The notes beneath the pieces are model-generated. The model was not told the DNA's origin. It did not search any database and saw only the letters and a program-made list of their open reading frames with translations. Positions 1 to 64,000 of a stretch of 64,000 nt of DNA are shown in pieces (the stretch's first letter is position 1; the number at the start of each line of letters is the position of its first letter). Made by a program: the position numbers and the translations under genes. The DNA is from Escherichia phage AnnaHegner_Bas87, in sequence record PQ850594.1; one strand, given 5' to 3'.

Positions 1-50
1 AATAAGTAATGAAACTACTATATCCAAAAGGAAAATGAAAGGAGAAGAAA

Positions 51-269
51 ATGAAAATGATGAAACAGGTAACTTATGGTCTAGCTTGCTTAGGGACAGG
101 TTTTGTGATTTCCACAGCAGTACCTGTAAATGCAGTAGGCTCTCATTCTATTATAGAAGCTCCTGTAGAGAAGCTTAGTTCTCAATGTAAACAAAGGACC
201 ATTCAAAATAATTTGGTTGTTATTTGCCCAGACGCTCAATCTTCAGCTCTGAGAAAAATTCTTCCTTAA
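51..269 (+). CDS. small exported or membrane protein, possible lysis accessory
   Basis: GGAG RBS 5 nt upstream; N-terminal MKMMKQ + hydrophobic stretch + VNA-like cleavage site; sits immediately upstream of endolysin. Confidence 0.3.
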   Translation: MKMMKQVTYGLACLGTGFVISTAVPVNAVGSHSIIEAPVEKLSSQCKQRTIQNNLVVICPDAQSSALRKILP

Positions 270-302
270 TTGACCTAAAATAACAACAAAAGGAGGTCAA
301 AG

Positions 303-794
303 ATGGACGCTATCGCATTGCCGCCTGTACAGATGAGCCTAAGTCCGGCTGGTATGGAGTTTATCATGAAGCATGAAGGCATGAGAACTAAAGCCTATAA
401 AGACTCCGCTGGAATCTGGACTATATGTGTAGGGGCTACGCGCGATATGAATGGGTATCCAGTAAGACAAGGATTAACGTATTCTATAGAGGATTGTCTA
501 GCTCTGCTAGATAGAGACACACAAGACTCTGTTCGTGCTACTCAGAAAAACATAAGAGTTCCTATGCTAGCTCATGAATTTGATGCTGTCACTTCTTTCA
601 ACTTTAATGTTGGTGGTGGTGCTTTGTCAGCTTCAAAACTTAGGAAAGTGATCAACGGAGATGTGAAGGGTGATGTTTACTCAGAGTTCTTACGTTGGGA
701 TAAGATAACTGTTAAAGGTGTAAAGCAGCGGAGTCCGGGACTTCACAATCGCAGGGTTGCAGAAGCAAATCTATACACTACAGGAAAATATTAA
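303..794 (+). CDS. endolysin, T4-lysozyme-like (GH24) muramidase
   Basis: HEGMRTKAYKDSAGIWTICVGAT matches the catalytic E...D...T region of phage lysozymes; RBS AAGGAGG upstream. Confidence 0.85.
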   Translation: MDAIALPPVQMSLSPAGMEFIMKHEGMRTKAYKDSAGIWTICVGATRDMNGYPVRQGLTYSIEDCLALLDRDTQDSVRATQKNIRVPMLAHEFDAVTSFNFNVGGGALSASKLRKVINGDVKGDVYSEFLRWDKITVKGVKQRSPGLHNRRVAEANLYTTGKY

Positions 795-806
795 TGGAGG
801 TGCCTT

Positions 807-1610
807 TTGGCTATCGAAACAACTGCAGTAGTTACTACCGACTTAAACCCTCTGTACCCACGGGACAGGGATTATCTTTATGAAGGGGCTGCCCAGATAC
901 GACTGGTCAAACAAGTCTTAATTAACACTTTCCCTAACATCACAGAGCCGGTTCAACTTGATTCGGATTCTTTCAATATCCTAGCAAACAAGGTCTCTTT
1001 TACTGGAGACTCTATGGATGTTGGTGGTTTGATGATCAAAAACTTAACTCCGGGAACAGGAGACAAAGATGCTGTAACCAAGGGTCAGATGGAAGCTTTC
1101 ATGTTAAACTGGATGCAGAATAAACTCTATCGTATTGGAGCTTACTATATCACTGAAGAAGATATCAACCCCGGAGATTCTAGCTCTCTTGGCTTCGGTT
1201 CTTGGGCTAAAGTAACTGGTGTTGTTATGGGTACTGGTGTTGTTAACCCTGACGGTTCGGTTCCTAACGCCCAGCGTGTGGAATTCCAAGCAGGTGGCAC
1301 AGGAGGTCGAGTATTCAACACAATCCGTGCTGACAATATGCCTCTTACTACAATCAATGGTTCCAGTTTTCAAGTTAGTTCTTATTCTCACTCACATAAT
1401 ATCACGATGGGTCGTGGAGATGCTAGCGGTCACAACAGCAGTCCTAATTGGTACAGTCCGGGTGGTGGTTATACTCAGGTAACTGATACTAACACTCACT
1501 CTCACTCGATTACAGGTTCTGTTAGTTTTGGACGTGATGATGTATCGAGACAACCTATCAACACTTTGCCGCCTTTCAGAGCAGCGCATATCTGGAGACG
1601 TATTAGCTAA
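807..1610 (+). CDS. tail fibre / tail-associated structural protein
   Basis: Gly/Ser/Thr-rich with HSHS repeats, in structural block after endolysin; no enzymatic motif. Confidence 0.4.
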   Translation: MAIETTAVVTTDLNPLYPRDRDYLYEGAAQIRLVKQVLINTFPNITEPVQLDSDSFNILANKVSFTGDSMDVGGLMIKNLTPGTGDKDAVTKGQMEAFMLNWMQNKLYRIGAYYITEEDINPGDSSSLGFGSWAKVTGVVMGTGVVNPDGSVPNAQRVEFQAGGTGGRVFNTIRADNMPLTTINGSSFQVSSYSHSHNITMGRGDASGHNSSPNWYSPGGGYTQVTDTNTHSHSITGSVSFGRDDVSRQPINTLPPFRAAHIWRRIS

Positions 1611-1619
1611 GGAGGAACT

Positions 1620-4600
1620 ATGGCGCTTTATCCAATAAAATCTTTAGGGGCTGTAGGGGTTATTGCTGACCAAGCTCCGACTGATTTAGCACCTAATGCT
1701 TTCACTAATGCTATCAATGCCCGCTTTGTAGAGCAAAGAGTTTTTAAGACGGGGGGCAATGCCCCTCTTTCTTATGTAGAAGAAGATAAAGAGATTACAC
1801 CACTTTCTTTTATATCAATGCCTTTTGACTACTATAGTGCAGGTAATAGCTTTCTGATTGTTGGTACAGACAAAAAGCTATACAAGCTAACAGATGAAAG
1901 TTTGACAGATATTAGCCGAAAGGTTGCTACTGTCACAAAAAGAGCTTCCGCTTCTATTAAGATATATCCGGTTGTTTCTCAGATTGTTCCTAAAGAAACT
2001 TCTATTTCAATGAATTTCAATCAAACTAAAGCCTTGGAAGTTTCTATTCTTCCTGAAGATGCTAATAACACAGCTTTAGTTTGGGAGGTTAGTAATTCTT
2101 CTTATGGTAAAGTAGAAGCTGACACCGAGAACCCTAAAACTGCAACCTTGACGTCTTATGAAAAAGAAGGGAATTTAGTAGTTACTGTATCAACAGCTGA
2201 TAAATCTATTAGTGCTCAGATTGCAGTAAACATCATAGATGGTGATTCTGGTATCTTCTTAAGTCAGGATACAATAACTGTCCGCAAAGGTGGTAACACA
2301 ACGCTAACTGCTGTTACTGGAAAAACTCCTGTAACTTGGGTCTCTAGTAATGCTTCTGTTGTGTCTGTAACACCTAATGCTAATACACTGACAGCTACTT
2401 TGTCTGCTAATGGTGAGGGTACTGTAACAATAACTGCTGATAACGGAACTAAGAGTGCTTCTTGTCAAGTTACTGTTATACCTCAGATAGATAGTATCAC
2501 TCTGAGTCAGACAAGCGTTCAAATGAGCAGGGGTACTCAGTATGTTTTAACTGCTACGGTTAATCCTTCAGATGCTCCCAATAAAAGCATAACTTGGACT
2601 TCCTCTAATCCTACCATTGCCACAGTTTCTGGAAATAGTACAGAAGCGGTAATAACAGGGTTACTAGCTGGGTTTACTGAAATCACAGCTGTTACTCAAG
2701 AGGGTGATAGATCAGCAACCTGTACAGTGAGAGTTGATTTAGCTGGGAGAATGATGCGAACTTCTGCAATGGCTTTATCAGAACCTGTTGTAGATTCTAT
2801 ACAAGAAGAAGAAACCAATAATACTCCTATCGAATCAGAAGAGGTTTTATATTTTGTTAATGAGCCATCTGGAGTTGATACCTCAGGAATGTATGAAGGT
2901 AACAACTTCTATGATTACTCAAACGTCAACGATATGGAAGGTTTTGCACGAGCTGCACTCATGTCCAGCGATACTCCGTTGCAATCTTTATCACTAGATA
3001 TCATCGATGCCTCTCTTGATGTTGGGGAAGATATTGTAATCACAGCCAATGCTTTGCCTGAGGGAGAGTATTTCTATCAGTGGACAGTGGACAAAGCAGG
3101 ATATGTTTCAACCACATCTACTACCGGGAAATCTCTAAAACTGACAGCTATTCGTAAAGGTGAGATCAAAGTTACTTGTACTGCTAGTCAAATGACTCAG
3201 AAAGATTATGATGCTTTTGACGACTATCCTTGGTATCACACCATAATCTCTAACTGTGCAGTGGCTACCACTCACTATGAAACACCACAGGTCAAAGAAT
3301 TTGAATCTGAGTATTTCGTAGATCTTCCGGGATGGGGTGAGCAAACAGTCGTTGATAATGATGGCAACCCTTCTGTTAAGAAATTTAACTGGAAGTGTGA
3401 GCGTATTCGTGCATTCAACAACAGACTTTTTGCTCTGAATATGAGGGAATCTAATGCATCTGGTGTAACTACTCACTACCCTCTAAGACTTCGGTGGTCG
3501 AATTTCGCTAACGAAAACAAAGCTCCATCTCTTTGGGATGATTATGCTTATGATCGTTTAACAACTTCAGACCTATCAGCAAACATTGTTGGTCAAACTG
3601 AGGCTTTGGAAAATGGGTACGCTGGGTATATAGATTTAGCAGATTCTAACGGAAGCTTGATTGATGTACTTCCTCTGAAAGATTACCTTTTTGTTTACAC
3701 GGAGTTCGAAACCTACATTGGCTCTCCAACCAATAACACATATCAGCCCCTTATGTTTAAGAAGCTGTTTAATGACTCTGGCATACTTGCTCCTGAGTGT
3801 GCAGTTGAAGTCGAAGGTGGACACTTCGTAGTAACTCAAAATGATGTGATCTTACATAATGGTGCATCTAAAAAATCTATAGCATCTAACCGAGTCAAGA
3901 ATCTTCTCATTAATGAGATCTGTCTAGTAAACCCTCTAGCTACTAGAGTTCACCTACACCAAGACAAGAAAGAGGTTTGGGTTTTATATGTAGGTCCGGG
4001 AGAGCCTAAAGAGAGTTTTGCTTGTAATAAAGCCGCTGTTTGGAATTATGAGTTTGACACTTGGTCTTTCCGTACAATACCATATGCTCAGTGTATTGGG
4101 TTAGTCGATCCACCAGTTCTTGAGAGAGGTCCAATCTGGGCAGATTTTCAAGAGATCACTTGGGATGATCCCTCTATTAACCAATTAGTCTGGAGAAAGG
4201 ATGCTAATAACTTCCGTCAAAGGATTACAATAGTTGGCTCTTTCCTGAAGGGATTCTATCAAGTGGATGTTGGTGCTCTGGACTACATCTACGATAGAAC
4301 CAATGATAGGATTATAGAAAAACCTTTAGAAATGAGGCTAGAAAGAACTGGTATTGATTTTGATAATGTCACTAATGAGTGGAATCAAAAACATATTAAT
4401 AGATTTAGACCTCAAGTTACTGGTACAGGTACTTATACTTTTGAAGTCGGTGGAAGTCAATTCTCAAACGAGTATGGACACAATCACTCAACTAAAGAGT
4501 TTAGGGTAGGCTCAGATCGTCATGTATCCGTGAGACTGAACCATCCATACCTATTCTATAATGTTATAGATAATGATGTTAACAGTAATGCTTCTATGAA

Positions 4601-4640
4601 TGGTTTAACCATAGAGTTTAGTGTTGGCGGTCGAAGATAA
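1620..4640 (+). CDS. tail fibre or tailspike protein with bacterial Ig-like (Big_2-type) repeats
   Basis: 1006 aa; repeated ~80 aa Ig-like units (e.g. VTITADNGTKSASCQVTV, ITAVTQEGDRSATCTVRV); T7-like tail-fibre style N-terminus. Confidence 0.6.
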   Translation: MALYPIKSLGAVGVIADQAPTDLAPNAFTNAINARFVEQRVFKTGGNAPLSYVEEDKEITPLSFISMPFDYYSAGNSFLIVGTDKKLYKLTDESLTDISRKVATVTKRASASIKIYPVVSQIVPKETSISMNFNQTKALEVSILPEDANNTALVWEVSNSSYGKVEADTENPKTATLTSYEKEGNLVVTVSTADKSISAQIAVNIIDGDSGIFLSQDTITVRKGGNTTLTAVTGKTPVTWVSSNASVVSVTPNANTLTATLSANGEGTVTITADNGTKSASCQVTVIPQIDSITLSQTSVQMSRGTQYVLTATVNPSDAPNKSITWTSSNPTIATVSGNSTEAVITGLLAGFTEITAVTQEGDRSATCTVRVDLAGRMMRTSAMALSEPVVDSIQEEETNNTPIESEEVLYFVNEPSGVDTSGMYEGNNFYDYSNVNDMEGFARAALMSSDTPLQSLSLDIIDASLDVGEDIVITANALPEGEYFYQWTVDKAGYVSTTSTTGKSLKLTAIRKGEIKVTCTASQMTQKDYDAFDDYPWYHTIISNCAVATTHYETPQVKEFESEYFVDLPGWGEQTVVDNDGNPSVKKFNWKCERIRAFNNRLFALNMRESNASGVTTHYPLRLRWSNFANENKAPSLWDDYAYDRLTTSDLSANIVGQTEALENGYAGYIDLADSNGSLIDVLPLKDYLFVYTEFETYIGSPTNNTYQPLMFKKLFNDSGILAPECAVEVEGGHFVVTQNDVILHNGASKKSIASNRVKNLLINEICLVNPLATRVHLHQDKKEVWVLYVGPGEPKESFACNKAAVWNYEFDTWSFRTIPYAQCIGLVDPPVLERGPIWADFQEITWDDPSINQLVWRKDANNFRQRITIVGSFLKGFYQVDVGALDYIYDRTNDRIIEKPLEMRLERTGIDFDNVTNEWNQKHINRFRPQVTGTGTYTFEVGGSQFSNEYGHNHSTKEFRVGSDRHVSVRLNHPYLFYNVIDNDVNSNASMNGLTIEFSVGGRR

Positions 4641-4644
4641 CAAA

Positions 4645-4673
4645 TAGGGGCTTCGGCCCCTTTTATTGTTTTT
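4645..4673 (+). terminator. rho-independent terminator
   Basis: GGGGC-TTCG-GCCCC hairpin followed by TTTTATTGTTTTT directly after stop codon. Confidence 0.75.
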
Positions 4674-4687
4674 AATTGGAGGTACTT

Positions 4688-5656
4688 ATGGGTGCTGGAG
4701 GTTTTCGAAAGAATACTGGTAGAAACAACACCACACTTCCGTACAATGTTGGTTTTCTAAACAATGTGCAGGATACAGAAACTTACAACGTTGCCGTCTA
4801 TGATGAACTACAAAAAGTTAGTACAGCAACTAATCAGATGTTTCAAGCTATTGATGAAATACATGAAGAAATTGATGTTAGGATTAAAGCTCTTAATGCA
4901 ATGAATCTTCAATTTGATGAACTTGAAAACAGAATTACTACAGAGATCGAAACAGCTATTGCTGATATTCAAACACAGATGGGCAATCTGTCCACTGAAG
5001 ATATTTGGGATAATTCAGTACAACCGCCAGTTAAGCTAGAAAGTTCTATGGCAGGGTTTAAAACTTCTATAGAAGGTAATGAGGTTAAGATACAATCTGT
5101 TGAGGGAATCGTAAACCAGCAGGGAGAGGAAATTGGCTTAGTTCAAACAGAGATCTCCAACATTAACAGCAGTCTATCTTCTTATATGAAGCTATCTGAC
5201 TACGAAGCTACGTGGGGAATTAACTCAAATGTCAACGGTAGGTATGCTGGTGTCAAACTAACTAACAACGGCACGAATAGTCAGTTCCAAGTTACAGCTG
5301 ATAAGTTTGTTGTAGGTGATGGTAACTCGGGTAATACACCTTTTGTATTTGAAGGAGGTCGAGCTAAGATAGAGTTTGCTGATATTAAGAACGTCAATAT
5401 CACAACTGCTCAAATTGCTAATGCTCGTATTCAGTTTGCTCAAATAGATAACGTGTGGATTACTGATGGTCAGATTGCCAATCTTACAGCTAACAAGATC
5501 ACTGCTGGCTCTATGAGTGGTTCAAACTGGAGACTTACTGTTGGTGGGGATTTTGTGATGGGTGGCACAGGTGGGGCACAGCTCTGGATGAATGGTAATA
5601 GAATTGATTTCTATGATGGGAGCGGTGCACTGAGAATCAGAATAGGGAGTTGGTAA
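4688..5656 (+). CDS. tail fibre-like structural protein
   Basis: start moved to ATG at 4688 (GGAGG RBS; track ORF begins at in-frame TTG 4676); coiled-coil N-half, Gly-rich C-half. Confidence 0.4.
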   Translation: MGAGGFRKNTGRNNTTLPYNVGFLNNVQDTETYNVAVYDELQKVSTATNQMFQAIDEIHEEIDVRIKALNAMNLQFDELENRITTEIETAIADIQTQMGNLSTEDIWDNSVQPPVKLESSMAGFKTSIEGNEVKIQSVEGIVNQQGEEIGLVQTEISNINSSLSSYMKLSDYEATWGINSNVNGRYAGVKLTNNGTNSQFQVTADKFVVGDGNSGNTPFVFEGGRAKIEFADIKNVNITTAQIANARIQFAQIDNVWITDGQIANLTANKITAGSMSGSNWRLTVGGDFVMGGTGGAQLWMNGNRIDFYDGSGALRIRIGSW

Positions 5657-5657
5657 T

Positions 5658-6689
5658 ATGGCTTATGGAATATGGTGTCAACCTGTAGGACCGGGACCAG
5701 CTTCCCCAGCTCCTCTCTTTATTGATAGCGGAAGCACTTTTCCTCAAATAAAAAATTCAATAAGTGGGAGTTTCAACTTTAACGGGGCTGGTAGATCTTT
5801 TCCTATTAGTGGGTGGGATGGGAGTGGTCAAATAGTGATTGTACCAACAGGCTCTCTTTGTTGGCAATGGGAGGTTCCTCCTAATTTAGTTCCTGATGTA
5901 TATTGTGTCAACAATATCTATGTAGAGAATAACACATCATTCAGGGTTACATTAAACCAAAACCCGGGAAGCAACCCTTTGTTTGACTGTGGTTTCAATG
6001 TATATCAAATCTACCCAAGAGCTGATAGGAACTATGGAATAACCTTCTCTAATACAGCTGATTATTTCTCTATCTCAGATGCTGGGATTGTGGGTCAATG
6101 CATCTGGGCTTGGCAAGGAACTATAAACAACGCTCTACAGATACCTGATATTGGTGGTTTCTATATGCCTAATGCTGTAGTTTTTGCTAACTGGTCTGAT
6201 GGTGGTGTTGGTTTATCTTATACATCAGGAGATAGGGTGATTCGAGTTTATCAAAACAGGTCTTATAACAATGGCAACACTAATGAAGGTGGTTCTGTGT
6301 TTGCTAGGGTTGCTGTATTTTGTAATGGTGCTGGGGTTCCTGAACACAACGGCGGTTTAAATATATACTCTCCCGGAACTACTCAGTGCGTATTCTCTAC
6401 TTATAGGTCTCCTTTTACAGTAGACACTTTCGTAGGCTCAGCAGGTGGAAATACTGGCTTAGCTTATCCTATGATTCCTCTGTCTTCTGGAGTTGGAGCT
6501 ATCAGAGGAAGTGGGAGTGGTTGGTATTATCAACAAATGCGTTCTCATACCATGTCAGGGTCTTCAATAGGAACTGGATATGGTAGATATATGTTCCAAT
6601 GGTCTAACAGTTATGACTTAGGTTCTAATGCTGCTGTTAATATCTCCATCCCTGTAATCAACGCTGCTAAGATTTTTGCAGGTTTATGA
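5658..6689 (+). CDS. tail fibre / receptor-binding-like structural protein
   Basis: Gly/Asn-rich beta-type composition, structural block; no catalytic motif. Confidence 0.35.
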   Translation: MAYGIWCQPVGPGPASPAPLFIDSGSTFPQIKNSISGSFNFNGAGRSFPISGWDGSGQIVIVPTGSLCWQWEVPPNLVPDVYCVNNIYVENNTSFRVTLNQNPGSNPLFDCGFNVYQIYPRADRNYGITFSNTADYFSISDAGIVGQCIWAWQGTINNALQIPDIGGFYMPNAVVFANWSDGGVGLSYTSGDRVIRVYQNRSYNNGNTNEGGSVFARVAVFCNGAGVPEHNGGLNIYSPGTTQCVFSTYRSPFTVDTFVGSAGGNTGLAYPMIPLSSGVGAIRGSGSGWYYQQMRSHTMSGSSIGTGYGRYMFQWSNSYDLGSNAAVNISIPVINAAKIFAGL

Positions 6690-6701
6690 TAAGGAGTTTT
6701 T

Positions 6702-7499
6702 ATGACAAAAATAATGGGAGTGTCAGAGCTTGACCCTTTGGTCCAACAAGCTTCTAAGAAATATGGCATTCCTGCTGCTCTTATACATGCAGTGATTCAG
6801 AGAGAGTCTAATGGAAGACCTTCTGTTGAATCTGGTACAGGACCAGTAGGTTTAATGCAAATCAGTAAGGGGTTGGCTAAAGATTATGGATATAAACTTG
6901 AAGATAGGTTAGACCCTGCAAAGAATATTGACATGGGTGCTAGATATTTAAGAGATAACCTGAAAGCTTTTGATGGTGATGTGAGGAAGGCTTTGGTGGG
7001 GTATTCAGAAGGAACTGGTGGTGCTAAGCAAATGTTTGCTGGTAAGAGAGGGTTTACACCTCAAGCTTTAGATTCAATGAATAATAAGCTGTTCCTACCA
7101 TTCTTTGATAAGAACACAGCAGCGGCACAAGTGGCTAATCCTGTAGGTGCTTTGAAAGCAGTTCAGCCTGTGGACCAGTTTGATTCTAATACGCTGACTA
7201 GAGAAGGTGCTGCAAACGCTCCTACTCAAGCAGAGATAGCTGCAAGCAAGGCTGGAGCTTTAGGTGGTCGTCCTGTAGAGTTTTACTCTGATGAACAATC
7301 TACTGGGGAAAATCAAAAACCTCAACAGAACTTTGGAAATGCTGTATTGGCAGCTGCTTCTATGCTTGCAGGAAAACAGCCTAACTCTCAAACCGTACAG
7401 AGAGCACATGCCCCTACTCAAGCAGGTTCTCGATACAGTCCACAAACACAAGCCGTGCTGAGACGTTTGTCTAGCATAGGTACTGATATTTACAGATAA
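6702..7499 (+). CDS. virion-associated lytic transglycosylase (SLT domain)
   Basis: ESNGRPSVESGTGPVGLMQIS matches the SLT catalytic Glu and GLMQ motif. Confidence 0.7.
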   Translation: MTKIMGVSELDPLVQQASKKYGIPAALIHAVIQRESNGRPSVESGTGPVGLMQISKGLAKDYGYKLEDRLDPAKNIDMGARYLRDNLKAFDGDVRKALVGYSEGTGGAKQMFAGKRGFTPQALDSMNNKLFLPFFDKNTAAAQVANPVGALKAVQPVDQFDSNTLTREGAANAPTQAEIAASKAGALGGRPVEFYSDEQSTGENQKPQQNFGNAVLAAASMLAGKQPNSQTVQRAHAPTQAGSRYSPQTQAVLRRLSSIGTDIYR

Positions 7500-7508
7500 G
7501 GAGGACGT

Positions 7509-8561
7509 ATGTCTCTTTTCGGTTCTGCTCCTAAATCTAAGACTACGGTAGCTCCGTCTTCTCAGGTTGATGCTCTTCTGAAACAGATTGTAGCAAATGC
7601 TCAGGCTATGAATCAAAACGATCAAGGTTTTATTAATCGTAACATAGCAGGTTTTAATGAAAATCAAACAGCAGCTCTTTCTAATTTAGCAAATTCTAAC
7701 ACACTCAACCAACTCAGTAAGATGTACACCCCTAGAACTCAACAAGGGTTGGACCAGATGAATGAGTTGGCTCAGAAATATCAAAACCTAGTTAATAAAG
7801 GTGGTATCACTGCTCAGGATGTTAATAATTTTAGCTCTGGATTGAATAGCTCTGCTTTAGCTAAGTCTACAGGTAAAGCTGCTGCTAATGTATCTCTTGG
7901 TAATGGTTCTGATTCAGGTTCTCTTAGACGTGCTGCTGCTCAAGGTGCTGCTCTCTCTTCAGCGAATACAAACCTTTCTCGTTCTATTCAAGGTAAAAAC
8001 ATGGGTGTTAGCAATCTTATGAATAACAACTCCTATCAGCAAGGTTTGCTCAATGCTCAATCGGGTCTAGCAAATCAGAATCTGAATCTAGGAGCTGCTG
8101 GGGTACAAGCTGGTCAACAGGCAATACAGAATCAGCTCACTGCTGGGAATCTTCAACAACAGCAAGATCAACTCCAAGCTAACAACAATTGGGAGAATGC
8201 TATTGGCAATCAGCAGTATGGTTGGAATCAGCTTAACAACCAGCTTAATGTATTAAACTCAGTAAGCCCAATGGCTGGGTACACCATTACTAACAAAGGT
8301 GCTGCCCCTAATGTTTCACAACAAATCCTTGGTGCTGGGGTTACTGGTCTTGGTATTGCTGGACGTCTAGGTGCTTTTACCCCTAATCAGCAAACTACTA
8401 ATGCTTGGAACTCATACAATGCTTCTGGAGGTCAAGCTGGGATGGCTGGTCCTATGATTGGTGGCTCAAACCTGTCTCAACAGAATGGTCAGAGCAACTG
8501 GTTATCTACCGCAGGAAGTAATATCTTAGGTGGTGTTCTAGGAGCCTTTGGAGCAAATTAA
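7509..8561 (+). CDS. N/Q-rich internal virion protein
   Basis: low-complexity Asn/Gln/Gly-rich; N-terminus MSLFGSAPKSKTT paralogous to next gene. Confidence 0.4.
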   Translation: MSLFGSAPKSKTTVAPSSQVDALLKQIVANAQAMNQNDQGFINRNIAGFNENQTAALSNLANSNTLNQLSKMYTPRTQQGLDQMNELAQKYQNLVNKGGITAQDVNNFSSGLNSSALAKSTGKAAANVSLGNGSDSGSLRRAAAQGAALSSANTNLSRSIQGKNMGVSNLMNNNSYQQGLLNAQSGLANQNLNLGAAGVQAGQQAIQNQLTAGNLQQQQDQLQANNNWENAIGNQQYGWNQLNNQLNVLNSVSPMAGYTITNKGAAPNVSQQILGAGVTGLGIAGRLGAFTPNQQTTNAWNSYNASGGQAGMAGPMIGGSNLSQQNGQSNWLSTAGSNILGGVLGAFGAN

Positions 8562-8570
8562 GGAGGAGCT

Positions 8571-9539
8571 ATGGCTTTATTTGGTAGTGGGAGTAGCAAG
8601 ACTACTTCTAAAATGACAAGACCTGACTACATTCAGTCCTATATTGATCAGTTGGTCAATCAGGTTAATAACACTAGTTCAGGCGATTATGTGTATCGAG
8701 AAAATGTTGGACTTAATCAAAACCAGCAAGAAGCTCTGAACAATCTATCACAATCTGGTGCATTAGGTGCACTTTCTTCTCAGTATATGGATGCTGCTCA
8801 ATCTGGTTTAGGTTATCTAGATAATGCATACTCTGGATATAACAACCTGTCTAACTCTGGTCAAATCACTGGGGAACAGATTGGTGCTCTTGCAGGCCAG
8901 CTCTATGACGACGAGGCTGTGCAAGCAGCTATTGCAGCGAATAATGAACAAACCCAACAGAGTTTGGCTAGGAATGCACTTCCTCAAATCTCTCAGCAGT
9001 TTGCTGGTCAGCAAGGTTCTGGTGCACGTATGGCTAAATCTTTTGCTCAGGGTGATGCTCTGAACCAGATGCAGAACACAGCAACTAATATTACTAACAG
9101 TGCTTATGACTCCGCTCTAACTCAAGCACAGAACATTCTTTCTGGTAATAGACAAACACAAGCATCTGCTTTGGGTGGTTTATCTAACATTGGCTCCAAT
9201 CTTGCTAATCTAGGAAACCAAGCTGGTCAGTTATCACAACAGCAAATGATGAATCAGTGGAATGCAGGACTGCAACAGCAGCAACAACAGCAGTCTGATT
9301 TGAACAATGCTTATGAGAATGCTCAGAATGCCGCTAATTGGGGTTGGCAGGATATTAACAATCAACTAGGTGCTGCCGGGGTTCTTAATGGAGCTTTAGG
9401 GACAACCACAACTACTAAAACATCTGGTGGTAGTGGAGGCTTCCTAGGTGGTGCTGCTAGCGGTGCTGCTGCTGGCTCAGCTTTTGGCCCTTGGGGTGCT
9501 TTAGCTGGCGGTGTTATCGGTGGCTTAGCTAGCTCTTAA
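8571..9539 (+). CDS. N/Q-rich internal virion protein (paralog of 7509-8561)
   Basis: MALFGSGSSKTT N-terminus, QQQQQQ tract, Gly-rich C-terminus. Confidence 0.4.
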   Translation: MALFGSGSSKTTSKMTRPDYIQSYIDQLVNQVNNTSSGDYVYRENVGLNQNQQEALNNLSQSGALGALSSQYMDAAQSGLGYLDNAYSGYNNLSNSGQITGEQIGALAGQLYDDEAVQAAIAANNEQTQQSLARNALPQISQQFAGQQGSGARMAKSFAQGDALNQMQNTATNITNSAYDSALTQAQNILSGNRQTQASALGGLSNIGSNLANLGNQAGQLSQQQMMNQWNAGLQQQQQQQSDLNNAYENAQNAANWGWQDINNQLGAAGVLNGALGTTTTTKTSGGSGGFLGGAASGAAAGSAFGPWGALAGGVIGGLASS

Positions 9540-9553
9540 TTAGGAGAATAATT

Positions 9554-11221
9554 ATGCAACAAACTTCTTATGCGTATCTTCGCAGTCAAGACCCAAGAAA
9601 TCAGATTTATGGTGTTAAACAAGGGGCCGCTTCGGCCTCTCCATACATGGCAAGACCTGCTTATCCAGCTGCTGATGTTTCTATGTATAACCGGAGACCT
9701 CCTGCCTCTCCTGTAGGTTTATCCTCTCTTGTTGCTACTACTCAAGAAGACCAAGAAGCTATGTTAAATCCGGGATTTAGGCAGCGCCTTATGGAAGCAG
9801 AGAATCAAGGGACTCCTACAAGCCTTCAGGGTATTGATATTGGCGAACCAGCTCCTGCTATGAATAACCCAGATCTATCCTCTGATGAGGGTCTACAAGC
9901 TGCTGGGTTGATGCCTAGTGACCCACTTCCTGTTACTCCTCCTCGTAAACCTCTGGAAGAAACAGATAAAGAGTTCTCTCCAGTTCAGGTGGAACAGGCT
10001 CAGAATGTTATTAACACTTTAGCTAATAGTAATCCAGCTCCTGAAGGTATGGCTGGTGCAACTCGTGCTAAAGACCAAGAACGTATTAATAATGATATTA
10101 TGGAAGTAGCTAAAGCTAAAGATCCAGCACAAGCTTGGAATGAGCTTCAGAAGCAACCGTTCTACCAGAAGTCTAGTTTCTATACTGGCTTAATGGGTGT
10201 TGGTCTTTCTATCATGTCAGGTAAATCCCCTATTGAAGCTTTCCAGATTGGTTCTGGCTTAGCTGCTCAGGATGAAACTAAACAACAACTAGAAGCCAAC
10301 CGTGATGCTCTGTTAGAACAAGGCTATTCTCAAGATTCAGTTGCTGCTGCAATTGCTTCGGGAGATCCCTCCCTTCTCAAAATGCGTCAGATTAGTCCTC
10401 AGGAGAAGATGGCTCTTGCTGCTCAGGATGAAGAACGTGCTAATCGTGAGTGGGATAGACGTCAACAGATTCAAGAGAATTCGATGCGGGAACGTGCTGC
10501 TGAAACTCGTCGTGCTGCTGAAGAACGTGCTAATGCTCAGTTCGAGAAACAGAAAGAACTTATTGGATATCGTGATCAAGTTAAAGCAGAGCGTGCAGAG
10601 AAGGCTGCTCAGAGCTTTACTTTCAACCCTAAAGAAGTTCGTCTGGCTCAGAACACAGCAGAAGGTACAGTTGCTAAGCAGTGGGCAGAGAAAGCAGGTC
10701 TGTTCAACCAGTCTCATAAGGACTTGGATTTAGCAGACAAAGCTGTTAAGGATAAGGATTACCAAACTGCTCGTTCTGCTTACATGCAGGCTATTATGAA
10801 CTCCGCAAGGGCAGAAATTGGTGCTAACCGTTCTCTCCAAGCTGATGACTTGGCTCACTTTGCAGAAGACCCGTCAATCTTCGTTAAGGTTGGTAATACT
10901 TGGTCCCTTAAAGCAGGCTATCGTCCTTCTGATGCTGCTCTGTCATATGCTCGTAAGCAGGCAACTGTTGGTGCTACTTCCGCTGAGAAAGGTGTGAAGG
11001 ATGCTAAGAAAGCAACAATTGAGGCATATATCGGTTCTGGTATGGATAAGAAAAGAGCTACAGCTCTTGTCAACCGTGCTATCCCATCTGCTGGTTTCTA
11101 TGACCCATTCGGTACGTTTGAGAGTGAAGCTGAAGCAGCTGTTGGTGGAGATACTACAAATCCTCGCTTAACAGGTGCTCTTTCTTCTTCAGCGGCAGAT
11201 ACGAGTTGGATGTTCCAGTAA
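9554..11221 (+). CDS. internal virion protein
   Basis: 555 aa, charged coiled-coil middle, structural-block position. Confidence 0.35.
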   Translation: MQQTSYAYLRSQDPRNQIYGVKQGAASASPYMARPAYPAADVSMYNRRPPASPVGLSSLVATTQEDQEAMLNPGFRQRLMEAENQGTPTSLQGIDIGEPAPAMNNPDLSSDEGLQAAGLMPSDPLPVTPPRKPLEETDKEFSPVQVEQAQNVINTLANSNPAPEGMAGATRAKDQERINNDIMEVAKAKDPAQAWNELQKQPFYQKSSFYTGLMGVGLSIMSGKSPIEAFQIGSGLAAQDETKQQLEANRDALLEQGYSQDSVAAAIASGDPSLLKMRQISPQEKMALAAQDEERANREWDRRQQIQENSMRERAAETRRAAEERANAQFEKQKELIGYRDQVKAERAEKAAQSFTFNPKEVRLAQNTAEGTVAKQWAEKAGLFNQSHKDLDLADKAVKDKDYQTARSAYMQAIMNSARAEIGANRSLQADDLAHFAEDPSIFVKVGNTWSLKAGYRPSDAALSYARKQATVGATSAEKGVKDAKKATIEAYIGSGMDKKRATALVNRAIPSAGFYDPFGTFESEAEAAVGGDTTNPRLTGALSSSAADTSWMFQ

Positions 11222-11246
11222 TCTAAGACCTAAGTCCTATCTCTTA

Positions 11247-11255
11247 TAATGTATA
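11247..11255 (+). promoter_or_regulatory. TAATGTATA phage-sigma promoter-like element
   Basis: exact TAATGTATA about 37 nt upstream of the 11292 start codon, followed by AAGGAGA RBS. Confidence 0.5.
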
Positions 11256-11291
11256 TAGGAGGTAGGACATTTTTATTTATAAGGAGACGTT

Positions 11292-14200
11292 ATGGCTAAT
11301 TTAAAATCGTGGGAAGAAGCTTCCAAAGCTCCTGCGTATCTGAATGCCTCTCCAGAGCAACAGGCTCAAATGAGAGAACAATACAAGGCAGCAGGGGGCA
11401 CTATTCCTGAGACTCAACCACAAGAGCAACCACAACAAGAAGAACGAGGTGTTATTGGGGAGTTTGCTCAAGGTGTGTCTAACGCTCTTCAATCAGGTGG
11501 TGCTAACATTGCAGCTAGTGCTGCTAAAGGTTTAGGTGGGCTGGTAGAGATTGGTGAAAACCTAACTGGTTCGGAAACAAGCTATGGTAAGCGCATTCAA
11601 GAGAACTCTAAGCAATTGCTGGAAGAACGCTTATCTAAGATAGAAGATGGTTTTGGTAAAACAGCTGGTCAGTATGCTGGTGTTGCTGCTGATATTGGTT
11701 TGACAGTTGCAAACCCTGCTGTTGCTGCTGCTGTTATCGCAGCTCGTGAAACAGGTCGTGCTTATGCTGATCAAACTCCTAAAGAAGATGAAGATAAGTC
11801 AATCTTAGATGCTGCTCTTGTTGGTGGTGCTAACTACGCTGCTCAGAAGATACTTCCGGGCATGACTGGTACAGCTTCTACTACTCTAGGTCGTGTAGGA
11901 CAAAGCGTAGCCTCTAACGCGGTTGCTGGTGCTAAGGGTGGTGCTATTGTTGGTGCTGCTGAAGCTCAGAACAAATATGGAGATGATACTACTCTAGCTA
12001 ATGTCTTAGAAGGGGCTATTGAAGAAGGTGCACTCGGTGCCGCTTATGGTGGGGCGATTGGTGGGGTTCATGGGTTAATAAGTCGTCCTAGTCCTCAAGT
12101 GTTTGATCGTACTCCTGAGCATGTTAAGACTGACATTGCTGCTGAAGATGAGGCTATTCGTAAAGCTGCTAACGCTGATGAACTTCGTGAAGCCTATGCT
12201 AAAGCTGAGAATGCTAATGCTGCCTCTGCTTTAAACCTTCTGGATGAAAATGGTTTCCGAATCACAGATGCAGTTGCTATGGACTCTCCTGCTGTTCAAC
12301 GTATATTAAATACAGATCAAAATCGTGCAGAGAAGGCTGCTACGGTTCAGAAAGATAGTTCTAACGTTCCCGGTCTTAATCCTTTAGCTTCTCCTAAGAA
12401 GACTCAAGGTAAAGCTTTTGCGGACAACGAGTACAACCAGAAACAAGCTGTGGCAATGAAAGATGCAATGGCTGACTACACTAAAGATAACACCAAAGCC
12501 CTTACTGATGTTCTAGACAACCTAGACCGAGAGTTAGTAGCTCTGAGAGCAAGTGGTGATTTTACTGGTAGTGCTATTGACATTAAAAACCGTACTCAAG
12601 CTGATCGTGATTTTATTGATGCTTATAAAACTTTTTACAGTGAAGCTAATCGTTTCAAAGCTCGTGATGGTGAAGACCTAAACAACTTCATTGATAAAGC
12701 TACTCAGTTGCAGAAGCTCTCTGAAAATGTTTCTCCAGAAATGAAGAAGGCCATTGGTGGATTAAAGAAACTAAAAGGTATGCCTGAAGGTTTTAACCCT
12801 ATCCAAGATGCTTTCACTCTGAATAATACAGCTAAGTTCATGAGTAACCAAGACCGTGGTTGGACCTCTCTGACTGATGACGGTTTTCGTGAAGCTCCGG
12901 CTCCTGTGTTAGTTAAGAATCCTCTCGGTGCAGCCAAGTATGTACTTAACCGCTTTACTTCCGATCGTGCTCGTGCTCAACGTGAGAAGCAACAGTCAGC
13001 TAATAGTGAAGCTATCCGCTCTTTGGCTAGGGCTGATTTAGAAGTACAACGAGCTAGAACTCAGGCTGAAGAAGCAAGAGCAAAAATGGAAGAAGAACCA
13101 ACTACAGAAGATATCAAATTCCGTACTCAAAATGATGCACCTTCCGAACCGGTTCGTGAGGAGCCTTCTGCTACTACTGTGACGGAAGAAATTCCTTCCT
13201 CTCCAGCTCCAGCTGAAACACCTCTTACTGCGAGGGATTTGGTTGCTCAAAGACGTGCTCTCCAACAAGCAGAGCTTAGACGTCAAGAAGCTGAAGCTGC
13301 TCAGGCTCAAGAAAGTGCTACATCAGAACCTGAACCACAGCAAGAAGCTCTTACAGCTAGAGAATTAGTAGCTCAGCGTAGGGCTGTAGCAGAGGCTAAG
13401 AAACGTCAAGAGGCAGAGGAAGCAGAACGTGCTAAAGAAGCTCCTGAGGAGGCCGTAGAAGAGCCTAAAGAGAAACCTGAGCCATTACCTGCTCGTGCTC
13501 CTAAAGCTCCTGAGAAGGCTCCTGAGCCTGTTAAACCATCACTCGGTGTAGAGCGTCTGGCTTCTATGTCAACTGCTGCCCGTCAGGCAACAAAAGATCG
13601 TGCTGACCGATTTGCTCGTTCTTTGTATTCGGCTGCTGCTAAAGCTAAAGCTACTGCGGAAAACTTCCTTTCTTATAAAGGAGACCCTAAAGAGCTTATG
13701 CGTCGTATCCGTCAGGAAGACCAAGCAAACAACACACAGCGTCATGAAGAGATGGCTAGAAACCAACTAGCTTCACAGCAAGGCATTGCTTCTGCTAAAT
13801 CTCAACATGTTCGTGCTTCTTTTGCTGATTGGGTGAAAGAACGTGGGTTGCCTTCTGATATTGCTACTAAGGCTTTACGGGCTGAAGAGAAAGGTTTAGG
13901 TGGGAACGTCACAAGTCTAGATTCACTGAAGCGAAGAGCTGAGCGTTTATATCAGAAACAAAGAGATGATGAGTTTGACCGTCTCTATAGAGAGGCTCTG
14001 GAAGAGAATAAAGCTTTTGATAAGAGAGATGCTCCTAAACTGGTAGACCAGAAGAAAGAGCTTCAGGATGAAATTGGTGCGTTGCTTGATGCTGAACCGT
14101 TACGTCCTGCTCAGAAAGATGCTATGCGTAGGATTATGGAAGACTTCGTGGAGAGCAAGTTTAAATCTTCAGAGAAAGCTGGAAGGGTTGAGGCTTTGGA

Positions 14201-15737
14201 AGTTGGTCAGATGAAGGATGTGTGGGATGGGTTTATTAATACCTATAACCGAGAAGTTAACATGTTCAACAAGGCTAACAAGAATTCTCAATACGAAGCA
14301 GCAGCTAAACACTTGCAAGCACGTCAAGAACGTCTTGAGACGCTCCGTAACAGAGCTAAGGCTCGCAGTGATGCTAAGGCAGCCATGGAGGCTGAGAAGC
14401 AGTCCTTGGAGGCTATAGCGGCTCAGAAATCAGAGATAGAGAAGATGTTCAAAGAATTGCCTGAAAGTGTCAGAGAGGCTCAGGAAGGGCGTACTTTGAA
14501 ACAGCTTGCTGCTCACCATGATAAGAACTCTCCAGTACCACCGGAGCGTTTCCGTAGTATTATTGAACGTATCCACAACGCTGAGAGTGATTACCTCGAT
14601 CGCAAACGTCGTTTGACCGAAGCAGAGGAAGATGCTCGTGAAGCTAAGTGGAACAGGATGTATGAACAGGCTGAGGAAATGAACCGTAGGTTTGATATCG
14701 ATGCTAGAGTGAAGAGAGATAAAGCTCTAAAGGAAGCTCAAGAACGAGAGAATGACTTAATGGCAGTTCAACGTCAGCGTGATGACATTCATAAGCGTTT
14801 AGTCAATACTCTGGAAGAGAAGGGAGTTTCTAGGGAAGATGCTGAAGCGTATGCTGGGTCTTACATGGATAATCGGTATGCTTTGTTAGAGAAACCAATG
14901 ACTCCAGTGGAACACCAGAATGCTCGTGCTCGTATTGAATCTGACGTAGAGAAGTTTGTTAAGAAATACGAAACAGCTACTCCAATCGAAAGAGAGATCG
15001 CTAAAGCAACTGGTGATGTAGATGGGAAACCTTCTGACTTAGATGCAGAAACATTAAAAGCTATCGAAGATGCTCGTAAAGTTGATTCCGATTTTAAGAA
15101 ACTCTTAGATGAAGAGAAGGAAATGGAGAAGATTCGTTCAGCTCTACCTGAAGATGAAAGATCTCAGGCGAACTCTGATATTCTGGAAAGTATCAAGAAA
15201 CAGGAAGATGATTTTGCTAGCAAAGCAGAGAAAGCTTTTATTGAAGGGAAGGATTTGCAGGAGTTAGCGAGTGTTGCAGAAGTTCTAGATAGGGTTCATG
15301 GTGCAGACAAGGCTGGTAACAACCGTCGATTTGTACGTGCTCTACAGACTGCTGCCGAGAACAAGAAACGTTATGGGGATAATCCAGTGGCTTGGTTTAG
15401 TGCTGATGATTACTCTGCTATTGCGAAACTTGGTGCTGCTTCGGCAGGTGGTAACAAATCTCGAGCACTTGAGAAAATCTTTGGTTCTACAGCAGAACAA
15501 GCTAAAGGGAAACTTTTAGGGCGGGATGATGTAGCTAAGATTAGGCGTGTGATTGAAGCGAATCCTAATGTTAAGATTCCTTCTTACAAGACAACTACTC
15601 GACAAGAGTACATGCAGTTCTTGGAGAAGTATAATGACGAGGGAGAGTTGAAAGTCAAACGTGGTTCTCTGTCTGACAAGTTGGAGAGAGGTAAGCGTCA
15701 AGCCAAACTCCGTGTTAGAGTTCGAGCTAAAGAGTAA
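11292..15737 (+). CDS. giant internal virion / ejection protein
   Basis: 1481 aa; Ala/Gly-rich N-terminus, long Glu/Lys/Arg coiled coil, internal ~30 aa direct repeat (LTAR-D/E-LVAQRRA). Confidence 0.45.
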   Translation: MANLKSWEEASKAPAYLNASPEQQAQMREQYKAAGGTIPETQPQEQPQQEERGVIGEFAQGVSNALQSGGANIAASAAKGLGGLVEIGENLTGSETSYGKRIQENSKQLLEERLSKIEDGFGKTAGQYAGVAADIGLTVANPAVAAAVIAARETGRAYADQTPKEDEDKSILDAALVGGANYAAQKILPGMTGTASTTLGRVGQSVASNAVAGAKGGAIVGAAEAQNKYGDDTTLANVLEGAIEEGALGAAYGGAIGGVHGLISRPSPQVFDRTPEHVKTDIAAEDEAIRKAANADELREAYAKAENANAASALNLLDENGFRITDAVAMDSPAVQRILNTDQNRAEKAATVQKDSSNVPGLNPLASPKKTQGKAFADNEYNQKQAVAMKDAMADYTKDNTKALTDVLDNLDRELVALRASGDFTGSAIDIKNRTQADRDFIDAYKTFYSEANRFKARDGEDLNNFIDKATQLQKLSENVSPEMKKAIGGLKKLKGMPEGFNPIQDAFTLNNTAKFMSNQDRGWTSLTDDGFREAPAPVLVKNPLGAAKYVLNRFTSDRARAQREKQQSANSEAIRSLARADLEVQRARTQAEEARAKMEEEPTTEDIKFRTQNDAPSEPVREEPSATTVTEEIPSSPAPAETPLTARDLVAQRRALQQAELRRQEAEAAQAQESATSEPEPQQEALTARELVAQRRAVAEAKKRQEAEEAERAKEAPEEAVEEPKEKPEPLPARAPKAPEKAPEPVKPSLGVERLASMSTAARQATKDRADRFARSLYSAAAKAKATAENFLSYKGDPKELMRRIRQEDQANNTQRHEEMARNQLASQQGIASAKSQHVRASFADWVKERGLPSDIATKALRAEEKGLGGNVTSLDSLKRRAERLYQKQRDDEFDRLYREALEENKAFDKRDAPKLVDQKKELQDEIGALLDAEPLRPAQKDAMRRIMEDFVESKFKSSEKAGRVEALEVGQMKDVWDGFINTYNREVNMFNKANKNSQYEAAAKHLQARQERLETLRNRAKARSDAKAAMEAEKQSLEAIAAQKSEIEKMFKELPESVREAQEGRTLKQLAAHHDKNSPVPPERFRSIIERIHNAESDYLDRKRRLTEAEEDAREAKWNRMYEQAEEMNRRFDIDARVKRDKALKEAQERENDLMAVQRQRDDIHKRLVNTLEEKGVSREDAEAYAGSYMDNRYALLEKPMTPVEHQNARARIESDVEKFVKKYETATPIEREIAKATGDVDGKPSDLDAETLKAIEDARKVDSDFKKLLDEEKEMEKIRSALPEDERSQANSDILESIKKQEDDFASKAEKAFIEGKDLQELASVAEVLDRVHGADKAGNNRRFVRALQTAAENKKRYGDNPVAWFSADDYSAIAKLGAASAGGNKSRALEKIFGSTAEQAKGKLLGRDDVAKIRRVIEANPNVKIPSYKTTTRQEYMQFLEKYNDEGELKVKRGSLSDKLERGKRQAKLRVRVRAKE

Positions 15738-15790
15738 ACAAAAAAAGCCCCCAACCTGTAAAAAGGAAGGGGGCTTCTTTATTTCTAGAT
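15738..15790. terminator. bidirectional terminator between convergent blocks
   Basis: AGCCCCC...GGGGGCT hairpin with A-run on the left and T-rich on the right. Confidence 0.6.
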
Positions 15791-15842
15791 GTTAGAATCC
15801 ATCGAATTCATCACACATCCCAATTTTCTTCTTCGAAGTCAA

Positions 15843-16109
15843 TCATAAGACCTCCCAATCATCTGCAAATAAATCACCCTGAGATGGAACCCATCCGGGT
15901 TGCATAATACCCTGAGCATTCTTTAAGTCTAAATGAGGGGCGATAGTGAATCGACCTGTGATGCCAGCTTTTTCATAATCAGAACCCGGTCGAGCTTCTT
16001 CTACTTCATATCCACCTGCTTTGATGACGAACTGATTTGCACCATTCCAACCAGAACGAGCAATCTTCTTACCTTCTTTTACTTTAATAAGTGCTGAACT
16101 AAAATCCAT
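15843..16109 (-). CDS. DUF2829-family protein, Tad2-like anti-defence candidate
   Basis: MDFSSALIKVKEGKKIARSGWNG ... PGWVPSQGDLFADDWEVL matches my recollection of the DUF2829 signature. Confidence 0.55.
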   Translation of the reverse strand: MDFSSALIKVKEGKKIARSGWNGANQFVIKAGGYEVEEARPGSDYEKAGITGRFTIAPHLDLKNAQGIMQPGWVPSQGDLFADDWEVL

Positions 16110-16117
16110 TTGTTCTC

Positions 16118-16420
16118 CTAGATTAAATCATAATACTTAATAATATCGGAGAGCTTAAACTCTCGAATGTCATTCTTGTCGTTGTCCCAAGCGGTCATTA
16201 TCCAACAAGGTTTGCCCCCATTATGATAGCGGGAAGAAGCAACTGAGGTTCGTAAAGGAATAACGGAGCGGTCTGCAACTTCACCTCTCCAATTACGATA
16301 GCTAAAGCGAAGAACTTGTTTCGTAGATACTTGATCATGTGTGTTTTCCTTGTTCATAGATTCAAAGACTTCTCTTTCTTCAGGAGTCTCTAGATTTTTT
16401 AAATTCACGTCTTGCATCAT
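16118..16420 (-). CDS. hypothetical protein
   Basis: AAGGAAG RBS before ATGATG start; no recognisable motif. Confidence 0.4.
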   Translation of the reverse strand: MMQDVNLKNLETPEEREVFESMNKENTHDQVSTKQVLRFSYRNWRGEVADRSVIPLRTSVASSRYHNGGKPCWIMTAWDNDKNDIREFKLSDIIKYYDLI

Positions 16421-16784
16421 TCTCTTCCTTAGTTTTTATCTTATGGCAAGGCTCTTTGCATAAGACTTGAAAACCATCTTTCTCAACTAAAGCCCTCTCG
16501 ATGATTTCATCCCAAGTAGCTTCATGGTCCACTGGAACAATAGGCTCTACATGGTCTACTGCTACGTCTTTAAGAGGAGAATCATTACCACACATGGCGC
16601 ATTTGTAATGCATTGCCAGTTTGCCAGTTTTAGGGTTGATTTTACGTTCTGTCTGAGCCTCTTTGAGAGAATCAAACATAGGTTTCCATTTCCTAGTCAG
16701 AGAACGAATCCCTGACTTAATGAAGGAGTTATAACGTGCTTCAGTCCACTGACCAGAGCATCTTGTCTTCTCAGCTTTCGCCAT
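16380..16784 (-). CDS. HNH endonuclease
   Basis: CAMCG...VAVDHVEPIVPVDHE...LCKEPCHKIK, HNH with Cys pairs. Confidence 0.6.
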   Translation of the reverse strand: MAKAEKTRCSGQWTEARYNSFIKSGIRSLTRKWKPMFDSLKEAQTERKINPKTGKLAMHYKCAMCGNDSPLKDVAVDHVEPIVPVDHEATWDEIIERALVEKDGFQVLCKEPCHKIKTKEENDARREFKKSRDS

Positions 16785-16962
16785 AACCTACATCCATATC
16801 AGCGTCTTCCCAAATGCGTTTATTGACTCGGTGTGATTCTTTATCAGCACGAGGGATACGACCTGTGCGACGATCAAATGCTTGGTGCTTAATCTTTTGA
16901 TCTTTACGAGATTCACGAGTAGAGAAGTTTTCATCATACGAACGATAGTCAAATTTACCCAT
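16771..16962 (-). CDS. hypothetical small basic protein
   Basis: ORF only. Confidence 0.3.
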   Translation of the reverse strand: MGKFDYRSYDENFSTRESRKDQKIKHQAFDRRTGRIPRADKESHRVNKRIWEDADMDVGYGES

Positions 16963-16972
16963 TATAATATCC

Positions 16973-17818
16973 TTATTCCCAAGTTTTATCTAACCATGAC
17001 CAATCAAAGAGGTCACCTTCAGCTTGTCCAACGAAGAGCAATCGAGCGTTTTCTAACATCTTATCTTCTGCTTCTTCCTCGAACCTCTTATAGTATTCCA
17101 TTCGTATAATATGATAAAGAGTCCACTTATCGAATACCTTCTCAATAAGTTTGATTGCAGCCTTGCTACCAATGCCTTTACGACGCATTACTAGATTGCC
17201 ACCCCACATCATTTCAACCTTCTCACCACATCCGGGAATGTTATCTGTGCTATCCCCGATCAGCATCTGGTAGAAGAAGTTCTGCCATGCTACTTCCTCT
17301 GGTACATAGTGGGGAGGTACTTCTTTCTGTCTCTCCCCGCAAGCCCAACGGTAATGCCATCCGGGGGTGATTAACAAATCTTTATCACGGGTGCAAATGA
17401 TAGTGTTCTTATCACGTCTCTGTCTTTCAGCTAAGGCATCATCTGCCTCTCTCCCAAAAACTTCAACGAATTCATAATTCTCTTTAATGTAATCACTGAC
17501 ATTTTGCCAGTGGTGAGGTCTTTCTCCCGGTGGTCGATTAGCTTTATAACCTTGCTGCTTAGCAATATCAAACCGAAAATTACCACCTTCGCTGAAGTAA
17601 AAGATTGTTTTCTCGCAACCAGACCTTGCAATGATTACATCTATTTTATGTTGAAGTCGTTCAATCAAGAATCCATAATCAACTGGAACACGACCTGTGT
17701 CTAGAAAAGGATGCTCTTGTGTAAGAGCACCGACTTCATATCGCAGAACATCTGCATCCACAATTGCTACTTCAGGATAGATTACATCAGACATAGAGAC
17801 CTCTCCGTGTCCCTTCAA
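16973..17818 (-). CDS. 5'-3' exonuclease / flap endonuclease (T7 gp6-like)
   Basis: IVDADVL, READDALA, GDSTDNIPG and GIGSKAA motifs of the FEN/5'-nuclease family. Confidence 0.8.
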   Translation of the reverse strand: MKGHGEVSMSDVIYPEVAIVDADVLRYEVGALTQEHPFLDTGRVPVDYGFLIERLQHKIDVIIARSGCEKTIFYFSEGGNFRFDIAKQQGYKANRPPGERPHHWQNVSDYIKENYEFVEVFGREADDALAERQRRDKNTIICTRDKDLLITPGWHYRWACGERQKEVPPHYVPEEVAWQNFFYQMLIGDSTDNIPGCGEKVEMMWGGNLVMRRKGIGSKAAIKLIEKVFDKWTLYHIIRMEYYKRFEEEAEDKMLENARLLFVGQAEGDLFDWSWLDKTWE

Positions 17819-18383
17819 TAATCCACTCTAAATCCTCAACTGCCTCTTCTACAGAACGGTCATTAAAGAGGAGGTAGGTTGGTAGGTTTGTTCCTTCAAT
17901 ATAAGAACGGGAGTCTCCTTCAAAGGAGCAGCCATCGCGGAGAATCTGAACTACTCGAACATGGAAGTGTTTCTCTAGTTCTTCAACTTCTGCTTTAAAT
18001 CCACCATCAGAGAAGACGATAACATCATTCTGTGATGGGATACGTTGTTGAATACTGCTAACAGCAAGTTTACCCATGCAGGTCTCACCAAACATAGGCT
18101 TCAGGTAATTCTCGCTAGTTGCAATCATCAAGTCTCGAACTGACTTACCGTCCCATTCAGGACGGCTATGTTCTTTCCACTCACGGTCGTTGTACAGCTC
18201 CATGAACTCGTAAAGAGGTAGACCTAATGCAGCAGCAGCCACTCGATACATAGGCTCCTTAAAAGCCTTTACATGCGGCCTAAACTCGGTGTTACCAAGT
18301 GTTTTCTCTAACCAAGAATTAGCGATTGTATCTTTACCACAACCCGGTGGTCCATTCAGAATTACTACTAATGGTTTACTCAT
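17787..18383 (-). CDS. P-loop kinase, putative dNMP kinase
   Basis: Walker A GPPGCGKDT at N-terminus; size consistent with phage dNMP kinases. Confidence 0.5.
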   Translation of the reverse strand: MSKPLVVILNGPPGCGKDTIANSWLEKTLGNTEFRPHVKAFKEPMYRVAAAALGLPLYEFMELYNDREWKEHSRPEWDGKSVRDLMIATSENYLKPMFGETCMGKLAVSSIQQRIPSQNDVIVFSDGGFKAEVEELEKHFHVRVVQILRDGCSFEGDSRSYIEGTNLPTYLLFNDRSVEEAVEDLEWIIEGTRRGLYV

Positions 18384-19033
18384 TATTGAATCATCCCTTG
18401 AAGATCTTCTTTATCAAAGTGCTTCTCTACTACCGCTTCATACAGATCACGATTCTCTGAATAACGACGATAGAAGGTTCCGTGTGAAATTCCCAACTCT
18501 TGCTGGATGTGATCATGTGGGATGCCGAGAAAGAGCATTGAGAACATGCTTGCCATCTTACGGTTTTCCATAATGTCACTCAGGTCTTGGAAGAAGAAAA
18601 AGATTCTAGATTCCAAGAACGGGTCTCCAGTAGAATCATGCTTATCCATCGCAATCTCTAAAGGACTTTCCCATGAATTCATCTCAGGAGGTCTAAACAT
18701 ATCAGCCTCTGGAATAGAGTAGATACGTCGGTCTCCAACTGTCTGACGATTAGAACGAATCGACCAGATGATATTCTTGACACGATAAGTCATGTGCTCA
18801 ATATCTTTTTCATCAGTGAGCAGAAGTTCTTCTTGCTTTGCAAATACAAAACGCCAAGCGTTCAGTAACACTTCCTGAGCAACATCCTCTGCCTCGTGAT
18901 AATCTTTAATGTCATACATAAAATACTTATGCACAACTTTCCAGTTCTCTCGATAAAATTCATCGAAGGTTGGATAATATTTAATAGGAATGCCATGAAT
19001 ACGATAGCGTGTGGGTGTTGTCTTCTTCTTCAT
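18383..19033 (-). CDS. phage-encoded sigma-70-family sigma factor
   Basis: region 2-like [15 protein letters not shown] and C-terminal region 4-like HTH; ATGA overlap with downstream gene. Confidence 0.7.
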
Positions 19034-19057
19034 AAGTCGTCCTTAACTTACTTTATA

Positions 19058-19282
19058 TTAAACTACACAGAACAAATATATTGCTGTGTCAGGACAAGGG
19101 ATGTGATCACTAGGTTGCCTAATTCTATCCCATTCATCATCTTCTGCTATATAATAAGCCCAATAAGACTCACCATCGTTGATGAAGAATTTGAATGTTC
19201 GTCCCCAAATCTGATTATTATGTTCCCATACTGCATGAAATTGAGTAACACCTTCTGGTATTGTAAGTTCCGCTCTGATCAT
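19058..19282 (-). CDS. hypothetical protein
   Basis: ORF only. Confidence 0.35.
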   Translation of the reverse strand: MIRAELTIPEGVTQFHAVWEHNNQIWGRTFKFFINDGESYWAYYIAEDDEWDRIRQPSDHIPCPDTAIYLFCVV

Positions 19283-19578
19283 TGTATTCCTCTCTCCTTG
19301 AGAGCTTTAAGTAAACCATTATGGTTAGCAGCACAGGTTGTATAATTATCCTGATACCACTCAAGTGTTGTTGCAAATGCCACTCCCTGTGCACTCTGAA
19401 GTAAAGGGAGGTCTACATCACATTCAGCTTTTAGGTTTGTTGGTAAGGGCATTAGCTGCCTGCTGTTGTCGCTCATTGAACAAGCCATCAAACTAGAAGC
19501 GAGCAAAATCACCAAACAACTCTTTTGCTTTTTCTTTGTAAGCATTTTCTGCACCTTCTTGAGTGCTATGATAACCAA
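19279..19578 (-). CDS. o-spanin (outer-membrane lipoprotein, Rz1-like)
   Basis: signal peptide KKKQKSCLVILLASSLMAC with lipobox Cys, Pro-rich periplasmic part; true start probably internal Met. Confidence 0.5.
   Translation of the reverse strand: MVIIALKKVQKMLTKKKQKSCLVILLASSLMACSMSDNSRQLMPLPTNLKAECDVDLPLLQSAQGVAFATTLEWYQDNYTTCAANHNGLLKALKERGIQ
19448..19486 (-). repeat. duplicated spanin-junction segment, copy 2
   Basis: encodes GLFNERQQQAANAL in the HNH frame after its stop; near-synonymous copy of the i-spanin 3' end. Confidence 0.7.
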
Positions 19579-19843
19579 GCCAAATTACTTTGTTTTGATA
19601 TCCGATACGAGCACTCCATTTATTAATATCTGACCTGTATCCTACACCTTTTATTCCAGTTAAAGAGTTCTTTTGAACTATTTTATTGGCATTGTTGAGG
19701 ACAGGTGTTGCTTTTCTTAGATTGCTCCAAGAGTTATTAGACTTATCTAAATCTTTATGGTCTATTTGGAAATCGGGAATTTCTCCAGTTTTTATATACC
19801 AAGCAACTCGGTGAGCTTTGTATGTCTTTCTCTGAAAATTCAA
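19493..19843 (-). CDS. HNH homing endonuclease (HNH_3-type with AP2-like DNA-binding domain)
   Basis: HRVAW...IDHKDLDKSNN...NLR and AP2-like KWSARIGY...LGYH..EGAENAY; homologous N-terminal region extends upstream of the track start. Confidence 0.7.
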   Translation of the reverse strand: MNFQRKTYKAHRVAWYIKTGEIPDFQIDHKDLDKSNNSWSNLRKATPVLNNANKIVQKNSLTGIKGVGYRSDINKWSARIGYQNKVIWLGYHSTQEGAENAYKEKAKELFGDFARF

Positions 19844-19974
19844 TGTTACATAACCAGCTTTTGTTTTACACCCTGCAACCTTTCCTGCGAGTCTTGAGTT
19901 CCACTGAGCGCTCTTATCTTTAGAATGTTTCCAGTACAGAAGACCGGAAGCCTCGTCATAAGACAGATATTTAA

Positions 19975-20316
19975 TTAATTCTTTAATTTCAGTGCCTCCG
20001 CTGCTTGTTGTTGTCGTTCATTGAAAAGTCCTACATACTCATCGCTAGCACACACATTGTAAAAAACTGGCTTAGTCTTTTCATAATGCATCTCTTTGTA
20101 AATAGTTTCCGTGTTCTTCTTCCAGTTTGATAAACCAGTTAGAACTTTCTGAGCCACTTCATCAGCAGCCCTAGCCCTCTCAATCTCTATCTCGTGCTGC
20201 TTCTTCTCTTGGTCAAGAGTGTTGCTATCATTTCGATATTGCTCAAACTTCATTCCACCAAAGAAAATAAGAGCTGTGAAAATAAGAAAGCCTATATTGT
20301 TTTGAAGCTTTTCCAT
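19975..20316 (-). CDS. i-spanin (Rz-like)
   Basis: start moved to ATG 20316 (GGAG RBS; track start is GTG 20340 inside terminator hairpin); N-terminal TM, coiled coil. Confidence 0.5.
   Translation of the reverse strand: MEKLQNNIGFLIFTALIFFGGMKFEQYRNDSNTLDQEKKQHEIEIERARAADEVAQKVLTGLSNWKKNTETIYKEMHYEKTKPVFYNVCASDEYVGLFNERQQQAAEALKLKN
19996..20031 (-). repeat. duplicated spanin-junction segment, copy 1
   Basis: encodes GLFNERQQQAAEAL as the true i-spanin C-terminus. Confidence 0.7.
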
Positions 20317-20329
20317 TTTAACTCCAACG

Positions 20330-20351
20330 AAAAAAGCCACCCAAAGGTGGC
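20330..20351 (-). terminator. rho-independent terminator (minus strand)
   Basis: GCCACC-CAAA-GGTGGC hairpin followed on the minus strand by a T-run. Confidence 0.6.
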
Positions 20352-20374
20352 TAAGCTATTACAAGGAGAGATTC

Positions 20375-21115
20375 TTAGAATGGAGAGTCATCCTCTTCAA
20401 AGGTTGATTGCGGCTCTTCATTAATGGTAGGGATGCTTGGAGTAGCATCTTTCTGTTCAGTGTCAGAAGCTTTAGTAACTTCACGACCAGCCAGAGGGAT
20501 ATTCTTAGCATCGTTAGCTTGAGTCAAGAGGCTACGTTGGAATGGGAAGATTGCTTGATAAGCAGCTAAGTTAGCGTCAGTCTCAGCATACGGTTCGAAG
20601 AAGATCAACTCACTACGAGGAGCACCTACCGCGTCACGATATTTAGTCGGGATTGGAGTGATGCTTTTAATGGAGTTTTTCTTCTCACCAGCTTTGTTTA
20701 CATAGGAATTAACCAGAATGTTAACAGGCTGACCTAACAGCATATCTTTAAACCAACCCAAATCACCTTTCAGTGCTTGAACACTTGGGTCGATCATTTT
20801 AATCAGATTTAGAATACCAGAGTTCTTAGCTCGTGGATTTACATCGAAAGATTTAAACTGGCAAGCAGGACGAGGGTCCAGAGGTTTGCCTTCATTATCA
20901 GTCCCTGTTGCATCTACGCCAATCAGCTCAAAAGCTAAGTCCATACGGAAAGCTGGATTCTTAGGAGTAACTGCTTTGGTTTTAGGGTCAATCCAAGGGT
21001 CACGATTGTGAACACCCAAACCTACAACACGAACAATACGTGCTTCGTACTCACCATCAGGGATTACATCGTAGTTGGATTTACGGGATACAGACAGTTC
21101 AGGGATCATAGACAT
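20375..21115 (-). CDS. putative single-stranded DNA-binding protein
   Basis: acidic C-terminal tail ending EEDDSPF resembles SSB/gp2.5 tails; adjacent to replication genes; weak inference. Confidence 0.4.
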   Translation of the reverse strand: MSMIPELSVSRKSNYDVIPDGEYEARIVRVVGLGVHNRDPWIDPKTKAVTPKNPAFRMDLAFELIGVDATGTDNEGKPLDPRPACQFKSFDVNPRAKNSGILNLIKMIDPSVQALKGDLGWFKDMLLGQPVNILVNSYVNKAGEKKNSIKSITPIPTKYRDAVGAPRSELIFFEPYAETDANLAAYQAIFPFQRSLLTQANDAKNIPLAGREVTKASDTEQKDATPSIPTINEEPQSTFEEDDSPF

Positions 21116-21174
21116 ATTAATATTTCCTTATATAGATTTAAGATTGTTGCTCTCTTTGAGCGGTTTGTATACTA

Positions 21175-21183
21175 TATACATTA
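21175..21183 (-). promoter_or_regulatory. TAATGTATA promoter-like element (minus strand)
   Basis: exact motif about 60 nt upstream of the 21115 start. Confidence 0.5.
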
Positions 21184-21245
21184 CACTTATACAGATAAGG
21201 TTCTATTATACTATAACCTTTTTGGTAGTAGATAATGACAAGTAG

Positions 21246-21254
21246 TAATGTATA
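21246..21254 (+). promoter_or_regulatory. TAATGTATA promoter-like element (plus strand)
   Basis: exact motif on the plus strand back-to-back with the minus-strand copy, facing a ~190 nt ORF-free segment. Confidence 0.35.
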
Positions 21255-21448
21255 TATGGTATAGCTAGTAAAGCTATTGCAGGCTTGTATATTGGGCAAT
21301 CATTGTAACCCTTGCAAGTACCGAAGGGCAGGAGACACCTGCGAGATAAAAATAGAGAATTAAGGAAATCCTTGATTTAGGTTGAGGACTCCTAGGACTT
21401 TGATTCTCTATTAAAATCAAAAGAAAACTTAACTTAAAACAATAACTT

Positions 21449-22087
21449 CTACCATTCTAAAAGACCTTTAAAACTAGTTTGTTCTACTGTTCTCTGATAA
21501 GGTAAGTTAGATTCTGCTTGTTTGCTTAACATCTCTTGTACTTTATCAGTAATTGGATAATCTTTTTGTAATAAAGAAGCTATCCACTCTTTCCTACTTT
21601 CCAGTTCTTTTCTAATCTCTTGCAGAGACACAGCTTTGTAATCAATTTGTTCCATAGAGGTACAAAAATATCTCCAATCTTTGATAGTAGAGTTATGAGT
21701 ATGAGCATAGATATTATACTTTCCTCTCATTTCATCAGAGTGAATAGGAATATGAGTTACCCAAAATTCTTTGTATTTATAATCACCACTGATGTGTCTA
21801 AAGACTTTCATCATATCAGGGAGAAGTTCTAATCTGTCATGATTTCCTAAGACAAGATGTTTCTCTCCCTTTACTTCAGCGATAATATCAAGTGCATATT
21901 TCTCAAACACCCAATCACCTGTAAAGAAAGTTTTATCACGTTTAGTAACATGGTCGAACGCTGCTAAGATAGCTTTGTCATGTTCTTCAATACTACTAAA
22001 CTTCTTTCTAAAATTACAGATGTTACGATGGCCTAGGTGACCATCACCTGCAAAATAAACTTCAGCCATTCTCGTATGTGTCCTCAT
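21449..22087 (-). CDS. calcineurin-like metallophosphoesterase
   Basis: GDGHLGH, GNHD and HTHN metal-binding motifs. Confidence 0.65.
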   Translation of the reverse strand: MRTHTRMAEVYFAGDGHLGHRNICNFRKKFSSIEEHDKAILAAFDHVTKRDKTFFTGDWVFEKYALDIIAEVKGEKHLVLGNHDRLELLPDMMKVFRHISGDYKYKEFWVTHIPIHSDEMRGKYNIYAHTHNSTIKDWRYFCTSMEQIDYKAVSLQEIRKELESRKEWIASLLQKDYPITDKVQEMLSKQAESNLPYQRTVEQTSFKGLLEW

Positions 22088-22247
22088 AATATGAGTAGTT
22101 GAAGGATTCAGCTTTCGTTTCAGCCTCCTCCATATCGTCTGTTTCCAGAATCACTTTCCAGCCAGAACCTTCAGGATACTCAGCCCCTTCGTCTAGCCAG
22201 ACTTTATACCGTTTAGATAGTGCAACCATCGCAGATATAATCTCCAC
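22062..22247 (-). CDS. small acidic protein (paralog of 22797-22976)
   Basis: shares Y-K/S-VW...GW.VIL.TDD.EEAE...NYS.YYE pattern with the downstream paralog. Confidence 0.4.
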   Translation of the reverse strand: MEIISAMVALSKRYKVWLDEGAEYPEGSGWKVILETDDMEEAETKAESFNYSYYEDTYENG

Positions 22248-22416
22248 TCAAGGATTCTTGTAAGAGACGAGATTGCTCATCGGCATACAAAGCATCAATT
22301 TCTTCCTTGAGCTTTGCAAGCTCTACAAAGTTGATAAGTTGCCCATAATCTGTCGCATCTGTGATAAATTGAAACAAACCTGTCGCATCATTTTTAATAA
22401 TATATTCATTAGACAT
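22213..22416 (-). CDS. hypothetical small protein
   Basis: ORF only. Confidence 0.35.
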   Translation of the reverse strand: MSNEYIIKNDATGLFQFITDATDYGQLINFVELAKLKEEIDALYADEQSRLLQESLSGDYICDGCTI

Positions 22417-22640
22417 TATAGCAACTCCCTTTGTTTACTGTTGATAACAGTCATCGCTGTTACTGGGTTGTTTGTTCCAAGATATTCTAGAACAGAGACA
22501 CCCTTAGTCGGTTTATCAGCCTCTATGTAATTCTTAACCTTGCCACCAAGAACCGCTAGAGAAGCCTGAGCTTCTGCTTCATCAGTATGAACTCGGTCAA
22601 CTGTTTTCTTTCCAATCGTGTAAGTGTGAACGTAAATCAT
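22416..22640 (-). CDS. hypothetical small protein
   Basis: ORF only. Confidence 0.35.
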   Translation of the reverse strand: MIYVHTYTIGKKTVDRVHTDEAEAQASLAVLGGKVKNYIEADKPTKGVSVLEYLGTNNPVTAMTVINSKQRELL

Positions 22641-22843
22641 TTAACTTCCTCAATATTGACTAATTCAAAACTTCCTATTTCTTCAAGTTTGATAATCTCT
22701 TTAACCTTCTCAACAGCTTTAATAGGGTTTTCTTCTTCTACAACTTTACACCCTGACACTTCAAGACTTCCTGTTCCACGAAGGTATAAATTTAACTTAT
22801 AAACTACTTTGTAGTATTTCATCGTGCTCCCAATTTCTTTCAT
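22637..22843 (-). CDS. hypothetical small protein
   Basis: ORF only. Confidence 0.35.
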   Translation of the reverse strand: MKEIGSTMKYYKVVYKLNLYLRGTGSLEVSGCKVVEEENPIKAVEKVKEIIKLEEIGSFELVNIEEVK

Positions 22844-22976
22844 AATATCCAGAGTTGTAGTTTAGGGCGCATTTCTCGGCCTCTTCTATGTCGTCTGTGT
22901 TTAGGATATTAACCCAACCACCAACTTCATCAAAACCCTCTTCTTCTTCATTAAACCATACGCTGTATTTCTTCAT
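22797..22976 (-). CDS. small acidic protein (paralog of 22062-22247)
   Basis: start moved to internal Met (MKKYSVW) giving ATGA overlap with the upstream small ORF. Confidence 0.4.
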   Translation of the reverse strand: MKKYSVWFNEEEEGFDEVGGWVNILNTDDIEEAEKCALNYNSGYYERNWEHDEILQSSL

Positions 22977-23152
22977 CTTGATAAGACTCTCCCCCAATCC
23001 TTGATGTAACAGCGACCGTCAACCCACTTGGTCTCTGATTTAAACTCTTTTGAGATTCGAGTCTCGCAATCTTCTTTACTGTAATCTCCAAGAGCATCCA
23101 TCGCCCAAAGAAACAGAGCAATTACAATAGACCAGATTAGAAACTTCTTCAT
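22973..23152 (-). CDS. small secreted protein (sub-60 aa, not in ORF track)
   Basis: ATG overlapping the stop of the HAD gene; MKKFLIWSIVIALFLWAMDALG signal-like N-terminus; 59 aa. Confidence 0.35.
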   Translation of the reverse strand: MKKFLIWSIVIALFLWAMDALGDYSKEDCETRISKEFKSETKWVDGRCYIKDWGRVLSR

Positions 23153-23541
23153 CGTATCACCAGAGGCTCTTCAGAGTATACAGGAGAGGCTATTTCTACC
23201 GGAGGTGCTGCTCTAAGGTCATTAAGCCTTACGCCCTTCAGCATACCATCTAGGTGGTCCATTTTAGGGATACCTACAGGGAAGTCATCAATCCAAACAT
23301 CCACAAAGAAACCCAAGCTCTGAGTGACGGAATCCTTCTGAACACCGTTGCAAAAGATAACAGGAATATCTAGACTTGCTGCATCTGCTAGAAGCTCCTC
23401 ATTTGAATACCCATTGGGTTGAGCAAAACGATAGGTGACAATACGTACGTCATGTCCACGAGATTTCATAAGACCTACAATGTGGGTCCACATCTCTTTG
23501 TCCACTGTAAAAGTATCATCATAATCTAAACCAATATTCAT
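23149..23541 (-). CDS. HAD-superfamily phosphatase-like protein
   Basis: N-terminal GLDYDDT (DxDxT) and later VWIDD acidic motif. Confidence 0.5.
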   Translation of the reverse strand: MNIGLDYDDTFTVDKEMWTHIVGLMKSRGHDVRIVTYRFAQPNGYSNEELLADAASLDIPVIFCNGVQKDSVTQSLGFFVDVWIDDFPVGIPKMDHLDGMLKGVRLNDLRAAPPVEIASPVYSEEPLVIR

Positions 23542-23556
23542 ATTAGCCTCTTAGAC

Positions 23557-23580
23557 AAGAAAAGCCACCCGAAGGTAGCT
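23557..23580 (-). terminator. rho-independent terminator (minus strand)
   Basis: AGCTACC-TTCG-GGTGGCT hairpin with G-U wobble on the minus strand, then TTTTCTT. Confidence 0.55.
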
Positions 23581-23822
23581 TATTTATTCTGTGTTTCCAG
23601 TTCGCTGATACGAACTTTCAAACCATTGATTTCAGCCTGAGCGGCTTCTAGCTTAATTAGAGCTTCTTCAGCGTCAGCTTCTGTTTGAAGAACCGCAGTA
23701 GTTAGTTCATACAAAGCCTGACGTAGTGAATCTTTGCCCATAGAATGAATCTGTGCAACAAAGAATTGCTTACCTTCAGTTGTTTCTAGAGTCTCTTTCA
23801 ATTCTTTAGATGTTAAAGTCAT
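23580..23822 (-). CDS. small coiled-coil protein
   Basis: AAGGGAG RBS; heptad-like Ala/Glu/Leu composition. Confidence 0.4.
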   Translation of the reverse strand: MTLTSKELKETLETTEGKQFFVAQIHSMGKDSLRQALYELTTAVLQTEADAEEALIKLEAAQAEINGLKVRISELETQNK

Positions 23823-23824
23823 TA

Positions 23825-23992
23825 TTACTCCCTTTCATAAATTTTGAGAACTGTACCACCATCTGCTTTAATCTGAGCAGCGACTTCATCGCGTTCTTCA
23901 TCAGAATAAACCAGTTGGTTGTGAAATTTTCCTGTAGCATCTTGGAAATATACATTCCATTTTGGAGCAGGTTTACGAATCAAATCCATCAT
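23825..23992 (-). CDS. hypothetical small protein (sub-60 aa, not in ORF track)
   Basis: GAGGAG RBS then ATGATG; 55 aa ORF ending 3 nt before the next start. Confidence 0.35.
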   Translation of the reverse strand: MMDLIRKPAPKWNVYFQDATGKFHNQLVYSDEERDEVAAQIKADGGTVLKIYERE

Positions 23993-24180
23993 TGATCTTT
24001 CTCCTCTCGTTCAACCCATGTACGGAAAAGCTCCCCATACACTTTGGCATCATCAAAACGTCCTTCTTCCTGTGCGAGTTTTTGTTGCTTCAAGCACCAT
24101 TCAGAACTTTTTACTTCTTCCACTTCCTTGTCTCCTTAAAAAGAACTAATCAATAAGACTAGTTCATTTCGTAATACGAT

Positions 24181-24372
24181 TCAGCTCTTCCACGGGAGGT
24201 TGATGGTTAAATTCTTAATGGAGAAATCTTTATCAGGAAACTCTTCCATTAACTCAGCCGCTTCTTGAATAGCTTTTCTTTCTGTGTTATAGATGCAGAA
24301 ATGTCCATTACAGCAAACAATTGCATCTTTTGCTCCCGTAATGGCCCATGTTTCATGTACATGTCTAGTCAT
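24181..24372 (-). CDS. hypothetical small Cys-containing protein
   Basis: ORF only; CCNGHFCIYN. Confidence 0.35.
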   Translation of the reverse strand: MTRHVHETWAITGAKDAIVCCNGHFCIYNTERKAIQEAAELMEEFPDKDFSIKNLTINLPWKS

Positions 24373-24389
24373 TATTCCTCCACTACAAA

Positions 24390-26237
24390 TTAGTGAGTGT
24401 GATTCCAGTTTAACCCAATCTTACAGTCAGATGCCAGAGGGCATTCCATTTTGAGATACTCACCTGCTTTACGAACACACTCTTCAGTGAGGGTACGAAG
24501 TTTGTTAACATCGTCACGATGTACAGTGAACTGGCCTTCATCATGCATGTCAATAACCTTCGCACAACGAACACCATCACGCTCAATCCATTTATTAAGG
24601 AATAGCATTGCATACTTCATAACAATCGCCCCAGCGCTCTGTAAGAGAGTATTTAAGGCTTTATGAACCATAACCTTTCCAGTTGCATCTCTTCTCATTG
24701 TAATACGACGTCCATCCACACCGTAGATGTATCCACTTTGTGCTTTCTCTGTCATACGTTCAATAAGAATTGCAATACAAGGATTCTCTGCTAAGAATCT
24801 TGCCCTCATGACAGCTCCTTCATCAGAGCCACCGCCTACGATGCTTCCTAACTTAGCGTCACCAGCTCCGTAGTTGAATGCGTAGATAAATGTTTTAGCA
24901 TTATCACGAGTAGGAAGGCCAGCAAGTTTTTGGTTATGTGAGTGAATATCTCCTTCTAAAAGAATATCTCTGTACATAACAGCAGAAGCTAGACCGCGTT
25001 CAGCTTCTCGTTTCTTAGCCGGGTTGTTTTCTCGCTCTGCTTCAGCGAGCATCTCACGACACTCTTTAATAAGGTAGTGAGCTAGCATCCTCAGCTCAAG
25101 ACCAGAGCCATCGTAACCTAAGAAGATTTCACGACCAGCAGGAACATAGAACTTATAGGCACCTACAGGTTTGTCTTTCTTGCCCGGTTTTCCCACTTCG
25201 TAGATAGTGTTAGTACCCTTTCGTACGTAACACCCATCAGGGATATGGTTGGTAATGGTGAAAGGATGGTTATGACTATCGTCTGAGGAATAGTCAGATT
25301 GAAAAAGACTGCGGCACTCGTGACCAAACAAACCGCGAGAAGGAATATTAACAACAATGCGATGTTTAAAACGAAATGTCGGAGTAGCGCAGCTATTAGC
25401 TTCGGCGGACAACTTACCATCTTTACGTTCCTTGTCGATAAGCCCGCTAATCAAACCTAGCCTGTGAGCCGCTACAACGCGTCTCTTAAGCAAACTTCCT
25501 ACACCCCCTAGCTCACCCCCAAGCCCTTCTTCAAGAGTCTCCTCAAGGTTTGTAGGGGCTGTAGGCCACTTGTTTGATGTAGCCAAAGCTTTTTTGATTT
25601 CATCAAAGGTTACAGGCTTCTTCCTATTAGGGTTAAGACCTAAACCGCTGACATAGGCTTTCATATAATTGACAGTGTGATAACGGAAGTGCTTATCCAA
25701 AAACCTTCGGATATCAGCATCTATCATCTCTGCTGTCTGTTTCTCTTTAGCGTTACCTCGAATCCAAGCAGAATACCATGCAGAGTATGTACCATACTTC
25801 TTCATAGCTTTACGAATTTCAAAAGTATTCCAAGGTTTCTTAGAATAATTCCACTCTGGAGGTATAAAACCTTCATCCATCAAGGCTTCTTTAATACGTG
25901 CATCTTTTGATGGGTCAAAATCTACATACTCAACGCAAGTAAACGCCCCACCGATATCTTCTCTTTTAAGACCAACCCTATCGCAATAGAGCTGAGGCCA
26001 CTTCTGTAAAGCACCTGACTTCTTAAAAGGCTTAGCATAAGTTGAACCATCCACCCGCATTTTAGGGAGGAGAGGAATCAGTTCTTTATCAATATTGACA
26101 ATAATCTCTTTGAGAAGGTGAACAAACCACCGAGCGTTTCTTCTGTTGAAGTTGACTCCATGCTTCGCTTGTTTTGAGATTATATCAGCGACTGTCATCT
26201 CCGTTATGAAAGGTAACTTATCAGGGTTATCCATCAC
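24390..26237 (-). CDS. DNA polymerase, family A, polymerase domain only (T7 gp5-like)
   Basis: DGSGLELRMLAHY (motif A), RDNAKTFIYAFNYGAG (motif B), VIDMHDEGQF (motif C); no exonuclease domain in this ORF. Confidence 0.85.
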   Translation of the reverse strand: MMDNPDKLPFITEMTVADIISKQAKHGVNFNRRNARWFVHLLKEIIVNIDKELIPLLPKMRVDGSTYAKPFKKSGALQKWPQLYCDRVGLKREDIGGAFTCVEYVDFDPSKDARIKEALMDEGFIPPEWNYSKKPWNTFEIRKAMKKYGTYSAWYSAWIRGNAKEKQTAEMIDADIRRFLDKHFRYHTVNYMKAYVSGLGLNPNRKKPVTFDEIKKALATSNKWPTAPTNLEETLEEGLGGELGGVGSLLKRRVVAAHRLGLISGLIDKERKDGKLSAEANSCATPTFRFKHRIVVNIPSRGLFGHECRSLFQSDYSSDDSHNHPFTITNHIPDGCYVRKGTNTIYEVGKPGKKDKPVGAYKFYVPAGREIFLGYDGSGLELRMLAHYLIKECREMLAEAERENNPAKKREAERGLASAVMYRDILLEGDIHSHNQKLAGLPTRDNAKTFIYAFNYGAGDAKLGSIVGGGSDEGAVMRARFLAENPCIAILIERMTEKAQSGYIYGVDGRRITMRRDATGKVMVHKALNTLLQSAGAIVMKYAMLFLNKWIERDGVRCAKVIDMHDEGQFTVHRDDVNKLRTLTEECVRKAGEYLKMECPLASDCKIGLNWNHTH

Positions 26238-26250
26238 CCACTCCTTATAG

Positions 26251-26604
26251 TTATTGGTATATTAAATCTGTGAATGCTTGGTTGTCTTCAACAATATCTA
26301 AAGCTTCATATGAATCAGCCAATTCATCCACATAAAAGACTGCTGGAATATCTTCTGCTCGTTGTCTACGAGCTTCTCTCCGTTCGTTGCTGTTTCTCTG
26401 AACCTGTGCAAGTTTCATACCCCACACCTGCTCATATAACTCTGGATACTTGTCACTAACCACTACATAGTTTCGAGCTGGTTGGTTTCTATTAATCTTC
26501 GCTGTCAACTCAATAAACTGGCGAAACTCTTGAATAGAGAGGTTGTCATGAATATTATCCCACTTGAGAACGCAGTGACGTTCTAGGCGTTGAGGTACTG
26601 GCAT
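26251..26604 (-). CDS. hypothetical protein
   Basis: ORF only. Confidence 0.4.
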   Translation of the reverse strand: MPVPQRLERHCVLKWDNIHDNLSIQEFRQFIELTAKINRNQPARNYVVVSDKYPELYEQVWGMKLAQVQRNSNERREARRQRAEDIPAVFYVDELADSYEALDIVEDNQAFTDLIYQ

Positions 26605-26607
26605 AAC

Positions 26608-26877
26608 TTACTCCACTGTAGGGAATGGTTTTAGGTTGTTCATGGCTGTACGAACATCAGCACAGACTTCAGGGTCACGATAAGAGAGGAATTTACCATC
26701 CTTACCACGAATCATTACATTAGTCCGTGCTGTTTTATTAGGCAATAAAGAAATCCCTCCAATCAGGTGATTGGTAGGGTGTTGTCCTTGATTAACCTTG
26801 TAGTCATGAGTCTGAGCGTCACCATTAAAGAGATGATCACGAATTTGGATTAAGCTGATCTTCATATTATGCACCAA
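26608..26877 (-). CDS. small protein, tandem paralog A
   Basis: shares KTARTNVMIRGKDGKF...NLKPFP with the adjacent gene. Confidence 0.4.
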   Translation of the reverse strand: MVHNMKISLIQIRDHLFNGDAQTHDYKVNQGQHPTNHLIGGISLLPNKTARTNVMIRGKDGKFLSYRDPEVCADVRTAMNNLKPFPTVE

Positions 26878-27118
26878 AGTTAGGGAAAGGTTTCAGATTT
26901 TCAATAGACTTAGCAATACGCTTAGGAACAATCTTATCACGGAAGGAGATGAACTTGCCATCAGGGCCACGAAGGGCTACATTAGTACGAGCTGTTGTTT
27001 TGTTAAACTGAATCATCTCAACAGAGCTTGTAACATTTTCTACAGGAAAAGTATAACTCTCAGTTGTGTTCAGAGAAGGAAGGAAATCAGTTACAGTGAT
27101 ATAAGTTACTTTAGACAT
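26867..27118 (-). CDS. small protein, tandem paralog B
   Basis: TTARTNVALRGPDGKF...NLKPFP. Confidence 0.4.
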   Translation of the reverse strand: MSKVTYITVTDFLPSLNTTESYTFPVENVTSSVEMIQFNKTTARTNVALRGPDGKFISFRDKIVPKRIAKSIENLKPFPNFGA

Positions 27119-27140
27119 ATTTATTACCTTAGGTTACATA

Positions 27141-27170
27141 AAAGAAAAGGCCACCCGAAATGGGTAGCCT
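27141..27170 (-). terminator. rho-independent terminator (minus strand)
   Basis: AGGCTACCC-loop-GGGTGGCCT hairpin (G-U wobble on minus strand) then TTTCTTTT. Confidence 0.55.
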
Positions 27171-27174
27171 TATA

Positions 27175-27492
27175 TTAACTTGAGCTTAAAGCTCCTTTTC
27201 GACCGCCTGCTGATTTTCCAGCACGATCTCCACTTTTGCCGCCGTTCGAGCGATTTCGAGAGACTGATTCAACACGTAAGTTACTTGACGCATTAGAACC
27301 TCCCGACTTGATTGATCGTTTGTGTCCAACATCTTTACCTCGGACAGCAGCTTTTCCATCGCGCTTTTCAACGATGCGACGTGCACGGTGGCGCTGAGCA
27401 TCTCCGCTCTTGCTACCAACGCCGGTCTCACCCCTTGCGATTGCAGTTCTTCGTTCTTGTGCATAATCACGTTTCGCCTTATCGGTCATCAC
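27175..27492 (-). CDS. basic Gly/Lys/Arg-rich protein, KGG-repeat-like
   Basis: strong TAAGGAG RBS and TAATGTATA motif upstream; preferred over overlapping alternative-frame ORF 27186-27470. Confidence 0.45.
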   Translation of the reverse strand: MMTDKAKRDYAQERRTAIARGETGVGSKSGDAQRHRARRIVEKRDGKAAVRGKDVGHKRSIKSGGSNASSNLRVESVSRNRSNGGKSGDRAGKSAGGRKGALSSS

Positions 27493-27524
27493 AACTCCTT
27501 AACATATCAGTGTACACTAAGGAG

Positions 27525-27533
27525 TATACATTA
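27525..27533 (-). promoter_or_regulatory. TAATGTATA promoter-like element (minus strand)
   Basis: exact motif in the 44 nt gap between the PhoH stop and the 27492 start. Confidence 0.5.
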
Positions 27534-27536
27534 TGT

Positions 27537-28274
27537 TTATGATTTTTCAGATTCCATTGCTTTAACAATAGCTTTACAGAAACCTGAACGAACAATATCG
27601 TCTGATTCACCATCTACTAGAGCGGCAAATTCAAATAACTGGTGACGGTAGATGAAATCAGTAGCCCAATCCAGACCACTCTCACCACGCATATCATGCT
27701 GATTAGTATCTCCCATGCAGAACATCTGAGAGGTTTCACCAAGACGTGTCATGATTGAATATGCTTCATCAGGAGTAGTATTCTGGAACTCATCAACAAT
27801 CACGATGGCGTCATTGAATGATCGACCACGCAGATATTCCAGAGGTACGAACTCAATGTTACCATTACCTACTTGACATTCGTAGAAACCTTTACCGTAG
27901 CGCTGAGTAATAACATCAACGATTGGCATCAGGTATGGTTCAAACTTCTCACGAAGCCCACCGGGAAGTAGTCCAAGACTGTTACCCATACCAACAGCAG
28001 GTCGGCTTAGGATAATCTTCTCAATCTTCCCACTCTTCAGAGCATCGATCACTGTAGAAGTGATTACGAATGTCTTACCACAGCCAGCAGGAGCATCTGT
28101 GAATACAACCTGTTTGGTTTTAATTGCATCAAGCAGCTCACTCTGGAATTGGTTCTGAGGTACTACCGGCTTAGCAAGAACTACTTCTTCAAATTCCCGC
28201 TTTCCTTTCTTGGTGACGAGAGCTTCACGACGTAATTCTCTCCGTGATGCTTTCCGAGATTCTCTACGACTCAT
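27537..28274 (-). CDS. phoH: PhoH-like ATPase
   Basis: Walker A APAGCGKTF and overall PhoH-like layout. Confidence 0.8.
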   Translation of the reverse strand: MSRRESRKASRRELRREALVTKKGKREFEEVVLAKPVVPQNQFQSELLDAIKTKQVVFTDAPAGCGKTFVITSTVIDALKSGKIEKIILSRPAVGMGNSLGLLPGGLREKFEPYLMPIVDVITQRYGKGFYECQVGNGNIEFVPLEYLRGRSFNDAIVIVDEFQNTTPDEAYSIMTRLGETSQMFCMGDTNQHDMRGESGLDWATDFIYRHQLFEFAALVDGESDDIVRSGFCKAIVKAMESEKS

Positions 28275-28452
28275 TTCCTACCTCCGTGTTCTTCATATAA
28301 GAAGCTACAGGATTTACACTCTGAGCAATGGATACCTATAACCTTAATTTCGACAAACTTCTTATTCTTCCCTTTAGTCGGGGAGCCTTTGGCAAGCTCC
28401 CGTATTACTTTCGAGTCCAAATGGAGAAGAGTTGATTCACATTTAAAACATT

Positions 28453-28773
28453 TCAGATTGATTTGTCCTTATGTAAACGGTATACTTCAGTAGCCATACA
28501 AGCTATACGCTCGTCATGAGGAAGATGCATACCAGTGGAGCCATTCCATCCATTGAACTCTGAATCGAAGAATCCAATAGGCTCAGGATACATCTCTTGC
28601 AAGGTGGTTAAGTCATCAGCCACTTGTTGCCACTTATCGTCAGACCAGATTGGGTCATCCAACCAATAATACAAATAGGAGTGGATAAGCATCTGTGTTC
28701 TGTGTCGTTTAATCACTTCAGCAGGACTGATTTCATTTCCGTTACCAGTCCTAAATGTATTATTGTTGATCAT
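28453..28773 (-). CDS. small protein resembling the N-terminal Ia domain of NAD-dependent DNA ligase
   Basis: IHSYLYYWLDDPIWSDDKWQQVADDL...YPE parallels the LigA H.YLY...D.PEI.D..YD..L pattern; no adenylation domain present. Confidence 0.35.
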   Translation of the reverse strand: MINNNTFRTGNGNEISPAEVIKRHRTQMLIHSYLYYWLDDPIWSDDKWQQVADDLTTLQEMYPEPIGFFDSEFNGWNGSTGMHLPHDERIACMATEVYRLHKDKSI

Positions 28774-29249
28774 TCCAAAACCCTTTCTTCTAAATCATAA
28801 AAGATTTGATTTGTCCCATTATTCTCAACAAGCACTGTTCCATTATCTAACAGGGTAGCAACTTGGGAATAAGGAATGTTCTTTAACATCAGAGAGTTGG
28901 TGGTTGGCTTCTTTTTGAAGTAAGCGACAGGCTCAACGTAGAAGGAAATCCCACGACTCCCTTTGATTGGAGTACTCGAAGACAATACCCAAATTGTTTC
29001 TGGATTGCCTACTCCTTTTTCAACACCGACCTCAACAAGAGAGTCAGCAGCGAAACCTACAGGACGCCTAGAAGAACCAAGCAACCGAATATATCCCGGT
29101 AGTTTTGACATATTAGACCAACTGCCAGTGTTTTCATTAAACATAGGTCGTGTATTTCCATATGCCCAAACCTGATTATCACAATCGCGGGCTATGTATT
29201 TGGTCCACTCAGGAACATCATATTCTCTTCCTTCAAAAATAGCTTTCAT
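28770..29249 (-). CDS. hypothetical protein
   Basis: ORF only. Confidence 0.4.
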   Translation of the reverse strand: MKAIFEGREYDVPEWTKYIARDCDNQVWAYGNTRPMFNENTGSWSNMSKLPGYIRLLGSSRRPVGFAADSLVEVGVEKGVGNPETIWVLSSSTPIKGSRGISFYVEPVAYFKKKPTTNSLMLKNIPYSQVATLLDNGTVLVENNGTNQIFYDLEERVLE

Positions 29250-29558
29250 TTAGATAACCTTGTGCTTGTAGGTGTTAGGTTTGTAGTAATGCAACCAGTT
29301 TATGTGTTGCTTCTGTTCAAGGTAGTGCCTGCAATCATGACAAAAAGCATGACCCAAACCTGTTTCCTCGTTCAGCTTGAAATTGATAAGAAGCTTCTTC
29401 TTTTGACAGAAGCTACATACTTTAGTGGGCTTCACGTAGTGCGTCCCATGAGATTGGGAAAAGTTTACGAAGCTCTTCATCAACAGTTGATGCGAATAAA
29501 CGCACTTCGTATTGAGCATGGTCTGACAGACGTTGACGACACAACTCTGACCAACCAA
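29250..29558 (-). CDS. Cys-rich putative zinc-binding protein
   Basis: CSFCQKKK...CHDCRH; start uncertain because it overlaps the ThyX-like 3' end. Confidence 0.3.
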   Translation of the reverse strand: MVGQSCVVNVCQTMLNTKCVYSHQLLMKSFVNFSQSHGTHYVKPTKVCSFCQKKKLLINFKLNEETGLGHAFCHDCRHYLEQKQHINWLHYYKPNTYKHKVI

Positions 29559-30072
29559 ATAAAGACCCTGTCCACACCCACTCAGTGATCATGCCCTGAG
29601 GCAATACGAATCGAGCTTGCTCTGGAGCGATAAACTTAATCAATTCATCATACGACTCAAGAGCTGTTTCGTATGCCCGATTAATCAGAACTAGTGCAGA
29701 GTTTTGTGCTCCTGTGGTGAGGAGATTCCCCGCACCTGCATGGAGGTCCGAAGGTCTTTCAAAAATCTCTTTAGGGATGAAGAGTTCAACTGCTCCATCT
29801 TTATACCGCCGGGACATTTCGTTCCATGAGAATCCAACTTGGTGTTTATTGAGTTGTCTAGCAATTGCAATGGGAGCCTTACACCGAAAGGTGATTTGAG
29901 GGTGTCGAAAAGGAGTCACATGACGTTCCCGAGCTAAGAATTTAATCAACCGCTCGTCACGTTCGTTCAGATCACCATCTCGTGTCACACCAAAGGAAAC
30001 CCTTGCTGCATTGACCACAGATTTGTCGGAACCCATGTGCTCTACCAGTGTTGCTTTTAAAAAATCAGACAT
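29422..30072 (-). CDS. thyX: ThyX-family (flavin-dependent thymidylate synthase-like) protein with divergent signature
   Basis: overall ThyX pattern but the canonical RHR-X7-8-S motif reads KHQVGFSWNEMSRRY. Confidence 0.55.
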   Translation of the reverse strand: MSDFLKATLVEHMGSDKSVVNAARVSFGVTRDGDLNERDERLIKFLARERHVTPFRHPQITFRCKAPIAIARQLNKHQVGFSWNEMSRRYKDGAVELFIPKEIFERPSDLHAGAGNLLTTGAQNSALVLINRAYETALESYDELIKFIAPEQARFVLPQGMITEWVWTGSLFGWSELCRQRLSDHAQYEVRLFASTVDEELRKLFPISWDALREAH

Positions 30073-30532
30073 ACTTCAACTTCTCCTTGTTGTAAACTTC
30101 TTCTGCCTCTTCGCAAGAAGCAAAAGTCCCTAAATGTATATTCTTACCTTTGACGCCAATGATGGCTCGGTATCTATCACCAGAAGTTGTCTTACGAAGA
30201 TACACACCCCTAGGAAGATTTCCTATCTTGCTATCAACATCATACTGCTTTCTGTTATGGCAGTTAGTGGATGGATTTACATCTCTTAGGTTATCAATCG
30301 AATCATTAAGTTTGTTCTGGTCGATGTGGTCAATTTCAAACTCAGGAAACTTTCCATGAACAAAGAACCAAGCAAGGCGACAAGCTCTGTAGCTTTTCCC
30401 TTCATACTCAATATAACGATAACCTAGAGAAGATACATATCCAGCTTGATTCCCTTTAACCCTTCGACCTTTTGTGTTCTTCCAGAAGAAGGCTCCAGTC
30501 TTAGGGTTATATTCCAAGTCATCTTGTATCAT
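30065..30532 (-). CDS. HNH homing endonuclease (HNH_3-type with AP2-like domain)
   Basis: YRACRLAW...IDHIDQNKLNDSIDNLR and AP2-like RYRAIIGVKGKNIHLGTF..EEAEEVY; stop overlaps the ThyX-like start. Confidence 0.7.
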   Translation of the reverse strand: MIQDDLEYNPKTGAFFWKNTKGRRVKGNQAGYVSSLGYRYIEYEGKSYRACRLAWFFVHGKFPEFEIDHIDQNKLNDSIDNLRDVNPSTNCHNRKQYDVDSKIGNLPRGVYLRKTTSGDRYRAIIGVKGKNIHLGTFASCEEAEEVYNKEKLKYV

Positions 30533-30539
30533 CTCTTCC

Positions 30540-30752
30540 TTAATAATAAACTTTTGGTACTACTACAATGAAACCCGCTGCTGTCATATATGCACGGTGG
30601 ATTGAAATCTTCGAATCACGACCCATCTTCTTGAGGGCACGTTTAGTGCATCGTGCAGTTTTACGAGTAGCACACGTGTTAACCCTTGGATACTCCATCT
30701 CTGGATATTCAGAAACAACAGCCCAAAAATACACATCTTTTCCTTGAGTCAT
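30540..30752 (-). CDS. small protein, KVYY family member 1
   Basis: W.VV...TR..AR..KRALK....ISI.....Y ending KVYY; four paralogs in the window. Confidence 0.4.
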   Translation of the reverse strand: MTQGKDVYFWAVVSEYPEMEYPRVNTCATRKTARCTKRALKKMGRDSKISIHRAYMTAAGFIVVVPKVYY

Positions 30753-30767
30753 AATAGCACCTATTCT

Positions 30768-30983
30768 TTAATAGTAAATCTTTTTATAAATCAGGTTGCT
30801 TCCACTTTCTGTTTCAATCCCTTTCTGGATTGTAATCTTAGAAGCACCGGTATTAGCAATTTTTAAAGCTCGTTTAAAGCGGCGAGCCTCTCTCCGTGTT
30901 GTGTATGAGGAGAAGCTAGGGATTGTACTATCAAAATTAAACCACTTAACTACCCAAAAAGTAATCCAAGGTTTCTTTTCCAT
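30768..30983 (-). CDS. small protein, KVYY family member 2
   Basis: TRREARRFKRALK...ITIQK ending KIYY. Confidence 0.4.
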   Translation of the reverse strand: MEKKPWITFWVVKWFNFDSTIPSFSSYTTRREARRFKRALKIANTGASKITIQKGIETESGSNLIYKKIYY

Positions 30984-30984
30984 A

Positions 30985-31260
30985 TTAAATACCTTTCAGA
31001 GCTGTATCTAAAAACGCACGGAGGTTTGATTCAGTTTGCATACCGGACAAGCTGTAGTGAGCACCACTGTTCATGTTAGGAACCACAAAGGCTGGGATAC
31101 TGCGAACACCATATTCAATGGCTCGCTCTCGACCATCACCTTCAGAGATATTTACTTCTTCAACTTCTACGTTGTAATCAGCTACAACTTTCTTAAACAC
31201 AGGAGCCATAGCTGCACATGGAGCACAGGAATTACTATAAAACTTAATTACTTTACTCAT
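30985..31260 (-). CDS. thioredoxin/glutaredoxin-fold protein
   Basis: CAPC active-site motif; start moved to internal Met (MSKVIKF) with AAGGAA RBS. Confidence 0.6.
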   Translation of the reverse strand: MSKVIKFYSNSCAPCAAMAPVFKKVVADYNVEVEEVNISEGDGRERAIEYGVRSIPAFVVPNMNSGAHYSLSGMQTESNLRAFLDTALKGI

Positions 31261-31450
31261 TTTATTCCTTGTTAATAAACAGATTGATATGACGCTGGGT
31301 AGCAGGAACAACAATAAAAGATTTATACTGACCTTTTGCTAAGTCATGAGCAATCTTCTTTGTCTGACCAAGACCCATCACACAGCCACTAACGATAATG
31401 GCATGTGCTTGTAATTCTTCAGGTAGGTTTAGTTTCACTCTTTGGATTCC

Positions 31451-31636
31451 TTATAGCATACAAAGAATAATAACAAGAGGTAGTGTTATAGCAAAATGTA
31501 CCAGAACAACACTACCTAGCTTGATAGCTTTAACATCCTCTTCTGCTGGGTTTTCTTTAATTGCTAAATTTCGAGCTTTATATATAACAGTACCAACTAT
31601 TAACGACCACACGGCCCACACAATCAGTGAAATCAT
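31451..31636 (-). CDS. small two-TM membrane protein (paralog pair)
   Basis: two hydrophobic helices around a KENP loop. Confidence 0.4.
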   Translation of the reverse strand: MISLIVWAVWSLIVGTVIYKARNLAIKENPAEEDVKAIKLGSVVLVHFAITLPLVIILCML

Positions 31637-31645
31637 ATCAAACCC

Positions 31646-31867
31646 TTATGCAGTCAACAGGTGGAGAAGGAAAGGAATGACAACAGAGAAAACTACCAGA
31701 GCAATGCTACCATGTTTAATAGGTTTGGCATCATTTGGATTTTCTTTAAGCATCTGCTTCTGAGCCAGATAAACGATACCACCAACAAGGATTGCCCATA
31801 CAGACCATACGATTGCTGAAAACATACTCATATCCTTATAAAGAAGTTCGCCCCACCTCTTGAACAA
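31646..31867 (-). CDS. small two-TM membrane protein (paralog pair)
   Basis: AIVWSVWAILVGGIVY...KENPND...ALVVFSVVIPFLL. Confidence 0.4.
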   Translation of the reverse strand: MFKRWGELLYKDMSMFSAIVWSVWAILVGGIVYLAQKQMLKENPNDAKPIKHGSIALVVFSVVIPFLLHLLTA

Positions 31868-31888
31868 AGAGACAGGGCGGAGGTTTGA

Positions 31889-32464
31889 TTAGTAAGACAC
31901 ATCACCACTGGAGTGGGACATGTTGCTCTTGACGAAGTAACAGAACTTGCCAAGACCTTCATTAATTTCTTGAAGCATACTCTGGTCCACTGGATAGGTG
32001 CACAAGTCTGAATCAAACTCATCCATCTTCTCAATGATACACATAAGAGTCATGCACATGTCGGAAAGCATACCGTCCATGTCGAGATCAGCGTTACCTT
32101 CTCGGAACCAAGCATGGCCTAAATAATTACTAGCAGTAGCATCCACTTTAACACAATGAAAGCGCATACGCTCTGCTATTCGGTCGCCTGCCTCACGAGC
32201 ATAATCTTCTAGTTCATCGAACATACCATGAACACCTTGGAAACCAGCTCCAGAGACGTTCCAGTGGTAGTTCTTTGCTTTGATGTGTAGAAGTTCAAGG
32301 TTAGCTTGCACACCACACAAGATGTGTTCTAAGCTGTTACCGCTAATCAGTTTATTCATTCCCTCAAGACGAGAGATAGAAGAGTCAGTAGTAGAGAATG
32401 GGTTGCTAGAACCCACTCGTGTTAGTTCTGGTAAGTCGAAGACATTATTATGCATTAGGTGCAT
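31889..32464 (-). CDS. Dps/ferritin-like protein
   Basis: YHWNVSGAGFQGVHGMFDELEDYAREAGDRIAERM matches the Dps ferroxidase-site signature. Confidence 0.6.
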   Translation of the reverse strand: MHLMHNNVFDLPELTRVGSSNPFSTTDSSISRLEGMNKLISGNSLEHILCGVQANLELLHIKAKNYHWNVSGAGFQGVHGMFDELEDYAREAGDRIAERMRFHCVKVDATASNYLGHAWFREGNADLDMDGMLSDMCMTLMCIIEKMDEFDSDLCTYPVDQSMLQEINEGLGKFCYFVKSNMSHSSGDVSY

Positions 32465-32795
32465 CCCCTTCTAAGTTAGTTGAATTAGCTACATTACGAG
32501 CAATGTTATCCATGACCTGCTGGGTAATAACAATGCAATTCTGTGGGTCTACAGACTTAGAACGCCCCATTTCAGGGTCATAAACCTTAACACGCTTGGC
32601 TGTTGAGCCAGTAACTTGCAACACTTTGAGAAGATAACCTTGGTTTCCAATAGACCATGCAACAACATCACGATTCTTGATATAACGACCAAGCATATCA
32701 CGATGATAGAACTGCTGCATAACTTTAGCTTTGCTAATCTCTTCAGATGGCGGGGCCACTTTACTCAAATCTAACATAACTCTCTCCTGTTTCAT
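32448..32795 (-). CDS. hypothetical protein
   Basis: AGGAGAG RBS; AAATGTATA promoter-like variant upstream. Confidence 0.4.
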   Translation of the reverse strand: MKQERVMLDLSKVAPPSEEISKAKVMQQFYHRDMLGRYIKNRDVVAWSIGNQGYLLKVLQVTGSTAKRVKVYDPEMGRSKSVDPQNCIVITQQVMDNIARNVANSTNLEGDAPNA

Positions 32796-32813
32796 ACAAT
32801 ATTCTTATACTGT

Positions 32814-32822
32814 ATATACATT
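32814..32822 (-). promoter_or_regulatory. promoter-like variant AAATGTATA (minus strand)
   Basis: one-mismatch variant of TAATGTATA about 20 nt upstream of the 32795 start. Confidence 0.3.
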
Positions 32823-32847
32823 TGAGAGTTATCATATCTACTACCAA

Positions 32848-33063
32848 CTAGTAATAAACCTTGCTGGATATGAATCCAGCACTGTTATGGATATTTTCAA
32901 TCCAACGATGAATCTCCACCTTTTCAGCGATTCCTAAAGCTTTTGTAGCTTTTATAGTTTTCTTAGCAAGACGAGCCTCTTGTCTTGTGTTGAATAATTG
33001 AATACAATCACCACCAAGAGCTTTGTTAGCCCATTTAGTACGAACTGCCCATAATTTATCCAT
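32848..33063 (-). CDS. small protein, KVYY family member 3
   Basis: NTRQEARLAKKTIK...VEIHR ending KVYY. Confidence 0.4.
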   Translation of the reverse strand: MDKLWAVRTKWANKALGGDCIQLFNTRQEARLAKKTIKATKALGIAEKVEIHRWIENIHNSAGFISSKVYY

Positions 33064-33275
33064 TAGTAATGTACCTTTCCGCTGATATAGAAACGACCTG
33101 ATTTAAAGTCTTGAGCTTTGTGGATAGTGATCTTATTAATTGTGCTTTCACAACTTAACAAGAACTTCTTATGAGCGCGAGCTTCTTGACGGGTATTCCT
33201 AATACCCATTGACTCTGTACCACTGCTCCAGTGAATACGAACTACCCAACGTCTTTTCATTGTTCCAAACTCCAT
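33063..33275 (-). CDS. small protein, KVYY family member 4
   Basis: NTRQEARAHKKFL...ITIHK ending KVHY. Confidence 0.4.
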   Translation of the reverse strand: MEFGTMKRRWVVRIHWSSGTESMGIRNTRQEARAHKKFLLSCESTINKITIHKAQDFKSGRFYISGKVHY

Positions 33276-33466
33276 TATCTGTCAACCAATTTAGGGACAA
33301 ACTGCATTACACAGACCTGACTACGAGGGAGATTTATTTCACAAGCGGCTCTTCTCGTCTCAATCTTAACGCTAGAATCTGGACCAACGTTAGATATAAA
33401 TACTCCCATAGCAAATGCCCCAACTACAAAACCAATAGCTAAGTAAGTAGCTTTTTCTTCTTTCAT
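33275..33466 (-). CDS. small membrane protein
   Basis: single hydrophobic helix LAIGFVVGAFAMGVFI. Confidence 0.35.
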   Translation of the reverse strand: MKEEKATYLAIGFVVGAFAMGVFISNVGPDSSVKIETRRAACEINLPRSQVCVMQFVPKLVDR

Positions 33467-33471
33467 CTTGG

Positions 33472-34005
33472 TTATACACCTTTAGATGCAACTACCCCAT
33501 TGCTGCCATTGTAACGACCCTTCACTGCATAGGAATCATCACCAGCGTGAGAGTGTTCAAACATAACCATCTGACCAACACGCATCCCAGCACGAACTCG
33601 TAAGCTGTGGTTGTGGGTAACGTTATGGAATTCAAAGGTCAGCTTACTGCTGTTAAACCCTGCATCAGCCCAACCAGCATGTAAGTGGTTCAAACCACAA
33701 CGAGCCATTGAGGAGCGAAGTACAAACAGACTTGAGATGTTATCTGGAAGGTTAAACTCTTCCATTGAGTGCGCTAAGAAGAATTGTCCCGGAGTGATGA
33801 CAATACCATCTTCAGGGATTTTCACCTCTTTCCACTTGAGGTTTTCTTTAGCATCAATGTCAACAATGCCGTCAGCCTGTTCTTCAACAAGGATAGTATC
33901 ACCAATACGGATATCCACACTAGCAGCGTTAACATATTTATGCTCCGCATCTAAAAAGCCATTATCAATAACACTGTGTAATTCTTGAGAACCTAAAAGA
34001 CTCAT
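33472..34005 (-). CDS. dcd: dCTP deaminase / dUTPase-superfamily enzyme
   Basis: HAGWADAGFNS...GMRVGQMV matches the dCTP deaminase G.iDpGf...pGmri.Q pattern. Confidence 0.65.
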   Translation of the reverse strand: MSLLGSQELHSVIDNGFLDAEHKYVNAASVDIRIGDTILVEEQADGIVDIDAKENLKWKEVKIPEDGIVITPGQFFLAHSMEEFNLPDNISSLFVLRSSMARCGLNHLHAGWADAGFNSSKLTFEFHNVTHNHSLRVRAGMRVGQMVMFEHSHAGDDSYAVKGRYNGSNGVVASKGV

Positions 34006-35450
34006 GAGTTTCTGTTTCCTTGTACAGATGATGCCAAATTGTTAATCATGTTACGAGCTGTTTCACGAGTCAGCGTAACACCTGCTAAGTTACTATCAAG
34101 TTCACCAACTAATTCACGAGCTGTTGCTCGGAGTTCTGCACCAAGTGTAGTGTTAGAATGAGCCAGACCATTACGACGACCGACAGGTCGAGGAGTATTG
34201 TTAGCATCATTAGCTAAAGATGCAAAACCAATACGAGCAGCTTCACGAGCGGCTATAGCTGCTACCCGATCTTCCGTAGGGGTTGGCAAATCACCAACTT
34301 CTACACGTTCTATATCACTAGAACGTAGACCCTGAACAACAGAGCTAACTGTTTCCCATGAACGACGGGAGCGCTGCAAATCACCCATAGATGGAGAAGA
34401 AGCAGGTCGAACAGTTACTCCACCTGTATCATGAGTGACGTGCCATGTACGAGTACCCATTCCAGAAGAACGGGCACTACCAAAACTACCAGTGAAAGTA
34501 TCACGAGGTGACTCTGTAGCAGGTGCTGCGAATCTTGTCTGTTGCCAAGAGTCACGTCTGTCAGTTCCCGGAGTCCAAGGCTGCGTAATTGCTTCAGCAC
34601 CTATAGTGGTTAATCCGCTAGACCATTCTGTCTGTAGATTAACTTCCTCGTCCAGATAACTACGACCCCTTTCCTGAGGAATGTTTAATATAGTTTCCAT
34701 CATCTTCAGGGTATAATGACGACGCTGATTCTGATATAAATTTACACCAGCCATAGGTCCAACTAAATCACTAATCAGGTGAACTTCTGGCTCACCGAAA
34801 GCTCCCATTGCAAGGTGCATGTATTCAGTAGAACTGCTATAAACTGCAACAGTTGCTTCAGGCCACTTCTTGTGAACATACTTCATTTCACGACTAGATA
34901 CCACAGGAATGTCACGAGTGTATGACATTGCAAACAAACCTTCGTTTGACACATACAGATTACCAAGAGTCATAAACCCTTGACAGATCATAGGAAAGCG
35001 ACGGCTTAAAGTATCCATATCCAAAGGTAGATTAATCATCATCTGGATTTTAACTTGATCAATCTCAATTTCCAGAATCTCTTGGAAAGTGAAAAGCGCT
35101 TCAGCATAGGTTGTCCCGTTAACAGGCTGAATTAGTCGAGATGTAACCTGAAGCCCCTTACTTTCTGTCCAAGATAAGAAGTTGTCAAGGAATAGTGCAG
35201 CATTACCTACGTTAGCAGGGCTGTTTTCTTGACGAGTGTTCCAACGAAGCCCTCCTTGAACTAGGAAGATATCAACATCATTCGGAGTTCTATTTTGAAA
35301 GAACGTATCACGGATAGCACCACCTGCAATAACAGGATAGATGCCATCAGGGACTACGTTATCTCTGATCAAATTACGAATCAGGTCAAGCCCTACACTG
35401 AGGGCTTCTCCTTCTTGAAGGTTCAATTCAGATAGTGGAATCTTAATCAT
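34002..35450 (-). CDS. Pol-beta-superfamily nucleotidyltransferase (CCA-adding/poly(A) polymerase-like head) with low-complexity C-terminal half
   Basis: PVIAGGAIRDTFF...PNDVDIFLV (GG.xRD plus DxD); C-terminal ~200 aa Ser/Arg/Thr/Gly-rich. Confidence 0.5.
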   Translation of the reverse strand: MIKIPLSELNLQEGEALSVGLDLIRNLIRDNVVPDGIYPVIAGGAIRDTFFQNRTPNDVDIFLVQGGLRWNTRQENSPANVGNAALFLDNFLSWTESKGLQVTSRLIQPVNGTTYAEALFTFQEILEIEIDQVKIQMMINLPLDMDTLSRRFPMICQGFMTLGNLYVSNEGLFAMSYTRDIPVVSSREMKYVHKKWPEATVAVYSSSTEYMHLAMGAFGEPEVHLISDLVGPMAGVNLYQNQRRHYTLKMMETILNIPQERGRSYLDEEVNLQTEWSSGLTTIGAEAITQPWTPGTDRRDSWQQTRFAAPATESPRDTFTGSFGSARSSGMGTRTWHVTHDTGGVTVRPASSPSMGDLQRSRRSWETVSSVVQGLRSSDIERVEVGDLPTPTEDRVAAIAAREAARIGFASLANDANNTPRPVGRRNGLAHSNTTLGAELRATARELVGELDSNLAGVTLTRETARNMINNLASSVQGNRNS

Positions 35451-35452
35451 TT

Positions 35453-36001
35453 CTACATTTTCCAGTTGAGAGATGGGGGATTCTTATAATCAAATCCAGC
35501 CATTTGGCAAAGACACATGTAAACCTTAACTGTCAAGTTAACGTCTTGTTCACAATACGTGAACATGTCTTCAGTGAAAGCATCCCATGCTTCTTCCTGT
35601 TCACCATAGTCACCCTTCAGCTCTCCCAGAAATTCGCCCCATTGCTTGAGGCCATGACCGCGAGGTCCGTGTCTAGGGTCGCCTTTGGGATATTCTGGAC
35701 TGTCACCAATACGGTCAGGCTTGAGGTATCGACTCAGGCACAGGGTATCAAAGACATTAAAACGAAAAGGTATCACATGAGAGTAGAATTTAAACAAAGC
35801 AGGAAGGTCAAAATCAATAATATTGTGACCTATTACTACATCAGCTTCTTTCAGTTTGTGTAGTGCTTCTTCAATTTGGTGAGGGCGATACCCCCACCGT
35901 TCTCCAGACAGTACATCAAATATCCATATACACCAGACATTCTGAATACCATCATAGAGGTTATCACCTTCAATATCAAACGCATACAGTTTCTTTACCA
36001 C
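35453..36001 (-). CDS. 3'-5' exonuclease, DnaQ-like (T7 gp5 N-terminal exonuclease homolog)
   Basis: FDIEGDN (Exo I), HNIIDFDLP (Exo II), YCEQDV (Exo III); collinear with the T7 DNA polymerase exonuclease domain. Confidence 0.75.
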
Positions 36002-37785
36002 GGACGTGCCTCCCCTTCTTGTGAAAGTAAGGAAGCTGCATCTTCTCCGTTGGTGACTGTAAACGGATTATCTTCATCAACTTCATGATCTTCTCGTTCC
36101 ACAAGACGACCTGTTTCGTTAATGTATTTGGTATAGCAAACCCCTGTCTGTCCATAGTTACGCTCTTTGAGCAGACGTATGATTGACAAGTTTTTACCTA
36201 ACCCATCCGCTTGTTTATTACGTTCGAAACCGATAATACATTGACACCAGCGCATTAATGAACGTGAGCCAGTAAACTGTACTTCTTTAACCTGACCACC
36301 TTCTTCGTGAGGGGCACCGCCCGCCGGAGCATTCAAGTGAGATAACACAAAAGCAGTGAAGTCTAATTCCTTACACATACCAGCAAGCTCTGAAGCAATC
36401 TTACTGATTTCTGTATTCACTTCGGATGGAGTTAAGTGAGATACCAATGCAGTGATGTTATCAAGAATGATAAATTTACACTGATTCTCAACTACCCAAA
36501 AGCGAATACACTGCTTAATGTCTTCCCATTCGTTCTGCCCAAAGTTGTCATACAAGAAAAACTTATCAGCGTATCGAAGTGCTTCATCTCGTAGCTGGCT
36601 TTCTTCGTACTCAACATCTGGTCGGTGGAAAGGTACAGATGCTGACTTACCTGCAATGTTCTTAACAGACATGCCTACCTTCTCTTCCAAGAAGAAGCCA
36701 CCACCATTAAAACCATGCTCAAGGCAAAGCCATGCTACCAGTTCGTGTGCGATTAAGGTTTTACCTGAACCAACACCACCGCCGATTGCAACCATCTCTC
36801 CCCAACGAATACCGAAAGTCATGTCGTTAAGAGTTTTCCACGGATAAGGGATACCCCACTCCGCTTTCTTCAGAGCATCTTCAAGGCAATCAAAAACTGT
36901 AACAGCGCCGGCAGGAGATTCCCGCTTAGCTGAATATTTCAGATTGTTGAAAAGCTCTTGACCTCTCCCTGCAAGTAACATGTCGTTTGCATCTTTGATT
37001 TCCTTTTCTTGTCCGTTATAAGTGAACGTACCTTTTGGAATTCTTGCAAACTTGACATGTGGGTACAGAGAACGACCTTTAGTCAATGCAATCTCTCCTG
37101 CATCATCATTGTCCATGCAGAGTACAATCTCCTCGAAACCATTAATAAAATCACGATTTCTTGACAACACAGAAGAGATTGAACCTGCACCGAACGGAAG
37201 AGAGACACAAGCAGGTTTGATATTAGTTGCGTTTGTGAACGCAGTAAGTACGTGGAATCCAGACATACAAGAGAGTGGGTCTTCGAAGATGAAGAGCTTC
37301 TTATTGTAAACATCGCCACGTTGTGCTTGAGCCATACCAAATAAGTCGGCTTCTTTCACATTACCTACATAATAGAACTTCTTGCTGTCTAGAAGTTTTA
37401 CTTCATATCCAACAATATTCCCATCACGTTCACGAGGGAAGAAGTAGCTGTCAGGAGTTTGACCATCTGTTTGGCTTAAACCGATACGGCATCCATAACG
37501 TTCAGATACAGCTTTAGGAATTAAGCGACGAGTCAACTCTCCCTGAGGAAGCTCTAAGCAATCGTCTAAGACTTCTCGGAGTTCTTCAGGGGACAGCTCT
37601 TTCTTTTCATTAGGAGTGGGCGTCGTTCCTTTCTCGAAGATTTCATACGCACCACATCTGTTACATGAACCCCACTCCTCACCGGACTCTTCATTTCGGA
37701 AGAGAATCATGTGATTGCGGGTCTTATCACGACCATGAGAGATACACTCTTTACAGCCTGTGTCTCCCAAAATGATCTTTGACAT
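35995..37785 (-). CDS. primase-helicase (T7 gp4-like)
   Basis: N-terminal zinc ribbon CKEC...CNRC, TOPRIM region, DnaB-type Walker [10 protein letters not shown]. Confidence 0.85.
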
Positions 37786-37820
37786 GCTCTATCCTCCTTG
37801 GAATTCCTTGAGCAATCTTC

Positions 37821-38027
37821 TTAATAAAACGATCGTATTTCTTCCCACACGTCATCTTGCAAGTTTCGGAAACCCTGCAAGGTTTGCTTTGTTCTGTGAA
37901 TAAATTCTTCAGAGTGCTTATCAGGTGTGAGCATACTGACAAACTTTTCATAGCGATTAATCTTCCACCGCATCTTTAAGTAGTCAGATTCAAGCTTTCT
38001 TAATTTCTGCCTGTCAGTTACTGTCAT
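37821..38027 (-). CDS. hypothetical small protein
   Basis: start moved to internal Met to limit overlap with the upstream gene. Confidence 0.3.
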   Translation of the reverse strand: MTVTDRQKLRKLESDYLKMRWKINRYEKFVSMLTPDKHSEEFIHRTKQTLQGFRNLQDDVWEEIRSFY

Positions 38028-38445
38028 CCTTCTCACCTGCCAGATATGCTGTCCAGTCACCCGATTCAACCAGAACATCTTGTTCTTCGTCGATGTGATA
38101 AATCCACGCTTCCACAGTTTCGCCGCTGTCCAATAATACTGGAATCAGCGTACGCTTATAAAAGGTGTATGGGTTATCATTGCCACGGTGACCTTCCAGA
38201 CCGTCATATGGGCCTTCCAGACCAGCTTGGGTTGTTTCAAAGACTTCTACACGAACAGGCTTACCATTGCTGTCATGCTCCAAAGATACACTTGGGAAGT
38301 ATGCTGTGCAATACTGATACAGGTTACAGTTGTTTACTGTCCACCCTTCACCAATAGACACACCACCTGCACGAGCATTGATAGCATGGTTGTGTTGACC
38401 TTTTCTCAAGCTTCCGTAAGTTGCAACTAGTACTTTATCAGACAT
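38014..38445 (-). CDS. gamma-glutamyl cyclotransferase-like (AIG2/GGCT fold) protein
   Basis: N-terminal VATYGSLRKGQHNH (YGSL motif). Confidence 0.55.
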   Translation of the reverse strand: MSDKVLVATYGSLRKGQHNHAINARAGGVSIGEGWTVNNCNLYQYCTAYFPSVSLEHDSNGKPVRVEVFETTQAGLEGPYDGLEGHRGNDNPYTFYKRTLIPVLLDSGETVEAWIYHIDEEQDVLVESGDWTAYLAGEKDDSN

Positions 38446-38511
38446 TATATTACCTTTTAGTGTTTCAGTTAAATTCGAACTAGCCTCCTCTTTCGAAGAG
38501 GCTAAAGCAAA

Positions 38512-38697
38512 TCATTCTACTTCGAAGTGTTTGATCACACCAGTCAACACATCAGATTGGAATGTACCCACTAGCTCTGTACCTCGGAAGAAGTTAACAC
38601 TTGTTCCAAGTGATTCAAAGCGATCTGCTTGAATGTCCAGAGATTGAATATTTCCTTCTGCTGACATTGTACGAAACATGATTGTGTATTTATTCAC
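38512..38697 (-). CDS. hypothetical small protein in ligase cluster
   Basis: 61 aa ending in Glu (KHFEVE). Confidence 0.35.
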   Translation of the reverse strand: MNKYTIMFRTMSAEGNIQSLDIQADRFESLGTSVNFFRGTELVGTFQSDVLTGVIKHFEVE

Positions 38698-38936
38698 AGA
38701 CTTGTTACTCCCTTATCTGCTTGTGCAATTGCGATGATACGCTCAGCACATTCCATTGAATATTTATCACCTCGTTTGAGGAAGGTGATGATTGCAGAGA
38801 ACTGATTACCAATCATTCTCTTATTTGTGATACCGAACTCTTCACAGAGTTGGTTGATAGCTTTACGAGAGCCTACAATCAGAGGCTCTTTTTCTTCGGT
38901 CATTCCACGGCTGATCAAATCTTCGATAGACAACAT
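38694..38936 (-). CDS. hypothetical small protein in ligase cluster
   Basis: ORF only. Confidence 0.35.
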   Translation of the reverse strand: MLSIEDLISRGMTEEKEPLIVGSRKAINQLCEEFGITNKRMIGNQFSAIITFLKRGDKYSMECAERIIAIAQADKGVTSL

Positions 38937-38962
38937 TACAAATTCCTTTTTGTTTAATTTAA

Positions 38963-40198
38963 TTACAGAGTTACTGCTACTTCGCTACCTTCAACATTGA
39001 CAGACTCTAACTTGCGAGGGTTATGAATCTGTACCGGATTAACCGGAACGTTCCAACCACTACGGTAGAAGTTACGACCATCACAGAACAAAATGACATT
39101 GGCAGACATTGCATTCGGTTGCAGGTTGTTATGGACATGACGGATATCTGCAATCCAATAACCACGAGACAAAGTGTAACCAGTAGGTGCATTACGAATA
39201 GTTTGAGTATTCATCTGACCTTCCAGTTGCATCTCTTCAGGAACTACATCTACCGAATCAACTGGCTGTGCTACCTGATCTTCCAGTGCAAAGTTTTCAT
39301 CATTAGCGCTTTCGCTGTCATCTACCAACTCACCGTCTCCATCTTCAATCGGAGTCTGGTAAACCACTTTATACTGAGGAGTATAGAGAGGGTTCTGAGC
39401 TTTAACAAACTCAAGGATGTTATGGCGGTAGGTATCCAGAGTTGTACCAGTCAGGCCCGGTGCTGTATTAACTTCCAGTACCCACGCTTCTTGACCTTTG
39501 GTGATAATATCAACTGCACCGAAATCCAGACCCATTGATTCAACAGCTTTCACCGCATTGATCAGAGAGGCGTCATTCGGAGCATCTGTGAAGGAGCTTG
39601 AGTAAACCCAGCCAGTGTGGTGATTACGAATATCTTCACGATAGTTAGGGTCTTCGCGATAACCATTGCGACGAATCTTCTTCTGAACATAGGTGATTAC
39701 ACCTTTGAACACATGGACACGCCACTCACGACGTGGGCCTTGAATGCCTTTAGTGTACAGTTCAGCTCGACCAAGACCATCACCCGGTTCTACAACAACA
39801 ATACCCGAACCAGAGTGACCAGTCAGCTCATGGCGCTCATACACAATATTACCAGTGTTTGACCACTCCTGAGCAGTCTCTTGAACATCTGTGTATTCCA
39901 CAGTTTTAACACCTGCTTGGTCCATCACACTGAAAGCACGACGTTTGTTCGCTGCCATATATAAGGCTGCGGTACGGTTAAGGACGGTTGCAGAACCAAA
40001 GAATGATTCAGGATAGCGACGGTTCCCGTAGTTAACAACCACATCACCTTCACGAGAACGCCAGCGGCTATTCTCTGAAAGAAGACCCATCACGTTAGCA
40101 TTGATGCGTTCATCACGGATAGTATCACTGATAGCAGATACTAGAGCGTTAACAGAATCAGACGGGCCATACGGAAGAACACGGATACGAGTAGTCAT
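38963..40198 (-). CDS. ATP-grasp ligase (RimK/glutathione-synthetase-like) with C-terminal extension
   Basis: EWRVHVFKG ... AWVLEVNTAPGLTG matches ATP-grasp nucleotide-binding strands. Confidence 0.65.
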   Translation of the reverse strand: MTTRIRVLPYGPSDSVNALVSAISDTIRDERINANVMGLLSENSRWRSREGDVVVNYGNRRYPESFFGSATVLNRTAALYMAANKRRAFSVMDQAGVKTVEYTDVQETAQEWSNTGNIVYERHELTGHSGSGIVVVEPGDGLGRAELYTKGIQGPRREWRVHVFKGVITYVQKKIRRNGYREDPNYREDIRNHHTGWVYSSSFTDAPNDASLINAVKAVESMGLDFGAVDIITKGQEAWVLEVNTAPGLTGTTLDTYRHNILEFVKAQNPLYTPQYKVVYQTPIEDGDGELVDDSESANDENFALEDQVAQPVDSVDVVPEEMQLEGQMNTQTIRNAPTGYTLSRGYWIADIRHVHNNLQPNAMSANVILFCDGRNFYRSGWNVPVNPVQIHNPRKLESVNVEGSEVAVTL

Positions 40199-40200
40199 TT

Positions 40201-40431
40201 TTAGATACCTTTTAGTTTAAGAATTTCGTTACGACAGGATTGAATTTTAGCTTCGATTGCCCAATACTCAGCGAACATTTCGTCTTCTTGGGCATCGCTT
40301 GGAGAGTCAATTAAGTTAAAAGCAAACGGATACAGCTTTCGCTGCTCCGTTACCAGTTGTTGAAGTCGGAGTTGTTGATACTCCAGCATTGTCAGGTGAG
40401 GCTTAGCTCCCTTGCTTGACATGAGGCTCAA
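40201..40431 (-). CDS. hypothetical small protein in ligase cluster
   Basis: ORF only. Confidence 0.35.
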   Translation of the reverse strand: MSLMSSKGAKPHLTMLEYQQLRLQQLVTEQRKLYPFAFNLIDSPSDAQEDEMFAEYWAIEAKIQSCRNEILKLKGI

Positions 40432-40636
40432 CTTTAATCCCCTTCATTTTAACATAGTCAGCCAACACGTTATTGATAACGGTTGGAAAAGGGATTTCTA
40501 CTGGAGAGTCAACCAGCTTCCCAATACCTTCTTGCATCCACTTCTGGATTGCTCGGAGGTTATCACATCCTGTGCTTGTCATCGGAATACGGCGGGTAGT
40601 TACCACGTTATCCAACATCAGTTTACGAACTTCCAT
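40403..40636 (-). CDS. hypothetical small protein in ligase cluster
   Basis: ORF only. Confidence 0.35.
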   Translation of the reverse strand: MEVRKLMLDNVVTTRRIPMTSTGCDNLRAIQKWMQEGIGKLVDSPVEIPFPTVINNVLADYVKMKGIKVEPHVKQGS

Positions 40637-40647
40637 AACTATACCTC

Positions 40648-42681
40648 TTAGTGTTTACCTTTACAGTAATCTGAATTACAGATCACCCTGTTTTCTTTGT
40701 TCAGTGAGCAAGTTTCTGCATCACGCCACGGAATTTGTTTATAACAGACTGCACAAAACCCAATTGAAGTCCAGAGGGCTTTTGTAAACTCAGCTGTTCG
40801 TTGTCCATCGTAACTGACAACTGTTTTTCGGAGAGAGGTTGACTTTTCTGGAAATGTCTCCGCTTTCTCAGCGGGTACCTCCTTTGGGGCATTCTTTGGA
40901 CCATAAACAGAGATGGCATAAGTATCACCACCACGTTTTTCCAAATACGAATTAGGAACATCTGCAAGTGTGATGTCCCCTGAACGTTTTGCTGAGCTGA
41001 CCATTACAATCATACGGCTAAGCATACGTTCATCAACACGAACAGCTACTTCAGGACGACGTGGGTTGGTTGTGTCTACTGCTTTAGTCCAAATATAACC
41101 TTCAGATAGAGTAACATTCTTTACTTTATCTTTGATTTCTTTGGAGCAGATATAACAAACGTCTTCACCACGAAGTTTACTCATTTCGTTGTCAAACTCG
41201 AAATCAGTCTTGACTTCACCACAGATAGCACATACACCCAAAGGCACATCTTCTTCCTCTTCAGAGGTTTTAGATAACGCTTCGAAGCATTCTGGATGCC
41301 AGTATGCCTGATAAGCAAACACAGCCTTACGAGCATCTTTCCAGTCAATGTGCTTATCACAACCACCACAGTCACCATGAGAGTGAGATTCCCAGAACTT
41401 ACGAGTGACTTCTACACCATTCTTAGTGATGAAGGAGTCCTCTGCATCAAAAGGGATATCATCATCAAAATCAGCAGTAGTGCTTTGAGGCTCCTTATCT
41501 GTAGCATCAACAAACAGCCCTGAAGTTAGTACGAGGCGAATCATACTGTCCACTTCGGAGATACAAGCGATTGTCCCGCGATATACTACCTTTGGGTTTT
41601 CAAGAGCCTTAAGATATTCATCTTTGGCTACGTTGTGAACATCCCCTTCGACATACTCTTGGGCTTTATCATCGTAGATGTAACCAACCATCTTACCACG
41701 ATCTGTGTTGTTATAAGCATGGAACTCGTGAGGAATAATATCCACACGACCATCACGACGATAAGGAAGACCACGATCGGCAGCCAGTTTGTTCTGGTCT
41801 TCAATCGCTTTACGACGACGAATGTCTCCGCTTGTCACGCCGGGCTTGTCGTCTTTGTTTCCGTAAATGTCGCTTGTGCTGCTGCTTGGTTTGTTTGTCT
41901 GTTGGTTCTGATAAAGAGAGGAGTTCGAGTAATAGCCGCCCCAGCGACTCGTTACCGTAAAAACCGGAAGCTTGTGCTCCACCTCTTGAACCAGAGTCAT
42001 ACGACTGTTAGACACATCAAAGATATACTCAGTTCCCACTTTACACTCGAAGTGGTCATTGATACGGTTCTTGTGGGATTTAGAACGCTCTAAAATCCAC
42101 ATAAGCATAGCTTCTTCAGAAGCCCCAAACCAATCCAAACCACAGCGGGCTAGGTGGAAAGGACGCTCATCATTACGGATAATGTGAAGCGTGTTGTCTT
42201 TAGCATCATGCCAAATCAAAGTGAATGCACCATCCAGTTTTTGGATAGTCTCTGCTGCTCCAATGGTGTTAATTGAGTGGCAGATGTTTTCACTATCAAC
42301 TTCGAAACGCTTACTGTCAGGAAGGAGATCTTGATCTAACAGGGTTCCATTATGAACCAGAGTAATATCCCCGTGAGTAAATGGGTGAGCATTTCGAGCA
42401 TTGACAGCCCCACGAGTGGCATGTCGGCTGTGACCAACAATCCACGAAGGAGGAACTACGTAGTTCGTAAGCCCTTTGGTAATATTTGTATATTCTGTCT
42501 GGAGCATAAAAGCATAAGAAGGAAGAGCTTCTTTATAAGAGAAGACTTGCTTTTCACCTTTACGCTGACCAAACACACCAGTTGAGTGCTGTCCACGGAA
42601 AACACCAGCATACAGAAGTTGGTTGAAAATGTCCAAATCTGCTGAGGTCATGTTGCCGCCAGCTAATACGATACCACAAAT
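40648..42681 (-). CDS. class II glutamine amidotransferase / Ntn-hydrolase-fold protein fused to Cys-rich C-terminal domain
   Basis: GATase-II signature (RGQHSTG, HSRHATRG, HNGTL); upstream in-frame ATT-TGT-GGT-ATC-GTA supplies the CGIV nucleophile, so start set to ATT 42679-42681 with AGGTGG RBS. Confidence 0.65.
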   Translation of the reverse strand: MCGIVLAGGNMTSADLDIFNQLLYAGVFRGQHSTGVFGQRKGEKQVFSYKEALPSYAFMLQTEYTNITKGLTNYVVPPSWIVGHSRHATRGAVNARNAHPFTHGDITLVHNGTLLDQDLLPDSKRFEVDSENICHSINTIGAAETIQKLDGAFTLIWHDAKDNTLHIIRNDERPFHLARCGLDWFGASEEAMLMWILERSKSHKNRINDHFECKVGTEYIFDVSNSRMTLVQEVEHKLPVFTVTSRWGGYYSNSSLYQNQQTNKPSSSTSDIYGNKDDKPGVTSGDIRRRKAIEDQNKLAADRGLPYRRDGRVDIIPHEFHAYNNTDRGKMVGYIYDDKAQEYVEGDVHNVAKDEYLKALENPKVVYRGTIACISEVDSMIRLVLTSGLFVDATDKEPQSTTADFDDDIPFDAEDSFITKNGVEVTRKFWESHSHGDCGGCDKHIDWKDARKAVFAYQAYWHPECFEALSKTSEEEEDVPLGVCAICGEVKTDFEFDNEMSKLRGEDVCYICSKEIKDKVKNVTLSEGYIWTKAVDTTNPRRPEVAVRVDERMLSRMIVMVSSAKRSGDITLADVPNSYLEKRGGDTYAISVYGPKNAPKEVPAEKAETFPEKSTSLRKTVVSYDGQRTAEFTKALWTSIGFCAVCYKQIPWRDAETCSLNKENRVICNSDYCKGKH

Positions 42682-42758
42682 TTTCTAATCCACCTGAAGG
42701 GTAAACCCTTTCATCTAATTAACCTTTAAATGCGCCCTGTATAAGAGCGCCCGTTGTG

Positions 42759-43859
42759 TTACAGTAGTCGTTCTAATTGCATTTCCAGATGGTCTGGAAT
42801 ATAACCAGTGACGTTATCATCACTGCTACCTGATTCACGCATCAATGCAAACATGTGACGAATTTCACGAACCGTTGCGATTCGAGTGCTTTCAATCTGA
42901 GGGGTGTAGTAGGTCATGATCTCTTCGTAGACACTGTTGGCATTACCGCGCACATATCCCAAGAAACCATAGAAGTCATTCATATCACGTAAGTTGATAA
43001 GGACTTCACCATCAGGGCCAGTCTGTTGCACACGAACACGACCAACCAAAGTCACAGATTGCTCACGACAGAAGAGAATATCACGAGCAAGACGATACCC
43101 TTCAGTGAGATCACTGTCTCTTGGAGTATAGTCTAGGGGTAGATGTTGAATCATAGGAGCGAAGCGCAGCTCATTCAACTTCTCAACATAAGCTTCATTG
43201 TCTAAATCTGCATATTCAACAGCCAGTTTCTTGAGAACCAAGAAGCGGTTGACCAGATTCAGAAGTTGGCTCTTTTTCCACTTCGGCTCTGAGATACGGA
43301 ACTCAACAGAACCAAATTGAGATAGAGGCAAAAGATTAAGGGAGGTATATTTATCCCAGCTATTAACAAGAGAGTGGAAGAAAGCTTCCCCGTCTCGGTT
43401 GAACGCTGACGAAGCATTCATAACTTGTGCTTGAACGACAGCAAAAGCTGGACAGAAGTTGCTACGATAGCGATGGTATCCAGAACATTTGAACATCATC
43501 TTTTCATAGAACGTCCATCCAAGAATAACTTTCTTAAGGATGTTACTATCAGCGTCACGCATATCCATATGAACATGAGTGGAGCAGCGCCAAGTTCCCT
43601 CGGCTCCAGAATCCTGTACTGCTTCACTCAGATTGTTAATAGCACGAAGTAATTCTTCACCGTTGTAAGGTCGTGCACATACTAATTCACAACCATCACG
43701 AAGAGAGCCATCTTCAGTACAAACCCACATATCAGCGTCAATGTCAGTTGTACCTTCGACTTCTAACTCAATACCAACACCACACTGAAAAGCAATACTT
43801 GGATGCGGTTCAGATAAGCGAGGGTTACGGTATCCAAAAACTTGTGCTACGGTTGTCAT
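42759..43859 (-). CDS. glutamine-synthetase-like amidoligase (GCS2/YbdK-like carboxylate-amine ligase)
   Basis: GVGIELEVEG N-terminal acidic strand and STHVHMD His motif. Confidence 0.55.
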   Translation of the reverse strand: MTTVAQVFGYRNPRLSEPHPSIAFQCGVGIELEVEGTTDIDADMWVCTEDGSLRDGCELVCARPYNGEELLRAINNLSEAVQDSGAEGTWRCSTHVHMDMRDADSNILKKVILGWTFYEKMMFKCSGYHRYRSNFCPAFAVVQAQVMNASSAFNRDGEAFFHSLVNSWDKYTSLNLLPLSQFGSVEFRISEPKWKKSQLLNLVNRFLVLKKLAVEYADLDNEAYVEKLNELRFAPMIQHLPLDYTPRDSDLTEGYRLARDILFCREQSVTLVGRVRVQQTGPDGEVLINLRDMNDFYGFLGYVRGNANSVYEEIMTYYTPQIESTRIATVREIRHMFALMRESGSSDDNVTGYIPDHLEMQLERLL

Positions 43860-44482
43860 AATGATTCCACCAACTCTACATTATATGATGACAGGTCTGA
43901 AGAAATATGCTTGAACTTCTCCAGAAGGTTTAAAGATTGACGACCATTGTCGCCATAACCAGCTTCAAGAAGCACGTTTCCAACGTAAGCCCCTTTGTAA
44001 TAAACTTTTCCATCGACAGGATTGATATAGATGAAACGAGTAACCAACCCTTCAAACTCTGGATTAAACAGGTTGTACACCAAATCACCCGGAATCGAAC
44101 GTCCGAGAGAAGGTGGAGTACCACGAAGTTTATTCCCCATCAAGCCTTTAGCTCGCTGACGAACAGGGTTGATATGGGTCCAGCTCACCATGTTATTACC
44201 ATGCTGAAGGTATCCTACATCTGGAGACTCCAGAATGAGGCTGTGATCAAACACTGGGATATTACTAACAATCTGACGTTCAAACTGACCTTCGGAGTTT
44301 TTAGTCCAGCGTTCCGCCTCAAACACTAAAGACATTTCAGCGTCGTGTGAGTAGTCGTCAATATCAAAGTTACCTTGCTGACGAACATCAAGCACATATA
44401 GAGGGAGGTTTTTACCATCAGGTGATCGCTGGGCAATCCATGTTCCACAATAATAGTGTTGAAAATCTCTTAACAAGCTCAC
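43856..44482 (-). CDS. hypothetical protein in ligase cluster
   Basis: ORF only; overlaps neighbours by 4 nt. Confidence 0.4.
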   Translation of the reverse strand: MSLLRDFQHYYCGTWIAQRSPDGKNLPLYVLDVRQQGNFDIDDYSHDAEMSLVFEAERWTKNSEGQFERQIVSNIPVFDHSLILESPDVGYLQHGNNMVSWTHINPVRQRAKGLMGNKLRGTPPSLGRSIPGDLVYNLFNPEFEGLVTRFIYINPVDGKVYYKGAYVGNVLLEAGYGDNGRQSLNLLEKFKHISSDLSSYNVELVESL

Positions 44483-44491
44483 AATATCACC

Positions 44492-45298
44492 TTATACAAT
44501 CTGGAGTTTAGAGGAGAATTTATCCGCTTCTTTAACATCGTTACTGTTGATGATGTTGTGAAGCTTTTCAATTGGAAGGCGAGAATGAAGTGACATCAAT
44601 ACTTCCATATCACAGCCTTGAACAACCTTATCAACTTGCTCATAAACAAACTTGCGGGTTGACTTCTCGCCAATCCAGAAGTTAGAAAGAGAACGATATT
44701 CAATACCGTAATCTTTGTAGCGAATGGCAGAAGCCTTTCCGTATAACTCTTTACGACGAGTGTCTTTATCCATGATCACAGCTGGCAAGGACAGGAAGTA
44801 ATCACACAACACACCCAACATCATTTGAGTCTGACGACTAATTTCCAGCGTACCAGTGACGCCAAGGTGAACATGACCGCCAGCAGTACGCAGACCTTTG
44901 TCTGTCGCTACTGGAGATGGGTTTTTCTGACCAGTGAAGGCGTTGAAATCAGGAGTACAACCAAATACAAAAGCTGACGGGTGGAATGATTCAAGCTCTT
45001 CTGAAGTGAACACATGAGAGCTAATCCCAAGCGCTGCTTCCAGACCACGATCATTCAGGATTTTGTTAGTCAGATCAATACCACGCTGAATATTATCATC
45101 AAACGCTTCAAATCCTTTCTGTGGGTTAATATCGAATTCAGCCAGAACGTTGTCTTCTTGAAGACGAACATCAGGGGCCAGATCAATTTTGTTGTCTTTA
45201 GAGCAGCCCAGCTTACCAGCCACAGAGGTGATAATACCAGAAGCAGTACGAACAAACATTTCAGGGTCAGAACCAATAAGGAAAGCACGCTTAGTCAT
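44492..45298 (-). CDS. second amidoligase-like protein (weak)
   Basis: start moved to internal Met (MTKRAFLIGSDPEMF); GSDPEMF acidic strand and GGHVHLGV motif. Confidence 0.4.
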   Translation of the reverse strand: MTKRAFLIGSDPEMFVRTASGIITSVAGKLGCSKDNKIDLAPDVRLQEDNVLAEFDINPQKGFEAFDDNIQRGIDLTNKILNDRGLEAALGISSHVFTSEELESFHPSAFVFGCTPDFNAFTGQKNPSPVATDKGLRTAGGHVHLGVTGTLEISRQTQMMLGVLCDYFLSLPAVIMDKDTRRKELYGKASAIRYKDYGIEYRSLSNFWIGEKSTRKFVYEQVDKVVQGCDMEVLMSLHSRLPIEKLHNIINSNDVKEADKFSSKLQIV

Positions 45299-46241
45299 TG
45301 TAATACTCCACGAGTTCATCAAAAAGGGAAACAACACGAGCACCAGCTTCTTCTGGTGTCATTGAGGAAGGTACTGCTTGCATCAGTCGTTCGATAAAAC
45401 TGCGAACAGTGATTCTGTCCATACGCTGATCTAATACTTCTCGCTTGTGACCTGCACAAGTTGACCAGAGACGCAACCACTCACTCATACTTTCATAATG
45501 GTCAGGGTCTTGGTCACGACGGCGTGCCATACGACGGAGAACTCCATCATTATGGTTTCGTACATAACCATCTCGGTTATCATCAACACCGAACACATTC
45601 TGAACCCATACGTTTTCAGAAAATTCATCAGTGGTGCAAATTAGTGGCAGAAATGCAATTGCACTCATGTCACCATCAAAATAAGTCGCTGCTGACTCAT
45701 CGGTTGAGTCTACGTCATTACTATAACACCAGCGACCAAAGAAGTTACGACTTAAACCAGCTAAGCGTAGAGCTAAACCGATTCGTTGTCGCTTAAGCAA
45801 CTCTTCCTTGTCTTGTACGCCTTCCTGAAGGAACTCCATTCCATTAAAATCACCATCCAAATAACTACGGATGGTCATTAGTCCAGTAAACACCTTGTCT
45901 GCTGGATGGTTTCGAAGGTTCACGGCAATGGAGTTCACCGAAGTGACAGAGAACATATCTTTATAGCAAGACATTGAGTTAAAAATGTCTGTTGCTTCAA
46001 CTAAAGCTCTTTCGATATCTTTAGCCGGCACGCCATAAAAATTGTGAGGCCAGAAGTTAATAACTTCAATTTCTGAAGTTCTGTCACGAAGGCTTGTTCG
46101 GTTACGACTTTCACCGTTAATGTCTGTAACAGAATACATGTGCATACAGTTAAAAGTACCAAAGCAAGCTCTTCCTTTGAACACTGACTCACCGAAATCC
46201 TCTGCCGGTGTTACCGGAGCAATCGATGCGGAGATTGACAT
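45291..46241 (-). CDS. hypothetical protein in ligase cluster
   Basis: ORF only. Confidence 0.4.
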   Translation of the reverse strand: MSISASIAPVTPAEDFGESVFKGRACFGTFNCMHMYSVTDINGESRNRTSLRDRTSEIEVINFWPHNFYGVPAKDIERALVEATDIFNSMSCYKDMFSVTSVNSIAVNLRNHPADKVFTGLMTIRSYLDGDFNGMEFLQEGVQDKEELLKRQRIGLALRLAGLSRNFFGRWCYSNDVDSTDESAATYFDGDMSAIAFLPLICTTDEFSENVWVQNVFGVDDNRDGYVRNHNDGVLRRMARRRDQDPDHYESMSEWLRLWSTCAGHKREVLDQRMDRITVRSFIERLMQAVPSSMTPEEAGARVVSLFDELVEYYND

Positions 46242-46249
46242 ATTCGCCT

Positions 46250-47467
46250 CTATTTATTAAAGAATAATTTTTCCATAATGGTTTCCCACTCTTCTGAGGG
46301 GAGGGTTGAGAACCCGTTTCCGTGAAGCCTGTTTGTCATGCAACTAATAATATTGTACATGTTGTAGCTTCGGGTGGATTCTGTTCCATTGTTCCAGTTA
46401 TAACCGAAAACAATTTTATCGAAGGAGGTTTTATCCGTAGTTACTTCTCGGATGAACTCAACCAAGAGCGATTTCTCTGTGATGACCGCACGTTCACCAT
46501 CTGGCAGATTACAATACTGAGGAAGAAGGATTGGTAAGAACATCGAATTGTTCACTCGACAATCGCGCACACCTTCACTGCGATAGATTAGGCTTGAGAA
46601 GTCTTCATCACGCAGGTGTCCTTCACCTTCAGTGTATTCACACTGTCGCCATTTGGTCTGGCGAGGTTTAACCATTGTACTACCAACGCCTACTGTATAC
46701 AGAGACGCTTGGAAGATACATGAATCGTAATCATTCCCTGTTAAAGCAACTTGCTCATTGCCGAACACATCCACTGAAGAGTTGATCAGTCGGCTGAATG
46801 CAAGAGAGGCTAAAGGGGACCAACCTTTCTTATACATCTTGTTCAACATTTCATACACAGCAGATTTTTCATCATCTGTATAGAATGTACGATTCAGCAT
46901 CAGATAGAACAGAGCGCGATCAGCAGGACAACCATCAGTACAAACACCCATGAATCCTACTTCATGCCATACCAGACATGAGTCAGAATCCTTATCCATG
47001 AATGCTTCAAAGGCTTCCATTACAGCCCTGTCAGTAACATCAGGACGGTTGTTTTCTTCTGCCCATGTTTCTACATGAGAAGGAGGACGAGGGTCTCCAT
47101 TCTCCACCCCTTCGCGGAAATATTGAGTGGTAATAGGCTTTTTATCACCATAACGTTTTACACCATAAGCGGGAAGGTGTGTACCAGAGTTCCAGATGTA
47201 CTTAATTTCGGACATAGGCATCATGTTTTCAAGAACGTTCTCTTCAGCAGTGCCTTGACGAACCATCATATTTTCACTCCACACCTTAATGCGGATATTC
47301 CAGCCGTAGTTGCTGTCATACGTGTTATAATAATCAGGATCACCATCTTCATCTTCATCATAATCACCACCCTGATAGTAACCTGCTTTCAGGAAACCAT
47401 AACAAGGAGGCCAGATGGTTACAACATCATCTGATTCTTTCCAGCTTTGAAGTGTTACAGGGAACAT
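46250..47467 (-). CDS. hypothetical protein in ligase cluster
   Basis: 405 aa ORF, acidic N-terminal patch; no motif recognised. Confidence 0.4.
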   Translation of the reverse strand: MFPVTLQSWKESDDVVTIWPPCYGFLKAGYYQGGDYDEDEDGDPDYYNTYDSNYGWNIRIKVWSENMMVRQGTAEENVLENMMPMSEIKYIWNSGTHLPAYGVKRYGDKKPITTQYFREGVENGDPRPPSHVETWAEENNRPDVTDRAVMEAFEAFMDKDSDSCLVWHEVGFMGVCTDGCPADRALFYLMLNRTFYTDDEKSAVYEMLNKMYKKGWSPLASLAFSRLINSSVDVFGNEQVALTGNDYDSCIFQASLYTVGVGSTMVKPRQTKWRQCEYTEGEGHLRDEDFSSLIYRSEGVRDCRVNNSMFLPILLPQYCNLPDGERAVITEKSLLVEFIREVTTDKTSFDKIVFGYNWNNGTESTRSYNMYNIISCMTNRLHGNGFSTLPSEEWETIMEKLFFNK

Positions 47468-47478
47468 CTTTTACCTCT

Positions 47479-47841
47479 TTACTCTGCTACCAAAAGGCTC
47501 AGAGATTTGCGAATGTAGTCAATACTACGGAAGTTTCGATAGTTCTCTTGGAAGCGCATTTTTTCAAACTCTGCTTCCTGAAGCTCTACCTCTGCTGCTT
47601 TATATCCTGATAAAGCTAAACTTACCACATCCTGAGGTAAGGTATTACGACGGCGAATAAGATATTTATTCGCTTTTAGTTTACCTTGTGCACGAGCCAT
47701 TTTGGCCTTTGCCGCCTTGATACCATGAGAAATCCAAAGCAGTTGCTGTTTCAGATCTTCCTCATCCATACCACCTAAATCATTTGCTACTTTATGAAGC
47801 GTAGACAGGTTCACATGGCCTTTAATGGGGCGTAGGTTCAT
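47479..47841 (-). CDS. hypothetical protein
   Basis: ORF only. Confidence 0.4.
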   Translation of the reverse strand: MNLRPIKGHVNLSTLHKVANDLGGMDEEDLKQQLLWISHGIKAAKAKMARAQGKLKANKYLIRRRNTLPQDVVSLALSGYKAAEVELQEAEFEKMRFQENYRNFRSIDYIRKSLSLLVAE

Positions 47842-48208
47842 AACTTCTCCTGTTTGTCACATTGATTGGTTAGCCAGTTGTAAGACCCTCTGTTATTCTT
47901 GCTTAACTCGCAAGATGCAAAAGAGTACATCCTGACAAACCCCACAGTGGCTAAGCAAATAAAGATTGCTGCCAATAAGAATTTAGCTTTCAACTTATTA
48001 TCCATACAACCTCTTCTTTGAACTTAAAAAAGGACTCTCATAAGAGAGCCAAGCTTTAAGGCCAATTAAATAGATATCACCCAATATCTGTGGATAACCT
48101 GCTCTTAAAATATTCTATCCGACGGATGTTCGAGGATTATTCCTCTCCCTAGCATCGGCCCCATACGGGAAAGATTAAATTAAGATTAGGTTAGTTGAGC
48201 CAGAATAG

Positions 48209-48243
48209 CTCACATAGCCCTCTGATACTCACGAGGGCTATAG
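48209..48243 (-). repeat. conserved hairpin element, copy A
   Basis: CTCACATAGCCCTC-loop-GAGGGCTATA, 9 bp stem, immediately 3' of gene 48247-48498. Confidence 0.6.
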
Positions 48244-48246
48244 ATG

Positions 48247-48498
48247 TTACTCTGTATCTCCGTCGAAGCGGAGGATTGCTGTCGGAACAGGAATAACTGC
48301 CATGTCAATCTCTAAACGGAAGAGATGACCTGTGCTCAACTGAACTGCTGTTACCGGCTTAGCGATACCAGCAACAGAGGCAGAAGGGATTCGGATAAAG
48401 AATTCCCCCGGATATTCAACCGAACGAAACACATCTCCCGGTGTCATATCTTTTACTTGAACAGTAGGCTCAGGAGGTGTTTTATTGGAAATTTGCAT
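48247..48498 (-). CDS. small protein, PGDVFR family
   Basis: PGDVFR...G.LFRLE...VIPVP shared with 53775-54005. Confidence 0.45.
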   Translation of the reverse strand: MQISNKTPPEPTVQVKDMTPGDVFRSVEYPGEFFIRIPSASVAGIAKPVTAVQLSTGHLFRLEIDMAVIPVPTAILRFDGDTE

Positions 48499-48731
48499 TA
48501 CAAACCTTTCTTAGCACGATCTTTGGCAGTCTTGCCAGTGCGAATACGGTGGGAAACATTAACCAGTTCGCCGCCTTCGACGATGGTTACGCTTTTATTT
48601 TTCGCAATATCGAATACAGTCTTCTCTGTACCGCCCAGACGAATCTGTTTAGGTTCGCTGTGGGTCTGAGTTGATTTAGACTGGAACTGGAACGGCTGAC
48701 GGATGGCATCAATTGCGCTAACTTTAGACAT
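48498..48731 (-). CDS. hypothetical small protein
   Basis: ORF only. Confidence 0.35.
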   Translation of the reverse strand: MSKVSAIDAIRQPFQFQSKSTQTHSEPKQIRLGGTEKTVFDIAKNKSVTIVEGGELVNVSHRIRTGKTAKDRAKKGL

Positions 48732-48758
48732 GCTTTATTACCTTACATTAAAGAGAGA

Positions 48759-49187
48759 TTAAACAACAAATTGGAACGCTTCGTATCCAAACTTGTATGA
48801 GAAGTCATGCTTGAATTTCACTACACGACCACGATCACGGAAAGATTTCAGACGACTAATAAAGCCAGCCATCGGCTCAGGGTCAATAGGGCTACGAATC
48901 TTCATAGCTACAGAGTGCAGCTTGAAGCGTTTACCAGTGCTACAGGCCATCATCACATACTCCATACGAGTAGTCCAGATGTTGAGCACCATGCTTGTTT
49001 TCTCCGCTGACCAACCAGTCTTGCGGGCGATTTCTTTATGGACATTAAGCTCCAAAGGAAGAGGGAATTGCTTGTTGAATGAAGCCGGATATAGCTTGAC
49101 CAGAAGGTCAATGTTTTCTTTATACGTTAAGTAAGCCAATTTCTTGCTTACGTTAGGGAATTTCCCAGACATTTTTTGAAGCTCCAA
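48759..49187 (-). CDS. ProQ/FinO-domain-like RNA-binding protein
   Basis: KKLAYLTYKE...YPASF...PLPLELNVHKEIA...WTTRMEYV...GKRFKL parallels the ProQ N-terminal domain. Confidence 0.45.
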   Translation of the reverse strand: MELQKMSGKFPNVSKKLAYLTYKENIDLLVKLYPASFNKQFPLPLELNVHKEIARKTGWSAEKTSMVLNIWTTRMEYVMMACSTGKRFKLHSVAMKIRSPIDPEPMAGFISRLKSFRDRGRVVKFKHDFSYKFGYEAFQFVV

Positions 49188-49371
49188 AACAGCGCCGAAA
49201 AGAGAGGCGTCATAGTAGCTAAAGGGAGGAGAGAAGAGGGATTATTTACTTACCTTTTTCTGTCCATTGATATACCAGATAACTGAACCGTCAGGCTGTC
49301 GTTGACCGAAGCCTTTCAAGTTAACCATTTCTTCTTCAGAGTAGGCACGTTTTCTCACTGAGTTTCTCCTG

Positions 49372-49629
49372 TCAATAGAAGGTGTGTGTAGAGTCATCGT
49401 TCATACATAACCAAACGAAGAAGACAATCACACAGAAAGCAATAACACCGAGAACTGCAAGGATTATAGTGTTAGCTAATGTGGTATCTAACACGCTTTG
49501 CAGGTACATAAAGAATTGTACGATACCACATAACCCTAGCACGACCCCAACGACAATGAGGAGCCAATATGTGCAGAGAAGGACTGCATCTAATAGTGAT
49601 ACATACTTTGGATGATCTTTATGTCTCAC
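49372..49629 (-). CDS. small multi-pass membrane protein
   Basis: three hydrophobic segments. Confidence 0.4.
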   Translation of the reverse strand: MRHKDHPKYVSLLDAVLLCTYWLLIVVGVVLGLCGIVQFFMYLQSVLDTTLANTIILAVLGVIAFCVIVFFVWLCMNDDSTHTFY

Positions 49630-49885
49630 TGATCTTTTCCACTAAATCCAGAGTTGCTGATTCAAATACAACACCAACTACCATATTAGGTGCCATATTA
49701 CGAACGTATCCGCTCTGCATAGACACGGCCCGAGAGTATTCAGAACCGTTAGAACTTTTGTTTACCTTCATGTAAAGGGTTTGCTCTTTATCTTCTTTCA
49801 GAGTAAAGAAAGAGCCGGGAAGAAGCCTCTGAACAGTCAGAGGGATATCTGCAACATGAGTCTTATTGATAGTAAGAACTGTCAT
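49619..49885 (-). CDS. small protein, PGDVFR-family-like
   Basis: LLPGSFFTLKEDKEQTLYMKV resembles the family N-terminus. Confidence 0.35.
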   Translation of the reverse strand: MTVLTINKTHVADIPLTVQRLLPGSFFTLKEDKEQTLYMKVNKSSNGSEYSRAVSMQSGYVRNMAPNMVVGVVFESATLDLVEKISET

Positions 49886-49888
49886 TGC

Positions 49889-50143
49889 TTATTCCTTAAT
49901 AGTTGCTTCAGCTTTAATAGGAATAACAGCAACATCTTTACGAGGTGCGGTCGCTCGACCTGTGTTAAGGCAGGCTACAAGTCTGTGCTCATCCGCACCT
50001 TTAATACACAGTCGAGTTGAGAACTCGGTAGATAGTAAGATGTACAAATCGTCATCTTCACTGTTAGGATACATGAAGCAATCCCCAAGACGCAGAGCGC
50101 TGAGTGGTATTGCGTTCTTACTGGCTGGTTTATTAACTTTCAT
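49889..50143 (-). CDS. small protein, PGDVFR-family-like
   Basis: LRLGDCFMY...VAVIPIKAEA. Confidence 0.35.
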   Translation of the reverse strand: MKVNKPASKNAIPLSALRLGDCFMYPNSEDDDLYILLSTEFSTRLCIKGADEHRLVACLNTGRATAPRKDVAVIPIKAEATIKE

Positions 50144-50419
50144 TTTACCACCTTTAGTTATGGACCAATTTATGAGAGAACTCTCGGAAGAATGCTTTCA
50201 TAAATAGGGGGAGGGGACGAATCCTCCCATATCCTATTAATTAATGTTGCATGTAAGACCTAACAATCCGATGCTGTAGTGGATAGCGTAAAACGCTTAC
50301 CGGCATTAAACCCAGCCCATGAGGGGCTTATGTGATTAAAATGCTCAACATTGAGCGGTTAGTTGATAGGAGATCTGAAGTCCTATCTCAAAGGACTCTC
50401 GTAAGAATCCTTCACGATA

Positions 50420-50674
50420 TCACTTAGTAAGAAAGATTATCAACTTATCCGCTACCCAGCCTATTAACATAAGGACAGGTAAGAAGAAGATAAAGATCAG
50501 CATAAAAGGCCAGAAGAATATCACCGTCCAAATAGAAAGTATATCAGGCTGACCACTCCATGAGCAGTGGAAGAAGTTGTAGAGTGTATTGGTTTTGAAA
50601 CACCATTTAACTGCGATGGCTGCTAACCACCAACCAATAACATAAATCAGGAGGACATACGCTGCTGTAACCAT
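50420..50674 (-). CDS. small membrane protein
   Basis: two or three hydrophobic helices, Trp-rich. Confidence 0.4.
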   Translation of the reverse strand: MVTAAYVLLIYVIGWWLAAIAVKWCFKTNTLYNFFHCSWSGQPDILSIWTVIFFWPFMLIFIFFLPVLMLIGWVADKLIIFLTK

Positions 50675-50901
50675 TCACCGTTCCATTGATAGTTTCGAGT
50701 GACCACGTTTCCGTGGATAAGGAAGTGCTGTCGGCGAAGGATATCTTTAACGTTGTAATAAGCAGCGTTTCCAAGATGACCTTCTTTGATAAGCCAACGC
50801 AGATTACGAATATCAACCAACAACAGTTTTACTTGCTGTTGGCATGAAGTCTTAGCTGCTGTTTCAAGCAACGCTTTCGTATCAGAATAATGACCAGACA
50901 T
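50647..50901 (-). CDS. hypothetical protein
   Basis: ORF only. Confidence 0.35.
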   Translation of the reverse strand: MSGHYSDTKALLETAAKTSCQQQVKLLLVDIRNLRWLIKEGHLGNAAYYNVKDILRRQHFLIHGNVVTRNYQWNGEWLQQRMSS

Positions 50902-50902
50902 A

Positions 50903-51229
50903 TCACCACTCCTTACCCTTTGTTGTTACAGAGCCACTACACTGTACACCACGGGAGATAAAGTCATAACGCGACCAATCACCTTGTGTCTCCATATCAC
51001 GCCCTGCATAAGCCTTCTCATCAACAGCACCGCCGTTGGAACAAGAAGCACCAGCATAACGCATATCAATTTCACCACTAGGAATCTTCTCCCCGCTGTG
51101 CCAACGGGAAACACAGACACCTTCTACCGATAATGCACACCATCCATCAGGACGATGCTGTACGCAGCCTGTAAGAGCTACACAGGCGATAAAGATACAG
51201 GTTAAGGTAATTACACCACCCCAGCTCAT
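50903..51229 (-). CDS. Cys-rich lipoprotein, superinfection-exclusion candidate
   Basis: signal peptide with lipobox LTGC; mature part has 6 additional Cys. Confidence 0.45.
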   Translation of the reverse strand: MSWGGVITLTCIFIACVALTGCVQHRPDGWCALSVEGVCVSRWHSGEKIPSGEIDMRYAGASCSNGGAVDEKAYAGRDMETQGDWSRYDFISRGVQCSGSVTTKGKEW

Positions 51230-51366
51230 GATCCCTCCTGAAGCGCCTTACGGCGGCTATCTCGCCAAGCCATCCATAGGTAGGTTTTGAGTTCTTCTCT
51301 CTCTTCTTCGCTGAATAAAGGAGAAGTAAAGATATCATCAAACCACTCATTAAACTCAGGGGTCAT
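51226..51366 (-). CDS. hypothetical small acidic protein (sub-60 aa, not in ORF track)
   Basis: AGGAGG RBS then ATG right after the tRNA; 46 aa; stop overlaps the lipoprotein start (ATGA). Confidence 0.35.
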   Translation of the reverse strand: MTPEFNEWFDDIFTSPLFSEEEREELKTYLWMAWRDSRRKALQEGS

Positions 51367-51384
51367 ATACCCTCCTACGTTGAT

Positions 51385-51460
51385 TGGTGCACCCTACAGG
51401 ATTCGAACCTGTAACCAACGACTTAGAAGGTCGCTGCTCTATCCATTGAGCTAAGGGTGC
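51385..51460 (-). tRNA. tRNA-Arg (anticodon UCU), with encoded CCA
   Basis: cloverleaf folded by hand: 7 bp acceptor stem GCACCCT/AGGGTGC, D-arm GCTC/GAGC, anticodon loop CUUCUAA, T-arm ACAGG-TTCGAAT-CCTGT. Confidence 0.85.
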
Positions 51461-51469
51461 TGGATTTGT

Positions 51470-51679
51470 TTAACTAAAAATACGCAAGGCCACATCGTGA
51501 CCAATATGACCGGGAACTTTATGCTGCTCTATTTTCAGACAGCGCTTACAGATACGAGATACACGAGACTCTTTTCTCTCAACTGGAGTGTCTTTAGCAT
51601 GAGTGATTTGAAGGTTTTCAGTGATCACCCACTCATGTTTACATTCAGAATCTTCGGGCTTTTTCTTACGAAAGAACAT
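51470..51679 (-). CDS. small zinc-ribbon protein, HEW/CxxC family
   Basis: start moved to internal Met (MFFRKKK) with AAGAGGTG RBS; CKHEW...CKRC. Confidence 0.4.
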   Translation of the reverse strand: MFFRKKKPEDSECKHEWVITENLQITHAKDTPVERKESRVSRICKRCLKIEQHKVPGHIGHDVALRIFS

Positions 51680-51687
51680 AACACCTC

Positions 51688-51852
51688 TTAGATCAGATCT
51701 GTTTTCTTGTGCAGACCACACACTTTACAGCGAGAGTAGATACGCAACCCTTGTCGCTCTCTGTCAGTAAGTTTATTTGTGATCGTCAGTTCATAAGTAG
51801 AAAGATCTTCCCACTCATGGAAATGAAATAGACGTTTGAACCATTTGATCAT
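51688..51852 (-). CDS. small zinc-ribbon protein, HEW/CxxC family (not in ORF track)
   Basis: MIKWFKRLFHFHEW...CKVCG, 54 aa. Confidence 0.4.
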   Translation of the reverse strand: MIKWFKRLFHFHEWEDLSTYELTITNKLTDRERQGLRIYSRCKVCGLHKKTDLI

Positions 51853-51861
51853 AATGATTCC

Positions 51862-52023
51862 TTAGATTACATCACGATGACTAACATCACCACACACCTT
51901 ACACTGAATAACGTAACGTGTGCCCTTGTCATTGTTCCCATCTGAATCCGTATAGACCAGAGGACGGGTGTTAATAATCTTCCAATCATGACAATGGAAG
52001 ACACGCTTTAGCCACTTAATCAT
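51862..52023 (-). CDS. small zinc-ribbon protein, HEW/CxxC family
   Basis: start moved to internal Met (MIKWLKRVFHCHDW...CKVCG). Confidence 0.4.
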   Translation of the reverse strand: MIKWLKRVFHCHDWKIINTRPLVYTDSDGNNDKGTRYVIQCKVCGDVSHRDVI

Positions 52024-52024
52024 A

Positions 52025-52282
52025 TTAAGCACACGCCGGTAATTCAATTAACTGAGGAGTACGACAAGGGCCATCCTCATACACACCTACCAGTGTTGGC
52101 ATGTAAGGCCCAGCGCACTGGTATTCATCGAACAGTTCATTGTAAGTAGGCTTCCACTTCCAAGCCCACACATAACCCATTCGATCAATGGCAATGTAAC
52201 GAGTGTTCAGAGGAACCTGCATCATCACATCACCAACTGCTATTACTTTCGTAATAACTGCTGCTCGGAAGTTTGTCTTCAT
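52025..52282 (-). CDS. hypothetical protein
   Basis: ORF only. Confidence 0.35.
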   Translation of the reverse strand: MKTNFRAAVITKVIAVGDVMMQVPLNTRYIAIDRMGYVWAWKWKPTYNELFDEYQCAGPYMPTLVGVYEDGPCRTPQLIELPACA

Positions 52283-52587
52283 GACTTTGCAGCCTCCATC
52301 ATTTTATTCATTTTAGCCACACCTTTACAGATAAGAGGCATCAATTCATCAGCCAGTTCAGTGGATAAAAGTTCAAGTCCACCTGACTTAATACCATTCA
52401 CTGCATTCTCAACGTCATCCGACAACAACATCATTGTTAACCATGGGGATTTTATTCCCACAGTAAAGCCCGGTTCGTACCGTGAGTGACTATAGGTGAA
52501 ATCTAAATGGGTCACACCGGGCATTTTAGACATTTGAGCACGGATGACTACCTTAGGATTGCAGCGAGTTGAAGATGAAATTGTCAT
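52279..52587 (-). CDS. hypothetical protein
   Basis: ORF only. Confidence 0.35.
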   Translation of the reverse strand: MTISSSTRCNPKVVIRAQMSKMPGVTHLDFTYSHSRYEPGFTVGIKSPWLTMMLLSDDVENAVNGIKSGGLELLSTELADELMPLICKGVAKMNKMMEAAKS

Positions 52588-52835
52588 GGCTTTTTAATCT
52601 CAATCTGAACGTTGACGACGAATACAGTATGGTTTGCACTGTACACTGAAGTGCCTATGATTGGCTTATCATCACTGAGGATTTCAACAGCGTGCTCAAG
52701 GTTAATCTTCAGATGAAGACGCCCTGATTCCATGAAGAAATCACCAGCACGTATCTCACCGAACTTAGCTGGCACACCGATAGAGGGTATCAGTATGTCA
52801 GTGCGACCTTTACGGTCAAATAAACGATTGAACAT
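52584..52835 (-). CDS. hypothetical protein
   Basis: ORF only. Confidence 0.35.
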   Translation of the reverse strand: MFNRLFDRKGRTDILIPSIGVPAKFGEIRAGDFFMESGRLHLKINLEHAVEILSDDKPIIGTSVYSANHTVFVVNVQIEIKKP

Positions 52836-52844
52836 ATCAACCCC

Positions 52845-53054
52845 TTATGTAATATCAACCTCAAACCAACAGGTAAGAGCTTTTTCATTGTTGCGTTTTG
52901 GCTCAAAGGATTTAACAACCGATAATACTCGGCGCTGTTCCCCATCAAACCAGATAGTTTCATCTTTTTCAGGGAGTAGGTTGTGTGCAGCACAAACGAT
53001 TTCACCTAGCACAACCTGTCTGCCATCTTGCTTACGAACTAAACGAATGTTCAT
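52845..53054 (-). CDS. hypothetical small protein
   Basis: start moved to internal Met (MNIRLVRKQ) with AGAGAGG RBS. Confidence 0.35.
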   Translation of the reverse strand: MNIRLVRKQDGRQVVLGEIVCAAHNLLPEKDETIWFDGEQRRVLSVVKSFEPKRNNEKALTCWFEVDIT

Positions 53055-53099
53055 AACAACCTCTCTTGTTAGTTTAAGTAAGAGTTGTCCCTTAATTAA

Positions 53100-53130
53100 A
53101 ACAACAAAGGCCACCCCTAAGGGCAGCCTC
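53100..53130 (-). terminator. rho-independent terminator (minus strand)
   Basis: GGCTGCCC-TTAG-GGGTGGCC hairpin (two G-U wobbles on minus strand) then TTTGTTGT. Confidence 0.5.
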
Positions 53131-53134
53131 TTAT

Positions 53135-53338
53135 TTAAGCGCAAGCACTACGCAGTTTGTTATTCAAGAAGCGATCTTCTGCATTATACAGGAATGCATA
53201 GAACAACTCTTTTGCTACATCCCGATCGCAATTGAGACATTTAGAGATCTGTAACAACAAACCATCACGACTATTAGGATGGTCAATTATCGCAAGACGA
53301 ATAATCTCACGAATACCAATGTCATGCTCAGCCGCCAT
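53135..53338 (-). CDS. hypothetical small protein
   Basis: start moved to internal Met (MAAEHD) overlapping an upstream 46-codon ORF. Confidence 0.35.
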   Translation of the reverse strand: MAAEHDIGIREIIRLAIIDHPNSRDGLLLQISKCLNCDRDVAKELFYAFLYNAEDRFLNNKLRSACA

Positions 53339-53728
53339 AGAACCAATCACCCTGACGTTTACGGATGTTAGTTGTCAGACGAAGCATGGCAGACTCAATC
53401 TTCAGAGCACCATTTGCCACTGCTTCCATACGCTCAGGACGGTTCATACGCTTGGTTGACTTCTTCATAACGTTCTCTCTTTGTTAGTGGAGGCAGTATT
53501 GCCAGTTAATATAAAGGGAAGCCCTACACGTTAAGGCTTCCGCTTGTACAAACTGTCGAGAACTTTCTACCCCTAGATTGTTCTCTATCCCAAACCGATA
53601 CATACCCCTACATATCGGAAAGCTGTTCGAAAATTAACAGGTTTTAGTCTATCACCGGATGTTTGAGACAAGTCTCGCCCTAGCGGTGAGCCATATGGCG
53701 TTGAGATTATAGTTAATTGAGGAACATC

Positions 53729-53763
53729 CTCACATAGCCCTCTGATAAACACAAGGGCTATAA
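53729..53763 (-). repeat. conserved hairpin element, copy B
   Basis: CTCACATAGCCCTC-loop-AAGGGCTATA immediately 3' of gene 53775-54005. Confidence 0.6.
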
Positions 53764-53774
53764 GTCGATGTTAC

Positions 53775-54005
53775 TTAACCATTGATATGAGTTACTTGAA
53801 CATCAGGTACAGGGATGACTTCATGGTCTTCCTGTAATTGGAACAGTGTCCCCTGACTAAGACCAACCACACGACGCATATCGTTAAGGCTAGTGTCTGT
53901 CTTTAGGTAGACATTTTCAGAGTTAGTTGGTAAACGGAACACATCTCCCGGACGTAACTCACTGAGCTTTTTAGTAACAACTACAGAGAAGAGATTAATT
54001 TTCAT
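53775..54005 (-). CDS. small protein, PGDVFR family
   Basis: LRPGDVFRL...GTLFQLQEDHEVIPVP. Confidence 0.45.
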   Translation of the reverse strand: MKINLFSVVVTKKLSELRPGDVFRLPTNSENVYLKTDTSLNDMRRVVGLSQGTLFQLQEDHEVIPVPDVQVTHING

Positions 54006-54178
54006 TTGATTAACACCAAATCAGTACGACGTTCGAAGGAAGGAGAAGATTCACCATTCCACTGAACAAGATAACAGAGAACACCATCAATCGTTGTTCT
54101 CCGACGAATAACACCTGTTTGAGTACCGCCAACAAGGCGAACAGTGTTACCAGTGGTAAACTTAACCTTTGAGCGCAT
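54002..54178 (-). CDS. hypothetical small basic protein
   Basis: start moved to internal Met; overlaps the 3' end of the upstream gene. Confidence 0.3.
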   Translation of the reverse strand: MRSKVKFTTGNTVRLVGGTQTGVIRRRTTIDGVLCYLVQWNGESSPSFERRTDLVLIK

Positions 54179-54467
54179 CCTCTGTTTCCTCATTCTGGCG
54201 TTTAATTTCTTCAGTGAGTTGCTTGTTGAGATCTTGAATACGTTTAATCTCCCAACCCAAAGAAGCCAAACGATCATTACGTGCTTCAATTTGCTCCTGC
54301 ATCTTGAGCAGTTTGGAACGAACATCAGCATTAAAGACTTCCTCTTGCTCAAGAAGGAACTCATAACGACGCTTCCAGCTTGCTGACTTATTACTTAACG
54401 CAATAAATCCTAGAACAGAAATCGTTACGGTGAGTACGAGAAGGAATCTATAAACCTCTAAAGTCAT
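54162..54467 (-). CDS. membrane-anchored coiled-coil protein
   Basis: N-terminal TM (FLLVLTVTISVLGFIAL) then heptad-rich Glu/Lys/Leu/Gln segment. Confidence 0.45.
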   Translation of the reverse strand: MTLEVYRFLLVLTVTISVLGFIALSNKSASWKRRYEFLLEQEEVFNADVRSKLLKMQEQIEARNDRLASLGWEIKRIQDLNKQLTEEIKRQNEETEDALKG

Positions 54468-54668
54468 ATCTTTATCCTCTTAAAGTAAGATATTATAAGA
54501 AATGTTATTTAGAATTTATTATTTCTAAACTTAATTTCTATCAATAATTTTCAGAGGTCTATATACAGTCATTACCTCTGGTCCCAAATCACTTCCACTT
54601 TTTGCAGAGAAAATCATAAGTGTGTGATTTATAAGGAAATTTAGTTTGTCAATCTTGGCACCTATGAA

Positions 54669-55055
54669 TCAATCACGGGCACTATTATTGAACACTAAAT
54701 CACCACAATACATTGGATTGGTATACCACTTTGGCACCCCTTCGCTCTTACTCTGAAAGTATGTACCGCTGTATAAAGGCACATAACCTCTCTTCAGTGC
54801 ACGTCTTGCAAGCCCCTCGCTCTCTCTGATTGACTTCTTTATCAGAGGATTATCATCACGAATCAGCTTTACATAACGTTTAAAAGGTTTCTCCTTCTTT
54901 AATAGGACGGGTATCCACTCGAACTGGTTTCGTTGATTTATAACCTGCTCGGCAGTCAGTTTTCGTTGTGACATTCTGTTTATTACGGTATCCGCAACTA
55001 ATGCTTTACATGCGGTTGGCTGGTTCCCTGCCTCATAATAAATAGTCAATGTCAA
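54669..55055 (-). CDS. SleB/CwlJ-like cell-wall hydrolase domain protein
   Basis: IYYEAGNQPTACKALVADTVINR...QFEW and later ARRALKRGYVPLY..TYF parallel the Hydrolase_2 pattern. Confidence 0.5.
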   Translation of the reverse strand: MTLTIYYEAGNQPTACKALVADTVINRMSQRKLTAEQVINQRNQFEWIPVLLKKEKPFKRYVKLIRDDNPLIKKSIRESEGLARRALKRGYVPLYSGTYFQSKSEGVPKWYTNPMYCGDLVFNNSARD

Positions 55056-55107
55056 AAGTAGCTGGGCCGTTGTTATCAGAACTTACTACCCCCTTGTTTT
55101 ACGGGCA

Positions 55108-55134
55108 TAAAAAAGCCCCATCCGAAGACGGGGC
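55108..55134 (-). terminator. rho-independent terminator (minus strand)
   Basis: GCCCCG-loop-TGGGGC hairpin followed on minus strand by TTTTTTAT. Confidence 0.5.
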
Positions 55135-55373
55135 GACCTGAAAGAGTGAACATGACCTCACTCATTTAAGAATCCTCGTAAAGACTCTTAAAAAAGAGGC
55201 CTCGTTAAAGGCCCGGTCAAATGACCATCCAATAGGGATTGAACCATGCCAATGATTCACAAAGGGAGTTCCCTTTAGGCATCACTAGCTACGCAAAAAG
55301 CCGCACAAAGGCGGCAGACAAAAAGACGCTCAAGAAGAGCGTCATAGTAGTTGACCACTGGTACAGAAGGGGC

Positions 55374-55817
55374 TTACTTAACTCTTGCTGTTTTGATTGG
55401 GTCAATATATTTTTCAACTCCCCATTTATGTTTACTATCAGCGTAGAAAACATCTGGTGCACATTGGCTAGTAGTAGGAAATGCTTTCGGTGGCTTAGTG
55501 CTACCTTTATTCTTCTGCTTACCTTTAGTGCGACCATTACAGAAGATTTCTAAACGTTTCTCTTCTTCTGTTTTCGCTGCACCGTTGGTTAACAAGGAAC
55601 GCTTATGATCAGCAAGAAGAAGCGCATCAGCACGGTGAACACGACGACCTAACACCTTCGCTACGGTAGAAGGTTTATGTTCTTGAGCGGCTTGTTTGAT
55701 AGCTCTTCGTTTAAGGCTACGTTTGCTAATATGGTTAACAGCGGCTGGCTTTTCTTTTTCCAGCTCACTCATAGAGAACACTCGTCCGCCTTTCATGCTG
55801 ATTTTAGATTTAGCCAT
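55374..55817 (-). CDS. hypothetical basic protein
   Basis: Lys/Arg-rich 147 aa ORF. Confidence 0.4.
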   Translation of the reverse strand: MAKSKISMKGGRVFSMSELEKEKPAAVNHISKRSLKRRAIKQAAQEHKPSTVAKVLGRRVHRADALLLADHKRSLLTNGAAKTEEEKRLEIFCNGRTKGKQKNKGSTKPPKAFPTTSQCAPDVFYADSKHKWGVEKYIDPIKTARVK

Positions 55818-55887
55818 TTCTTTATTCCTTTCGCTGATAAATTATATCGTGCAAGCCTTACCATACAGCAAGGCTTAACCAAATAAC

Positions 55888-56097
55888 TTAATCAATTAAA
55901 CTAAATGACTTCCAACTACGTGTAATTGCTACTTTTTCGCCATCAAAGAGAACACTTACAGAGATCAGTTTACCGCGACAACTGGATACCGTGGTAATAC
56001 GTCCGGTTAATGCCTTACCTTTATTCAGGTAGTGATAGCGGACACGACGTCCTAACAAACGAGTAGCTTTCTTCTCTAACGTGCTTAAGCTGGTCAT
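55888..56097 (-). CDS. hypothetical small protein
   Basis: ORF only. Confidence 0.35.
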   Translation of the reverse strand: MTSLSTLEKKATRLLGRRVRYHYLNKGKALTGRITTVSSCRGKLISVSVLFDGEKVAITRSWKSFSLID

Positions 56098-56318
56098 TAA
56101 ATAGCCCCTTTATATTGGAGTGATCTTACACGACGATACATAACAGTTGATGCACTAATCGCCGCTTGTTTTCTTTCGTGCTCATGCTGATTCTTTTTAA
56201 TCTTATCCATCTCGGCATCGTTACGACGACGCTGTAGTATTCTGCTACATTTGCGATGGTTGTTATTAGCACGTGCTTTCTTACAGATAGGGCACAAATG
56301 GGATTGAGTTAAGATCAT
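56097..56318 (-). CDS. hypothetical small Cys-containing basic protein
   Basis: CPICKKARANNNHRKC. Confidence 0.35.
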   Translation of the reverse strand: MILTQSHLCPICKKARANNNHRKCSRILQRRRNDAEMDKIKKNQHEHERKQAAISASTVMYRRVRSLQYKGAI

Positions 56319-56539
56319 TTGCGTAACCCCAGCTTACGAAGGAATCGGCCTAGCTTAGTTTCCTGCGTGATAGTGTAAGTAACAGAGTTTTCAATCAAGG
56401 CTTGTTCTTGAATCGGTGACGGATACCACTCGCCAGTAAGAACGCATTTGCATTCGATTCCGTATTTATCGGTTTTACGATAGGTCATGTTGTTGAGAAT
56501 GTTACGATACATCTTAACTTCTGTTTTCAGTTTTGGCAT
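56315..56539 (-). CDS. hypothetical small protein
   Basis: ORF only. Confidence 0.35.
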   Translation of the reverse strand: MPKLKTEVKMYRNILNNMTYRKTDKYGIECKCVLTGEWYPSPIQEQALIENSVTYTITQETKLGRFLRKLGLRK

Positions 56540-56593
56540 GGTGTTTATCTCTTTTTAGTTTCTTTGATTAGCACACTGAATCAATGCACTAGT

Positions 56594-56627
56594 AAAAGAA
56601 AAAGGCGCTACCCTTTCGAATAGCGCC
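56594..56627 (-). terminator. rho-independent terminator (minus strand)
   Basis: GGCGCTA-10 nt loop-TAGCGCC hairpin followed on minus strand by a T/C-rich run. Confidence 0.55.
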
Positions 56628-56646
56628 CCATGTGTTTTATTGTTGG

Positions 56647-57558
56647 TTATGCTGCCAGTTGACGCGCTGCCATAATCTCAGCGGCCTTGCGCAATACTTC
56701 TTCCTCTTCCTGCGCAGCTTTCTCGTTAGCTTTAACAGTCGAGGCGTTTGAGATACGACCGCGAAGGTTAGATAATTTCTCAGTCATTTCGTTGATCGCC
56801 TTTTCCATTTCATCAGCGTATGAGTCCAGAGATTCAAGCTCTTTAGTCGAGGCATTAATCAGGTAGTCATCGCTGATAGAAACAGTTGAAGCGGTTACTT
56901 TCTTAAGGAGTGAATCGAAAGTTTTCTTAACTTTGCCTACTTCTTCACTCAATGCGATAGTATTGTCAGAAGATGCGCCGTTGCGTTCATCTGCCAGTAG
57001 TGCCGCTTCAATACGGATTGCAGCCAGACGGTCAACCAGTGCATAAATATCCTGATTAAAGTTTTCGTTAACCTTCTGGTTGATCTGGTTTGCTACCGGA
57101 ACGTTGTCGTTGCAACCTTTGTAGAATGCTGGGTTATCAACCTGCACGTCTTCACCTTTAGCAAAGCGTTCAAAGGAATTAGACCAGCGGGCGCGGTTTT
57201 GTTCCATTTTGGCCTTAACTTGTTCCGGTTTAGCATCCTCTTTCGCTTTCGCTTCACCTTCCAGATTAATCCATTTCTTTTTACCGTTCGCCCCGTCGCT
57301 GTTGTACTTGATCGGGGTTAAGAAAGAGATGGCAACCGCAATCACGTCTAAGTCACGATAACGCTCAGTTAACAAGAAATCAACCGCCGCCTGCAATACA
57401 TCCAGTTTCTTACCGTTGGTGCGGAAGTGCTGCAAATGGCCTAACAGGAAGTTAGAAACATCTTGTTTGATTGCCGCGTTGTTGCTACGAATGTTGTTAG
57501 CCAGTGCATTAAAGCCGGATTCGTTAACCAGATTAAAAACTTTAGCCATGATATTCAC
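56647..57558 (-). CDS. hypothetical protein, first long ORF after the ORF-free leader
   Basis: 303 aa; Ala/Lys/Glu-rich helical composition. Confidence 0.45.
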   Translation of the reverse strand: MNIMAKVFNLVNESGFNALANNIRSNNAAIKQDVSNFLLGHLQHFRTNGKKLDVLQAAVDFLLTERYRDLDVIAVAISFLTPIKYNSDGANGKKKWINLEGEAKAKEDAKPEQVKAKMEQNRARWSNSFERFAKGEDVQVDNPAFYKGCNDNVPVANQINQKVNENFNQDIYALVDRLAAIRIEAALLADERNGASSDNTIALSEEVGKVKKTFDSLLKKVTASTVSISDDYLINASTKELESLDSYADEMEKAINEMTEKLSNLRGRISNASTVKANEKAAQEEEEVLRKAAEIMAARQLAA

Positions 57559-57616
57559 CTTTCAATTGTAAGGGCACTATGCCCCGCTCTCTATGAGCTT
57601 TTTAAGTCACTATTGA

Positions 57617-57656
57617 CTTATCAATAATCACTCAATATCAAGTAATTATTGATAAG
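57617..57656. promoter_or_regulatory. perfect 12 bp inverted repeat, operator-like
   Basis: CTTATCAATAAT-16 nt-ATTATTGATAAG about 60-100 nt upstream of the 57558 start. Confidence 0.4.
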
Positions 57657-58468
57657 CGAGGCGGTCTTATCAGGAGTTAACCTTGCCGCCTCCTTATCCG
57701 TGATGTTTCATCTGGTATCTTTAATTAGTCGCTATAAATAAAGCCGACCTGATAGCGATGATCAATCATCACAATAAGGCAGTGCGTCCGACTCTATTTA
57801 ATTACTTTATCGTAACCGTCGGCAATATCGTCTACTTTGCTTTCGCTCCCGCCTATCCTTTTGTACTAACTCTCAATCGCTAACCATCGCCCACTACGGG
57901 AGGTTATTGCGAAAGAGTCATTAGCCGTCTAATACATTGACGTTTTATATCTTTCAGCAGGTTTACTACATAAACTGATTATGTACGCCATCAATAGTGG
58001 CCTCAAATCATTCACATCGTAAACGTTCACACTAAACCTTTTTGTTAAATAGCAATTTGCCACTTTTTAACCATTCACCGCCGCCCCCAATTGGGCGTTA
58101 ATTCGTCGGATTTGCCTACCCTGATAAACTTCTTTCACTGTAGCACCTTGTTAGCGATGGCCGCCGCTACCCTTTAACCGTGGGCGATTAGTTTAGGCCG
58201 TTGCGTGTACTCAATGAATCCGTTTTATCAGTGGTGACGTTTCCAGTTAAGGGATTGTAAAAACTGTTTACCCTGATAATTTAGGGAGTCTTACGCCGTT
58301 TTATCTGGTATGTTTTCCGATGGTTATTATCATCCAACATATTCAACCGATATAGGAGAATGTTTAAATTGTTAAAGAGCGGTAAATCTATCAGTGTGCT
58401 TTCTCACACTATGCAACTGTTAGCCGTTGTTACGCTTTTCTTAAGCGGTGAATTGCTTAAGTGTGCTC

Positions 58469-58497
58469 ATTATGAATCATGCTGTTTTAGCTGTCAA
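58469..58497 (-). promoter_or_regulatory. sigma-70-like promoter (TTGACA-17 bp-CATAAT), leftward
   Basis: on minus strand TTGACA at 58492-58497 and CATAAT at 58469-58474; part of a 38 bp repeat. Confidence 0.45.
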
Positions 58498-58955
58498 CCG
58501 CTTTTTTAATCTTTTTCGTCGTTCCCGCTGTTGGGAAGATATATCAACCAGCTTTGTTTGATTGAAGATTAAGCGGTAAGGCTTAACTTATGATTCATAT
58601 TTTTAAAGAGCGGTGAAGCATTTACAGCTTAACACATCGTGTTAGCTTGTCAACTCTTTTTATCATCTTCTTTTATTCTATTCCCTTATCTCGCTTGAAT
58701 CTTTGCGAAAGGGCAAGATGATAAGTCTGATTTGTCTTTTAGGAATCTAGTGCGCTTTCAAGCATCGACCATTTGAAAGTATCGAACAAATGAGGCTTAT
58801 TTTGTTGCTCATCGTCCGCCTGTTTCACGTATGAATCAGGAATCAATTCTAGTGGTCAACTAAGCGCCTTATAGTAATGACGTCGCCGCCACCTGTAAGA
58901 CAAATCATATTTTTAAAGAGCGGGGATATTTTAAGTCATCGCTGACTGAGTGCTT

Positions 58956-58984
58956 ATTATGAATCAGGCTGTTTTCGGTGTCAA
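58956..58984 (-). promoter_or_regulatory. sigma-70-like promoter (TTGACA-17 bp-CATAAT), leftward, repeat copy 2
   Basis: same arrangement and about 85 percent identical 38 bp block. Confidence 0.45.
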
Positions 58985-59161
58985 TACTATTTTTAAAGTA
59001 TTTTCACTTTCTAGCCTGATTTTTAAAGAGCGTAGCACTTTCATTGTGCGTCTTACTGTCGGTATTCCTACCGCTCCCCGTTGAAGCCTTTTACCGTGAT
59101 GCTAATCACCTATCGAGGAGTTTTTACTACTTGTTGTTACTTACTGCTTACTACGGGATTC

Positions 59162-59189
59162 ATATTACTATACAGGAAAACCCTGTCAA
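59162..59189 (-). promoter_or_regulatory. weaker sigma-70-like promoter within 85 bp duplicated element, copy A
   Basis: TTGACA on minus strand at 59184-59189 with TAATAT-like -10. Confidence 0.3.
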
Positions 59190-59393
59190 TACCCTTTTTT
59201 CAAATTATTTTATATCTCACTGTTTTATAAAGGAATTTATTTTAGGGAGGATAGGAACTACAAAGAAATCAGGAGGTAAAGGAACGTGCACGCGTGATAC
59301 ATCACAAGAAATGGCTTGTAAAGCAATAATAAGCGTCCTGTAACGCATCACAACGAGCTAAAAGGGAGTAAGGCATACAATCACCTTAGAAAT

Positions 59394-59417
59394 GAAAAAA
59401 GCGCCTCAAAAGGGCGC
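59394..59417 (-). terminator. rho-independent terminator (minus strand)
   Basis: GCGCC-loop-GGCGC hairpin followed on minus strand by TTTTTT; directly after stop of 59439-59765. Confidence 0.6.
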
Positions 59418-59438
59418 TTAGAGAGTCTTACGGATTGG

Positions 59439-59765
59439 TTACGGATTGGTGCAAGTGCCGTTACCGGATGATATTTCGTTCATCGACTCATCGAACAACG
59501 TCATTCTAGACCGCATCATGTGATCTATAGTGATTTGCTTTCCGGTAATTTCGTTAACAAGCATCGCATACTTGCCATCAACGACACGATGATCATAGTC
59601 ATTCAGGTCAATCAATACTACCTTGCTAGACTTCTTGCCAGTGTCGTAGTTTTCCATAAGATAGGTGCATTGCAGACCATCTAAACTGGCCTCGTTGAAT
59701 ACGGCAGCATGTGACACGGAAGAAACGGCGAACAAGGCAGCAAATACAGCAAATTTAATTTTCAT
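59439..59765 (-). CDS. small secreted periplasmic protein
   Basis: start moved to internal Met: MKIKFAVFAALFAVSSVSHA signal peptide. Confidence 0.45.
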   Translation of the reverse strand: MKIKFAVFAALFAVSSVSHAAVFNEASLDGLQCTYLMENYDTGKKSSKVVLIDLNDYDHRVVDGKYAMLVNEITGKQITIDHMMRSRMTLFDESMNEISSGNGTCTNP

Positions 59766-59857
59766 GATCCAACCCTTAAGCGGAACGTGCAACAAAGAAA
59801 AACAAGTCATAGATAAATGCTATGATACAGAGAACTAACAGACAATGCAAAAAATAC

Positions 59858-60133
59858 TTATGTAACATTACTCACCACTTTATCTAGATGATCATCGAAC
59901 GTTTCACAAATGGATTGCACTTCGTCAATATCTAATAGCAGACCGTGACGGGCAAAGAATTGAGCTAACTCAAGATAATCCGCACCAATAAGCATGACAC
60001 CATTGAAAGGGGCGATCTTAACATCTTGAGATGTTACCAATAATAAATTACCAATATCAGCAATAGCGTCATAATTCAGTGTAACGCCTACGCCGTAATT
60101 ATGTGTTTCAATAATGGCGATAGTTTCCATCAT
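59858..60133 (-). CDS. hypothetical protein
   Basis: ORF only. Confidence 0.35.
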   Translation of the reverse strand: MMETIAIIETHNYGVGVTLNYDAIADIGNLLLVTSQDVKIAPFNGVMLIGADYLELAQFFARHGLLLDIDEVQSICETFDDHLDKVVSNVT

Positions 60134-60396
60134 TAGTTATCCTCGATAGTCAATAACTCTTCCAGCGATAAGCCAGATTTAACCAGCAAATCACGATACT
60201 CGTTAGCATCCATCGGATCAAGGCCGGACAACTGAGCGATAGTCATGCGTGCACGTAATGAAGATAAAGACACTAGCGCACGGATAGGGATCAGTACAAG
60301 CCCATATTTACCGCTGATAACTAAATCACCATGCTGGATGCACATGTAGGCGTTTATCACGGTTGCAAATGATTCGTTCATTGAATAGCCTCGCAA
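60133..60396 (-). CDS. hypothetical protein
   Basis: ORF only. Confidence 0.35.
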   Translation of the reverse strand: MRGYSMNESFATVINAYMCIQHGDLVISGKYGLVLIPIRALVSLSSLRARMTIAQLSGLDPMDANEYRDLLVKSGLSLEELLTIEDN

Positions 60397-61238
60397 TTAG
60401 CAAAGTTAATAAAGGTTGTATAAACTGCTACACCGTCATTGTAAGCAGTGGTAGCGAGTACAGTTTCACTCACATCACCATAACTAACGAGATTAGTTAC
60501 AAACTGTAATTTCTCTTTCTCAACCTTCTGGTAAAGAGAATACGTCACCATATCACGATCACTATCAGCACGTTTCAATTTAATAACTGATTGAATGCCT
60601 GATTTCTCGTCCAACGGGGTAAGAGTGACACGAACATCTTTTACGGTTACAGAGTTAAAATGCACCTTCCAGAATGAATCATTACCATCACTGCCAACGT
60701 CACGGCAGACCATATCAGGAGCATTCTTAAACGTGCTAACAAAGGATTGCAGACCAGTAGAAAGAGAGTCTTTTGCCTGAACATTGGTAGCGATAGCACT
60801 AACACCGATAGCTGCAACCAGTGCATAAGAAGCCAGATTAACAGACTTCATAATCTTATTTGCAATAGAAGGCTTGCTATCTTTCTTCTTGTTCTGAATA
60901 GCTTCAACCATAGCAGACAAGCGGGCTAATACTGCGTTAACATCGCGGCAAGATTCAGGCCAATCCTTTTGAGTCCAACTATCTAAATTAGCCTGAATGT
61001 AACAGTTGATAGCATCTTGCATATCGGTAAAACCATTCTCTTTCATCGACTCTTTATCTTCACACTGTAAGGCGTTCGCGGTGGAATCAATGATAAGGCA
61101 AGCCAGAATGACAGAGTTTTTGAAGCTGGTACGAGCTTGCTGATTATCCATCCATTGAGAAGGCACACCAACGGAAAGACCTAACGAAGAAAGTACATCA
61201 TTTGCTTGATTCAAGTATTTAATTGCTAACTTTGACAT
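60378..61238 (-). CDS. membrane protein with central signal-anchor-like helix
   Basis: 286 aa; central MKSVNLASYALVAAIGVSAIATNVQA segment between two soluble domains. Confidence 0.4.
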   Translation of the reverse strand: MSKLAIKYLNQANDVLSSLGLSVGVPSQWMDNQQARTSFKNSVILACLIIDSTANALQCEDKESMKENGFTDMQDAINCYIQANLDSWTQKDWPESCRDVNAVLARLSAMVEAIQNKKKDSKPSIANKIMKSVNLASYALVAAIGVSAIATNVQAKDSLSTGLQSFVSTFKNAPDMVCRDVGSDGNDSFWKVHFNSVTVKDVRVTLTPLDEKSGIQSVIKLKRADSDRDMVTYSLYQKVEKEKLQFVTNLVSYGDVSETVLATTAYNDGVAVYTTFINFANCEAIQ

Positions 61239-61283
61239 TTCATTAATCCTTTCGGTTGATGTGAACTACAAACTACGATTGCA

Positions 61284-61311
61284 ACTATATATTAAAGGAA
61301 AAACCTGTCAA
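61284..61311 (-). promoter_or_regulatory. sigma-70-like promoter (TTGACA-16 bp-TATAGT), leftward, within 85 bp element copy B
   Basis: about 45 nt upstream of the 61238 start. Confidence 0.45.
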
Positions 61312-61424
61312 CTACTTATTTTCAAACTATTTCATAACTCACTGAATATAAAAGGAATTTAATTTACTAAACTTTCTTGTTCAGAGGAATGACTAACTAA
61401 AAGAATGTTACTTTATAACACTTA

Positions 61425-61975
61425 TAGAACGGGTAGCAGACCAACGGGATAGATAGATGGGTAAGACGTGCCGCATAGGTTAGCCAATGGGTAAGAAGCC
61501 TAACGAGGAAGGGGAAACGGGTGGGATATAATGTAAGTTAGTTACAGGTAACAGGTCAGACCATGCGGTAATAAATTACCAGTCAAAAATCTACTCATCA
61601 AAAGAAAAAAGAAACGCTGAAAAAGAAAAGAATAAAAGAAAGAATAAAAATAATAACTAAAGTAAACAACTACCAGTCTAAACATACATACATCAATAAT
61701 CCACTCATGAATAATCACATAAGTTATTACATTCAAACTATGGGGGATGGTCATCAATGGTATAGTTGCATAGTGTTACTAGTAGTTATCATAGGTTATC
61801 ATTAGCCTGATCATAGTCACTATTATAGCCCCTTAACAGAGGCTAGCCTTTCATCCTTCCTTAACATGAGTAAGAGAAATACGGGTAGGAAATCACTGGT
61901 TAGATATACATGGGTAAATAATGCATGTGTAATATCAATGGGTAGGGTATTTATGGGTAGGGATACCACTGGTAG
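61425..61975. repeat. iteron-like array 1 of (A/C)(T/C)GGGTA-type motifs
   Basis: at least 8 dispersed copies (e.g. GATGGGTAAG, AATGGGTAAG, CATGGGTAAA, AATGGGTAGGG, TATGGGTAGGG) in ORF-free DNA, separated by a purine-rich A tract. Confidence 0.6.
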
Positions 61976-62184
61976 CAGGTAGGCTAGGGCTTAGAGCTTA
62001 AAGGCTGATTGATTTCCTAAAGGCAATTGCATTGGTAATAACCCTTTTTTAAATGAGGACTCCCCCTTTTTAGGAAACGCGCTCGGAGAGGCTAGGTCCA
62101 TCCGGTCAAATTGAAATTTTAAACTCTTATATATAACTATATGCCCCAACGTTAGTTGTGGATTTAAGAATAAGGAACTATTTT

Positions 62185-62349
62185 ATGTGGAATATTAAGT
62201 TACTAATTAAGCAATTCAAATGTCAACACGAATACTACCCGATACGAATATCGAGAGGTGATGAACGGTTACACGCTTATTACAAGAGTACTTGGAGATG
62301 CGCAGACTGTGGTAAGGTTAGGAATAGTAAATGGGTGGATAGGCCTTAA
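62185..62349 (+). CDS. small zinc-ribbon protein, HEW/CxxC-family-like
   Basis: start moved to ATG 62185 with AAGGAA RBS (track start is GTG 62158); FKCQHEY...WRCADCGK. Confidence 0.4.
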   Translation: MWNIKLLIKQFKCQHEYYPIRISRGDERLHAYYKSTWRCADCGKVRNSKWVDRP

Positions 62350-62460
62350 TGGGTATGCCTTAATGTGGGGTAGCCTTTATGGAGTCCCTTTACTTCAGCG
62401 TACATGGGTTAGTACATGGGTGGGCCTTTAGATGAGTACGCCTTTATGGGTTGATCACTC
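62325..62460. repeat. iteron-like array 2 of ATGGGT(A/G/T) motifs
   Basis: 6 further copies, the first inside the 3' end of ORF 62185-62349. Confidence 0.55.
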
Positions 62461-62484
62461 TCTTATATCAGAGGAGATATAAAA

Positions 62485-62751
62485 ATGATTCTAGACTTTT
62501 TATCAGAGTTGATTCCTTACTTCCGCACTGAAAAATGTGCATTTAAAGTTGAAGAAGTTGGGGACACTGAAGTAATAACTTGTTTGGGTAGATTAGTAGA
62601 CCTAGACGATGATGAAGATTTTGATGTTACAATAGACCTGAGTTCATTGGGCTGGTTGTACATGAGATTTTGCATAACCTACAAACCTGAGACTTATAAA
62701 GACTATCGTTATAGTGATAACACTGACACTGAAGGAGAGAATGATGAATAA
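62485..62751 (+). CDS. small acidic protein
   Basis: GGAG RBS; Asp/Glu-rich, acidic C-terminus. Confidence 0.4.
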   Translation: MILDFLSELIPYFRTEKCAFKVEEVGDTEVITCLGRLVDLDDDEDFDVTIDLSSLGWLYMRFCITYKPETYKDYRYSDNTDTEGENDE

Positions 62752-63397
62752 TATGACAGGAACTAATACACTGAATGCAATCTATGAGAACATGGGATGT
62801 AAAGGCGAGGTTGTTTATAATGGTGGTCTCCGTCCTTTATCAGAGGACACTTTCTATCTGAATCGTGTTCATGAAACTACTGGAGGTAAATCCCGAGTTG
62901 AGATGGTAAAACAACTGGCTCATGGTTCTGTGTATGGTTATGCTCCTTCAACCCGTGAATTATGGGAAGGTTTGATTTCTCATACAGAAGCTAAGGATGT
63001 GAAAGATTATTTCACTGTAGCGAAAGAGGTTAAACGTAAACTTCCTTCCAGTTTAGAAGTTGTTCCGTATGTATCCGACAAACATGCACACCTACCGGAC
63101 TATGCCCGTGAGATGATTGAGATGATAGAAGAGGCTGAGTATGAAGCTCTGAATAACTATCTCAACTCGAAAGATCAATGGTCACGTAATGTAGTAATTG
63201 ATGAAGAAGGTAATGAAGTTGTAACGTGGGTGCATGTTAGTGAACAAGCTCTGGACCCCGAGCTTGAAGAATACAAAAAATTTTTGGCGTCCTCTTCTTT
63301 TGATGTAGAGAATGACAAATCTGTTCCAGTTAGCTGGGAAGGTGAAACTGTAGCTCTCCAGACTTTGTTCAACCTACACGTAGGTGATGTAGACTAA
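62744..63397 (+). CDS. hypothetical protein
   Basis: start moved to ATG with AAGGAG RBS at 6 nt spacing; overlaps upstream stop. Confidence 0.4.
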   Translation: MNNMTGTNTLNAIYENMGCKGEVVYNGGLRPLSEDTFYLNRVHETTGGKSRVEMVKQLAHGSVYGYAPSTRELWEGLISHTEAKDVKDYFTVAKEVKRKLPSSLEVVPYVSDKHAHLPDYAREMIEMIEEAEYEALNNYLNSKDQWSRNVVIDEEGNEVVTWVHVSEQALDPELEEYKKFLASSSFDVENDKSVPVSWEGETVALQTLFNLHVGDVD

Positions 63398-63408
63398 TAA
63401 AAGGTGTT

Positions 63409-63433
63409 GCCTCCTCTCGTGGGAGGCTTTTTG
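63409..63433 (+). terminator. rho-independent terminator
   Basis: GCCTCC-7 nt loop-GGAGGC followed by TTTTTGTT. Confidence 0.6.
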
Positions 63434-63462
63434 TTATAACGATAATGTAGAAGGAGTATAAG

Positions 63463-63933
63463 ATGTTTGGAGAAAAAGGAGAACTCACGCCTGCACAGGT
63501 AGCTGAGATTACAGGAAGACTGCCCGGAGTAACGGAAGAACTTGAATCCAAGGGCATGGAACCAAGCACAGGGAAGTTCACTAAAGGTAATAAATTTGGA
63601 CGTCCCAAAGGTAGTAGAGGTAAATTGACACAGCTCATGCTCGATCGTGTTGCTGCTAGTCATCTGTCTCCCGATGAAGTGTTGATTCAGATTTATGAAG
63701 ATCCAAGTATTCCACCCGATCTTAGATTCAAGGCTGCAAGTAAAGTCGCTGATCTGGTATATCCTAAGGCAGCTTCTGTTGAGGTTAAGATTGAGGAAGA
63801 GAATGTAATCAATGAAGAATCACTGAACGCACAGATTCGAGACTTCTTGACTGGTGCACTGAAAGTGGATGTGCTACCTCCAGAGGACTCTGAGGACGCT
63901 GAAAAGGAGGAGGAGGAAGCGGACGAGAGTTAA
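63463..63933 (+). CDS. putative DNA-binding protein, possible small terminase subunit
   Basis: GGAG RBS; basic KGNKFGRPKGSRGK patch and acidic C-terminal tail; position ahead of the missing packaging genes; weak. Confidence 0.3.
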   Translation: MFGEKGELTPAQVAEITGRLPGVTEELESKGMEPSTGKFTKGNKFGRPKGSRGKLTQLMLDRVAASHLSPDEVLIQIYEDPSIPPDLRFKAASKVADLVYPKAASVEVKIEEENVINEESLNAQIRDFLTGALKVDVLPPEDSEDAEKEEEEADES

Positions 63934-64000
63934 TAGGAATAAAGGGGGAGGGTTCTTTTCGCGAGGGATCTCTCCCTTTCTTATTTTATTGGAGGAATAT

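Follow-up and report, generated by a model that had tools for sequence, protein, structure and literature searches.

What are the short repeats for that crowd around the first plus-strand gene of Escherichia phage AnnaHegner_Bas87 (Bas87)? We addressed this question in a stretch of 64,000 nucleotides of record PQ850594.1, referred to here at its full length as the window. The initial annotation had described at least 14 copies of an ATGGGTA-type heptamer, arranged in two clusters on either side of a small zinc-ribbon gene in the divergent region between the minus-strand and plus-strand gene blocks, and had read them as a replication origin or as a binding array for a phage regulator. We asked whether the repeats exceed what the local base composition would yield and what kind of DNA they occupy.

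Results

The heptamers are enriched, one-stranded and grouped in three clusters

The enrichment is real. Within 61400-62480, AYGGGT occurs 13 times on the plus strand and 0 times on the minus strand, vs. a mean of 0.89 and a maximum of 5 copies in dinucleotide-preserving shuffles of this local sequence (1081 bp, 2000 rounds). The strict form MYGGGTR, with 11 plus-strand copies within 61429-62422 and 43 copies in the whole 64-kb window on both strands, also lies far above its shuffles of 61400-62480 (mean 0.76, maximum 4), and ATGGGT by itself is present 10 times in 61240-62485, where the remaining window would predict 0.38. A shuffled-sequence control had been named in the initial annotation as the check on the motif; with this control now run, the motif frequency is seen to exceed the expectation for local base composition. 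The number of copies varies with the pattern, being 11 for the strict form, 13 with the last base free and 16 with near-copies included, and the earlier figure of at least 14 holds only if the near-copies are counted, the two narrower patterns falling short of it. The arrangement was also found to differ from the earlier description, with three clusters present rather than two:

61429-61523, plus strand: heptamer cluster 1, in unique DNA of the right end; ACGGGTA at 61429, ACGGGAT at 61445, ATGGGTA at 61457, ATGGGTA at 61487 and ACGGGTG at 61517
61881-61959, plus strand: heptamer cluster 2, a part of the terminal repeat; ACGGGTA at 61881 and ATGGGTA at 61910, 61938 and 61953
62331-62452, plus strand: heptamer cluster 3; ATGGGTG at 62331, ATGGGTA at 62349, TGGGGTA at 62366, ATGGGTT at 62404, ATGGGTG at 62416 and ATGGGTT at 62446
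61445, 61741 and 62366, plus strand: near-copies ACGGGAT, ATGGGGG and TGGGGTA, respectively

The copies of cluster 1 are spaced 16, 12, 30 and 30 bp apart. Cluster 3 begins within the last codons of gene 1 and occupies the interval between gene 1 and gene 2, with most of its copies sitting in GCCTT(A/T)ATGGGT units.

The repeats lie on the joined ends of the virion DNA

With phiEco32-like podophages of E. coli from the subfamily Gordonclarkvirinae (MLP3, 101114BS3, Bas86, NC-B, SU7 and others), whose linear genomes carry a short direct terminal repeat (DTR), the window shares 90-96% identity. It reads as a circularly permuted assembly of a phage of this group; because the assembly is permuted, the DTR is present as a single collapsed copy. 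Two features need to be located here:

61845-62093, plus strand: DTR, 249 bp, by homology to the ends of phiEco32 and NC-B
62042-62072, plus strand: conserved block CCCTTTTTTA-N10-CCCCCTTTTTA, about 21 bp before the right DTR border

Several records converge on these borders. The phiEco32 repeat, which is 193 bp long and was determined experimentally, with T7-like concatemer packaging being assumed (PMC4281155, PMC9965538), aligns through its final 50 bp to 62044-62093. In NC-B, exactly 250 bp are shared by the two genome ends, with AGCCTTTC as their first letters and GAGAGGCT as their last; its record ends at window position 62093, while the records of SU7 and HC-25922 start at 61845 and that of UKE3 at 61846. 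From these record ends, the phiEco32 alignment and the identical ends of NC-B, we therefore assign 61845-62093 as the DTR of Bas87, its borders being placed by homology. The left border, AGGCT|AGCCT (the bar marking the border), is a 10-bp palindrome which the right border, GAGAGGCT|AGGTCC, resembles, and across 16 phages both borders follow (G/C)CT|AG(C/G)(C/T)C to within one base. For the related phage SU10, sequencing reads point to blunt ends (PMC4281155).

The location of the DTR gives each cluster its place: cluster 1 is in unique DNA of the right end, cluster 2 belongs to the DTR and is thus found at each end of the virion DNA, and cluster 3 occupies unique DNA of the left end past gene 1. 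Relative to the repeat, cluster 1 extends from -415 to -327 and cluster 2 from +37 to +109 (its copies being at repeat positions 37, 66, 94 and 109), with cluster 3 located 238-353 bp past the repeat. The strand blocks do diverge in this region, as had been noted, but the region cannot be regarded as ordinary intergenic DNA, since it consists of the joined ends of the virion DNA. As to distance, cluster 1 is 320-415 bp and cluster 3 about 240 bp away from the borders, which is far for cut-site recognition, a point that speaks against packaging.

Alignment of the relatives revealed that the pair of T tracts in CCCTTTTTTA-N10-CCCCCTTTTTA is the best-conserved block of the DTR, above the heptamers. 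This block has been described for SU10 (PMC4281155) and, as a conserved region at about 130-170 of the repeat, also in PMC9965538. It is this T-tract pair near the right border that may actually be recognized, which would also count against a packaging function of the heptamers.

Heptamer positions are conserved while the motif varies among lineages

Among 8 close relatives, 27 of the 28 heptamer columns in the aligned DTR are invariant vs. 167 of 221 for the other DTR columns. Over 16 related junctions the motif core is found 213 times on the plus strand vs. 7 times on the minus strand, and an equivalent of cluster 1 is present in 16 of 16. In all junctions with both borders correctly placed, the first two DTR copies are at repeat positions 37 and 66-67, and the first-copy positions are unchanged even as DTR length ranges from 192 to 280 bp across junctions. 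The 36-bp spacer separating the border from the first copy, on the other hand, largely differs in sequence between Bas87 and phiEco32. Spacing that is constrained together with spacer sequence that is free is the mark of a protein-DNA architecture, and repeated sites held at a constrained distance from a cut, here at positions 37 and 66-67, are what would characterize a pac- or cosB-like region. Whole heptamer units are gained or lost among relatives, as exemplified by one extra 31-bp unit in TH42 and by a variable number of GCCTT(A/T)ATGGGT units in cluster 3.

In the phiEco32 lineage, which is about 75% identical in this region, the three-cluster layout is kept and ACGGGG(A) replaces ATGGGTA; in both lineages, clusters 1 and 2 open with ACGGGT(A/G) at most junctions. 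Both types occur in ECBP2, whose cluster 1 is of the ACGGGG type and whose repeat is of the ATGGGTA type, and Bas92 has ACGGGA; these variants reduce the recognisable core to A-Y-G-G-G-N. Between the ATGGGTA and ACGGGGA lineages, the putative small terminase is about 92% identical. Owing to this high identity and to the mixture of motif variants in ECBP2, no clean co-variation of protein and site could be made out, a weakness of the packaging reading.

In more distant phages of the Grimontviridae, another motif stands in the equivalent place, with ends assigned by homology. GAP52 has AGCCTTT, then ATTGAGG at about +39, +69, +168 and +183, then a border-like CCCCTTTT...CCAGCT|AGCCCT followed by three further ATTGAGG copies; in Privateer, about 8 copies of ACTATGGRA precede CCCCCTTTTACGAAAACGAGAGAGCGTGCT|AGAC, and both phages have a C/T tract followed by GCT|AG. 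Retention of border-like landmarks with a different motif in place would be expected of a specific binder that co-evolves with its sites.

The A tract, promoters and genes around the arrays

The following features surround the clusters:

61284-61311, minus strand: early promoter of the sigma-70 type, TTGACA-16-TATAGT, agreeing with the consensus at 11 of 12 positions
61527-61537, plus strand: candidate promoter TATAATGTAAG, in which a perfect -10 hexamer overlaps with AATGTA, an element of promoters read by the phage sigma factor gp36
61568-61682, plus strand: tract rich in A and in purines, delimited by the direct repeats GTAATAAATTACCAGTCAAAA (61568-61588) and GTAAACAACTACCAGTCTAAA (61662-61682)
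62185-62349, plus strand: gene 1, a 54-aa protein with CxH...CxxC; first gene past the left terminal repeat
63463-63933, plus strand: putative small terminase gene, 156 aa, directly upstream of the large terminase gene

The A tract had been placed beside the zinc-ribbon gene; its actual site, at about 61590-61660, is between clusters 1 and 2. It is flanked by direct repeats of 21 bp each, has a GC content of 22% and the highest A and purine content per 100 bp in the 64 kb, and is the second most AT-rich spot of the window. At 61617, it holds CTGAAAAAGAAA, and the core of the tract, ACGCTGAAAAAGAAA, is kept in all Gordonclarkvirinae lineages examined, with similar elements also present in GAP52 and Privateer.

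The early promoter at 61284-61311, situated about 780 bp in from the right end, faces away from that end and serves the leftward early genes; its hexamers are invariant in 8 relatives. The candidate promoter TATAATGTAAG, immediately past the last heptamer of cluster 1 and facing the terminal repeat, is kept in the Bas87 lineage and appears as TATAATGTATG in ECBP2 and Bas89, and was not found in the equivalent region of phiEco32; the gp36 promoter consensus that contains AATGTA has been published (PMC12276001, PMC4281155).

The Cys/His pattern of gene 1 is kept in phiEco32 and ECBP2. Searches with the gene 1 protein gave no match in Pfam, none in a PDB sequence search and, in PHROGs, only family 7696, which has no annotated function. 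The product of 63463-63933 is a putative small terminase and thus a candidate reader of the heptamers. This assignment rests on synteny with PAS59 and phiEco32, and gp3-gp4 of YF01 have been named as small and large terminase (PMC9965538). The 156-aa protein had no match in Pfam or PDB and matched only family 8771 in PHROGs, also without annotated function; the eight flanking genes scanned yielded nothing in Pfam and only families without annotated function in PHROGs. The gene lies 1.4 kb from the arrays, a proximity that we count in favour of packaging.

Other explanations of the repeat region were rejected. A structured RNA finds no match in Rfam for 61000-62800 at E values up to 1, and the fold of cluster 3 is no stabler than that of shuffled sequences (z = +0.83). 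A G-quadruplex, GGGTAGGGTATTTATGGGTAGGG at 61940-61962, is canonical in Bas87 and loses one or two of its G runs in relatives. Open reading frames run over the arrays at 61542-61757 (minus strand), 61866-61982 and 62258-62431, and are broken by indels in relatives.

Resemblance to the T7 junction and to other phage systems

We rebuilt the T7 junction from the T7 record, showing CCTAAAG-type heptamers 17 times on the plus strand and once on the minus strand, with 2 copies before the 160-bp repeat, 3 inside and about 10 after it, a spacing of 13 or 26-29 bp, and host-polymerase promoters A1-A3 past the array and facing inward. The likeness to Bas87 is fourfold: 1) a short exact direct terminal repeat, which in Bas87 is placed by homology; 2) one heptamer in a single orientation (13 vs. 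0 in Bas87, 17 vs. 1 in T7); 3) copies before, inside and after the repeat, with spacings of roughly 13 and 26-30 bp; 4) early host-polymerase promoters just inside the array and facing away from the end. In effect, the left end of T7 has its mirror image in the right end of Bas87, where the repeat is followed by the array and, at about 780 bp, by an early promoter facing inward.

The resemblance is one of layout and not of descent, as the sequences are unrelated (AYGGGK in Bas87 vs. CCTAAAG in T7). There are differences in arrangement as well: the left array of T7 abuts the repeat, whereas in Bas87 gene 1 stands between the repeat and cluster 3, and the A tract between cluster 1 and the repeat. 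The T7 arrays were reportedly named SRL and SRR by Dunn and Studier in 1983. To our knowledge, their function has not been established, and the analogy accordingly carries layout rather than proven function. A further difference is that T7 uses its phage RNA polymerase at the junction (phiOR, polymerase pausing), late transcription into it being an aid to processing, while phiEco32-like phages have none (PMC4281155).

Two other classes of phage site bear comparison. The R sites of lambda cosB and the pacL and pacR sites of SPP1 are also short sites of one sequence within a few hundred bp of a terminase cut, accompanied by A/T tracts; such tracts may bend DNA, and the terminase genes are nearby. 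Unlike Bas87, with its duplicated short terminal repeats, these phages have cohesive or headful ends, and the sequence and spacing of the sites are unrelated. The iteron-type origins, lambda ori and P1 oriR among them, share with Bas87 short direct repeats beside an AT-rich tract, but Bas87 has no adjacent initiator gene or DnaA boxes, its spacing is irregular, and its copies are spread over 1 kb in three blocks, the middle one belonging to the terminal repeat.

The nearest likeness is within the Kuravirus group (phiEco32, SU10 and YF01), where the same repeat, the same borders and a CCCTTTTTTA-N10-CCCTTTTTTA block are found (PMC4281155, PMC9965538), the difference being a repeat of 249-250 bp in the Bas87 lineage vs. 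192-193 bp. The descriptions of the repeat in these two articles make no mention of heptamer arrays. This kind of feature has been known since the T7 sequence and is here described for the phiEco32 group.

Discussion

The heptamers of Bas87 occupy the ends of the genome, in a three-part layout, on one strand and at fixed positions, and are conserved among relatives. Recognizing these properties, we tentatively favour the view, which we hold at somewhat less than an even chance, that the heptamers are protein-binding sites of a region in which concatemer junctions are processed and packaged. This role is favoured because the arrays straddle the terminus, their spacing from the left cut is fixed, their conservation is strand-specific, the motif is replaced in distant relatives and T7 offers a parallel. 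Binding of the repeats by a protein, the identity of that protein as the small terminase or another junction factor, and a part in end processing or packaging are, most plausibly, what this layout reflects. We surmise that the A[C/T]GGG[T/G] heptamers in their single orientation would be bound by a phage protein, either the small terminase or another factor that binds junctions, and that the bound protein would assemble on the concatemer junction, where the complex would position cuts at the two GCT|AG borders; cutting at both borders may then lead to duplication of the terminal repeat and packaging of a unit genome. The arrays of Bas87 would in that event correspond in function to the CCTAAAG arrays that surround the terminal repetition of T7. 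With respect to the initial annotation, the binding-array half of its proposal gains support from an array that is one-stranded, conserved in 16 related phages and fixed in position; the genome terminus had been missed, and with it the likeliest role moves toward generation and packaging of the ends. No analysis made here ties the array to the adjacent zinc-ribbon protein.

The other half of that proposal, a replication origin, is one that we consider rather unlikely. Cluster 1, and perhaps the other clusters, would then be iterons for an initiator, and the A tract would be a zone of unwinding or priming, perhaps activated by transcription from TATAATGTAAG. Promoters activate T7 origins, and in Bas87 a promoter-like element is indeed directed into the A tract, but this element is absent from phiEco32. 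As at an iteron origin, the direct repeats of cluster 1 are followed by the highest-A tract of the window, one that also leads the 64 kb in purine content and is second in AT-richness, and the conservation of ACGCTGAAAAAGAAA across all lineages examined, with its likes in GAP52 and Privateer, is in keeping with such a function. GAP52 further carries five perfect DnaA boxes (TTATCCACA) at the equivalent of cluster 1, upstream of its own A tract. In Bas87, by contrast, there is no DnaA box within one mismatch of TTATCCACA in 61240-62500, the scan of eight flanking genes against Pfam and PHROGs returned no Rep- or initiator-like family, and spacings of 12-30 bp are irregular. The heptamer is present also in the terminal repeat, at a fixed distance from the cut, and at the left end, neither of which an origin needs, and the switch in GC skew is uninformative as it coincides with the switch in gene orientation. 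Origin and packaging readings are not mutually exclusive, and a combined origin-and-packaging region is possible.

Three further explanations have less to commend them. That a regulator, for example the 54-aa zinc-ribbon protein, uses the repeats as operators to control either the early promoters of the two ends or the promoter-like element facing right is in our view quite improbable: the last heptamer of cluster 1 does abut the TATAATGTA element in three lineages, cluster 3 and the DTR array do bracket gene 1 and its upstream region, and the gene 1 product is a conserved Cys/His protein, yet only 1 of about 15 copies touches the promoter-like element, none overlaps the early promoter at 61284-61311, searches of Pfam, PHROGs and PDB place the gene 1 protein in no DNA-binding family, and an operator leaves unexplained both the fixed positions from the repeat border and the T7-like layout. 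A role in DNA entry is highly improbable. The right end, comprising the DTR and cluster 1, would be first into the cell, host RNA polymerase taking hold of the inward-pointing early promoter only afterwards, and the entering end would be protected or held by a protein, either ejected or of the host, bound to the repeats. This would account for the mirrored left-end layout of T7, in which terminal repeat, array and host-polymerase promoters facing away follow one another within about 500-800 bp, but the motif does not change orientation from one end to the other and is also found well inside the left end, and the explanation comes without a candidate protein. We disfavour, as scarcely credible, the notion that the repeats are a neutral by-product of slippage or recombination near the ends, with units that have no sequence-specific function. 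The varying copy number of units, evident from the extra 31-bp unit of TH42 and from gains and losses in cluster 3, is what such a process would leave; it would not, however, hold the core across lineages of about 75% overall identity while spacers change, fix positions 37 and 66, bias the strands 213 to 7, or place analogous arrays of other sequence in other families.

Returning to the binding of heptamers at the concatemer junction, we speculate on a broader version, which is possible but on balance doubtful: the arrays may be a specificity code for junction recognition and repeat duplication in short-terminal-repeat phages that lack a T7-type RNA polymerase, and may belong to a combined origin-and-packaging module common to all prolate-headed (C3) podophages. 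How junctions are recognized, how two borders are cut and how the repeat is regenerated are poorly understood in phages with short DTRs, even in T7, and the authors of the SU10 study considered the mechanism in phiEco32-like phages to be unclear as the group has no phage RNA polymerase (PMC4281155). An array that is conserved, fixed in position and variable among lineages, located beside a palindromic cut, supplies concrete cis-elements together with a route to the protein that reads them, and in this way a handle on concatemer processing by short-terminal-repeat phages without an RNA polymerase of their own.

Some details of the region fit with a specificity code. The array keeps a constant distance to the palindromic GCT|AG cut; the motif differs by lineage, being AYGGGK in the phiEco32 group, ATTGAGG in GAP52 and ACTATGGRA in Privateer; and the A tract adjoining the arrays carries the deeply conserved CTGAAAAAGAAA.

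The borders are also of use in reading other genomes. A 275-bp repeat annotated in PAS59 maps to about 61647-61912 of the window, in disagreement with the borders of phiEco32 and NC-B, and we have treated it as an artefact of assembly or end calling. Many database records of the phiEco32-like group are permuted or bear doubtful repeat annotations, and the true ends of such records can be recognized by two landmarks, AGCCTTTC at the start and GGCT|AG at the end.

Sequence elements of the A tract and the terminal repeat

The purine-rich A tract that lies between heptamer clusters 1 and 2 contains a core element and is bracketed by a pair of direct repeats:

61603-61631, A-tract core, with CTGAAAAAGAAA at 61617
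61568-61588 and 61662-61682, 21-bp direct repeats with ACCAGTC(T)AAA, either side of the A tract

Within the tract, ACGCTGAAAAAGAAA is kept in all Gordonclarkvirinae lineages examined, being present in two copies in Bas92, and similar elements occur in the distant phages GAP52 (CACTGAAAAGAAAAAGAAAAAG) and Privateer (CACTGAAAGAAAAAGAAAG). Transcription of this element, if it occurs, would yield an (A-R-N)n-like RNA that could merit attention. In the phiEco32 lineage, another repeat pair, CCACTTAA(A/T)TAAT, occupies both of the A-tract-flanking places, indicating that the two members of the pair change together between lineages.

phiEco32 and NC-B point to a terminal repeat of 249-250 bp (61845-62093). 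Two other calls conflict with this, namely the 275-bp repeat annotated in PAS59 (OQ921332.1), which corresponds to 61647-61912 of the window, and the published 53-bp repeat of SU7; both probably represent artefacts of end calling in these database entries. Inside the terminal repeat, GGGTAGGGTATTTATGGGTAGGG (61940-61962) matches the canonical G-quadruplex pattern with loops of 2, 7 and 2, but in relatives one or two G runs are missing.

Some phages harbor a small acidic ORF (MTEDEYGSFSEEDYE...) inside cluster 3, the heptamer array between genes 1 and 2, while the window has none:

TH43, about 1400-1480, small acidic ORF
phiEco32, 489-629, small acidic ORF
Bas89, about 1320-1390, small acidic ORF

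This ORF has GCCTT(A/T)A-type units on its flanks, and these repeat units may mediate gain or loss of the mini-gene.

End regions of GAP52 and Privateer

In Cronobacter phage GAP52, five perfect DnaA boxes (TTATCCACA in four copies plus one inverted) span about 190 bp of the joined junction (1124-1315) within a 2.4-kb noncoding end region, with the A tract and ATTGAGG arrays of this phage positioned downstream. This arrangement resembles an origin dependent on host DnaA, here in a lytic podophage. GAP52 and Privateer each carry, downstream of their inferred repeat border, about three copies of ATGAC(C/A)(T/C)(C/G)(C/G)CATC(A/T)A-type 13-mers, which have ATGGGAG-like cores in reverse complement:

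GAP52 junction, about 2170-2270, ATGAC-type 13-mers
Privateer, about 2130-2220 and 2420-2465, ATGAC-type 13-mers

Early-gene block

The 123-residue ORF at 59439-59810 (minus strand) matches PHROG 13168, labeled 'terminase', and several records annotate it as such. Because its N-terminus is signal-peptide-like (MKIKFAVFAALFAVSSVSHA) and its neighbours are early genes, this label is probably mistaken. The early-gene block also comprises the GC minimum of the window per 100 bp (54441-54550; 18-20%), a stretch that may be the counterpart of the SU10 spacer reported to hold three early promoters.
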